Assembly: GCF_022045235.1 (NCBI RefSeq)
Contig: NW_027266341.1
Location: 39,618,001-39,682,000, forward strand
Length of the DNA stretch: 64,000 nucleotides
From: Haliotis cracherodii
Lineage: Eukaryota
Direction of reading: 5' to 3'
Numbering within the stretch: position 1 is the first letter of the stretch; each line of letters begins with the position of its first letter. A program made the position numbers and the translations under genes. A model generated the notes under the pieces. That model did not search any database and was not told where the DNA came from. It worked only from the letters and a program-made list of their open reading frames with translations. This document shows positions 1 through 64,000 of the stretch, one piece after another.

Positions 1-161
1 AAGTCTGGGATTTACACAACCAGTGGACCATAAGCACAGTTGAGAATTGCAACTTTGTACACTGAGTCCAGTGCCATAGACTTAGTCATGGGTATTGGCA
101 AGACTTTCAAATTGCAATTTATTGCAATAATGATTAATGTGTTTCAATAAAAAACACAATA

Positions 162-1155
162 CCGTATATCGCTGTGTATAAGGCGACCCCACTTATAAGA
201 CGACCCCCCTGTACACGCCTTAAAAATCAACCCAAAATCCTATACTCCGTGTATAAGGCGACCGGGAATCAAACACATCACAAGTCTGACTGATATAGAA
301 GATTTAACGTGCGCTTTCCGACTGTAGCGTATTTCGCACACGGACATCACAAGTTAGTTAGTTAGTTACTTTGGAGATTTAACGTGCGCTTTCCGACTGA
401 TGCGTATTTCGCACACATCACAAGTGCGCACACAAACCTTATATATGCAATAAAAATATGTTTATCTTGCGTTGTTTTTTTCTACAATGATAGGTCGCGT
501 GTGTAACTCCAGCACACGTCGCCATTTTGTGTTTACACGGTACGACACCAAATTGGTGCTCGTAAAATAAAATTCATTTATGAAGTAATAACATATAAGA
601 GACAATGGTGAGTAATTTAATCGCCAATTAACTATGTTGTAACTAACTAGGCTTATGTTTGCTTCACATTCAGCGTGTTTATTCCACAATCACTTGTATA
701 CACCGTCTCCAACACTTGTTAATACAACTGTAAAAACAGCGGGAATTGATTTCAGCTTCACCGGTTATCACATGTTAGGTAACATGTGCAATATGCAAAT
801 GCTTACCGGTACTTCCGGCTCTCTGCTCACGGATGTTGATTGTTTTACCGTGTCAGGTGGTTTGACAATCTGCATCGAGGCGAGGGTCATTTCAACTTTA
901 TTTGCAGAAATTATTAAACTTTATTCAAGGAAAAGAGATACAAATCATGTTTATGTATGGAAATAGTTATTGGAACAGTTATTTAGGACGAAATGCGAAG
1001 TTTTATTGTCAAATGCTGGGCTGGCTATCGGACGCCGGTTGACATCGCCAGTGGAAAAAAATGTGAGATCTTCGACTCCGTGTATAAGACGACCCCCCTT
1101 CTTAGCCCCCTCATTTTAGGTACGAAAAACTCGCCTTATACACAGCGATATACGG
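162..1155. mobile_element. Non-autonomous Tc2/pogo-type DNA transposon (end type A), 994 bp
   Basis: 25-bp TIR CCGTATATCGCTGTGTATAAGGCGA, TA on both flanks, subterminal TATAAGA/GCGACCC repeats, no coding capacity. Confidence 0.9.
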
Positions 1156-1324
1156 TATATTGCATTCTTTAACCCGAAATTTGTTACAAACCTGAATAAA
1201 AATAACCCAAATGGATCTATACATTGGACTTCCCTCATACATTTCTGACAACTTCGTAGTCGTCTGTCATTTGGTTGGATGGTGCTATGGTCTCAACACA
1301 TGTGTAATATACAAATATTATATG

Positions 1325-1960
1325 CAAGGACCCATCTTCCCGAGGAAAAGTAGATAACTGACTCTAAAAGTCCAGTTTCCAACCTTGCCGAATTAGACTG
1401 CAGTTATGGAGTTATATTTTGGCTGAACGAATGTAGTCATAGTCCAATCAAAATCGGAAAACGAACTAGAGTGAGTGAGTGAGTATAGTTTTACGCCGCT
1501 TTTAGCAATATTCCAGCAATATCACGGCAGAGGACACCAGAAATGGGATTCACACATTGTACTCATGGGGAATCGAACCCAGGTGATCGGCGTGAAGAGC
1601 GAACGCTTTAACCACTAGGCTACCCGACCGCCCAAACGAACTAGACATCCTGTTCGTAAACAACATGGATTTCAATGTGCAGATATCGATCGACTACAGG
1701 ATTTGCAAAAGATGTGTACCGTCAACTGGGCGTTGACAGATATTTTCCAAATCTTTTCTCGTTTTTAATCAAGGTGCTCACTTGACTTGATGCACTTGGC
1801 GAGGGTTAGACACGTTTAAGACTCCATTTCATTTGAAGCAAATGTAAGTGATATGAGAGGTGGAATCTGATTGTTCAATAGGAGGGACATAGAAGGGACA
1901 TAACTTGTAATAGCCACAGGTACTTCTCCGATCGAGCCTAGAAACTCCACATTGATCTTT
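1325..1960 (+). mobile_element. Copy of the same TIR element, interrupted by a SINE
   Basis: Shared blocks with the reverse complement of 40280-40745: gacagatat..ttccaaatcttt..cgtttttaa.caagg.gctca, tgatgcacttggcgagggt, gagaggtggaatctgattg. Confidence 0.75.
1471..1633 (-). mobile_element. Full-length tRNA-headed SINE with (ACTC)n tail
   Basis: A box TAGCCTAGTGG, B box GGTTCGATTCC, perfect 12-bp TSD AAACGAACTAGA (1459-1470, 1634-1645). Confidence 0.93.
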
Positions 1961-2941
1961 ACTGAAGTATGTTGACGTCTAATGTCTTTATGATGTCATA
2001 GCACTATTATATCCTCACACCCATAAGGTCCCTTTTCTCCTGGTGAATCAAATATTGTGATACATATTCATTAGTTTTTCAAATCAACTCATTCCCACTG
2101 TAAAAGATATGACTCTCAATCGCTTCATATTATTTCAATTCAATGGATTTTTTGGAATAATGCAAGAAAGATTACCTCAAATGGAGAAACAAATATCAAG
2201 TTCCAAGGATACAATTCATCATTTCAGACATCAATCCTTTTCACTTTGATCCACTGACATTTCCATGTTTTCACTCCAACAACTATGACATTCAGTAATT
2301 GATACTTTGTGGAATGTTTGCAAAAAACCCTCTTATGTTTCGTCACAATTTTGTCAAAACACTCAAAAGTCAGTAGAGCAACAACTTTCAAACCGAGCAG
2401 CAGAACCACAACAACAACTGCCTTACTGGAAGCAGCTTTAGTACAGTCCCAGTTTTAATAGCAATTACACACAACACAATTGATCAAACTCAAGGCTTGT
2501 CTATTTGATGCTATAAATAAGTTAATAATCAGCAGAGTGGCATTTTGGCTTTTGTGTTTAGTGTCAGCTTTTAAAATACTGAACATGCTACATGGTGGAT
2601 CTTTCTGGCTACAAGAATGGCTTATTCTGGTGTTCTGAATTAAAAGAGCTAGATACAATCATTTTTTTAACCACATAAATACACAATAACTTTTTTATTT
2701 TGAATAATACACATACAAATGGAAGAGAAAATTATATCAACAAAATAGGATGCTTGTGCAACAAAAACAAAAAGGCTATTTTTCCTCACTCGGTCCAAAA
2801 AGCTGTAATAATTTATTCACATTTTGAAGGGATGGAAATTTGATTAATATTTTCTTCCAAACATAATCGGGATCCCTAGCCAAACACCTACCATGTCACA
2901 TATCAGAAAAACAACTTGTAACAAATGTTCAAATTACTTAC

Positions 2942-2999
2942 TTTTCTGACAGCCCAAGAGAAGATACTTGTGACTTTTCTTCTTCGTCTTCTGGTTTTG
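2942..2999 (-). CDS. lilli: AFF exon, 58 nt: (A)KPEDEEEKSQVSSLGLSE+AA
   Basis: cttttccaatgtcctttcag|CA AAA CCA...GAA AA|gtaagt. Phase 1-2. Forms the tail of ORF 2938..3156. Confidence 0.72.
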
Positions 3000-5900
3000 C
3001 TGAAAGGACATTGGAAAAGAGGAACCAATTAGAAGGAATCGCTTTACTTTCATAATGGAAGTGTGGTAGGTAAAATGGAAGTCTGACATCAACAGCAATG
3101 GACAAGGAAATCAATATCACGGCCCACATCCAAGAATAGAAAGCAGTATATACCACACAACTCTGAAATTAAAAATTAATTTTGCTGTGTACAAAGATTC
3201 ACTCTTGACATGAATGTAATAGAAAATACAATCGTATACTGATGAAATTTGTTGCTAACTGACAGAAGTTTTATGTGAAAAACTAACATTTACATGAACA
3301 AGTAATGATTTCTCTTATGCAAGAGAATTCTGTTTTTATCATCTATAGGTGGCATTTATGCAAGGAAGACCTGAGCATGATGACAGCAGTTGGTTGTTAG
3401 GTAAACAGAAAGTGTAATAATGGACCAACTGTTGCATGCCCAGGTGTAACAAACCATCCCACAAGTGCCATTCTATCAATCAGATCAAAAGCGTGACTTT
3501 GTTGTGCACCACAATATGTCCGTCATCTATAAAGAGCTAGTGCTCGGGTGATACATCACTGTTCACACTCATTCCCCATGACAGTTCCAAGCCAACCATG
3601 CGACACAATGTCAACAGAAATCACTGCACTGTCAATTAATGTGTATCATGCTCATTTCACCAAACAAAACTTGGAAATCTGTTTCAAAAAAGTATATAGC
3701 CAATTCATGACTAGTTTACTTTTGAGAAGTTAAAATGTGGCATTTCCCTATATACAGTCAAGAAAACTCATTTTTTGTTTTAAACAAATATTTGAAATTG
3801 CCTATAATGCTAAAACTGCTTTGGGCAGAAGTAAATACTAAAACAGAACTTGTCAGTTTCAGCAATCATAATTAACTGATGATCAACGGAAATTAGTTCA
3901 ATGAAAACAACTTATCAAAGTGCAAAATGTTTTTTAAAAACTCCAAATAGAGAGCATACATTCCATACATCAGAGAAATACATCAATGAGCGGATGATTC
4001 ACAGAATAAAACTAACAAGGACCAACATACAGGCTTTCAATAATTAATCAGTACATAATATTCTGAACACATCCTGCAAAGTAAACATAAATTGTTTTTA
4101 ACTGTCATTTTACATTATAGTCAGTTGCACACAAGCTGATAAAGAGTGTGAAGAAATCATAAGAAGCCATACCCCATCTCTAGCCTATCAAAGTATACCT
4201 CAAATCAATACATCGATGTCAATATGATGCTGCTCAATGTTCCCTTTTTCCGGTGTTTCACTCTAACTCCCCATTTACAAGCAACTAGAACAATAATTCA
4301 TAAATCTATGAGCCAATTCTGATATTTTGGCATCAATTACCCTGACAAAAACAGCTTTATATCAATGTTGATTTCCAGCACTGCCACATTTATCAAAATG
4401 GCATGTAATACTAGATTGCATAAATGATGATAAATAATTAATGATGAGACAGAAAATGCTGTCACAATGTCAGTGGAGCTGGACCAGGCTTACTAAGGCA
4501 GGCTATCATTATGGTTCAGAAGAACTTGGGAGCTTCAAGTAGCCATTAGCAAGAGTTATCTCCCTTCCACCTGATGACAATGCAGTTTTGATTGTCAGTG
4601 TAGCAATACTAGCATCAAAGTTGGACTTACTGCCAAAGTATCCTGAAAATATTATTTGCAAATGGAATGCTACAGTCAGACAATAAGTAATTTACACTGG
4701 CTGAATCCTGTTCTTGTCTGTCTGGAATATTGCAACTAATGATTTCATGGCTTCAAAGACTCGTCATATGAAAAAAGTAGCAGTTATTTGTCTGAACGGG
4801 CAAGTATGTAGGACAACCGGTAAACAAGAAATCGCGGCACAGATATGATGCGAACATGCCCTGTTGATCACTTCGGGCTTGGCCATTCAATGTTTAGGTT
4901 TTGATCATGAACCTTCTGCCCATAAATATACACTATACCAACTTAATAGTAACGATTATAGCTATCTTTCCATATATCTTTGATTTGAATATTTTCTGTA
5001 AATCAGCATCATAAACAAAGACAATCTGCACTGTCGGTTGGTATGTAGTGCGCATATAGTGCCGTGCTAAATCGCCATGACACACAGTCGATAAACATTT
5101 GCAATACTTGAACAAAAAACTTCCGTGGCCGACTAAACGTTAGTACTCTTACGCCAAAAACTGTACAGTGGGGACTAGTAAATCTTTCTGACTAGTCCGA
5201 TCAGATTTCTTTTTCAAATTGGCTGTCTAGTTACGTGTATGTGACATGGGTGCATAATATAAAATTGCCTTCATTCGCATGAAGTTCAGCATGGCAGAAA
5301 AAGATCGAGAAGCGTGGTAACCACATTACTAATCTCGCTATATTTCGCAATCCGTAACACTGCATAAAATACGAGTTACACGATATTAACGTTGAGATGA
5401 TTAGGGTGATGATGGTTATAAATTCATTCAATGAACGTCATAAATATAATGGAAATATACACTGTCGTTTTCTCATGTGTACCGACCATTCCGCCATTAC
5501 CGAGAGTCGATAAAAATATACAAAACGTGTAAATAAACTTGTTCATAAAGGAGTGAACAGAATTGTAGTTACATGAATAAGTATACATGAATACACAATG
5601 CCATTTAGAAAGTGGTCAAATGTAACTAGTGTTATATTTGGGATAACACTTTCTTAGTAAAGTACAGATTCTAGTACTTTTTTGGGTTGAGTCCCGTCCG
5701 GGATTCGAACCCACGCCTGCCAGGGTGAGGCACCTAATCGCCAGCACACAAAGTCAGCGATCTCACCCACTCAGCCACCGAGGCTTCCACAAAAATGGAA
5801 GTCCGACAACTGGTAGTCTAGATCACGTACTTGGAGTACCCCCCTGACAATCGTAAATTTTTCCTTGTAAGACCTCATCCCGGGTATGAGGTTTTATTTT

Positions 5901-8900
5901 TTCCAAAAAAGACCTGGTATGAGGGGTTTTTTCCTGGTAAGACCACTTGCACAAAGCGATCTTAGTGTTACAACTATTGTAAGCCTATGTTAAAGTATGG
6001 GAGTTACGATCATCTTAACGCTAAGATCGCTTTGTTCAAGTGGGCCCTGGTATGAGGTTTTACTTTTTCTTAGTAAGACCTGATGATTTGAGTAGTAGAT
6101 GAAATTTCCAAGGAAAACATCCAATGTGAAAACATGAAAAAACGTCCAATGTTCTAAAATTGAAGACAAGAAATGCAAGTTTTCATCATGGATGACAGGA
6201 ATCTAACTTACAAACTCGCATATCATGTTTAGTTTTGTAACCCACTGTTTTCCTTCCGAGCCACCGGGACAGTTGATGAAAAGTTGTTCAAATTTACATG
6301 TCATGAAACCAGTTACATTGTCAATACCCTCTTGCCTCAGTCTTACTTCCTTGACCATAACCTCAGAGTCATGCTTTATCCTTCACAAAGTTTAAGCACA
6401 TCTATCAGTGAGTGAGTTGGGTTTAACGCCGCTTTTAACAGTATTACAGCCTGAAGTGATGCAGGTCTCAGACGTTTACCACTTCGGTGAAACCCACGAG
6501 CACGGGAAAGTGCTGACAAACCTAGAAACATAATCGGGGCGAACCGGGAATCGAACCCACAATCATAGGTTTCTGGCGTGCCCAAGGGACGCAACTCTGC
6601 GCCTTAGGCGACTGGGCCTTCCGTGCCCCCCATCTATCAGTGAATATTAGAAGCTGACTAATTAAGCCATTCTTCATGCGCATCTAATGAAGACACTCTA
6701 TGACAGACAATCAATACAGGGCAAACTCGGTTGTACACAGGTTCTGCGTGCAAGTATTCTTGTAAACAGATATTGATGGCATTTTCACTGACATGAAACT
6801 CATCCAAATCTAGATTTCTCAATCATGACTTGAGAAAATTAGAATAAACAAAGATGCCATGCCAGTATGTTTACGACCTAACCTGATATACAAACATAAT
6901 TAAATGTAACAGAAACCTTGAGCTAGCCTTAATAAGGTCAGGGAAGCTAATAACAAGGCAGTGATAAGCATTGTTTGACAAATGTACAATTATAACAGTC
7001 AATCTTGGCTTCATTAACAATGTCGAAGAAATTCTACATACACATTGAAAAATGACACATACAAATGATTATAAATACATTCAACATTACACTTATGGAT
7101 GTGATAAATGAAACACAATGCATCAGAACTGAAATTAGTGAAAACAATGAATAATTCATTTGCTTAATCATTTATTAGAAAAAGAAGACATGGTACTGAA
7201 TCACATAATGCAAATTATGCACACATAAATCAGAGCTGTCCCTTATCAAATCTTCACTTCACACCTCCAACAGTAATGTTTTTGGCATAAATCAGGTCAT
7301 TCCCAAACTTTAATACCATTTCCTTTGTCGTCAATGGTGTTTCTTTCCCTATTCATTCTCCTGCCTCTAAGCCTCCTTAATCCAAGCATTCAAGCCAGAG
7401 AGGTCCTGAGTATCAATATTAGGCTGTGCTCAGTTGGAAACCTACCCACCCACACCCACACCCACACCCACCCACCCACACCCACACACACATACCTAAT
7501 CTCTCACTCACAATGTTGTACTTAAACCAAATAAGCAAAGACGCTTTAATATATTTTATTGTGGTAAACCAAGCACAGATCCATTTTTATACTAAGCACA
7601 TAAAAAGCATTTATTGCTGGATTCAGCTTTCTGACATATTTATTGTACATTTGGGTTGCATTAAGAACATTTCATCTCCATCATACTAACATATGATAAA
7701 ATCTCTTAATAGCTCCTGCCACAGTTAGTGGTCTCGTATCCATGGAAACAAGCATCAACATTTTTCAACAGTTGTAGCATAAAAGCAATTTTAGGCCATT
7801 AAGGCAGACATTTTCTGGTCTATCAGTGAGAAACCATTGTACATTTGTTTCTCTGGAACCATGATATTTTCATGCTATATTCATTACTGCTGTCATGGTG
7901 GTTGTAAATTTCTCTTGTTGCTGAATTACTGTCGAGAGTTTTTAAATGACAAAACTCAATAAAATCACTACATCAGATGAGAAAAAGCATAATTGTAAGA
8001 TAATGCTGATGTCACATGGTAACAAAGGGAGCTGATAGATTAGGAAAGAAAATTAATGGTAACATAATGTGCATATGAATATAAAACAATGAAGCCTTGT
8101 TAATTAAATATATCAAGCTATTCGGGAGTGAGGTGAAATGGGGTTTTATGTTGTGTTCAAGGCTGTTTCACTTACACAGCAACATGCATGTACGTGTAGG
8201 TGGGTGGCTGCTTTTACTAGTCCAGTGATTGATATTATGAGCATCAATCCACGCAATTGGGATACGATGACATGTATCAACCGAGTCAGCGAGCCTGACT
8301 ACCTGATCACATTAGTCTTGCAACAAGCATGGGTTGCTGAAGACCAATCCTAACCAGTGTCTTCCCAGGGTACTTAAATAGTGACAGTCACTTGAATATG
8401 GAGTACACCTACCATGTCCACTATACGCAATTGAGTGAAATCAAACAGTAGTATCAACTGGGTTAGGGAATCTAGTAAAGGCATGTAAGGCCAGACTATT
8501 GTTTGAAACTTGGTTTATGAATCTACTGACTCAAAAAGAATTGAAATGTGAAAAGCCAAAAAACAAAAAGCAATGGATTGTTTTATTCCTCCAACCAGAA
8601 ACCAAAAAGATGTAGAACAAAACACAATTCATTTGTAGTTGTTATCAACAAACAATTTAAAATACCATAATTAAAACATGTTGACAATTCGCCTTTTATT
8701 GCATTAAACATCCAATCCAGCCTAGATATTTGTTGTTTCTTTCCCTATTCTTCTTCACATCACTGCCCGTCTTTATAGTAATTTAGAAATTATTAGCTAA
8801 GCAGCCAATTTTTTCCTTACTAGGTCATAGAGCCAAGGCCTGACAAAAATAAGGTTGTCAATTTCCTTCCACTGGCCGAATCTCAGTGACTTGCATGGGG

Positions 8901-11900
8901 AAGTAGATTGGCTCTGTTTAAGGCAAATTCATTATTTGCATCGGGGGTTGGTAACCAACTGGGCTACCACCAGAGGGCCAAAACTTTGCACACCTTCGAT
9001 GTCCTCAAGAGTCACATCGCACAGATAATGACTAGCAAAAACTGTGTCGGTCCTCCAAAAGTATCCTTCCATGATCGTTCTTATAGAACAGTTGCTGTGC
9101 GACGCCATGGTAGAGGCTAGCACCCTGATCTCGTGAGGATTTTTCGCTCTCGAAGAATCCAGATTGGCGATCTCGTAAGCCTTAAGGATAACTGCACGTA
9201 ACCATAGGGATATGGTGTTGTGACTAACATCAGTTGTGGACGTAGGAGACAGGCGTTTAAATAACCGCTTCCTCGAACCACGCCTAGTCTTGGAGTGGTG
9301 GATGAAAACTCGAAGTGCTCGCACCAAGCACCAGAGAAGTTCACCCTCACCTTCGCTCCCCCAATTGTCAATATTGCTATAAAATCCCAGGACAACCCAA
9401 GATGTACTGCTCCGTGCATCCCATGCTCAAAGCGCATGCAGCTTGCTCACCCGTGCCACTGTGGCTGAAGCCAAGAAAAATACTATTTTTTTGGTGATGT
9501 CATAAAATGATAAAATGAGAAGGGGGGGGGGCTCGCAAATTTCAAAGTACCACTTTCAAGTCCCAAGCAGGGGGGCCTTCTGATCCTCAAGCCTGAATGA
9601 GCGTAGTAGGGCCTGTAGTAACTAAAGTCCTATGACCTTAAGTCATCTTGCGATTTTCCGGAGCGACCAACACTGAGTTAAGTGAAACCTAGTACGTAGT
9701 AATGGTGCTACTTTTACAGTGTCTTTGGGTACGCAAATGTAGGAGGTAGTCGTCTAGGAATTGTGGTGACACAGTCATGGGGTCTTGATTTTTTGCTTTG
9801 CAAAAAGTCTCAAATGGTCCCCACTTGTCATCATATAGTCCTCTGGTAGAGGTGAGGTGAGGTGAAATGGGGTTTAACGTCGCGTCCAAGATTATTGCAC
9901 TTATATAGTGACATGTCCTCTGGTAGAGGGACGATGAGCTTAAGCTATAGCTTTTGCTGCCCGTGCTGAAATAGCCCTTCACACTTAACAACTTTATAAG
10001 ACGAACCAAGCGTGCAGACAAAATTTGTCTGGCATTGGGTGAGGCAATTTGCTGTGAGGGTGGATAAGTAGGTTGGACCACTGTGGGAGGGGAAAGGGAT
10101 CGTCTTCTGCTAGATTTCTGAGTTCAACGAACCACTCTCTCGCCAGCCACGAGGGCGTGACCAAAGTCAGAGCAAGATTCCTTGTCTCCTTGATCTTTTG
10201 TATCACCTTGGGAAGTGGAACAGGTGGCATTCACTTTTAGCCCCTCCCAAGGGATGCTGAACATGTCCACCGCCCAAGTCACCGGTAATGGGGAGACATA
10301 CATCATAAGTTGGCGGTTTTGGCACAGAGCAAACAGGTCAATGTTTGGTTGCCCAAACTTCTGAAGCAGTAGCTGGAATGCTTCTGATTGAAGTTTCCAC
10401 TCAATGGGAGCCACCCTGTCTGGGCACAATAACGCATCGATAAAGCATGTTTCGACATCCAGGGATGTGCTTAACTATGAATTGTAGTTCTAGACGATCC
10501 TCTAGATGGAAAAATCTAAATGTCTGTTGAAGCAGGGAGTGTGAGTGTGTTGTTCCCTGATTGCGCAGGAACCACACCACAGTGCTGTTGTCTGTGCATA
10601 TTGCGAGTTGGGCGGACTTGAACTGATTCTGCCAATGGGATATGGCCAGAATTAACGCTTTCAAGTTGTTTAGGTGCCACCTATGATGAGCACCGAACCA
10701 TAGCCCTGAGGCTCTTTGGCCCTGCAGGTGCGCACCCCATCCCTGAAGGGCGGCATCTATGAACAGGTGTAGACTCAGGAATAACCCAGATGAAGAAACT
10801 CCTCCTAAGCCATTCAACTCCACCTTGCCACCAATTGAGGTAAGGTCTTAGATGTGCCAGTATAGTGATGGCCTTGAGTGGATCCTGACGCCTGATGTAA
10901 GGGTTCAGGATTTGTTGAATTGGGCGCAGCTGTAATCAGCCTCTGCTGGATAGTCCTGTGCCGAAGTGAGTAATCCTAGCAACACTTGCCATTGGTGAAG
11001 TGTGTGTGGTTGGTGTAGCATGGGTGACAAGAGGTGTAGGATTTTGTGCCATCTGTCCCTCAGTACTGATAGAAGATGCTGGTCTGTCTGGAGCAGGCCT
11101 CCTATGAACTGGAGTCGAAAGGATGGAGTTAACTCTGACTTCGCCTCGTTGATTATCCATCCCAATTGATATAGTAGCTGTCTGGTGAATTCCCGGTTGC
11201 ATACTAACTTCGGCGTGTGTTGATGACGCAGAAGACTGTCGTCTATGTACGACTTGAACCAAATGTTCCTCAGGTGTAGAAAAGCAGTAATTTGCTTCAT
11301 TATTCGTGTAAATAGCCACGGGGCCACTGAAATGCCAAATGGGAGAACTGCCCATTGGTAGTGAACCCCATTGAACTAGAACCTGAGGAACCAGCGGTTG
11401 AAGGTAAGGATAGGTACAAACAGGTCGGCATCCTGCAGGTCGAGACTGATCAAAGAATTGAACGCCTTGATGCTGGTTCTGAGCAGTCTCAACATGGTGA
11501 GGCGGAAGTAAGGTGGACGCTTCAGGTAACATTCGTTGAACAAGGAGAGATTGTCTGAGTCCTTCTTGGGTACCAGGAAGATGTGAGAATAGAAGCCAGG
11601 TGTTAACCCTGGGGTGCGTTGAATTTAAATAGCAAATGTTGCTTCCTTTGATAATTCCAATGGAGTGGACCTGTGGTCTATGGAGAAAGTATCTCTACGT
11701 CTACATGACAACCGTGACGTAGTACGTTGAGAACGTAATCGTTCTTGAGGATGCTCCAGTTCTTCAAGAACTGATTCAGTCTCCTGCCTACGGGGAAGTT
11801 GACAATTGGGACAGCTGGGGGCGGGAGTTCCTAGTCATGACTGTCCAACACTTCAGTGTTTACCCCTCTTATCACCTCCTCTGCCCTGGATTTACCACAA

Positions 11901-14900
11901 CCGGACTGACAAGAACCTTGAGGTTTTACTCTGCCATGCCCTTTCCCTACAAAAGTACTCCTGGTCTTGGCCGTCCTTGAGAGACGCGTGTCTAGGCTTA
12001 TAATTGCCTGGCTTGCCAGATCGCTGGGATAGACTTTGAGAGATGTGCTCTAGAGCCTTGAGTGTTGTCTCATCCCAAAAGTAACTGGAAACTTTGGCGT
12101 GCTGGTCTGTGATCTGTTCATTGAACAAAGAAGAAGATGACGAGGGTTGCCGTAGCCAAGTCTGCTTGTGACAGTAATCTCCACCAGAGCAGCTTTGAGA
12201 TGATTCCTCTGGTAGTCAATCTGACACAGTTGGGAAGTCCACTATAGTTTGGATATGATATGCCATATTTTCTTGAGTATCGTGCATACAAAAGTATAAT
12301 GCATACCCCCACTAGCGGATTCAGTATTTACGAAAAAAATTAATTAAAATATTATTAGCAGAAAAAAATTACACCGGACCCTTTCAGTGAATTCTGGTAA
12401 TCAAACGGGTGAAAAGAAACTAGATCAGTACAAATTTGAAATTAGAGACACAAAATCACCAGATATGTTGATCCTGCATCTAAATTATATTTTTTGTTCT
12501 GCTAGGCATTGTTTTACATCCATGGACTAAGATTATCTTGCGTATTTTCTCGTAAACTAAGACGAAAACAGCAATCAACTGTACACTCCTTTTCTTGGAA
12601 TCTGACGGTGATTCGGTTAAAACTTACCAAATTGATATAACTTTAAGGATTTTAATGCAGGAATCGGAAAAAATTGTATCTGAAACTATCTTTTTATCAG
12701 GAATAATATATTCCAATGTCATGTTATTTTAGTTTAGTTTAATTAAATATATTTCAAATAATAATAACCCAAAGAGTAGAACTTCGGTGCAGCTGATTGC
12801 GATTGCCGGTTATTATTTTCACATGGAACAATTGGACCAGTCACCGTCGAAGCTCCTGTGCACATGGTTACGAGAACTATGTGTTGACACAGAATTGTCA
12901 AACTACAACGAATATGACTTTTAACGAGTCAAAGTATGGCATTTATGATATATGTATCCATTCTCTGTCAGCTAAAGTCTGTTTTAAGGCGTCAATAGCG
13001 GTAATCTGAGTGGTTGCTGTTAATATAGTGAGTCATGCAATCTTCTGCTTGCTTCACACATGATTTCGCCACAATTAATTAAAATGATATTAAAGGGAAT
13101 TTTGAATAAAATTAATGTAAGTCCATAAACATAAGTCCAGATATTCAATGAACAATTTTTATAACCTGACAATGTAATTACATGATTAATAATCTGTACT
13201 TCAGTACAGATTTGTTGACATGGTATTTCCGGTGTTATGTGCTCACGGTATTGTCTTTGCTTTGGGGGGGAAAAAAAACATCAAACTCATTATGGCATGT
13301 ATAATGGGCACCCCTTGCACACTGTACTCAAGAAAATATGTTGTCCTCTGATAGATCCTGCTCTACCACACATGTTGACGATGCTAGTGCTGACAAAGGT
13401 TTCAATACCCGTCTGATTTCCGTTTCAATAAATCTGGTATCCTGTACCTTAAGGGTGGTTGGCCTTGACGAGCCTGTCATCCTTTGTATGCTTTCATCCA
13501 AACTAAGAGCTAGGTCTGGTACCACAAACGCATGGATAGGAAACTCATCCTTCCTAAACTTGGGTGGTTTAAATGATGGCGCAAGTGGTCTTCATCAAAT
13601 GACCTAGTCATATCTGTCAGCATAGGGTCGATAGGAATCGATGTAGGATGCGACCACAAGGTGTCCTTTTTATCCACCCCATTACCAAGGGAAGGCGCCA
13701 CTGACGAGATGGTCCCCTACATAATCGGGTACTGGCGCTAAGCCGAGATGCATATTCCATTCTACCAAGGAATCGTCATTTGATGAGTCTGACAAGTCAG
13801 AACAATGTTGATGTGTTCGCCTAGATGGTGATTGGCTTCTGCTCCGGTGTGTAGTGCTACCTCTGATAGAGGGCTTGGATGAGCCACCTGGTGAGAGGGA
13901 GTCATGCACCGATGTCCATGTACGCTCTGGGTTACTAGCGCTGCTCAGCGATGAATGTGCTGTACAGTGTTCCCTCGCTATTGCGTTCTTCGATATAGTG
14001 CTAAATCAGTTATAGTGTGCGGTAAACCATGGCTCCCAAAATTTACTAACATTTTTAATCAAGTTTTCAGGATGTTTTCCCCATTTCAGAAAACATTATC
14101 AGCCGATCACCAGAAATATCAGTCAACAAATCCAAACTGAAGTACGCAATAATTCTTATTATTATAATATCTGGTTATAAAAGAATTTGTTTATTGTTTA
14201 TCTGGACTAATGTTTGCAATATATTTTATTAACTTTATTCAAAATTTCATTCAATAATTATATTAATGTTTACAATAATTTCGGACGTTAAGTACAGCAA
14301 CCACGGTCCGATTACCGCTATTGATGCCTTGAAACGAACTTTAGTTGCAAGAGAATGGATACATATATCATAAATGCTGTACCATGACTCGCTAAAAGTC
14401 ATATTTGAGGCAGTTTGACCATCAAATGTCAACATACGGTATTCGCAATCAAAATAGATGTAGCACTGAATCACCAGTAGATTGGGAGGAAACGTGTGCA
14501 CAGCTGATTGCTATTTGTGGTTTAGTTTACGAGAAAATACACAAGGTAATCTTAATCTCTGCATATAAAATAATGGGTTTGTTGGTCATTTACCACCTAC
14601 CACTCAACGTCAGTTAAACCGCTGATCATCTGTAACGCTCATCAATTATTTGGACCCCGAAGGAAGCGTTGTAGCGAGGGATCACTGTACCAGGACATGC
14701 AATAGGCATATTGTAGGACGTTAGGTGCCGGGGGAGGCGCCAAGCCTTGTGTCATTGTTGTAGCTGACACTGGGGTCTGGTACATTGGCAAAAGGGTGGG
14801 ATACAGGTATGCCATAGACTGCTGCCACATGAACTGTATGAAGTTTTGCATCCAATTAGTGTTCTGGAACAGTGTTGATGCCTGAGCGTGCATCGGCTGC

Positions 14901-17900
14901 GTTGGATAAGTCGTTGGTGCAGCGCTAAGCTGATCATGCGTCGCCTGCGTAACATTGTATAATGTAAGCCCTGGGGCTGATGTCATTGTAGTAGGCAGGC
15001 GCTGCGTTTGGTGCAGGTCACTGAGACGCAATGCTCATCGGTGCTGACTTGATCATGAATTGTGCCTGCGCATCTTGAGATGCTGGCGCCGGCGTCGTAG
15101 ATCTTGAAGAGTTGGATGTCTCAGGCAGTTGAAAATTAGGAGCAGTTACGACACTCACAATCTCCTCCGATATTGTTGATTTCGGCGGAGGGTGCACTTC
15201 TGCAGTCACAATGACGGGAGCCCTATGACCCATCGATGATAATGGCTGCGTGGTAATGACAGAAACATGTCCGTTGCTATCAGGCGATTGTGACATCTTC
15301 CTCACCACACGACGGGATTGCTGCAAAATATGTTTGTGTGTAACCTGCCTATATATTGTAAAACTTGCTGGAGAGAGAGTCACACAAAAATTACATTTAG
15401 AGTTTGGCGAGCAAATCTGTGTGCATGCTAAACAATGTGGATGAGGATCTTTGGAAGATTTTTTTCCCACGACAATCAGTACAACAAGCAATCATAATTT
15501 ACGCAAATAAAGAATTGTTGATGAAACGGGATTGGAAGAGTGCCATAGAATTAAACAATATTCTATCGGCAATTATTTTTTTATGAGTTGAAAGTTTATA
15601 CAATATTGATATATGCAACTCAATGTAACGCCAAAGCTACTAGTATTTAAAAACACATGAATATGTTAAACATATGTAGCTGGGAGATGTAAACAATCTG
15701 ACCACCTTGGCAGGTACATTATTGTAACACAAATTTAAAATGTTGGACAAAAATCTTTTTACACCTAAATAATCTACATCAAACTACACAACATGGTGAA
15801 AGTAATATGAAAGGAATACATCACCCTTCACAGTTCAATTTTAGAATTATAGCTGAAAACTGAAGGTCTAAATAAATCCAATTTGACAAGCTTGGCTGGG
15901 ACACGTCCTTGCTGTAGGGCGACAGACAGTGATGTGAAGAAGGTGACTTGTCATCAAGGTCCATATAAAAGTGGGATTTGGAATCAACATCTTTATTTCT
16001 TCACCCAGGACCATCGCCATTGCGCAGTCTTCTTGTTGTCGTAAGGTAAGCAGTGAATGCATTAAGGAGCAATGCAGGATAAGTAAAAAATTATGTTTTT
16101 ATTGTGGCTGACCCCATGGCTGACCCCATGTGCATTTCGGAGCTCAATGGCATCTACATCCAAAAGGGAGTGCCATTGAAAGAATATTTGGGTTCTGTGG
16201 AGAGTTTCTTTTGTTACAATTTTAATTTTCTGAATTGAGATGGTTGAAACTGAAACATTTTAGAAAGCTGACATCTGATTGGCTCATGAACCGATGCATC
16301 CTTCATTTAAACTGAGAAGTCAAAGGACACTCAGGGTTCACTTGACACGACCTCCTGTGGAGCTGCCTCAGATCATACAGGGAGGTGTCGCATGGAAGTA
16401 AAAGATTTCATTTTTATTAAGTTGTCACATCACAATAATTCAGTTTTTTAATTGACATTTACAAGGGCATAAACAACCAAGTTTGACGCAATGTTGAGGG
16501 CTGGAATGTCAGTATCTACTACCTTAATAACTATTACATTTATTTTGAAAAGTGCTTAATTTTCTTAATTCAGGGGTATCAGGGCATATTCAATGCAATA
16601 ATGTAAAATTCCTCTCTGTTGGTCCTTTGACCAAGCCATTCCATTAGTTAATAGTTATACACAATTAATTGAGAATAGTCTGATTTCCATTTAATTTTTT
16701 TTAGATATTTGCTGCAGACTTCAGGCCAATTATTGGCCTCTCAGCAGGTCAAGATAAAAAGCATGTATTACCAAGTTAATATTACTTCTGCTATCACCAA
16801 CATCAGCATTACTACAATGTATTTGTATTAAAAAGTTAGCAGGGTTTCACTGCCTTTAGCACTATGCAAGTAATATCATGTCTCACATTGTACCCACGTG
16901 GGGAATTAAACCTGTGTCTTCAGTATGACAATCCATGTTTACAACAAGGCTACTCCACTACCACATTAGTGCTTCAGAAGCTATTGCTTGAGTGCTCATA
17001 ACTCAGTGTCATACTCGCATCAGAAACAGTGTTTCATGTCTACCTAGAAAAAACACTTAACTGACACCAGTAGTGAGCCATATCTGATTGAATCTTGTCA
17101 ATTTAATTCCGTGAGCATCAAACATTTCATTGCAAATTATATGAAAGACACAATTTCAAACAAACATTAGATCATGACATCGGACAAAGGTGACCAGCTA
17201 CATTTTTTGCTACAATCAGATCTGATCCGCTTTAAATGAAACTTGCCATATATCGCCAAAGAAAAAATGACCCCGTCAAAAAGGCAACCCCCCAGTTAAA
17301 GCCCCTTTGAAATAATAACATTAAACATTACAAATTACACTCAGTAGGTACAGAAAACAAGGAAAATATCTGGTATATTACATCCACTCATTTCTTCACT
17401 TTGGGGTTATAATTGGTCTTCAGCAGCCCATGCAAGAGGGGGACTAATGACTCATGATGTCAATCACTGAGATGTCTGATCCAGATTCGATTATTTAAAG
17501 ACTGACATCATTTTGCAGGAATGTGCATATTTAAACAACAAACAAACTTTGGAAGGCAGAGTTGTCAAATTGCAATTCTTATTCTATTTCACTTTCATAT
17601 CGTTGTCTGTTCTGTTGACCAAGCACCCATGCTAACATCTAAGGACATTAAGATTTTGTAGATTGGAATATTTGATCCTCATGAACAAGCTAGGGTGTCA
17701 TGATTGATGGGAACAAGTATGTGAAGTTTCACATATTGGTCCATATTGGTCCAGTAATATCTGAGGAGAAAATGATTACAGACACCAACGCCAAACAAGA
17801 AGGCTATGACAGTCAGGTGAGCAAAACATTATATCAGCCTCCACCACCTTTTGCTTTTCAAACTCTGGGAGTGAGCAAAATGTTGGTGTTAAGACAAAGG

Positions 17901-20900
17901 GAGTAATTTTTAAAGTCTATGTGATAAGGGAGAGAAACCCAGGTTTGTATTTGTGGAAACATGAATGTCAAATTCAGTATATTATAATTGTTGATTACTT
18001 TGAACTAAGCACAAGATATTATTGTTTGTAATGTCTTGGCTGAAAATAATAAATGTAAGTTATAAAAAGGATTTTTCCATACTAGATGAAAATGGTGCCA
18101 GCAGATCCTTGATCTGACAAATATACAATAACGACCAAGAGTAACATCTTTCTGTGCAATGTCACAAAGTACCATCTGATTTTCAGAAAAGTTACAAATT
18201 AGCATCATCTTAAACAAGACCAATTATTAGGACTGCCTGGCAACTAAAACATAAACCGAAATAAATAATGCATAATCATATATTTGGTGATATCAAAATC
18301 TTCAAACAAATTATTCTCATCAATAATTGAGGATAATAGGCTTACAGGTTTTGGTAGTTTTTTTCTTGCAAACAATGCAGAAATGAAGTACATTAATACA
18401 AGCCTCTAACTACAGCATGAGGTAATAAAGCCTTTCAAAAAGAGGTTTGACATTTAAACCATGAAGACATAGAACTATGCTCTGGAGTTTGTAGCTGATG
18501 CTAGGAATGAGGTGATGTTATTCACAAAACTGTAGACTGTTGATTCAGCCCACACACTGCCTACATATCGCCTGCCCGCCTGTCGTGTTGTGACATTTAC
18601 AAACATTAATTTATCCTACTACTGCTCTTCATAACCAGCAATCAAACCACTTAATTCACAGAGACAGTAGATATGGTAAAAATCAATTAATATAATTATG
18701 CTATCATGAATGAATTAACATACTATTTAATATGGTTATAATTCTGTTGTTTGAGTGAGTGAGAGTCATTAAACAAAACAAGTTTTGGTCAGCAAGCTTT
18801 GCCTACGCGAAGTGCTAAATATAGCAATACTTCAAGATATCCCACAGAGGTATGAATCCTGTAAAAATGTAAATTGCCAAGTAGGTCACTATCCAGAACG
18901 CTTGCTGTTTTGACTGCAAAGATACCTCTACGTCTTCAATTTCCGCATATCATATATAAAAAAAACGGCAGAAAATGTTGGATTAACGGACATGAAGAGC
19001 GTACCTACTGGTATCACCCAGCTTGCCATTGTGTTATTTGTCACTGCTTTACACCAGTTCTATAAATAGTGTTGCGAAAGAGCAAGTAACCAAATGTAAC
19101 AGTGTTTGTGACAAAATTAGCCCTCACAATGATGTCTCATGTGGGAGATGACATTCAAAAGGTGCAGCTGTTGTGTCAAACTAATTTAAACAACATAGTG
19201 TTGTTGTGTACAGTCACATAGAGCTGACTTATTTCTATTTAAAAAAATTGTCAATAAGTTGATTAAATTGCATTGACAACATTTTTTGTAATAAGCATGG
19301 ATCAGGCAACATAAAATATTTTGTTGCTGATACACAAAGGGTTCACCTTGACACATTAGAAAATCATTGCCTAGTTTGATGTTAGCAAACAAAAAGACAA
19401 TAATTAACAGATGCAATTGCTGACATTACAGCTAACGAAACACATTGTTTGTCCTCATTTTGACTGCACACATAGCCACACACCAGTGTACTGCATTATG
19501 CCAAACACTGTCAGCTGAAAAGTCGGTCAGCCATCCCTGGCCAGCCTGCTGAGCCTGCCTGCCAGTCAGTTAGCTCTTGTGTGATTGCATAATGTAAGCC
19601 ATGGTGTCTTCTATTATTATCATACAGTGTTTAGTCAAATTGTAGCCTCTTTGGGCTATACAACAACTGGCTGCAGCACCAACTTCTGGGTGATTATTAG
19701 CAATTACAATGGAATTTCAAAGAAGAAAAGCGTCACATGTTTTATCTGTCTTGTGTGACTTGGGCGCTAATTCCATAATTTACTCTGACAATCAGTCAAA
19801 TGTGTATGTTTTCTTTCAGACTGGTAAAAACATGTCTTGGGAAAATTTTCTTGTGCATAGCAATATATTTGGTCTCAATCATAAACTAAAACAACTTCTA
19901 TGCACAACATCAAAGTCATCAAAATCCTGTATACATAACACATACCTTTCCCAATGTCAGAATTTGGTGGTGTGACATCCTGTAACAGAAAACAGTAACA
20001 CACTGAACACTGAATTAAAGAATTGCCAACATGAAAAAATAAGTCATCAATATCCCCTTCCCTAAGAAATGCGTTTCAAATAACAAAAATAGTGTCGCTG
20101 TAGCTCCCCTGAATATGTAGTCAACAGTTCAAAATGTCAACTAAGACAAATCAACTTACAAGAGTTGCTGTTAACATTGTTATTCAAATATTCTCTGCAT
20201 ACATGCTGAGGCCTAAGTATTAACAAATATGAAATATGCTCAAAGAACTGGGGTCAAATCACAGTGGAATCGAGGTCATAATTGGGTGCCATCATTGGTG
20301 GGAGAGAACAAGTATGTACAGTTTCAGCTTCAATGGTTCCATGATTAGTGATCAAAGATTACTGAGAAGATGGTGTTGATTATGGATGATGGATGACTGA
20401 CACTGGAAATTTGACTTTCAGTCATGTCAGCTTATAATGACTTAATAATGGCCATTAACAGCTTTTTTCAATGTTGTTGCCATGATATTGAAAATCGTAT
20501 TCAAACTTCCTGAACAAATTCAGGTGTCATCACTGTTTTAGCTCCTTTGGTCCAGTGGTCTCTGCAGAGACTATGTTCACAATGCAAGTATGGTATGGTC
20601 AAAGTTCAACGTAAAAGGTCAAAACCTAAAATACCCCGGTATCCCTCAAAAATGGAACATATAAATAAGCCTCACAACTAACTGCACATAGATTCCAAAT
20701 GTCATTACACTTTAAAATAAGGGATAAGTAATAGCTAAGTGGAGAAATCCCACATGTGAGATCTACTTTCATTGATGCATATTTATCATCTACAAAAATG
20801 AAAATTCATTATGCTTTTACAGTAGCTTCAGTCATCAAATGTATTCTCCATGTCTAAGTGCAAAAAGAATTCAGACACATCCAAGTGGCTGGATGGTCAG

Positions 20901-23900
20901 ATTATAAAATAATATAAAAAGGGTTTTGACTGCACAAAACCACTATCAAAACATTGATACAATTAATTTCATTGGTAAGAATCGGTGACTATTCATTTCT
21001 ACTTGTCACCAGAAACATCTCAACTGAGGTCAAAATATGAACATAGACAGTAAAATAACTATATTAAACTGTAATGGTATTCCTCTCACCCAATGAACCC
21101 TCTGTCAATGAAGTGCAAAGGCTGTCGATGATAGCAGACCTGCAACTACAAGTTGCCTTTCTGCCTTTTCTACGACTGAGAAAATACCTTCTTAAGCCAC
21201 AATTAGCCATTACAAAGCCTGCAGCCTGAACCAGACAAATCTGTGATTGTCTGTGACAGAATCAGCAAAGTGACACATTGTCCCACCTGATTTCCATTCC
21301 AATCACTTCTTACTTCAATCATGTAGTGGTTTTAAGTACAAAGGACCTATACAGTCACAGAATTTAAGTGATGACCAATCACCTCGTGTTCAGAACTTTA
21401 TCTCCAATGTGACAGCTCTGTGCGTGAAGGTCTGAGGACACCTTCATAGGTCATATCAGGTTAACTTTCTAATCGGTTAATCAGTGTCAAGATTTAAAGT
21501 CTCTGAATGAGTGAGAGAGGCATTCAGACATACATAAATATCATCATCATATGGTCATGGATATATAATACATCCCAAAAGGGTGCATATTTTAATTGTT
21601 TCCTGTCAAGGTTTTCTTTTGCAAAGATCAAATTTTTCAAATCAAGGTGGTAAAGAAATGAATCAAAATCATTTTTGAAAGCTGATATCTGATCAGTTCA
21701 AGAACCCATACTTCCCTCACTGAAATTAGGCCGTCAAAGTTCAGTGTTCACCAGAAGCAACAGCCTTCTATGGAGGTGTCCTCAAATCTTAGTGCATATA
21801 AGTATCGTATCAGAGTAAAAGATTCAATCTCATTAAAATCTAATCTTAGTGCTCACTTCTGCTATTATAGGTCATTTCATCCAACCAATTAGAGTGTCAC
21901 TTACAAGATTGCAATAGTGAAAATCTGAATGTGTTTACTAACATGCAACCTCAAGATGCTTAGCACGCAGGAATAATTCTAGGGTGGGGCCTTGTGCTTT
22001 TAGCCCCTAAATTTGAAATAAGGCCCACATTTTCAAATACAATGGGGCATTTTAACATTGTGCTCTATAGGCGTATCTCTGGAATATTTGAAATTGTCAC
22101 ATAAAGGGTCCATGTCAGAAAATTCAAACAGTGAACCCTAAGCATGGTACATTTCTAAAGACAGTTACGTGCTGCATGAATGCTAGACATGGACATGAAA
22201 AGCTCGGGATCTAAAATGGAAAAGAATTTCGTAGCCAGTGGAAAGGTATGTTCCGTTTTCAAGTTTTGAATTGACAACTTTGTCAAAATATTTTTCAAAG
22301 AGGAGTCTAGAATGGGAGTGACAATTTTGAAACTAGTGCCATTAAGCTTGAGAATGGTGCTTTCTGATTGGTTGATGCTGAATTAGTTATATCATTGGTC
22401 AGTGAAAGCTTACGAAAAGGCGTTCTGGCATGACCTGTAATAGGATGTCCTCAGATCATTGTGTAGTGGTAGCAAGTACTAAGTTCTGATTTTAACAAGA
22501 TTAATTGAGACTGAGTGATGAAAAAACTGGAACATACTAGACGTAATGCTGATATTCTGCTAAAATCCCACCAAACCTCCACCTCTCCAGTGCAACGTAA
22601 ATATGCTATATCCATTATCTGTGTGTTGTATTGTCTCTGTGGTCTCTCATCAAGGTACTGATCAATACTTGAAGTTATTAATATAGATCATATTACTGCT
22701 AGAAAGATATGGTTCAGAACCAGGACATCAAACAATACACAAACCAATACTCATAACTGCTGGGAAAACTAATGTCACACTTTTTGAGATTTTACAATGC
22801 ATATACCAGTGACATATTTCGTGTTATCTTATTTATGTACCGTATTTTCTTGAGTATAGTGCGCACTCATGTATAATGAGCACCCCCTTCTAGCGGGTTC
22901 AGTATTTTGAAAAAAAAAAAATCGAATACCAAGCGCAGAAAAAATTACACCGTACCCTTTCAGCGGGTGAATTTGAGATAAAAAAATCACCAGACATTTT
23001 GATTTACCGTTTAAATAGTATTTATTTTTCTGCTAGGCATTGTTTTATATCCAGGGATTAAGATTACCTTGTGTATTTTTTCGTAAACTAAGCTGGAAAC
23101 AGCAATCAGCTGTACACACCTTTTCTTGGAATCGACCGGTGATTTGGTCAAGACACACCCAATGATATAACTTAATAGGATTTTTATGCAAGGATCGGCA
23201 AAAGTTGTATCTGAAACTATTTTTTTATCAGGACATATATGTTCAGCTTTTACTAAACATATTTAAAATAATAATAACCCTAAGCGAAGCAGCTGATCGC
23301 TATTCCCGGGTATTATTTTTTACATGGAACCAGTCTGACCAGTCACCGTCAAGGCTCACGTGCACGTGATCGCGAGAATTACGTGTTGACATAGAATCAT
23401 CAAACTACAACAAATATGACTTTTAACGAGTCAAAGTATGGCATTTATGATATATGTATCCATTCTCTGTCAATTTAAGTTCCTTTCAAGGCGTCAATAG
23501 CGGTAATCTAAGCGTGGTTGCTGTTAATAATGGTGAGTTGTGGGATCTTCCAATCGCTTCACACACGATTTCGCCGAAATTAATAAAAACAATATTAAAA
23601 GGAATTTTGAATAAAATTAATGAAATAAGTTACAAACAAAAGTCCAGATATACAAAGAACACTTTTTATAGCCAGACAGTAAAATCAGTATGGATTTGTT
23701 GACATTGTATTTCCAGTGTCTCGTGCTCACGGTAATGTCTTTCCATGGGGGAAAAAAACATCCAAACTCATAATTTGTGTATAATGCGCACCCCCTTCTA
23801 CACAGCTGTGTTTTTTTGAAAAAAGTGTGCACTATACTCAAGAAAATACGGTACATAGAATAAAAGAAGAGACCTTGTGACACAATTATATCATACAAAA

Positions 23901-26900
23901 TAATTTCATGTTAGCTTATTGAGATTAAATACTGCTTGACAACTAAAGATTAAAAAGGAGAAGTTCAGATCTGAATTTTGTTAGCCCCCAAACAGTAACA
24001 TTCCAATAGAAGGGCCATGAAGATCTTGCTACTTCGATGTTATCCTTAATGTCTCGAACTAAGATTTAATTTACTGCACGGTTCATTTAGCTCTACTGCA
24101 TAAGTAGAGCATAAACAGTGACAAATGGTATATCCATAAAAATGACTCCTTCACTTTCTTACCTTTCCAAGCTTTGGAGGAATTTGGAACGACAGTTTTT
24201 CTTCTGATTTTCTTGGTGTATTAATTTCTGACACAGGTGCAGGTATACTTCTCATTTCCTGCCAAACAAATAATAAAATACAATTGAATTCATCCTTTAA
24301 ACAATACAAATAATTCAATAAAATGGTAGAAGTTAGTTACCAATCACATAAAATATCTTCTACAATTTTAACAAAGGAACAAGGTGGAGTGATTGCAAAT
24401 ATAAGAATACTGCAGGTTTTCCAGACTCATGCTCACTTGTCAAAAACAAGCAACATGCTTGGCAAATGTTCATTTGACAGTGACAGAGAGAAAAAGTCTC
24501 GCCAGTCAAGTCCAGTTTAGGCAACTTTACCACAGTGACCGTCATCAAGGGAGACTATGTTATAATTAATTCAGCAATATTCGTATTTTGATTTAGCTGT
24601 ATGAATGGTGTGTATCAAGGTCTGGCTGGGTAATTGACTCCTGATGACAGGACAGTCTCAGATAAAATCTTTATCTTTTCAGATTTGTTGGATGCTGAAA
24701 CACCATAGCAAATTGAATTTCTGAAGTTTGGCAAATAAATTGTGTTTTTGAAACTACTTGAGGTGATTAATAATATTTCATCTTCAAATGTTATTAATGT
24801 TCAAACAAAAAAAATCCCTTCTTACTTTTTCTTCACTTTTACGAGTTGGCATATATATATGTGTGAAAGAGGGAATAGCCTTGTGCTTTATTGTTGACAT
24901 GCTGACATAAGTAAAAAAAAAATTAAAAAAAGGAAGCAATATCCTAAATTACTAAGTGGAGACCATCTGGGTGACTCATAAAAATATATACCTAGAATTT
25001 GACGGTCCCAAGTAAAACAAAGACAGATGAAGCATATACATCAGAAGGTGATCATTCAAATGCTAACTTGTCTCCTCCCTAAGTATCGGATACACTGTAT
25101 GTGTGATTGCATACTGTTATATTGTAGTGTTAAATTAAGCTCTCTAAACAATAAAACCAAGAAGATATACTTACATTGAATATGTCATGGAGTCCTTCGA
25201 TTCCAGAAGATGGGGCATTATTCTGAAAAGATGTAAGAATATGTCCAACATGTCCATGTCAGCAATTACTGGGTAATTCAAGATTGAAAAGAAACATCAT
25301 TTCTAGTAATAGTATCCATTTCTCAATCATATGTTTACCGATACATATTTGGTGGGGGTGTGGGTGTGGGAGTGGGTGTGGGAGTGGGTGTGGGGTGTGG
25401 GTGTAGGGAGTGGGTGAAGGGGTTGTCTGCAAGTAGTGGCAAATCAAACGCAGTCCATCTATCAACATTGTTTGGGAATACTGACAAACATATTAATCAT
25501 AAAATCACAATGAAAACCAAAATTGATATAAACCTTCCAAAGATTTGATACCTATTAAAAAAAATAGTTGGGCTTGCTAACAATTATTTTCTACTGGTAT
25601 CACTGACAGACTTTCAGACAATGCTTGATGAACACCTACAGATGTTAACGAAGAATCCTACCTCAGACTGGATGAGAAGCTTTGGCAGTTTGTTTTTCTG
25701 TTGTTGCTTGACCAGTGGTCCCCGACTGACAATGCCGTTTGGTGGAGTAGTTGATTCCCGAAGAGGCATGTTACTGGCCTGGTTGGGGGCAATTGAAGAA
25801 GTACTGTGTTGAGAACCAGATGAAGGTTTAGGCTGGAACACAGGCTTGCTGGCAGAGCCTGGTGACTTTTTGGGAGACGGGACAATGACATTGGATGAAG
25901 TTTGTGATTTGTTGGCAGTTTGACTAGGACTTGGGCTGGTGGAGTGTTTGGAATGAAGCTGATACTTGCTCTGTGATGACAAGGGTGAATGCATTGAAGG
26001 GAAACTGGGTTTTGCAGGGGACTGGGAACTGGATAGACTAGACTGTTGTGAAGAGGAGGATGACTGAGAGTGGCTGCTACTCTGTTTGGAATGGATGGAG
26101 CGTTCACTGGAGTGACTTCGCCTGCTTCCTCCACCACCACCACCACCTTCAGATCCCCCACCCCCATCTGAGGGCATTCTAGTTCGATCATGGTTGCTAT
26201 GATGGCCTCTGTGTTCTCTTCCCGTTTTGTAAGAAGAGTCCGCACTGTGGTCTCGACTTCTCTTGTCACTGTACCCTGCTTTGTGGTCATGGCTAGATTT
26301 CACATCACTCCGTTGTTTGTGTCCATGGCCAGATTTGATGTCCACTGGTTTAGGATCTAAATCTGAGCTTTGACCAGACTGGGATTTGTACCCAGATCCC
26401 TCCAGACTGCGGCGACTGTGGTCATGTGTGGATTTGTTTTCTCCATGTCTTAAAGCACCATTGTGTGTGCTTGGATGTTTGAAAAACTTGCTGCCACTAG
26501 TTTGAGGTTGTGGAGTCGTAGGTGCTGCTAGTGCACCTATCTGGTACTTGGGACCTCTGCTCTTGAAGTCAGAAAACTCTCCAAGCACCTGGCGAATCTT
26601 TTGGTTAATGTCATCACCTTCATTTGAATTCTGGACCTTCAACCAAAGAAAGAGAACTTTCAAATCTGCAGTTAGATAAGGAATAGAGTTCCGTTTTTCT
26701 TTTACTAGCAACAGCAGCTACTGTTAAGGGTAGGAGGGTGAACAGTAATTTTTTTAGACTCCCATTTAGAAAACATGACCATGAATGTTCATGAAAAGTA
26801 CTTTCAGAGCTACAACCTTATTTGCATTATATCATAGTGTCAGCTTTGTCAGCTATTGAGCATGTTTGAAATCATTCATTTTAATGCAACATGTACGTGG

Positions 26901-29900
26901 CACAGTAATGCTCTAAAACAATGACAAATTCAGTTTGAAGTGAATATCTGTTACTATTAAATAAATGTTCAAAAATGAAGAACATTTGAGGCCCAAAATA
27001 TCAACATGGAATTACAAATGAGCCTGATAACTTGTCATGTTAATTTGACAAACGATCTGCTCATGTATTGATCAGGTGTTACAACCAGCTTCCAACAGTA
27101 ACATAACTGTAAATCAGCAAGCAGTCCTGAGAGGATTACAACTGTATCATTGACTGATGCTGATGTTTTTGCCTTGACCTCTCCAGATTCCAGACATCTA
27201 CTGATGCCAAACCACTGCTTAAATAAACATTAATAAATTGCATGCGATATCAACACTAACAACAGGCAAAATAACATTTCATATAAATCATTCAAATACA
27301 AGTTTTCTTTCTCTGTAGATTTTAATCTTACAGTATTGACTGCCAAAATGAGAATTATTTACAGGAGAATGTTCTGCAGATTTCTTACATCTATATAATT
27401 AAACAACATGTATGCTGTAAAAAGATTTACAATTGTAACACAGTAACATGACCGATGTGTTTATCACCACAGTGAACTAGCCGGCTTCAAGGACACCATA
27501 TGGCAAGAGTTGTGAGTGAGGTCTCACTACATATAAAGTAAATGTAACTGTAAATTCATAGAAATTCACCAACAAGATTTCCATGTGCCAGATAAACATC
27601 TACTTCTGGAGAAGCTCTGATGGCTGAACAAAGGCTGAACATAGATTAACCTGACTGACCTGACGGCCATCTGAAACCCTATCTTCTGAATCATTTACAG
27701 TTTAGGTCTTTTCACACTTTCAGCCTGTGCTCAAACTTGTCCTGGCAACAAGGCCAAAATTGTCATTCAACATCTTTTTAAGTAGATTTTTTACATTGCA
27801 TGTTACTAGCTAAAAATAAATTTTATGAGCTCAAAAGAAATTTTACGACATTCAGGCTTTCGAAACAGTTAAAGGGCATCATAAATAGTATGTATGAAAT
27901 TTGTTATTGCAATATGTTTGGGGAACAACTAGTTGCAGACTTCCTTTGACATGTGGTACTAAGCAGAACATATGCACCCCCCAGTCAAATTCCTTTTTGT
28001 CTTTCTGTATAGTAAGCTTAACTCATACTAGCCCATTACATATTTACATCCAAATCTGATAAATCTGCTGCCAATAGAGAAGTACAGGCTAGAAAGCCTG
28101 AATGACTTTGACACACCTTTTTTCAACCTTGAAGAATTAAGATGAAGGATGAAATGCTGTATAACACTGAACTAACTCCAAGAGTCTTGTTTCATTTCTG
28201 TTCACAATGTCATTCCATGTTAAAAGATCACTACAGTTAGTAGAACTAGCACATTTCACTGAACAATTCTTAGTCCTTTTACACGCATCAAATATTTACA
28301 TTACAAAGATATTTAGTACCGTATATTGCCATCTACAAAGCGACCCAAGATATAAGCCACCTTCCCCCCCTCAATAAAGTAAATCGGAATGAAGCATATG
28401 ACACAATCCCTACATCTGCAATACAAATGTGTTTGCATCTGCAGAAAAAAAGATTGTATCCCTTCAGCGAATTTAAGGAAATGAAAAGATCACAACAATT
28501 AAACTTGGTCAATACAAATTTGAAATTTGAGATAAAACATCACTAGATATGATGATTTACCCATAAAATTGTATTTCCTGTTCTGATAGCCATTGTTTTA
28601 TATGCAGAGATTAAAATTGTCGTGTGTATTGTCTCATAAACTAAGCCGGAAGTAGCAATCAGCTGTGCACGTTTTTCAGAATCTACTGGTGATTCGGATA
28701 AAAATTACCCAATAATATAACATTAAAGAATTTTGATGCAGTGATCGCAAGAATTGTATCTGAAACTATTATTTTATCAGGAATAATTTATTCCAATATC
28801 ATGTTATTTTGGCTGCAGCTTTACTATATATATTTGAAAGAAATTAATAACCATAAGCGTAACACTTTTGTACAGCTGATCGCTATTGCTGGATATTTTT
28901 CCGTATGGAACATTTTGACCAATCACCGTCAATTCCCGCACTCGCGCTAACAAAAACTTTATGGAGACATATAATAGTCAAACTACAACAAATAATATGA
29001 CTTTCAGCGAGTCAATGTATGGCGTTTATGACATATATATCCATTCTTTACTGGTCTACCCACGAAAGTATGTTTCAAGGCATCAACAGCAGTTATCTGA
29101 CTATGGTTGCTGTAAATAATTGTGAGTTGTGCGATCTTCTGATCACTTCACATACTATTTCTCCGAAATGAATGTAAACAATATGGAATGAAATTTTGAA
29201 CAAAATTAATATAATAGATTACAAATATCAGTCCAGATATACAATGAACACTTTTTATAACCAGACAGTGATACTTCATGATTAGTTTATGTACTTCAGT
29301 ACAGATTTGTTGACATAGTATTTCTGGTATTACATGTTCACAGTAATCTCTTTGTGTTGGGTAAAAAAACATCCAAACTCTTCAAACGTGTGTATAAGAC
29401 GACCCCCTATTAAGCCCCTAATTCTTGGTACAAAAACTTGCCTTATACACAGCAGTATACGGTCTATATATAAAATGCCGCTCTAGTAGTTTTTCTGGAC
29501 CTGTGAAGATCTGGGGTAGAATAGCAATCCAGGCTTGTGTGGTCAGACTCGCTGACTTGGTTGATGCATGTCATCATATCCTAATTGCGTGGATCGATGC
29601 TCATGATGTCAATCACTGGATTGTCTGGTCCAGACTTGATTATATACAGACCACCGTCATAAAGCTGGCATATTGCTGAGTGCAGCGTTAAACAACAAAC
29701 AAACAAAACTAATGTTTTTTTCTGCATGATACATGCACTGTTGAAATTGTTGTAAGATGAAGTAAGACGAGTTCTATGGATGAACAACTTCTTTATTACA
29801 ATTAGTGCGACGTTTCGGTGTAGATTCCTAACACCTTTATCAAGCAAACTCTTCAAACCTGTGTATAAGACGAACCCCTTGGAAGCCTCTAATTCTAGGT

Positions 29901-32900
29901 ACGAAAAACTCGCCTTATACACAGCAATACATGGTACTGGGCTTAATGTTAAATGCGTTTAAACATTTTCTGAGAATGTGGGCTCTTTCGAGCTTTTTGG
30001 TATCTCATTACCTTGACCTTGAACTTTGCATGTGCCAATAGAATTCCATGGGGCAATTTGGAAGAACATGTAGGAACAAGCATGAAATACATATACCCCT
30101 ACCAATGGTATGTTCTATAGAGTGCAACACTCTTACCCCTCCCTGACCATTAAAGCTGCCTGGGACGTGTTGTAAAATTCATAACACTGAATCAAAAACT
30201 GATTAATATGCTGACAGGTACCTTCATCCATCTCTGTGGAGTGGTGTTTAACATCACGTTCAAAGACTACTGCACTTACATAGCAATATGTATGTATGTG
30301 GCAGCTTGTACTAGTCAAGACTTATGACTAGTTTTATAGTGCTATTCCACCAAGATGCCATGCTGCAGATTAACATGGATACCCCACTCAAGCACAGTAT
30401 ACTGACTCCAAACAGACCAGTCTTCGTCTTTTCAATGCGGAGCATCAAGTAAAGGTAACAACAAGTACCATTTTTTAATATCTTCTGGTATGAGTCAGTG
30501 AGTTTGGTTTTACGCCCATCAATATCACGGCAGGGGGGGGGCACCAGAAATGGGCTTCACACACTTTTGGTATGACCCAGCCAGGATAAAAGCTCTGTCC
30601 GCTAGGAGGCGATATTTGATGGTGTAAAAAAAAAATAGATAAGATAGTAACTTCTAAAAACAGTTGTTGACCACTTGATTGATAAATGAGGTAATAAAAA
30701 TGCTTCATGACCTTTGCTCTGGAAATGAACTCTAGTTTGCTTGGAATTTGTTGTCATGGAAACCAGATATAATACAATTTTTTATAAATTCCTACGCAGC
30801 AAAAGGCACCATTTCATGGCTAGACTGGTATCTGTGCAAAACATATAAAAAATATTGAGTGATCTTTGAGTTATGTTCTGGAAACAAACCACATCTTGCC
30901 CTTCTTTAAACTTAACATTATTGTCAGGAAAACAAAACAGAAAATTCATTAAATTCCTCAATTACAAAAGGATCCTTTTGATGGTTGGACTGACATCTGT
31001 GCAAAGTTTTGATAAAAAAAATATTGAATGGTCTAATCATGCTAATAACTTTGAAAACTTGATACAATAAATGTCCTACTCCATCAACTATTAAATGAAA
31101 ATTCTTCTATACCATTACCAAATTTGAAAATTATCTCAATGACAATTCGTCAATATTCTAGAATATGAACCGATCTGACACCCTGTTTACATGGCCATTA
31201 ATTAGATTAGGTCAAACATACCCGGTAAGTATTAACAATTTCTCTCTTTTGGATACTCATATCTATGGCAAGATAACCAAGTGATACCAATAATAGGACT
31301 GATATACAACTGCCCTCTTCAAAATTAATATAGACTTTCTGATCAATTTAAGTACCAGTAACCTTCTGCTTCATCAACAAACCAGTGTAAGATATATACA
31401 AGATCCATACAAGATTATAGATGAAAAGCATTCCAACCAGGGAGTCATACTGATCTTTGATACCGATGAGCTACAGTTGATGCGAAGATGCTGACAAGCA
31501 ATACATGCCATATATTAATTATCTTGAATAAAAATATACACATTACAATTCAAAATAAATAGAAACACTGAAAACTTTCTGCGAACACAATATGAGGCAA
31601 AATAAATTTGCCTGTCGGCCAAGTGTAGACAATTTTTTTGAATTAACAGTCAGGAATGATCTGCAGTCAGGAAGAACAATAATTATCATCTCGAGCACTG
31701 CGACACACCTATTATCTTCTGGAGATATCAAATGTCTGTATAATATTAAGAGCCTTCATAGAGGGCCAAACTGTATGAATGTGGGAGCTTGCTATGACAT
31801 TCATACAATAATTGGCCCTCACTCTTTGAAGGTTCATACTCTAATAAACTCAAAAAGTGAAAGTCAATACAATATTTTTTTATATCAATATTTTTTACCT
31901 CAAAGGTTTGAGTGCTGGGTCATTAACAATCATATTCAAAGTGTGTTTACACTGACAGCAATACAACAACCAGCTGTATCTGGGAATAAAATAGTTCCTC
32001 AAAAAGTGGGGTGAGTGTATGTATGCTCAACTTGCTTTACAGGGACATCTGTTTTAGTATGTTTACAACAAATGCATTCAAATAATTTCACCACTGTATG
32101 AGTGAGTGTGTGAGTTGGGTTTTACACCGCTTTTAACAGTACCCGGTATTCCAGTTATATCACGGCGTGTCAGCTTAATGTGGGAGAAAAGCCCGAAGTG
32201 ATGCAGGTCTCAGACCCACGTAAAACCCACGAGCACGGGTATGGTGCTGACAAACCTAGAAACATAATCACCACTGCATGAGAAATGTCTGTTATGAACA
32301 AACTCAGTAAGTCAGTAAAAATGACAGCATGTCATAATAAATTTACATCAATTACAAGACCTCAAAATGGCTGATACGATAAAAGTGACACGAGGGATTT
32401 CTAAAGTTCTTAATGAACCTGTGGCGGTTACATGTGTTGGTCGCCATTGATCAGTTGGCCGATCATTGAAAGGTGACTATTAAGATGTGTCAAATAGATA
32501 CTTAGGTAAATTCAGGGCTTGCTGTAGATTGTCACTGTCCAGCCCAGACACGGATAAGTCGATACTACAATAGTTTTATTATGCATATCTTCGTTTTTGT
32601 TCACAAAGATGGGTCGTAGCAGGCATATTTGTGAACGGGCATGCAGTCAAACTCTCTGATGTTTTGGAATGTATGCTAAAATGTAGAGTTCAAGCCTAAA
32701 GGGTCTACATGATCAGAAATAACGCTTCTCTATGTATTCGTGCTAGGGAAGACCGAGGGGTTCCCCAAGGAATGTGTTAGTAGTAATAAGTGTTAGCGTC
32801 ATTTCCTGTAAAAAATAGTAGGAACGTTAACTTGTGTCTTTCATTCACTAATGAACGTTGATTTCAAGGTCCTATGACTAACCTCTCGGAAATGGAAAAG

Positions 32901-35900
32901 CTGCATATCATGTAAACTTCACATTAAAATGTTTTTAATGTTAACCCCTACTTAACATCAAGAAATTCTGTAAAACAGTAATAGTTTCTGCTTAAAGGCT
33001 GCCCAAACAAATTGAGCATTTGCCTCTCACAAATTAACACAGGTCTGTAGCTCCGTTAGGAGCGAGCAAGTGAGTAAAAATTTAAAGTACATCAGCAATA
33101 TTGTGACGAGTACAATTTATACATGAATAATAAATACATTCAGACAACATTAAAACCTGTCACAAAATACAGTAAAACAACTGGTGTATCACAGAGTTAT
33201 ATTAAAACTAGCATATTACCATAAACAAATATAAACAACAATACAAATTACAATATAAAAACAGGCTATAGATCACTAGCAATCAAAGTCTGGCCACCAT
33301 ACCAGGGACAATTGGGGCTTACTGTACCTCTGCTTTCTGCATGGTACTCCAGCAGGATTTACACCTGTCACTGGTGATTATGGACATGGTTCAGCCAGAG
33401 ATAAACAAACAAATAAAGCACTGGTAGACTCAGTAGACCCCTCACCCCTTCAGAGCATAGAACTTGTTATGTTTGTAAGAAAGTGGAAACAGAAGTTCAT
33501 TTCCTTTGAGAGAGTAATTTTCATAAGGACCTAAGGAAAAACATTAGCTTATCTTGTTACAATTCTACAGAACCTTAAGATCTATTCATTAAATTGTTAT
33601 CTGAAAATAATCCTTAGCGCATCCATGTTTTGCTTCGACCATAAGAAACATGTTTTTTACACAACAACTTCTCACATGATACTTGCATTGTTTATTTTAT
33701 AACGATTGTATCATAGTAAATAGCATTTTATAGTACATAACATAATAAATAAGTGGTGTCTCGTAAGCGAAGATATGGCTCGATATTAAGACCCGTGAAG
33801 AATCCGGGGTAGAATAGGTCTTCAGCAACCCATGCTTGCCGTAAAAGGCGACTATGCTTGTCGTAAAAGGCGATTAACGGGATCGGGTGGTCAGGCTCGC
33901 TGACTTGGTTGATGCATGTGATCGATTCCAATTGCGTGGATTGATGCTCATGATATTAATCACTGGATTGTCTGGTCCAGACTCGATTATTTACAGACCG
34001 CCGTCATATAGCTGGAATATTGCTGAGTGCGGCGTTAAACAACAAACCAACCAACCAATCTTTTACTGTGCTATGAAATGTGTTAGCTATGTGAATAAAA
34101 CTTGTGACACTTTCATAAACTATGTCAGTCTGTCTGTCAGTCAGTCATAAAAAGACTTTGAATGATGTGGGCTTACTTACCCTAGCCGGGGGAAAAGGAC
34201 CCTGAATACAAGCAGATATATGCTCAACACTCTTCAAATGTACACCCCAACAATCCCAAAAAGTCTATTATATGAGAGTAAGATAACAGTGGAACAGTGA
34301 AAAGCTTTTAACTTTAATATAGTCTAAGTCAATGATTATTCTTTAGATTCATGTCATGAATTACATGTATTATGACGACTGTAAAACAACCTGTGATTTG
34401 GACCTTTGATGGAGGTAAACAAAACTCCTACCAGGAGTGCATACACATTACTAATGGTAAAACATCGTATGATAAAGACTCAAGTGACTGCGGTGACAAA
34501 CTACTGAAACATATTTCATTATCAAACCTTCACCTGTCAGACAATTAAACACGAAAACAATTCCAACTGCAAAGACAGAAGGAGTATCAACACTGTCAAT
34601 ACTTTCTGAATCAAGTTTCAATCTCTAAACTAATGTATTAATACATTTGACATGAGCAGAGCATGTTACAAGTATTAATGAAGGTAATTCATTATCACTG
34701 ACTGAAAATGCTTTGTATTTTCAGGAAGAGTATCACACATATCACAAAGTGATTAGTGTTCAGGGTGATTTGAGGTGTATTAAGAATGAAATCTCCAGCA
34801 GTAGTTAGCAAATGCCAAGACAGAAATCAGCCAAATGAAGTCAAATTTCAACAATCGAGATATGTTTTTCCCTCAAACTGATTATCCTAATCACATCAAA
34901 ATTAAAATACATTAACTTCTACTTAAAATACCACTGATAGTGGCCTGATTTTGTCACAGAAGTTTTACCCACGTTGTATCAATTGAATCTGATGAAATTG
35001 CTATTTCATTAATTCAGAAACAAATGACACACTTTCCAGGAGAAGACCTTTTAATCAGATTACTTTTCTCTCCTCTTCAGTGGTTCAATGGAGGTGAAAA
35101 ACATCAGAATCCAGTAAGATCCTCCTTAAGTAAAGAAAGTCAACAAGCTATGAAGCGCAAGCACCTGAGCCTATTAGATTTAGTTTGAGGTAACAGGTTT
35201 ACAGTAATGCCCCCTCTCCTATCAGAGTGGCAAGAATCAGTGAGAGTCAGAAGGGATTACCCAGTTCACACTGCAACTTCCTCCAGCTCTCCTCACATTT
35301 TACTGATGGATACATGCTACCTTCTCATCAACTTCCAATACATCTTTTTCACCTAAAATGTTTCAATCAACTTGATAAGAAGACATTGTTACAGTGTTAG
35401 AAATTTCTTTACTTTTTTTTCAACATATCTCTCAATTGGTTTGAACCATTCTTGAGACAGGCAGTAATTATATTTGCCTGCAATGTTTCTCAGCTGGCAC
35501 AGAGTGAGGACTCGAGTCACCCTGACCTCCCTGGTGTAGCCCACTGTGGCTGGCGCCTAACCTCAGATGGCAATAATTCGCCACTTTCTACATTCTCAAC
35601 ATGCTCTTGTTCATGTAAACATTACTTTGCCATTTCTGTCATTAGAATAACTATTTCACATAGGCAACTTTGGATGACATATAGCGGCAAAATAAAAACA
35701 AAAGACCTGTATTGCTCACCTGGATATTAACACAATCATGACAAAATATACATTTGCATTGTACATACCATATTCGAGCCATTAAGCCCCCCTCTCCCAA
35801 TAAGCGCCGCCCGAGGTTTCCGGATATTTGAAGTCCGTATAAGCGTGGCATGACTGTATTCTGTATATTTTAGATATTTGTGACTTTGAATATTCTGCGC

Positions 35901-38327
35901 AGAAAAAAATTACACCGTACCCCTTCAGCGAAGTCCGGCAAACGAACGGGTGATGAGAAACTTGGACAGTACAAATTCAAAATTTGAGATAAAAAAATCT
36001 TCAGACATGTCGATTTACCGTTTAAATTGTATTTTTTGTTCAGCTAGGCATTGCTTTATATCCAGGGATTAAGATTACCGTGTGCATTTTCTCGTAAACT
36101 AAGCCGGACACAGCAATCAGCTGTACACACGTTTTCTTGGAATCTACCGGTGATTCGATCAAGACACACCCAATGATATAACTTTACAGGATTTTAAATG
36201 CAAGGATCGTCAAAAGTTGTATCTGAGACTATTTTTTTATCAGGAATAATATATTCCAATATCTTGTTAATTTAGATGCAGCTTTTACTAAACATATTTA
36301 AAATAATAATAACCCTAAGCGAAGTAGCTGATCGCTATTCCCGGGGATTATTTTTACATGGAACCAATCTGACCAGTCACCGTCAAATCACGAGAATTAC
36401 GCGTTGACATAGAATTGTCAAACAAAAACAAATATGACTTTCAGCGAATCAAAGTATGGCATTTATGATATATGTATCCATTCTCTGTCAACTAAAGTTT
36501 GTTTCAAGGCGTCAACAGCGGTAATCTAAGCGTGGTTGCTGTTAATAACGGTGAGTTGTGCGATCTTCCGATCGCTTCACATACAATTTCGCCGAAATTG
36601 ATTAAAACAATATTAAAAGGATTTTGAATAAAATTAATGAAATAAGTTACAAACAAGTCCAGATATACAAAGAACACTTTTTATAGCCAGACATTGTAAT
36701 TACATGAATAATTTGCGAACTTCAGTATTCCAGTGTTACGTGCTCACAGTAATGTCTTTCCATGGGGGAAAAAACATCAAAACTCATTAATTCCTGTATA
36801 ACGCGCACCCCCTTCTACACAGCTGTGTTTTTTTGGAAAAAAAAGTGTGCACTATTCACAAGAAAATACGGAAAGGCTTACTGATGAATTTACGCCAATT
36901 TGACTCCCAAATTGGGATCAAAGCTTTGTACGTATCAAATTAACCAGAGTGATTGGGGCCAGCACTAAGCAATTCACTTGTTATATGTTTCAAACAGTTT
37001 GTCTCACAATAATTATTCTTTCATGTTCTCAGACTTATTTTTCAGTTTTTATGTACACACCCAACAAAAGCCTGTTTCTTTTTGATGTCACAAGAGAATA
37101 ATGACTGAGTGAGTGCAGTATGGTATCACATCACTTCTGAAAATATTCCAGCCATATTCCAGCAGTGGTCACTGAGCCAACCACCAATGTCAAACGAAGT
37201 CCATTGTTTTGCTGGCATACTGTGATTTGGATAGGAAACTATATGGTTTGCAACATGTTTGGGCATGATGGCCTTTACATAGAGGATATTATATGAGTGT
37301 TCATGTCATACTATGTTTACGACATGAGTGTCAAAATTCCGGTATTTCCCAAGGGAAAGCGAGAGTAATACCAGCATTTAGGCACGAGTGTCGTAAACAT
37401 TACATGAAATGAACATAAATATAAAGTTCCATTTATTAATGAAGAAGATGTCTACATACAGAGATAAGTCGCAACAGCAGCGGAACCACAATTTGTAGAA
37501 CGATGTCAACAATCTTCAGCTCACGTCACAATAAGATTCAAATTATGACAACAATGCCGTCCTGATGACGGAAACAATACACTGTTGTCTTCAGTTTCTT
37601 ATTAAACTCACTTTTGTGATTTAAGTGGATTTGACATACCTTAACAATTCAAAAAGTTTACAAAACGTTTGTATTGAATCGTTAAAAACATTTGCTTGAA
37701 AATAGTGACATAAAGCAAGCAAAATTATTTTTCATCCCTTTTGGTGTGTTCCATAAAATCTACAACTCGAAATATAATTTCAATTGGACATGCATGAGGG
37801 GACACCTGATGACTGATGTACAAACAAGTCAAAGGATCGGGAATATGATGGCTCATTAGCACACTTTCCCCAGTTTGGCAGAGGTAGAATGGAGCTCTCT
37901 GATACTTGACCTCTGTTGTGTTTCTTGACATAACCTGAATTCACATGTACATCATGCGTTGGCACCCGTGACCTTTTATTGGTCAATGTTGCAAATCTTG
38001 CAAAAATTAACGGTTAATAGTCTACTCAGTATTGAACATTTTGACGTTAGGCTCCGAACAGAGTTCATCAGTTGAACATCATATCTCCAACTTAACCATT
38101 TATGTGTCTAATTATGTCTTGATAACATTCTTTCACAGGCAAAGTAATTGACAGTATAACACTGAAACAAGTATAACCATAAACATGGAAACATCTATTA
38201 AATAAACATTCTACTAACCTTGCAAGGTTTGTCAAAGAGTGGCATGGTGGGGCTGTCAGAGGCGGAAGTATTGGCTTTGGTGGCTCTCTCTTTCTGCGCC
38301 AACTCACGGAGACGCTCCTTGTCATGT
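2942..38327 (-). CDS. lilli: AF4/FMR2 family member (lilliputian/AFF4-like SEC scaffold), partial multi-exon CDS: join(38327-38219, 26636-25662, 25222-25175, 24258-24163, 19979-19946, 2999-2942); continues off the left edge
   Basis: Six GT-AG exons with mutually compatible phases (2-0, 0-0, 0-0, 0-0, 0-1, 1-2). The spliced product HDKERLRELAQKER...PLFDKPCK|VQNSNEGDDINQKIRQVLGEF...KLPKLLIQSE|NNAPSSGIEGLHDIFN|EMRSIPAPVSEINTP parallels AFF4 motifs PLFAEPYK..LSSRIQSMLGNY and [31 protein letters not shown] in the same order. Confidence 0.9.
5670..5788 (-). other. tRNA-like Pol III cassette (A and B boxes), probably part of a repeat and not a functional tRNA
   Basis: GGAAGCCTCGGTGGCTGAGTGG...GGTTCGAATCCCGG. 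The 5' and 3' ends do not form an acceptor stem, and the central region is oversized. Confidence 0.6.
5941..6047. mobile_element. ~107-bp palindromic MITE
   Basis: ccacttgcacaaagcgatcttag / ctaagatcgctttgttcaagtgg inverted arms, embedded in cctggtatgagg repeats (5858-6085). Confidence 0.75.
6412..6630 (-). mobile_element. Second tRNA-headed SINE family
   Basis: GGGGGCACGG head, B box GGTTCGATTCC, (ACTC)n tail, 13-bp TSD CATCTATCAGTGA. Confidence 0.9.
7443..7493. repeat. (CACACC)n-type microsatellite
   Basis: Direct reading of the sequence. Confidence 0.9.
8128..8372 (-). mobile_element. Same retroposon family, diverged copy with (CCTCA)-type tail
   Basis: Reverse complement reads accctgggaagacactggttaggattggtcttcagcaacccatgcttgttg...gactaa. 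Confidence 0.75.
8932..9990 (-). pseudogene. DIRS tyrosine recombinase, frameshifted
   Basis: Fragments YDDKWGPFETFC, WDLKVVL, VRALRVFI..SK..R, TISLWLRAVI, PHEIRVLAST, FASHYL. Confidence 0.85.
9853..9914 (-). mobile_element. 62-bp retroposon 3' tail inserted in the DIRS YR gene
   Basis: Perfect 15-bp TSD GTCCTCTGGTAGAGG (9838-9852, 9915-9929) and a (TGAGG)n tail. Confidence 0.85.
9994..11800 (-). pseudogene. DIRS pol: reverse transcriptase, RNase H and methyltransferase-like domains, disrupted
   Basis: ORF fragments 10905..11327, 10401..10823, 10124..10429 and 9994..10230, plus GFYSHIFLVPKK near 11570-11600. Confidence 0.88.
12263..13341 (+). mobile_element. Type-B MITE copy nested in DIRS ORF1
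   Basis: Degenerate TIRs ccatattttcttgagtat / tactcaagaaaatatg. Body collinear with 22840-23851. Confidence 0.85.
13965..14687 (-). mobile_element. Tigger/pogo-type MITE (CAGTG ends) carrying part of the shared core, nested in DIRS ORF1
   Basis: TIRs CAGTGTTCCCTCGCTA / TAGCGAGGGATCACTG with TA on both flanks. ~14120-14590 is the reverse complement of the core. Confidence 0.85.
16200..16425 (+). repeat. Diverged dispersed repeat; further copies at ~21600-21840 and ~22250-22505
   Basis: Shared gaaagctga.atctgat.g.tca.gaacc, gtcaaag, cctca.atc, gtaaaagatt blocks. Confidence 0.55.
17400..17546 (+). mobile_element. Degenerate, deleted copy of the same family
   Basis: ggggttataattggtcttcagcagcccatgc, ctcatgatgtcaatcactg, aaacaacaaacaaac. 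Confidence 0.6.
19946..19979 (-). CDS. lilli: AFF small exon, 34 nt: DVTPPNSDIGK+G
   Basis: ttttctgttacag|GAT...AAA G|gtatgt. Phase 0-1 bridges exactly between the 24163 donor and the 2999 acceptor. Confidence 0.7.
22840..23851 (+). mobile_element. Non-autonomous Tc2/pogo-type element (end type B) with the shared core, 1012 bp
   Basis: TIR CCGTATTTTCTTGAGTATAGTGC(G/A)CAC. TA TSD within a palindromic target, tatgTAcata. Confidence 0.92.
24163..24258 (-). CDS. lilli: AFF exon, 96 nt: EMRSIPAPVSEINTPRKSEEKLSFQIPPKLGK (ELL-binding region homologue)
   Basis: tttgtttggcag|GAA ATG...GGA AAG|gtaaga. Resembles AFF4 [16 protein letters not shown]...KFPFP. Confidence 0.88.
25175..25222 (-). CDS. lilli: AFF exon, 48 nt: NNAPSSGIEGLHDIFN
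   Basis: cttacatcttttcag|AAT...TTC AAT|gtaagt. Phase 0-0. Positionally equivalent to AFF4 ...VDEILK. Confidence 0.85.
25351..25416. repeat. (GTGTGG/GAGTGG)n G-rich microsatellite
   Basis: Direct reading. Multiple GGG runs. Confidence 0.9.
25662..26636 (-). CDS. lilli: AFF large exon, 975 nt (325 aa): DDINQKIRQVLGEF motif, His/Ser/Gly-rich disordered region, KLPKL motif
   Basis: Lies inside ORF 25614..26711. Acceptor ttctctttctttggttgaag|GTC, with an alternative in-frame cag 6 nt downstream. Donor GAG|gtagga. Confidence 0.92.
28319..29462 (+). mobile_element. MITE with type-A-like ends and the shared core
   Basis: Left end ta|ccgtatattgcc..taca aagcgaccc. Right end gccttatacacagcagtatacgg resembles 1131-1155. 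Interior ~28440-29380 matches the core. Confidence 0.8.
29498..29706 (+). mobile_element. Same retroposon family, internally deleted copy
   Basis: acctgtgaagatctggggtagaatag...gtggtcagactcgctgacttggttga...(caaa)n. Confidence 0.8.
29845..29934 (+). mobile_element. Solo right-end fragment of the type-A/core MITE
   Basis: caaactcttcaaac.tgtgtataagacga...aaaactcgccttatacacagc repeats 29374-29462. Confidence 0.7.
30236..30565 (-). mobile_element. Old SINE body (Nin/Deu-domain-like) with an adjacent tRNA-SINE 3' fragment (~30490-30565)
   Basis: Reverse complement has gtcagtatactgtg..gagtgggg and ..gcactataaa blocks. 30490-30565 matches 1471-1556. Confidence 0.5.
30900..31950 (+). mobile_element. 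Possible very old Penelope-like RT relic
   Basis: Only weak cross-frame resemblance to the Penelope RT C-terminus (NFS...Y.YL..., K..NQG). No intact motif. Confidence 0.25.
32103..32267 (-). mobile_element. 5'-truncated copy of the second SINE family
   Basis: Matches 44562-44731. TSD tcaccactg(t/c)atgag. Confidence 0.85.
32415..32950 (+). repeat. Old dispersed repeat, paralogous to 42508-42975
   Basis: Shared gaacctgtggc, cattgaaaggtga, agatgtgtcaaatagatacttaggtaaattca, gatgggtcgtag, taaacttca. Confidence 0.75.
33791..34059 (+). mobile_element. Headless Meta/MESC-domain-like retroposon with (AACC)n tail
   Basis: acccgtgaag..ccggggtagaataggtcttcagcaacccatgcttg.cgtaa.aggcgactaacggg. The 3' end ggaatattgctgagtgcggcgttaaac is shared with the tRNA SINEs. 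The domain name is from memory and unverified. Confidence 0.8.
34181..34201 (-). CDS. Candidate 21-nt AFF microexon, GPFPPAR
   Basis: atatctgcttgtattcag|GGT CCT TTT CCC CCG GCT AGG|gtaagtaag. Consensus donor, phase 0-0 inside a phase-0 intron, no stop codon. Confidence 0.5.
35768..36871 (+). mobile_element. MITE with the shared core, a type-B right end and a different left end
   Basis: Left end ta|ccatattcgagccattaagcccc. Right end gtgtgcactattcacaagaaaatacgg. Core ~35897-36790. Confidence 0.8.
37286..37436. repeat. Second ~150-bp hairpin of the same architecture
   Basis: tgttcat.tcat..atgtttacgaca.gagtg / cacgagtgtcgtaaacat..catgaaatgaaca, centre gggaaagcgag. Confidence 0.55.
38219..38327 (-). 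CDS. lilli: AFF exon, 109 nt: N-terminal helix plus PLFDKPCK motif (first half of the P-TEFb/cyclin T-binding segment)
   Basis: tttatgcttccag|A CAT GAC AAG GAG CGT...CTC TTT GAC AAA CCT TGC AAG|gttagt. The ORF track shows only another frame here. Confidence 0.88.
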
Positions 38328-39129
38328 CTGGAAGCATAAATACACATAATGTTACTCTGCAACTATATTTTGGCCCAAGACATGGTAATACACACTTTAG
38401 CATCAAAACTATGATAAAATTACACAAAATAGCATCCAATAACTGTCTGAACTGCAAACAAGTCATAAGAGTGATTACTGTTCTTCAGACAACTTTTCCT
38501 CAATGCCAGTGTTTATGGCTGGTGCTTTCATTACTCTGTGACAACAAAGGGTGTATCAGCAAATACAGAGGAGTTTGAACACCTCTCTCAACACTTAGGC
38601 CTCATATGGAGGCTATAAAAATAGTGGTAAATTCAACAAAATATAATCTGGTTTTAAGGGTAATAGAAAATTGCTCTTCAAGTGGTTTTCTTGTGTGGAA
38701 ATATCTCATTGCTACTAAAAACATAGCATCTTTTCCAAACGACTACAGTCACTACTCTAATGTTCAGGCACCATCAACTAACACTGTCATTTTGGGCGCA
38801 TGTGATCAAATCTGTGTATTCACCATGAACATGATGAATATGAGTTCTACTAGCCTACAAACAAGCCAACAAACATTCAAGCTCACTTATGCTGTGCTGT
38901 GTATGCTGAAAAGGTATCAGCTACCTGATTGAGACCCAAAGTAGAAAGTACCAAATTACAAAGATTTTGAAAGTTGACAAGGGCGTTTATCTTAAAAACT
39001 AGCTAATACCCATTGATTCTCCAAATATCATGCAGGGGTAATCATCTGTTTTCGAACTACGTGTATTACATAACAAAATTGCTTAAAACATTATTTTTGT
39101 GGCAACAGCCTCCAAATGTCTATTTTTCA

Positions 39130-39840
39130 AGCAGATCTAACTAAAAATGAACAAATAATCCATAGCCATATTGGCTGTCTGAAGAAGGTCATGAATCTAT
39201 GTAACTCCGATGTGTTACTGCAGTAGCAACATGAACATGTTGATCTCACAACATTCCATCGTTTTGTTGGCCACCATATCAGCATTTTGTTTTTGAGGAC
39301 AGCAACACAATCCTGTGCAGGATCAGGCTGCGTCTTGTATCCACCTCCCCACAACAGCATGTAACTATTTGCACTGCAAACAGCTGACGAAGACTGAAGG
39401 AAAGGCAGCAATGAGGCAGCTTAGCAGACTGAGAATATGTTGCACTAGTGTACCTGCCTCTTGGAATTCCCCACATTTCCAGAACAATACGCATGCCAAC
39501 ATGTTGAAACACCCACCTCCTTCTGTATCTCATACCCTAACGGCCTAACCTCAATTCTAGGAAAGAGAAGGTTACAAAATAAAGTACCTTGATGAATATT
39601 GCTTAAGGACATGACAACAGTCAACAGACATCTAATTTTGCAACCTTAGCAAATACATTAGACAACACAGTTCACCATGACATAGTCTGATGGTAAGTAA
39701 ACATGTTTAATAATAACTAGAAATATTCACCTCATCTGATAACAAAAGACAGTGGACTACAACCAATAAAGTAATAATATCAACTTTCCTCAATATCAGT
39801 GCATATAATGAATGCGCATATTCAGTTTTTGGTAATATAT
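39130..39840 (-). mobile_element. Highly decayed Tc1-like fragment, opposite orientation
   Basis: Weak Tc1-like residues across frames (RYTSAT, PA..CVAV....LIW...RW). A Tc1-like terminus lies near 39810-39840. Confidence 0.35.
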
Positions 39841-39899
39841 GCCAAAATGGCCACAGAATTAATTCATTTGTTCTGTGTATTTAGGCATACGTCAACAAT

Positions 39900-41272
39900 T
39901 CGAATCTCATTTGATGTGTCTCAAGATGGACTTGAGCAAAAAAAGTACTTCTTGTCTGATGCTTGAAAACATTGTACATGCTTTCTTGAACGTGGACGCA
40001 TAAAAGGCAATTTGGAAACCATGTCCACATGCATCCAAACGGCCATTGACCATCTCCAGATACATCACTGACAAATAGGTAGCATCAGTGGCAAACCCCA
40101 ACCAGGCCGACATAACGAAACAACATCCCATAAGGACTGCTTCATTCGCCATCAACACTTTAATGATTGCTTCAGGCCAGCAGCAAGAATAGCTGCTATT
40201 TTCATTGGAAACCCATCTTCCCAAGTCACCGATGTTAACTGACAACAAACGTCCAGTCTCCACCCTTGTCTAACTAGGCTGGAATTTTGTGGCTCGATGG
40301 TAGTGCTACCAGTGGCTATGATGAGTTGTGTCCGGTCTATGTCCCTCCTGACCAATCAGATTCCACCTCTCGCATCACTTGCATTTGCTTCAAACAACTT
40401 GACGGCACCCAGTCAAGACGATCTGATCGATGATCAAGATCTTTATTGTAATAAAATGAGTCTACCCTCGCCAAGTGCATCAAATAAATGAGCGCCTTGG
40501 TTAAAAACGTGAAAAGATTTGGAAATATCTGTCGGTGCCCAGTTTACAGTACATGTTTAGCAAATCCTCCAGTCGATAGAAATCTGCATGTTGAAATCCA
40601 TGTCTCTTACGAGCTGATATCCAGTTCGTTGCAAGATTTTGATTGGACGATGCACATAGACTCGTTAGTACAGCCAAAATTTAAATCCAGAATTCCAGCC
40701 TATTTTGGCAAGGGTGGAAACTAGACTCGTACAGTCAGTTAACTCCCTTGCCTCGGAAACATGATGTGGAAAACCATGAAAGATACATCCATACCTTGAA
40801 AGTGATTTGGTGTTTGAGGGAGAACTGCGTGCAGTCGACCTTATGATGATGGTAGCTTCATCACACTCCTGTGCGGAAAGTTCAGTTTTGTTTTCAGTAT
40901 GGCTGCAGACAAATCCAATTCTTTCACAGAAATCTGTTTCATAATGAGTCCCGCTTCTACGTATCCTTTATCAATGAAATGGCCCACAGTTTCCCCCGTC
41001 AAAATTTGAAAGAACATATGTGGAATGAGCTTGAACATCCGTCCTTGCCTTAGTGCAACTGATGGTCACATCAGTTACTGACCTCTTGATCTTGGGAGTG
41101 GTGCCCTAAACCCCCATCTTGCTGCTGGAACTGTCATCCACTAGTATCTCCCGTGCACTCAAGTGTCACACACTCATCTTTGTCATGCAAGAAAATAATT
41201 CCTTTCAAAATCGTTTTCTTGTCATTCATTTTGAGTTACAGTTGTTTATGCATTTTCATTGTACCAGTATAG
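39900..41272 (+). mobile_element. Tc1-family transposon relic, internally deleted and split by a nested TIR element
   Basis: GKPQPGRHNETTSHKDCFIRHQH (GRPR-like, ~40085-40160). After the insert come LRA.RPY, LFHNESRF (FSDESRF-like) and NLKEHMWNELE (NPIEHLWDEL-like) at 40820-41040. Confidence 0.7.
40205..40790 (-). mobile_element. Non-autonomous element with ~55-bp or longer imperfect TIRs, nested in the Tc1 relic; paralogue of 1325-1960
   Basis: gttaactgac..gtccagtctccacccttg..taggctggaatt at ~40234-40286 is inverted at ~40688-40743. The interior is the reverse complement of 1420-1950. Confidence 0.75.
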
Positions 41273-42507
41273 TATTTTTCAATATGACTGCTGTGGCAAA
41301 CATATTGAATATCGGATTCAAACCTCTCTGCAAATTTAAGTGATATTATTGGTGGAAACATCAGTCAAGTGATTTCTGAAGAGAAAATGTTTACAGTGCT
41401 AAAAGAAATGCATTTTGAGAATGTTGAGGCGAACCCCAATACATATACCAACTACACATGTGCTATATTTCAATTAAGAACTTTCACTTTGTGTAAATCC
41501 ATTTAAGGATTGAAGTTGTATTTGTTGACGTTCATCAGCTGATGAAGATGGTGCCTCACGTGAGCAAATTTACCATGAAGAGCTTCGCATAAATCCTAAC
41601 AAAACCCATTAAACATCGAACTTTAATTATTTATAGCAAACTATATCAACGAGGAGAGTCGTGATGTCATCAGTCCCAAAAATTCCATTTGCAGTGACAT
41701 CCCTTGGCAGAAAATGGTTGCTACCGTAATGTCATTCGCTTGAAATACAAGTTGCACCTAGTAAAGTTAGCGGTGGAATTGAAAAGAAATCTAGACCCTG
41801 CTCATGCTGAAAATGGATATATAGTAAAGTTCTGTGAACTTTTGGTGTGTGTTTGAGTCATACTATGGCTGCTGATGACAGGGATTACCGCTTGAGGCGG
41901 GGTGGTTGGACTTACTGAGGCACGATAGTGTGGAGCTCGGTGATTTCTTTTGGTAAGTCGAGCATTCTCTGTTATAGTTTCGAATGGATGCTTCATTTTG
42001 ATGACCCGACATATGTACATGATCTGTCTGTCTTCAAAGCCTGCATGATTCATAGCCTAAATTGACGTCACTCGCAGTTTTCCCTAATTATTTTTAATGT
42101 TATTTTTAGACATTGAGGACTTCCCCTAAAGTAGTTCTTATGTCTCCGCGCTATTGACAACATAATCATCAGGAAATAAACGACAATCAGCTTGGTGGTG
42201 TTCACCTAGGCGAGGTCACCCACTACAGTCAATATTCGAGTATGAACCTTTATAGAGTGATGGCTAAACTGTATGAACAGTGTAGCTATGTTATACCTTG
42301 GAGGATGTATCCATTTAGTACCTGTGACTTAATGTTTACACTGAAAATTACCTGTATGGTAGGATGCTATAGCTCTTCAAAGGGACAGGTGAGATGAGTT
42401 TATGGAAGCTCAAATTGCTGCTGTACAGCAACATCTTTTGTAGATTGGTAAGAACAAATGGATTAAATAATAACATTATTAGATGCATAGTCTGTGAAGA
42501 ATTCAAT

Positions 42508-42975
42508 GAACCTGTGGCCATTAAAAGTGCCAATCATCATTTATCAATTGACTTACCATTGAAAGGTGATTAAAAAGATGTGTCAAATAGATACTTAGGT
42601 AAATTCACTGTCAGTCTATGCATAGGGGTATGTTTTGTTCACTAGGATGGGTCGTAGAGAGGATATTCAAACACAAAGCATACAGTCAACTCTGACTGCT
42701 AAAATATTGAGGGCAAGATTAAACAACACTTCTGTATTTATTCATGCTGGAGAATTCCGAGGGATCTCCTTAAGAATGTGGAAATAGCCATCAGTGTTTA
42801 TGTTATTTCAAGACTAGTCTGGTCTCGTGAAAAACATTTGAATGACACATTTCAACATCAAAATGAGTCTTTCAGATGTTTTATGAACATCAGTTTCACA
42901 GTCATGTGACTGCCTTTCATGAAGTGAAAACGTGTATTATTGCATAAACTTCATATAAAATTATTACATTTTTAA
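42508..42975 (+). repeat. Old dispersed repeat, paralogous to 32415-32950
   Basis: Same blocks in the same order as 32415-32950. Confidence 0.75.
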
Positions 42976-43084
42976 CAAAAATGGCAGCCGCATTGGATTC
43001 GAACCTCTTGAACAAATTGGAGTGTCATCACTGGTGGGAACTAGAATTCTACATCTTAATTCTCAAGGTATCACTGTCGCTTAC

Positions 43085-43146
43085 CTTTCTAGTGCTAAAT
43101 TTAATTCTTTTTTGATAACCATGGACCATGACTTTCACAAAATTAA
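43085..43146 (-). CDS. Candidate AFF start-codon exon, 62 nt; ATG at 43122 gives MVIKKELNLALE+AG, in frame with exon 38327
   Basis: aatttttctttcag|...GAA AG|gtaagc. Both splice sites are consensus. The phase-2 end completes AGA with the next exon. An in-frame TGA precedes the ATG. Confidence 0.45.
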
Positions 43147-44561
43147 CTGAAAGAAAAATTCCCAAGGGTATATTCATAGGTAATCAGGTATGAAACTACT
43201 GACACGAATAATGATGTCTGGTATCATGTACATCATAAATAGCACTGAAGAAGCAGATCAAGTTATTTGGTTCTTATTCTAACAATCATATGCATTCAAA
43301 CATTAATACAGAGTTTTAGTCATTTGTCTTCATCTTTAAAATCTTATAACTCCTTAAACATGCCAACCTTCAGCATTTCTAATCTCTAGTACACTAATTT
43401 TTGTGGTTTGCAGCACTGATCATGGAAATAAATCAAAATTGTGGGCATCTTACTTATATAAAAGTGTGGTCTCCTATACTTTAAGTTGATATTACTACTG
43501 TGTAGGAAATCAGAGTCCCGGTGTACCTAAACTCAGTTTCATTCATGTTCTGGGGTTGCTGGATACTCAGTCAGTGTGATTGCTTGACTGATTTTACGAC
43601 ATCACTACAATTTTCTTGCATCATGAATAATTAAAATTAATTACTGACAACACCAGTCATTGTAAAAAAATTCAGTAAAATGTGTAAACATAGTAAGGAT
43701 ATATAAAAGAAAATTAAGAAATGTTGTGTACAACTTAAATGAAACAAGAATGATAAAGAAAACTTCAATTTGCCTTCAGCAAAAGTTATCATTGACCTTG
43801 GACATCATTACCTAAAATGACATGAAGTCACTGTGCACATTACACTAAATATGTTTGGCTAAAGCATTTCCTTATTCTAACACTACATACACAAAAACAA
43901 TAGTCAGCGTTGACAGAAACAGCAAAACATGCATTTCTCCTCTCAAGACATAGTGGTGGCTAACAAGTCATCCAAGAGCATTCATTACCTCTAAAACAGG
44001 AGCATCAGGCTTCACTGTTCTCAATTTGAAAGTTATTCTTAGATCCACCCACACAAATTATTATTTCACTGCTTGTAACTGAACTTGCCTTTGTGATCAG
44101 GTTACGGTCCTGAATAAGCCTGTGTTGCAGTGCACTTCCTCAACACTCAATTCAGTATCTAAGCACAAGAGGTGTGCACACAGCATTCAACTGGCTCCAT
44201 TTCACTGGTGTTGGATATATTTGTACTTCTTGTTGCATCTTGCACCATCATGATTCATCAAACAGCAAACAGCAGCAAAAGCATTGAATCTGACTCGGTG
44301 AAGGAATAGATTACGCTGGGACTAAATGATGACAATATTTATTTGAAGCACTTATGTAAGCTACTTATATACTGGAAAATTTATAACTCTCATAAACCAG
44401 GTGTGTGTCATATCAACTTTCATAAGAAGATTTCTGAAGATTGTCAAAATTTATATAACATCATTATCATCCTTTTGTCCTTGAGGTAAATGATACCACA
44501 GTTGAGATGGCAAACAAAAGCCTTGATAAGAAAATTCAACTGAAGTCAATGCAGTGAACAA

Positions 44562-44836
44562 GTGAGTGAGTGAGTTGGGTTTAACGCCGCTTTTAACAGT
44601 ATTCCAGTTACTTCGCGGCATGTCAGCTTAATGTGGGAGGAAAGCCCGAAGTGATGAAGGTCTCAGACGTTTACCACTTCTGTGAAACCCAGGAGCACGG
44701 GTATGGTGCTGACAAACCTAGAAACATAATCAGGGCGAACCGGGATTAGAACCCACAATCATAGGTTTCTGGCATGCCCAAGGGACGCAACTCTGCACAG
44801 CGAATCGCGGCCTTAGACCGGGCCACCCGTGCCCCC
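44562..44836 (-). mobile_element. Full-length copy of the second SINE family
   Basis: Collinear with 6412-6630 plus ~40 extra nt. TSD tgc(a/t)gtgaacaa. Confidence 0.9.
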
Positions 44837-45229
44837 TGCTGTGAACAAAAGGATAAATGAATACTGTCTGTACAGACATGACAGATATTCTTTAGGATTT
44901 TAAAACAAAATGTTTTCAAAAACCTCAAAGAAAACCTGCACTTATTTCATGACTGCATGCAGACGGTCATCAGGGCAGAAAAAGCAAACCAATTACGGAG
45001 TGTGTGATTTCATCACTTTCACTTGGACACTTAAATACTTTTAGGAATGTTATGAATTTTTCTCTCATGAATTGACCTAATGTATATAGGGTAATTGATT
45101 ATTCGTAACAAAAATGCAAACAATTTTTTCGTGTTACTTGAACTTCATAAGTACTGATTTCTAAAAGCACTATTTACCCTAAACTATAATTTCAAACAAA
45201 ATACCTCAACTTGTTTAGACCAATAACAG

Positions 45230-47600
45230 ATCTACATCGTCCCAGGATGCACGAGACCTTAAATGTCCAGGGCATGAAGTTCTACAACCCTAGCCGTTAT
45301 GGCCGTTGCCAAAAGGAAACTGTCCTCTTAGTCTTTTGCAACAAAACTTGGTGGATGTCAGGTTCATATGCATCGTCCAGAAGAGCAGAAAAAAAACACT
45401 GAGAGATTCCACTCCAAAAGTGTGAGGGATCTTAACATCCTCCAAGAAAGATCCCATGATTCGGTTAAGGATAGGCCGATCACCAATAGATAACCCATCA
45501 TGTTATGTTGGGGCAGGACAGTATCCCTCAATTGTGCCGGGACAGAACTTGACATCCTGATGGAGATAAAGAAGGAAGTCATGGGTATAGTGACAGGTCC
45601 AAACTTTGTCATGTGCGCCACTGGAAGGACTTGTAGTCATAGATGGCTGATGAATATGGTCTCCATGATGCACCAACTAATTCTGCAGTCAATTTAGAAC
45701 AGCCAAAATCCTACATCTTTAATGTAATCGTTTCCAAGCATGAAGCTGTAGGCTGCCGTATGTAATGTTTGATCTGGTTGGAGGAGATCTCGACTACACT
45801 GGGGGTTTGTTGTTGAGACATGTGGCGAAGAAGTCCAGATGGGGTGTACGACATCTTGAGGTAACGTTCTTCCGGTGGGCAAATATTCCTCTGTTTTAGC
45901 TACAATATTCTGTACCAACTTTAGTTTCATCTTGGTTGGGTGAACTAAGAAGCTGTAATGACACAATTCTTAGATTATGACGTATCTAAATCTTGTCTTG
46001 ATCTGCCAATATATCCATGAGGACGCACCAGCTGGATGTGAGCAAAACTGATAATCGGCTCTGTATCCTAAACGTAAGTACAAGGAACTCGTAACAACGA
46101 CCACTCCCTGAGAATCAGAGATATTTCATAGATGAATTGGAACTTATAGCTATGCATCCTGGAGATCTAGGCTGAATATCCAATTCACAGGCCTGAGCGA
46201 TGTGCAAAGTTTGCACACCAATTCCATCTGGACTGGTCATAACAGGAATTCCTTGTTGACAATGTTTAGATCTATTATGTGCATATCTGGCATGTTCTTG
46301 GGTATTAGAGTAACTTGAGAATAGAAGCTGTGCCTGTCATCCGTATCCTTCAGTTCCATATGACACACTTGTCCACTAATGTCTATATGGCCAAGGAAGC
46401 TGCTGTTAAGTTGGGACCCTCCAGACAAAAGTATCGACCCTCTGGTCTGACTAAAAGATTTATGTCGTCGATGGAAGTGCATTTTGTAAGGACTAAGATT
46501 ACCTGGACCACTCTAAAAATCCACTGATCAGACATGATGTGTTTCCAATTGCCTGCAAACAACACTAAACATCCCCCCCACTGGATCCAATGTACGGATT
46601 ATGTTGAATTTTGGTTTGTGACAATCTGTGTCCATAAACATTGCCATGTCGAAGGGATTTGGTCTAAGCAATGGGGTTGTCCAATACTCAATATTGGTGA
46701 TCCCCTCTACTGACCAGTTTACCACCTTCATATTACCTAGTCCCACAGTAATGGCCCCCACCCCATCGATTGTAATCTGGTTGTTGGAGCTGATGCTGTG
46801 AAGTCTTGTTTCTACAAAGAGTGGTCTTATTTGCCTGGTAGGATCTGAGCTACCTCTACCTCCTGCACATCTGTTTTGAGGTCCGGCATCAAATAATAAA
46901 GTTCCTTGATTAGATCAGGAAATGAGTATCCAGGTTTGAAATCAAGTATTGGATTCTTCTCTTTAAACACTATGACCAATGAATTATCAGAATCATATCC
47001 CTCTCTCTGATCTAGATGTAATCCGTGATGAGGCGAACCATCCACCATCAGTTGGTTCATGTTGGCACATGCTGATCTATAACCACAGATCCGGGATAGT
47101 GATGTGGATGATTGACAGGCATTGCATGACACGTGGCAAATCTCTAACCTGGCTGTATCTCCCCATGAACTGGCAATGGGTCCAAATTAACATAGGCATA
47201 ACATAAGCCATGGTAACTGTTGAACTTACCATTCTCTTATCTGTGTGCTATCCCATGGAAGTAAGACAAAACCGTTCCATGTTATGTAGGGTATGACAGA
47301 CATGGCACGCACAGCCAACCCGAGTGGCAGGTATACCATCATCTAGAGGTCCCATGGTCAGTGTTCGAAATTCAACTTCACCATGTGGCCTGAATGTTTG
47401 TGCCCTGGCTCTCAACTGTCCTGGTCTGACTGTGTCTTGCTGAGGGCGATCGAGAACACCTGGCCATGATACTATCCTCCCCTGCAGTATCCAAGCCACC
47501 TGGGAAGTTATCTCAGACTGCCAGGTGCATGCTGCTGCCAATGTATGCATTGATTTCAGCCGAGAAGTGTCCAGTCTTTTATCAACCATAACCTGAATAC
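45230..47600 (-). mobile_element. Second, older DIRS-like retrotransposon relic with internal deletions
   Basis: Collinear degenerate fragments: RT-like (46830-47200); RNase H-like (PLLRPNPFDMAMFMDT); MT-like tail (RDLLQPDQ..H, LHAW); YR (SWDL, FLLATAITARVVELHALD at ~45265-45320). Confidence 0.7.
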
Positions 47601-50600
47601 TTTCTTGCTGCTACTTCAATAACTCTCGGAAGATATTTGAAGAGAGTTTAGGCTTTTCTTCTGCCTGGTGTAAAGTATCAGGAGTGCCCAAACTGTACAC
47701 AAGCTGGTCTACAATTATACACAATAATTTTGTGTTAGAAGACTGACAAGAAAGCAGAGGAAATAGATCTTCTTAAACTGGATCATTAGAATAAATTTTA
47801 AAGTGTGAATTGACAATGTTTTTGCTGAGACAACTCCCAAACTTTGTAAGCTGTTGTTATAGCGCACACACAAGCAAAAAGTCAGTTATTAAGTCCAGCA
47901 TGGGAAGGGAGATACTATTTGTGTCACACCTGATTATGGACAGTTGACAGTGAAGAGAACTTCTGTTGAAAATCTGAGTATTTTATATTGTGATAACAGC
48001 AAAAATACAGGATTTATGGCAATGATGTAATGGAGGTTCTGTATTCATAGGAATTACCAGCTTTACACATGTGGTGATATAAGCCCGGGTCTTAGGCATG
48101 ACGAGGCAACACTTTTTAACCACCAGGCTACACCACCATCCCTATATTAGAAGGTAGTACCAGTTGATCAGTGGATAGAGGTCATGCATGGTTTGAATAT
48201 GTGTGATGATGTCATTGTCAAGTGAATGATGTCACATGACCTATATATCAAGGAACAATGTATTGAAACAGATAATAAATACAACCTTCATAAAACAAAA
48301 CAAGATAAATGAAAACTCAAACTTATGCCTTGAAACACTATTTCGCAAGAGCAATTTGCCATGTTGGTTGGTTCATGTTGGTTTGTTGTTGTTTAACGCC
48401 CCACTTAGCAATAACAATTTGCCATGTGTCATCTTATTTAGAAGTACTTTCATCATTCGTGTCATACATTATTACCATCAGCATTTATAAGAACTTAAAT
48501 AAGCAACTGTCCAACTAAAATTTCTTTCAAGATTAAAGGATATGAAACCAAAGATGAAAAACTAATAACACACTCAACAAAATTGTCCAAAAAACATATA
48601 CAACTGACACTAATGTCTAAAATGGCTGATCCGCAAAAAGGTCAGCCTAGTTCGTTAAGTGACAATGATGAAAGGTCAACAATGTCAAGGTACATGAAAG
48701 ACAATTGATCTTACAGTGTGAAAGTGACACTAACTTCATCATGCCTGTGTCTGGCGTCTAGACACTTACCACCAGAACTTCCCTATGATTGAGTTAGGAA
48801 ATCCCATCATATAGATATTTATATTCAGAGTGATACTGGCTGCAGTAAGAACTACTATTCTATACACACAAACAATGTTTTAACATATTGTTACATGTCT
48901 TATATCAAAGAATCACACCCATTCTCACTAGACAGGGAACAATAATAGCTCCTGTAAGACTAATGTTCACATGGAAGCTTTAGTAACTATAACAACACAA
49001 AATGTCTATTAGAGACTTAAAGTTTACTGATAACTTACAATTACCCCAACAGTTTGCAATTTCCCATGCCTCAATTCCATTCCTGAGTTAAAAGCAATAT
49101 ATTTATCATCATCAAGTATTTCCATATCCACATTTAACCTTGTCCATCTGCTTCATGATACAGCATCGCATCACTGTATATGTGCGAAGTTTACCATGGT
49201 TACACCCAAATATTGCATATGACGGAAGGTCCCTGCAAAAAGATAAATGTCTCATACAGAGGTAGATAGCAATCCACCGTTCAGGTCATGTTGACATGGG
49301 ACATCATTGTTTGTTTGTGGGTGCTTTTTCCAAGCCAGTCAAACTACATGCAGCTGGTTACTGTGTTGAACCTCTACAAATGCAAACATGCCCATGATAT
49401 CTGCAACAGTACAAACAACGCCAATCAAATACCACAGACATCATCATACTTTTTTTATCAATGAATATGAATGACGTAAACATTGTGATCAAATAGGAAG
49501 AGGCATTCACTTTTTAAAAAATCAAAACAATGTTCCTTAGAAAACATGCACACCAAAAACTGAATCCTTAGCCTGATATTCTGCATTACCCTGTGAAAAA
49601 TGTATGATTTGTCTGTTTGTTTGTCTAACGAATATTTTAGCTCTCAATAGAGTAAGATTAACTTGCGTGTTCAATTTCTCTAAAAAAGTTTAAATCATGT
49701 CCACTAAAACATCTTAATAATAATTGCAAAACCAAAGCAGGAATATTACAGTTTGGTTGATTAATGTATGTGTACATTGAAAACACGCCAAACGGTATGC
49801 CTGGCAGTGTTCTGAACTGTGTTTAAACTCGACATTATATTTCCACCATGACATTATTCATAAATGAAATATTTATCCAGACAACATTTGACAAACTTAA
49901 CTTGATATTTAACCTGCTGTCATTGAAACATTTGTCATTTACAGACACTTCAAGCATCATCACTAAATAATTTCCACTTATTATGCTTATTGTTTATTCT
50001 CACATACTGTGTCTCAGAGAAGCAAAAACATACATGTTTACTTATAAACATCCACTGACAACTTACATCAAGCGAAGTTTCCTTTCATTACACTGCTTTG
50101 AGATCTATGGGTCATGACGACTCTTGAGACTGTTTTCTTATGATGGTAAACATACAGATTCAGATTTTTTATTGCAGTAAAGTAAACACTTGAGTGGATA
50201 TCATATGCTATGATATATAATAAGAACCATCATCATAATGGACTTGAATGACTAATAGAAAAGCAAGTGAACATTTTAAGAATTGTTATTTCAGCTATGT
50301 CATCTATTATTATGTATTGCATAACATTTAATCCTCGATTATCCAGGGTATCATATTCTAACATGCCATCATTCTCACATTCTTTCTCTCAAATTAGCTT
50401 CACACAATGTCTCTTGCTCGTTAGCTTGAAATGAACAACCAATCTTATGAGTTCAGCCATTATCTACATTAGAAATTGTTTAAATTTATTCAGTCAGGAG
50501 ACAAAGTATTTTTTTCTTGAAAAGCTGTTTTCAGGAGACTTAAAACATAGCAAAGTTCTTATGATACACATGCTACAATGCTTTCCAGTTATACTTGAAA

Positions 50601-53600
50601 CATCATGCAAACAAGGCAACTCAAGTACTGGTGATGTGGCCACTCATTTCAATCATGAAAGAAGAGCGTAACTTGATTAAATGGCTTTATTTAGGGTCAT
50701 GTCATTTCCACTGTGTTAGCCCCACAGTGCTAAGGAGGCAAAAGGGTCAAGGGTATTTATCACAATAAAATGTACATTTAATACACTGGATAATCAAGGT
50801 GGATCTAAGATTTTTTATTCATAAATAATTACTAAACTAGCACAAGCAAACTCATGAACCTCTACAAACTTCACCATGTTCACATTTCTGGGTAAAATGT
50901 ACCTACATCAAACATGTCACAGGACATTAGATAATGGGAATCATTTGAGCCTGCATGATATATGCCAGGTTTGCATTACCCATTGTCAGAACAATTGAAA
51001 GAGATGGTTCTGTTCCCAGTGAAATCATATGGATTAACAAATTTCTGGGTTTCTGAATCATTGGGAATCACTGGTACATTGAAGCTGGAACGTTCTTTCA
51101 ACTACAAAAAAGGCAGACTAACAAGATTTCACAGTATATTTGGATTTACATTTCTCTTCTTTTAAGTTAATGCATTTATTCAAATCTGGACACTTTCAAA
51201 TATGCATGATAAAAGTCTCTTCTCACTTCAGATTAATTTCTTACTTAAGTTTCAAACAATTGAACAGACAAAGCAAATGTATCATCACCAAACAAGCATG
51301 ACATCCAAGAAGGGATCAGTTTGTAAAACAAAACACAAACAAGACAGTTAATTACCAACTGTTTATGTTGGCTCAGTGACGCAACAAGGGATTACTAGCA
51401 CAGGATAGGATGTTGGCTGTGAGTGTGTTCTGTAGTTGACGGGAGTCTACCAGGCCAGGGAGCAGCAAATGTGATCGGGACCTCTGTCATGTAGAGACTA
51501 CACCTTGTCACCAAACACCAGCTAGCTGTCTCCAATACTTCCCCTATCCAACTCACAAATTTTGCATCAGAGGAAAAGAAACGAATAGACTCCATGTTGT
51601 TTGTTGTGTGTTTTCATCACAGAGTAGAAAAAAACTTCTTTTTTCACTTGGTTTACATATCCGCCAACAGTAAATTTTGTTGAAATGAGACTTTTTTGTT
51701 CACTATTTGGTACGTTGTTTTATGCCACTGATAAGCTGATAGCATATTGCACGAAAACACAATTCCTAAACAAGGACCCATTGAGAGTTGACACTGGGTA
51801 TATTAAACATGCAAGTCAAAATAAAGTTGTTTGTTGTTCCAGAAAATAATATGATGCATAGATGCACAACAGTATTCCCACTTGATTCGTAAGGTTTGAA
51901 TTGCTTAAAGCAACAGCTGTGTTGCAGGCTCTGCTCCCACATGAAGCTATTTATATTTTGTTATACCAGCCTACCTGTGACGAACAAAAAACTATTTTAA
52001 AAAGTTGAATTGCTTTTTCCCAACCTATCGACGACAGGTATTTTCCTGCAATAAATGTGTAAAGTAAGTAAAAAATACAGTGTGGCCTTATTCTGACATT
52101 CTGATTTGCTCATGTGGATGTGTTTGAATATTATCTCCCACTGTCAGGCAGTGTTCCACTGACTATATTTGACTGATATGAATGAACCAAAAAACAGCAA
52201 ACATCTTAATGTAATGTGGAAATGCTTAGGGTTTCAATCATCTAACGGTCTTCTGGCCTGGTACAAGCACTTGACATTTGGTGGTGTCACTGTGTGACAG
52301 ATAAATGAAGAACCAAAATAATGTGCTGATAAAAACCCACATAAATTCACTATTTGATTTGTTTAAAACATGTTCTGCATTATATTTCTCACTTTCACCA
52401 ATCATATCAATGCAAGAAATGTCAACAAAATCAGATTTGTCATGATTGACAGGACCTTAATTTGTCAAGTTAGTAAATAAGCTGTACCTGTATAGAGTTC
52501 TTAACTACATAGCCTGGTTATGATGTCTATAAACAATCATGTATACCGTGTGCTGTAACCCCTGTTCAGACGTAGTCCCATGCAGGTACGAAGCACATCA
52601 GATAAGATCACCAACATAACATACATAAGCATGGGCTGGATGTGAGGAGAAATTGAGTGTGTGTAGAAGCCAGTATCTTAGGACCAGGAACTTGCCTTCA
52701 TGTTTACAAATGTGTTTGTCACAAAGTACACACTACCTAAATACCACCCAGGTGATATCATAACAAAGGTGAAGGCTACTTGCTCAACTCTCAAAGCAGA
52801 GTACAATTCAGAGGATCTATTCTGACACTCATAATGCACACCAAATCAAACTTTGTCTGAAATTCCTTCTTATTAATCAAAGTTTATTTTTTTATCTTCC
52901 CAAGTTTAATCTGAAGCCTATTTCTTTATCTCCAATCAGTTAATTATCTGCTCTGATTATTTCAGGTATGAGTTATTAAAGCTGAATACAGAAACAGCAA
53001 AATGCTGCAAAACACCTTGCTATCTTAATAATGATCAAAAGTTGTATTACACACTGTATCTGACATCTCCCTACGTTATAGTTAGAAAGAGAAACTCGTA
53101 TTTGAACCCATGAACATTGGATGCTTATACATCAAAGGGATGCCATCCACTACTGAACAACCACTTTACACAGATGTATATACCTATTGTTTCTCTATAT
53201 TCTAACTTCTAGTCCTTACAAGAATACTTAGTAAAACTTCACTGAAAACTTACAGCCCAATTTGAACAGACGAACACATCTAGCCAAAATAAAAGCTTCA
53301 TGAGTTCAAGGCTGTCAAAACAGGAAGTGAATAATGTATATTTATTATCCAATCATGTGTGCTGAATCCTAAGAATGGGAAGTGCATGTCAGCAAGACAA
53401 TGAAATAAGGTTACTGTTCCTCACAAACACTGTTACATGTGGCATTGAATTTCAACACTTTGTTTTACTTTCCTGACAACTGACATACCATTACCAGGTC
53501 TTGTTAACTACATGCTTGTATTAGTGCGTCCCTTTACACCTGTATGAATACCTCACTACGTTTTAATATGTCACTAGTTTCACAGCAAATGTGTTTGCAC

Positions 53601-55611
53601 TCAACAGATATGTTCCATATGGGATTATTACCGAACAGAAAGGGTTCTTGTGTGTTCTCAGACATAACATGCTTGAACATCTAGCATAATCCTCAACATT
53701 CCAAATGCAAATTAAATGGCTCCTCTGTTTTGAAATCAAGTTCAGACAAATAATTATTTTTCAAAGAGGTTCTTCTCCCAAGTACATTCTCAAGTACATT
53801 CCTCAACTGATAAAAAGAACTAGCCTGTTAACAGAAAATAACACTAACTTTTCAAACAACTCTTGAAAAACACTTCCAAATTTTCAGAAACAAAGTGGGA
53901 TTACTTGAGGAGACATTGGGTGAGAGATTTTGAACACATAATAAACATTATTAGGGCAACATACATTCAGCTTGGAAAATGTAGAAATGCCTGGTGCAAG
54001 TAAACCAGTGGATGAAAGGGAGAGGCCCAGAAAGCACATACCTATATTATAATGATAGGAACACCATGAGTATTGACATAATCATTCAGTTACCACTCAT
54101 ATATTTCAACACAATGCATGAGGTATTGCATTTTCAAAAACATATTTACTCTTTCTACAAAATACACACCATGTGACAACCATTTGCTTTTCAAGAACTT
54201 GTTTTGAGATCTCCAATGAAAACAGAAACATTGGCTCCCAACAGAAACATACAAACATTCCCAAGCTATGTGTACAGTTCTTATGCTTGATTTCTATAAA
54301 AGAAATGCTGACGTGTGTATTGTGTCAATTAAAGGCTACCTATTCATAAGGATAAATATAATCTGAGTCGATTGGAAACAGATAAAACAACCATGATTAA
54401 TAGAGGAAAAAATACAAGTATGCTTCCATGCTTAGCTAATACAGAGTTGACACATTGCCATGAGTTAATGTAGTAATATAGTTTGGTTAAATTGTTAAAG
54501 AATATTTTAACTTTTCATCACTTGAAAGACTAATGATACAAAAATAATATGAACCCAACGCATTTTAACTTATGATACAGACACCAGAGCTCTAGATAAA
54601 CTGCATTATTTTCACAAAACATCCATTAAATGAACAAATGCCAAGTCAAATCAAATCCTAGCATATCCAATATACAACAAAAGCTATACATACGCTATTG
54701 AAATGAAATAATATTTATGTATAACTGTTAGATTATATAAATGTGTATCAGCTGACATTCATTTACAAACAGTTACATTCGGTAAAACGTGTGACAAACT
54801 CAAATACTGATAGATTCCATGTGAAAAGAACATCTGCCTAGTCAGTATCTTAAACAGTCGCTGAATGGTGTTTTTAAAAGTAGCGTCTAATGATCAACCA
54901 CCTTTCTGGCAATGATAAGTTTTAACAAAGATATGGCTTCCCGAACAGGACGTCGCAAGGAGACAGACACTCCAAAGAAAACTTCAAGAATGATTTACAT
55001 GGATTGTTACGAAACAGATTTTCAAATGTTAAGAAACAGGTGGGTAAAAAAACCTGAATACTCACTACAAAGTGTGGATACCCAATCAAAATCAAACCCA
55101 TTGGTAAAATACAAAAAAAACGAATAGCTTATCTAGATTCTCTGAAGCTAACCTGTGTTTTCTTTAATCATTAAAACATGTGAACATGTTGAACAGTACT
55201 TCAATTTAAGGGTGTTAATTCAAAATGCGTAGAAAAAAGTAATGCCTCTCGACTACACAGTAAAGTCAGCTAAAAAGGAACTAGCTGACTTGATCAAGAT
55301 TACTGAATACCTTACCGTTAACTCTTTGATGTTTACTTTGATATGGAGACTAATCCCTTCAAGGTCTTACACAATGTGTATTGTCTCACTTTCTCATATT
55401 TCCAGGGGATATTTCAGTCATATCAAACTAGTCCACTAATGCAAAATAACTAGATTTCGAGAGAAAACAACTTCCTCTAGCTATTTAACAGTCTCAGACT
55501 AACAGACTAGTGGCCATGTCTATCCTTGATTTGTGCATATTTGTGACCATACATATGCCACATGCATGCTCATAACTGAAATTCTGCATGTCAACAATCC
55601 ACATATCATAT

Positions 55612-55764
55612 ATATAAAATACTAAACGAGCTCCTGTGTAATACCAATTTTATGAAACGAGTGAATAGTTCTGGTATCTGACGAGTGAAAGCGAGTCAGA
55701 TACCACAACTATTCATGAGTTTCATAAAATTGGTTTTACACGAGAGCGAGTTTAGTATTTTATT
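55612..55764. repeat. ~150-bp imperfect hairpin, Crypton-type non-autonomous element end
   Basis: Arms ataaaatactaaac..accaattttatgaaac..gaatagtt.tggtatctgac pair with their complement around an acgagtgaaagcgagt centre. Confidence 0.65.
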
Positions 55765-57603
55765 TATAACTTGTCATTTATAATGTTTTTAGAATTATAC
55801 TGATGAGTGTAAATAGACTGACACCTACACGATACATGGCATAATCCAATGGAGCTTAACAGAATAATACTTCAAACACGTCAAAAGTTGAAACGTATGA
55901 ATTTAATATCATACAATAGTCCACCTTTAAAATTCAGGCGTTCGTCCCACAAAATTATCGTAGTGCTAAGGCTATCACAACTCACATAATTTAACTTAGA
56001 CTAACGACTGTCGTTGCGCTAGAGTACGATCGCCTTGCACCTCAAAGTTTACAATCACGTCACAATACCCGATGACGTAATTTGTTGAATCTTGTTGCAA
56101 GATCCATCCGCAAAACAATGCCATGTGACGTCAGCCTTGCAACAAGGTTGCTGGGGTCATCGAGTGTGCATACGCTGCTCCCAGTGATCTATCATCTCCA
56201 TACACAATGTGGTTGAATAAGCCAAGGGATGTTGAGAGCTTTCAATATTTGTTCGTGAAACGTGTTCCGAGAGTACATAAGCATGTGTTTTGGTATTACA
56301 CAATGTGTAATAAAGCTGTGTGTTTATTAAACGGGTGATCTCTTCACAGGCCAGTAATAAAATAAGTCTTGTCAACATTTCTGATTTCACTTTCAGTGTC
56401 TATATTTTGTCTACCGAGTAAATACAAACATACTTCCGCCAAACACATCCACCTTTTTACAGATGAAATAATTTCATTAATAGTAATTGTAGATGTTATT
56501 ACTTGTGTAACCTGAGAAAAAAATAAGAAAGAGAAAGAAACATTTCTTTCTCTTACTTTCTCTTACTATTTCTTTCTAGACAAAATCAAAACATTGTCTA
56601 ATAAGACAATAGTGAAATCATGAAGTGAGTGTTTCGGTCACAAGTATTAGCAATGTTTCAGTCATATAACTGGTGACATCAATGGTTTGCTTCACAACTG
56701 ACATTACACTGGGGAAGCCAACCGAAGGATTTGAACAGAGTGACTGACCTGCTTCATGGTACTGCCATCTGGAACTTTATTGCAATGTATAACAACATTA
56801 TGACGAGTCTGGTCAAGGGACATAACTCTAATTCTGCACATTTGAAGAAAAACTTTTGCCTATTTTAGATTTAAATATACAAAACCTGAAGAAAAAGAGA
56901 TCTTAAGACTCTTATTGCAAAAATTGGAATGGTGCTGACAAATCTGGAAACACAATACCAGGCTGGGATTCATACCCACGATCACTGGTGCAGCAGTGAA
57001 TTGCAGCATCTAAAGCCACCCTGACACTTGCACGATTTTTGTTCCCGCAATGGCTCGCACTTCGGCGTGCCAATGATTAAAGTCTTCGGGAACGAGCGTG
57101 AGGAGAGTGTGAGGAATGCGGGGATGCGTGCCATGTCGTAGAGAGTATTTCAAAATGTTCAAAAATTTGGCACGCATCAATTTCGTGCCATGTGCGTGCC
57201 ACTTGCGTGAACCATGCGTGAATACTGTACGTACTCGGCGCGAACACTGCCGACAGTGCGTGTCAATGCGTGCCATGGGAATCCACTACACGCTCTGACA
57301 CGCCATGCCACGCATGGGTCACGAACTGTCCACGTTGTGGGTGCGCCTGTTCGCGTCGCGTTCACGAGGAGTGATCGTGCGGTCGTTAGGGTGTTGTCAC
57401 GAGTTGTTCACGTATTCATGGAACGCCCAGCTCACGCATAGGTCGCGCACATCACGAACCATTCGCGCAATGCAGGAACTGCTCACGAAGTGTTTACGCA
57501 TTGTTCGCGCGTAGTTCCCGACCAATGAGCGACGACGGCGCTCGCGTCAGTGCGTATGTAAGCGGGTCCTGGTCATGCTGCAACTTGCCACCAAACGGAC
57601 AAC

Positions 57604-57950
57604 ATGCCTTACAAGGAGAAAGTCCGTATAAGAAGAGGAAGACCAGTGCAAAAAAGACAGGAAGAGGACAGGCCAGAGACAGAGAAAGAGACAGAGATTG
57701 CAGACAGGGAGAGGGATCTTTCTCCTCCTTCCTCCTGCTCAAGTGTGGAAGTTGTTCCACCGACACAACTTGAAGTATTTGCAGAGACTTAAATAGAACT
57801 GTCAAGTGAAGAAGAGCCCACAGTAAAACAGAAGAAGAGAATCAGAGTGTCCAAGGAGTATAAGTGAACAGATGAGGGTACCATGAAATTAGCAGAATAT
57901 GTAAAAGACTACCCACAGTTGTATGACAAGAGACAGACGGACTGGCTCAA
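57604..57950 (+). pseudogene. Harbinger second gene (MADF/Myb-SANT DNA-binding protein), 5' fragment with stops
   Basis: Acidic N-terminus from ATG 57604, then LAEYVKDYPQLYDKRQTDW, a MADF-type start. Cut by the deletion. Confidence 0.7.
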
Positions 57951-58560
57951 TGGGGCACCGCCCTCTGCCCCATCATCAACATACAAGAACTTATACCAAG
58001 CATCTGCAACAGTTATGAGTACAATGCTGTGGAAGCCCTTGTAATTATAATAGAGGGACCCTGCTTTGGGTGGCTTCTTCATAGCAACTTGCTTGTCATC
58101 CCCCAGACAGTTGTGGTAGTTCCATCTGGAGCTGAACATCTCAGCAACCTCCTTCCACTCTTCTTGAGATTTTGGGCAGCTGAGCACTTCGTCCTTGTAG
58201 ACCTCAATGATGGCTTTGCCCACCTCTGGTAAGAACTTGCAGATTGTACTTGCTTCAACTCTGAAGCTGTACTGTGGACTTGGATAGGAATTTCCAGTGA
58301 CTAGGAAGCGGAGGGTGGCAGCCAGCTTGAGTCCAACTTCAAGCGGTTCTCATGAATGTGGTCTGTTTCTTAAGGTGAGGGTTAACTTCACCATCTCTTG
58401 GAACAGTTCTGGTGTCATTCTCAGGTAATTCCTGTAGACTCTGGGATCTTCCTTAAGGAGTCCTGTCAATAGCTGATCATAATGTCAAAACTCATGTCGC
58501 CAACCACACTGTCCTTGCTTTCCTTGTTCTAGCTAGGGTTGTCTCTTCTTCTTTTTCATG
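57950..58560 (-). pseudogene. Harbinger/HARBI1-like DDE transposase, N-terminal half
   Basis: EPLEVGLKLAATLRFLVTGNSY..QYSFRV..STICKF, RWNYHNCLG(..)D.K, GSLYYNYKGFHSIVL..VADA.YKFLYVD.GA.G. Truncated at the deletion junction. Confidence 0.9.
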
Positions 58561-60570
58561 CTCTTCCTCTTGCTCTTGCTGCCTTTTCTCCTGCTCTTCA
58601 AGAAGTTATAGTTCTTCAGCTTCCAGATATAGACACCTTCTCTGTTCTGCAATAGCAGTGTCTCTGGTATTCAGCATGTTGTATCGTCCACAGCGAGTCG
58701 AGGAATGAAGCATCCATTTTATTTGGAGTTTATATACATACGCTAATAGCGAGATTTGAAGCGTGCCGCCAAGCGGGACAAAGTGGGACCAAAAATTGCC
58801 ACGCATGCGCGAAGTCGTCGGGGCAATGCGTGGAGATGCGGGAAAACAGCGGGAACTATGCGTGTCGTATGTGACACTGCGGGACATTGCGGTACGGTAG
58901 ACGTGAACAATGCGCGAACAATACTTTATCTATACGTAAACAAGTCGTGCCATTGCGTGCCAATGCGGCCCATTTTTGGCTGTGCATTGCGTAACTTATG
59001 CGTGTACAGTGCACGAAAAGGGCGCAAACGCGGCTTCACGCTCCGCTGCGTACCACCGAAATGCCACGCCTTGCCACGACGCATTGCGCTGCATTGCAGG
59101 GACAAAAATCGTGCAAGTGTCAGGGTGGCTTAAGACTACTGGGTCTACCGATTTCACAACATTCATCCAGGACTTTGTGATTTTGTTTTGAACATATACT
59201 GTATTCCCTTTCTGTACCTTGTTGGAAAATTTATACTGCTTGTTACAGGTAAATCAAAATAACATTACATCCCAACTACTTCACACATCCATACCAAATC
59301 TTAGTACTAGGAGCTGAAATTTCGACTTACCAAACAATAGTGTATATCAATACTACCAAATACATGTGTTTCCTATGATCAACATGTACATTCACTCTAG
59401 TAGGCAAGGTACTAATTAGTAAAATATCTGTCATGTATACACCACTGGCAAAGACATAGGCCTATGCCAAATACGACTGTGAAACTGAACATGTAGGCCG
59501 ATGGGACCATATATTTCTGTGAATTTGAAACACAATCTGACATAATCCCACAAACAACCAATAGCCACTGCAATAGAACAATCAGATCTATCTGAGATAA
59601 TATTCACACATTTTCTCAGCAAAATGATTCATGCTGATTCTCATCAGTGTAAACAATAATTCAAGTTGTCAGCAGACAGTCACACCACAGAGAATCATCA
59701 CACAATATTCAGAATAATTGACATGGGCAAAATCTAAATGCAACATATTTCAAATGAATATTATTAACATTTTTGACGAAAACATGTTCTTCAACAATTT
59801 CATAGCTATCATATTCAAAATTATTTCTCATTGTAAACTTTAACATGTGTAAACTAAAAGAATGATAGTTCAGCCCATATTCATGAATACAAAGGTGTTG
59901 ACAGTTCACTGTCAACTATGTCGGCTACTGCAGATAAACAATATTTGACTCCTTGCACTCCCAACATGAGACTAATGACACTGCAATGACAGCATTTGTG
60001 TACATACATTATTCAATACATGGAATATACAATCTACTACTGTCCATCATTCATGACTGTTTTATCAGATATGTTATCTGCATGATGATCTATAACCTCC
60101 AGGCTGTCACAAGTTAGGAGGCCTATATTTGTATCCCAAACTGTGCATAGTTATCACTGTAATTAAGTCATGCATATTTCACACCTTCACTCACTATAAT
60201 TGTCCTACACACGCTAAAAAATTAGCAGCAAAAGTAACATGATGTATCTCAATAACACAGTACTTAATGAGTGGTCAAAGGTCACCAGCATTTAGTAAAC
60301 ATTGACACCATATGAACAGTAGTACCTGTATCAAATTCAATGATGGTGAATAATATTAGGGCATCAGTTCACTTGGTGAACATAAGTTCAAGCAATATTT
60401 CTGCATATAATTTAAATGTCTTCATATTGCTCTTCTTTGATCAAAGGGAAGTAAGAATAGTGAATGGGATCCATTTATGAATATATTGTCAACATGGCTG
60501 ATGAAATTTTGACCCAAAAAATCAGGAATAGGGTTGAAACTGAAATACCCACATGCTCTTGCACTATACA

Positions 60571-60715
60571 GGGCGGTGGAGTAGCCTAGAGGTCAAAGGG
60601 TTTGCTCATTACGCTGAAGACCCAGGTTCCATTCCCCACATGGGCACAATATGTGAAGCCCATTCCTGGTGTCCCTGGCGCGATATTGCTGAAAGATTGC
60701 TAAAGGCAGCAGTCA
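60571..60715 (+). mobile_element. tRNA-headed SINE, same family as 1471-1633
   Basis: gggcggtggagtagcctagagg...ggttccattccccacatggg. Imperfect TSD ctcttgca(c/t)tatac. Confidence 0.88.
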
Positions 60716-61887
60716 CTCTTGCATTATACTGTCACAAGATAGGTGTACAACCTGGAACATTGCAAAAATCTGTCGCATATTCCTCGGATTGTCTACTTTG
60801 GGGTTGTCGAGATGTTGATTTAGTGCAGTTTAACATGTGAACTGACAGTGACAAGGAAGGTAGAGAAGGTATGAAATACTTCTATGATAACAGACCCTTG
60901 CACACTGTATACAAAATGACAAGGTGCCAACTCCATAGCTTAATGATGCCTAGTCATGTTTTCAGAGCATCTGAGAATCATACAATTCTAAATTCAAATA
61001 AGAAACAGACATCAACATGATCAATATTACAGAAATAGTAACATGGTCTAAAACTATCCAGTAACCACTGTATACCTGGTTCCTTAAGTCACAATATCAA
61101 TGTTAACATCATACATGCTATTTAAATATTTCATAATAAATTGTTATCATGAACGTGATTGACAAACATGAAACAAACATGAAACAGTCACCAACCACAG
61201 CACCACTGAATCCTTCCCAACATGAAAGTATGTTTGTTCTATGCACTCCTACCAAGTAACATGTACACTAAGAGTAAGACATTAATAACCAAACAAATCA
61301 ATTACTGGAATTGACTGTGATAATGCAACCTGTAACCTGATGCAGACAACATCAGCAAGTGCAGGCACATCAAGTCGAAGTGCTTTCTCAATCAATAACA
61401 ATTCTTCCATCATTCTGCTCAGAGTGTCCTAGATAGCTGCTACCCTGCTGCAAGTAGCTCCCACAACAGTAATGAGTCAAGTACTGATGACTGTACACAC
61501 TGTCTTACATCATGCTTAGTATTTGCATAACTGAACTACCACAAGACACACCACGGGATACATTCTGCCCTTCATGTTCCTACAAGAGAAGTTAATCACG
61601 GACAACTTGGAAAACCTGCTGCTTGTCACACACTTCGTATCTTTCTATCAGAGAATATCAGTACAATAAATTTTAAGTACAAGTACAATATTGTACATGT
61701 TGTACCAAATCAAACTTCGATATTGCTCTTCATCCCGTTTAATAATCCTTTGAATGTTTAAACATTAATAAAAGAGACTTGTATAGAATATGAAATATTT
61801 TGATACTAGATCTCAGAATGAGTGAGTATGGTATTATGCAACTTTTAGCCATATTCCAGCAATATCATGGCGAGCCAGTCAGTCCAA

Positions 61888-62140
61888 GTTAGTATGTTTG
61901 TTTCACACTGCATGCAGTCACATTCCAGCCATATGACGGCGGTCTGTAAGTAATCGAGTTTGGACCAGACAATTCAGTGAATGACATCATGAGCATCGAT
62001 CCATGCAATTTGGATACAATGACATGCATGAACCAAGTCAGCAAGTCTGACCACCTGATCATGTTAGTCGTCACTTACAACAAGCATAGAAGCCTCTTAC
62101 GACAATTATGGGTTGGTGAAGACCTATTCTAACCCAGATA
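61888..62140 (-). mobile_element. Same retroposon family, diverged copy
   Basis: Reverse complement reads atctgggttagaataggtcttcaccaaccc...gtcgtaagagg...gactaac. Confidence 0.8.
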
Positions 62141-63055
62141 ACCAAAGCAAGATATTTCACATCCAGGGATCAAGTGCATTACGCACTGCAGTAGAGTTCA
62201 TTCATACATGATGCCTGCATTAGGTCAGTAAGAAAAGATCTATAAAGTATTAAAGACCTACATGTTAAGAAGCAGGCTGAAACTACATTGAGTTATTATG
62301 CAGTATTGTTGATTGGGTTATGGTGAATTAATTTGTATATTTTACACAAATATGTAGCTAATATAGAGCTCAGTGGGTACCAATGAAAACCTCTATCAAC
62401 AAAGCTGCACCAATATCAAGTATCCATGGCCACCATTGACCTCCCTGTACAAACTAGAAATGATATAACAGGTACACAAGGAATAAAGGTATAAGGTAAC
62501 AGCTGCTTAATTAGTATATGTTCATTCATAAAATGTAGGGCAATTTTCACTGTATTCTCATATTAACATGTTATTACCTCTTCATCTACATAAAAAGTGT
62601 CCTCCACAATGCTGTTTCCATGAAATTATGTTCCACTACCTTGAAACAATTGGTAAGCTAAGCATCAAATAAGGTTTTTTCCCACTAAAAGGTTACATTC
62701 AAATATGTTAGATTCATTGTCTTTTCATGATGAATGAAACTTTGAGAGTCTTGATTATATGCAAAAGCAGCAAGTTTGAAATATCACTAAAATAACCAAG
62801 CCAATTCAAATAAAGTATTTTGACTGTATGAGCATATCAATAAAGTCATCTTCAGAATGGTTTTACAATTTCAAATGATCAACATCATATATCGGCGCAT
62901 TAGTTACCTCTGTCCCACAAGCTTTCACTATTACAATACATAAACATGACAATAAATGACTAACACACCAGGGTTTTGTTTCTATACTGAAGAATCTTAA
63001 TGTTTTGTCGTCTACTGACAATAGCAGTTACTTAATTTTGAGAAAGGTGAATTGG

Positions 63056-63123
63056 GAATAAGTACTTGAACAGGTGCTTCTTAATCAAGTTGATTCAAGA
63101 AGCACCTGTTCAAGTACTTATTC
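63056..63123. repeat. Inverted repeat with perfect 27-bp arms
   Basis: GAATAAGTACTTGAACAGGTGCTTCTT (63056-63082) and its exact reverse complement (63097-63123). Confidence 0.95.
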
Positions 63124-64000
63124 AATCGAGTAATACTTCACAGTTCCAACCCATCAAAACCAAAACATGAATTGTCACATGAAACCTAAAAGGACTGAAC
63201 TGTTACCTGTCATCTTTAGGAGCATCAAGGCAAACACTTTGTACAAAAGCCTTGTCATATGTCTAGCTTTGCATGATGTTAAACAATGTGAACTGTTAAT
63301 TCAATCCATTCAATTTCAAGGAGTAATAAACCTAAAAAATAAATATTGATAATAAAAGACTGTATATTTGATGCAAATAGAACCCTAGAATTCATTGACA
63401 TTGTAATACAAAACATTTAGATAAATATGACAATTTTAAGGAGCAAAAGGTAAGTTTAATTAGCAGTGCCAACGTATATATTCATAAAATTGGGTCAGGT
63501 TAGTTTGCTCCAATTTGTGTCAGTGTCCCGCACCAGTACCTCAGCCCAGACCAATGCACACAACACTTGTCTTCATAACGCATATGTAATCACGGAAAGC
63601 TTGGATACTTAAAGAGCACACTTCATTTAAATTACTGATATGTACCACAACAATTCAAGGGAAGTTGATGCATGAATTCAGTATGTCAGCCGAGTGACAA
63701 CATTCCGAGACAATATGGCGGCCATTTTCTACAGACAGCTGAGAAAAGGATTCAATGCGTGTAATTTTTTTTCGACATCTGAAGTTTGACTTTAGTGGGT
63801 GAAAGATATGATATTAGGTGTTGTATCGGTCCATTTTCATCTTTCATTTCTATGCCTGCAAAGTTGTCTGATCTCTGAGCCTGGATTGAGACCACTGGTG
63901 TGATTGAAAATGCGATTTACATTCAAAATTGTCCCATCCCATAACGATGCATAGATGTATATATATAATAAAGGTGAATATTCCACATTTCTTTAAAATA

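Follow-up and report, generated by a model that had tools for sequence, protein, structure and literature searches.

A pseudoknotted RNA head common to abalone LP-type SINEs, I/Nimb-type LINEs and viral 3′ UTRs, and its possible role as a block to exonucleases

LP-type SINEs in the abalone genome

The window analysed here is a 64,000-nt stretch of the Haliotis cracherodii genome (contig NW_027266341.1, positions 39,618,001 to 39,682,000) that carries four copies of a SINE without a tRNA head. The full-length copy, which belongs to a duplicated-hairpin subfamily of the LP type, lies on the forward strand at 33790–34058 with its first base, G1, at 33790. Its structured head (33790–33881; 52.5 bits against model R2) comprises a T-loop-type hairpin and two pseudoknots, and its 3′ tail with (CCAA)n repeats (33998–34058) is homologous to the tails of tRNA SINEs and to the 3′ end of an I/Nimb-type LINE. 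No target-site duplication (TSD) is recognisable at this copy, whose start the sequence-only reading had set at 33791. The second copy (29498–29709, +) starts at G1 and has had helices P3 and P4 removed by an internal deletion, the third (8221–8371, −) starts at position 2 with a damaged hairpin and a missing 3′ part, and the fourth (61898–62140, −) starts at position 13 with its hairpin duplicated; the hairpin is lost from the copies at 29498 and 8371. These starts agree with the earlier proposal that the copies begin at the boundary of an RNA motif or just inside it. The tandem duplication of a 22-nt hairpin unit that was also proposed is found at 33832–33853/33854–33875 and near 62065–62106 (four pattern matches, none in 100 shuffles). 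A tail common to the headless copies and the tRNA SINEs was recovered by alignment with tRNA-headed SINEs, such as the one with A and B boxes at 1466–1630 (−), which serves for comparison only. The window also holds an approximately 1-kb repeat in four direct copies (12325–13299, 22863–23824, 28523–29464 and 35866–36841) and one inverted partial copy (14188–14576), possibly a non-autonomous DNA transposon.

Across the genome the copies share a sharp 5′ boundary. When 40 of 2942 first-look candidates were scored, the best 30 copies all started at or next to G-ACCCGUG, with unrelated flanks and with TSDs in most. A body-only query, which avoids selecting for the 5′ end, was run over 60 evenly placed 10-kb stretches (600 kb) and gave 93 matches, three of them cut by locus edges. 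Starts fell at positions 1–6 in 46 matches, 7–20 in 11, 21–60 in 17, 61–95 in five and further in for 14; at that density the genome would hold roughly 1.8 × 10^5 copies. A B box is absent from the 100 nt upstream of all 56 full-length copies, as expected if the family has no A/B-box tRNA head; these copies measure 247–269 nt, with G at +1 in 46 and a TSD of 8–16 bp in 35. The same counts refute a reverse transcriptase stop, one of the two causes first offered for the 5′ end, because such a stop should leave copies truncated on the 3′ side of the fold, whereas 46 of the 93 read through it and only five end in positions 61–95.

Judged by its sequence motifs, the head is what Matetovici 2016 (PMC4758252) described as the ‘Nimb-17 homology’ (LP) domain, because its AGAAU and CGUAAGAGGCGACUAA motifs are also present in the scallop domain of Suppl. 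Fig. S2 of that paper. The authors describe LP-SINEs in Haliotis of 255 bp whose first ~70 bp are common to Nimb and RTE LINEs, suggest a promoter role for the domain, mention an analogy with the Pr77 ribozyme, and report that the LP head replaces the tRNA head in oyster SINEs. By comparison of domain motifs and description, rather than of the Hdi_LP sequence, the SINE is probably a member of the Hdi_LP/Hmi_LP family, with which it shares a ~70-nt head as at Nimb/RTE LINE 5′ ends, the lack of a tRNA head, TSDs, a tandem-repeat tail and a length of about 255 bp. The AATATA/ACTAAA hexamer of the LP-SINE paper is not exact, reading AATATT instead. A Meta/MESC identity did not hold up. MetaSINEs always have a tRNA promoter followed by the Meta domain (Nishihara 2016, PMC4824008), and although these too are mollusc SINEs, and scallop MESC SINEs bear the LP head as an add-on (PMC4824008, PMC4758252), the abalone SINE lacks the tRNA head and its own head matches, by eye, the Nimb-17 block and not the MESC block. 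The snail SINE Pan_3, the 5′ end of which is given as undetermined, also contains the core motif (PMC4758252, Suppl. Fig. S7). A SINE family of metagenome hosts (L085, L088, L094, L123 and L131) has a tRNA-like head immediately after the motif, an arrangement also seen in scallop MESC SINEs.

The SINE type and the sequence domain are thus known, while the structured RNA and its surprising spread are so far undescribed. The portions of the 2016 paper considered here (PMC4758252) give neither a fold, nor a viral occurrence, nor an upstream ribozyme for the LP domain. A search of the open literature, with subscription journals, Repbase and Dfam outside its scope, found no account of the fold or of a link between viruses and retroposons, so an earlier description may exist; the 18-nt core string did not occur in the literature among the matches listed.

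A conserved RNA fold

The sequence-only reading had placed at the 5′ end a closing stem, a GAAGA/UCUUC stem whose loop forms a pseudoknot, and a GUCG hairpin. These stems can pair in the window copy at 33791 (closing stem 5/5, pseudoknot 4/4), and the nested-fold energy of this single copy is no better than that of shuffles (z −0.62). We aligned 20 instances from animal retroposons and viral records by sequence alone with MAFFT; the rows are chosen, intact-looking copies, with 6 of 26 candidates excluded for long or irregular loops. Over this alignment the GAAGA/UCUUC stem (93%) and the GUCG hairpin were retained, and the closing stem (paired in 49% of cells) and the pseudoknot (73.5% and 48.5% for its halves) were rejected together with the topology that they define. 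The head does covary across the 20 instances, but not in the fold first drawn.

The order of elements that emerges is S1a-U-S2a-S1b-loop-AGAAUA-S2b-P3a-P5a-P3b-N-P4-UAA-P5b. In S1, the 5′ CCG pairs with the CGG following the first strand of S2 in 91.7% of cells over the 20 instances; in the window copy its 5′ strand (33792–33795) pairs with 33805–33808 at 4/4 positions, and the single nucleotide U33796 after the 5′ strand forms the crossing loop of this first pseudoknot. S2 (33797–33823) is a 7-bp helix of 33797–33803 with 33817–33823 that encloses the S1 3′ strand and the conserved AGAAUA (33811–33816); six of its seven pairs form in this copy, and across the 20 instances all seven show both-sided changes. 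Directly after S2, RNAalifold added helix P3 (33824–33858; 33824–33827 with either 33855–33858 or 33833–33836), which is 90% paired, with CCC in its loop at 33829–33831 and, in this subfamily, the degenerate first copy of the duplicated hairpin unit at 33832–33853. P4 (33860–33874) is a hairpin of 4 bp with a 7-nt loop, and GGG at 33879–33881 is the 3′ strand of P5, the second pseudoknot, which joins it to the P3 loop by only 3 bp in the window copy. P4 is invariant in the 20 rows, an invariance that the search pattern imposes in part; variants of its loop across 65 LINE copies follow U-A-N-R-A-G-G, which we take to be a T-loop pattern and use as a label, and the loop may dock as a T-loop.

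The four-helix model pairs 93.5% of cells with both-sided change at 10 pairs, and its covariation over the 20 instances reaches 0.60, compared with 0.19 in shuffled alignments (0 of 500 as high) and at most 0.13 when the model is slid. The second pseudoknot, formed by the P3 loop and the segment after P4, scores 11.4 for cognate strands against 9.1 when lineages are swapped (1 of 10,000 swaps), with weak pairing in 4 of the 20 rows. Independently of the choice of rows, 10–11 of the 11 S1 and S2 pairs form in 54 of 115 parseable matches to the 18-nt core (29 further matches lack an anchor or flank, and family members are not independent), compared with 54 of 3000 random sequences. Scallop copies from the 2016 supplement, which lie outside the modelling set, fit the same helices by eye. 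The head is therefore a fold of ~70 nt made up of a 5′ H-type pseudoknot, P3, a T-loop-type hairpin and a second pseudoknot. In one family (L082, L105, L106 and L136) the loop before AGAAUA contains a (TAAG)n-rich insert of ~60 nt, and so tolerates large insertions.

Rfam returned no family match over the motif (window at E ≤ 10; 17 other loci at E ≤ 1), in keeping with the earlier statement that the topology lies outside the catalogued ribozyme classes, and the features of hammerhead, twister, twister-sister, pistol, hatchet and hairpin ribozymes were likewise absent under the same searches. The HDV-like ribozymes of non-LTR elements (R2, RTE, L1Tc Pr77) resemble the motif in being 5′-terminal double pseudoknots. 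The pseudoknots of the motif, however, are serial rather than nested, it lacks P3/L3, P1.1 and the J4/2 cytosine, and Rfam is blank over it, so that it is not an HDV-like ribozyme.

The motif behind a LINE ribozyme and in viral 3′ UTRs

A search with the ORF1 protein from one motif-bearing contig identified, in the same genome, an I/Nimb-type LINE of ~6.1 kb encoding endonuclease, reverse transcriptase and RNase H. The motif is present in 28 of 30 LINE loci, ~60 nt inside the 5′ end and ahead of ORF1; these copies and the SINE head are 79–82% identical over 62 nt, and the SINE tail aligns with the 3′ end of the LINE as well as with the tRNA-headed SINEs of the window. Across 65 LINE copies the helices of the motif are kept, with a compensatory change in S2. 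The first 58 nt of the LINE, directly upstream of the motif, are a predicted, minimal HDV-like ribozyme with a 7-bp P1 containing a G1·U pair, P2, P3, L3, a GG P1.1 and a J4/2 cytosine. Eighteen of 27 parsed copies are perfect and 26 retain the J4/2 cytosine; scores against RF02682 are 27.5–29 bits in 4/4 loci, below the gathering score of 44. A TSD adjoins G1 of this module in 19 of 26 LINE copies. In the part of Kojima 2018 (PMC5786205) considered here, 5′ ribozymes are attributed to six LINE clades that do not include I/Nimb. The LINE copies are densely clustered in the genome (G000, loci L210–L244 and L361–L430), for example at C2:20.9–21.7 Mb.

A motif-only pattern gave 742 matches in the genome, and among the first 30 loci, which include neighbouring duplicates, the whole ribozyme is kept in 29, one copy starts inside the ribozyme and none starts at the motif. 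The upstream module is likewise kept in 27 of 28 loci from the ORF1 search. Extra bases at the 5′ end occur in 13 of 27 SINE copies versus 7 of 26 LINE copies (p 0.16).

Beyond the abalone genome, the 18-nt core was matched at no fewer than 120 metagenome loci (≥120), mostly high-copy families, at nine viral loci and at 13 loci in prokaryote assemblies. The viral records accepted are six small ones (L181, L182/L187, L184, L186, L188 and L311), a large DNA virus of 212,482 bp (L183), and L309/L312. Five of the six small records carry a Pfam RdRP or RNA-virus capsid gene, and L181 has no Pfam match. In all six the motif lies on the sense strand, with 5–197 nt separating it from the last long ORF upstream and no more than 108 nt from the contig end, and in two of them (L181 and L311) it occurs in tandem. 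The motif thus lies 3′ of the last ORF in five +ssRNA virus lineages; in the large DNA virus it sits between genes. This sense-strand placement after the ORF, together with the intergenic copy, argues that the motif acts as RNA. A model built without the viral rows scores the viral-collection copies at 35–75 bits.

Looser viral patterns returned mostly chance matches, the only new ones being L311 and L309/L312. In the latter, which are viral-collection contigs of 31 kb and 76 kb, a divergent full motif (L309:1487–1561, and L312) lies within a long intergenic region that is itself structured; the ORFs tried near the motif have no PHROG or Pfam match. L307 (17.6 bits) and L450 (15.1 bits) were not accepted as the motif, and L185/L189 together with the assembly matches L190, L191, L198 and L202, all below 25 bits, were treated as chance. 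BLAST found no match in phage and plasmid records, and a 27-nt pattern found none in metagenomes. A bacterial element was considered and rejected. Single matches in three bacterial assemblies sit at the ends of contigs, close to them, or next to long simple repeats, and the motif is present in 0 of 150 other genomes of the order of one such host, so the high-scoring bacterial matches are likely eukaryotic contamination. Retroposon sequence lies within bacterial assemblies, mostly at contig ends (L194:99–183, L199, L201, L195 and L200), with a 9-bp TSD by eye in L194.

In four metagenome-host families conservation begins one purine, that is 1 nt, before the C run of S1. Five families have a purine as their first base; the scallop family begins with C, and in the copies of the 2016 supplement its ends are ragged within the C run. 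Loose ends in sequencing-run contigs repeat the DNA boundary only.

Possible functions of the head

The head may quite possibly be a roadblock to 5′-to-3′ exoribonucleases that gives promoterless retroposons a fixed 5′ end, a reading modelled on its fold and placement that we favour, tentatively, because this one function would fit the SINE starts, the retention of the motif in LINEs, the viral 3′ UTRs and the tandem copies. Host read-through transcripts of the SINE would be trimmed by an exoribonuclease up to the fold, leaving an RNA that has no promoter but a fixed 5′ end and that could be copied from its shared tail by the reverse transcriptase of an I/Nimb-type LINE, presumably the one described above. 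In the LINE, the fold would be a second safeguard for the end that the HDV-like ribozyme leaves uncapped; in viruses, a short 3′ subgenomic RNA would remain. A 5′-OH end cut by a ribozyme is already a poor substrate for Xrn1, so the LINE may need the motif for another job.

Viral xrRNAs (flaviviral classes 1 and 2, plant-virus classes and coremin) resemble the motif, as far as they are described in the sources considered, in being compact, in having two pseudoknots of which one involves the 5′ end, in their 3′ UTR placement and in their tandem copies, which the flaviviral xrRNAs also form (PMC12081666). The motif differs in lacking their three-way-junction core and any Rfam match to a described class, and in having a T-loop-type hairpin, a presence in cellular retroelements and a resistance that is only predicted. 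At class 1 xrRNAs the enzyme comes to a halt ~4 nt before it reaches the pseudoknot, and ~5 unpaired nt are required by Xrn1 (PMC12081666); with only 0–1 nt before S1 in the elements, S1 would need to be partially unwound, as in class 2. Against a block, too, H-type pseudoknots of frameshift sites fail to stall Xrn1 (PMC10321173), and the purine at the first base in five families fits a transcription start.

If the head does block exonucleases, it would add to the xrRNAs a class found in cellular mobile elements, and to Pol III heads, internal promoters and ribozymes another route to a retroposon 5′ end. We consider it possible, with more doubt than confidence, that a new exonuclease-blocking class has been exchanged among animal RNA viruses, a large DNA virus and non-LTR retrotransposons, and that decay enzymes carve SINE 5′ ends from read-through RNA with no need of a Pol III head or ribozyme. 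A domain unexplained since 2016 can now be tested as an RNA fold, one backed by strong natural covariation, and retrotransposon 5′ ends become linked to viral 3′ UTRs.

It is unlikely, though the placement of the motif lends the idea some weight, that the fold instead substitutes for a cap by binding a translation factor or the ribosome, acting like a 3′ CITE in viruses, like an IRES in uncapped LINE RNA and as a ribosome tether in SINEs, with the SINE 5′ ends set by an overlapping internal promoter. Where viruses have tombus- or noda-like genes, the motif follows closely on the stop codon, and in the LINE it precedes ORF1; retrotransposon RNAs cut by HDV-like ribozymes require cap-independent initiation (PMC6765202), and the +1 purine of five families would suit a promoter. 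Such a reading nevertheless requires two functions, and the SINEs are non-coding; the scallop starts are C and ragged, and there is no sequence-fixed A box, the candidate stretch covarying as S2.

Self-cleavage, the other cause first offered for the 5′ end, would make the head a new ribozyme class, releasing the element from host transcripts by a cut immediately 5′ of S1. Sharp 5′ ends behind arbitrary flanks are what such a cutter would leave, the compact double pseudoknot with invariant loop bases has the look of one, and a review describes for HDV-like ribozymes a spread similar to the one seen here over retroposons, a large DNA virus and unclassified viral contigs. We nonetheless regard it as improbable. 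The LINE motif is internal, and cutting at its 5′ edge would remove the upstream ribozyme from daughter copies, yet that module persists in 29 of 30 loci of one set and 27 of 28 of the other. The HDV P2 helix could hide the cut site, but the motif keeps its helices even so and therefore probably serves a purpose other than cutting. In RNA viruses, single or tandem cutters would remove the 3′ ends of the genome, and across viruses and LINE no base is conserved at the would-be cut site. What survives of the proposal that the retroposon begins at a pseudoknotted RNA is a tRNA-less, conserved head of no catalogued class, without the topology and the self-cleavage first ascribed to it.

Processing by a host endonuclease is more improbable still. 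RNase P would cut before the first purine if the T-loop and the 12-bp S1 and S2 stack mimicked a tRNA elbow, and mascRNA is processed by RNase P in a comparable way. The U-A-N-R-A loop variants and the purine at +1 would suit it, as would the oyster SINEs in which the LP head takes the place of a tRNA head, but the motif occurs in cytoplasmic RNA viruses, the LINE is uncut at the motif, and the 3′ end of the fold is not acceptor-like. A DNA-level internal promoter as the sole function, the 2016 proposal, is consistent with the 5′-end placement in SINEs and LINEs but is largely refuted, with very little probability left to it, by the covariation of the helices and by the presence of the motif in viruses with RdRP or RNA-virus capsid genes.

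As a separate observation, S2 and the AAUA loop end of the SINE (33797–33823) are nearly identical to P2 and J4/2 of the LINE HDV-like module (L240:2114–2171), a likeness of sequence that hints at recombination between the modules or at a common origin.
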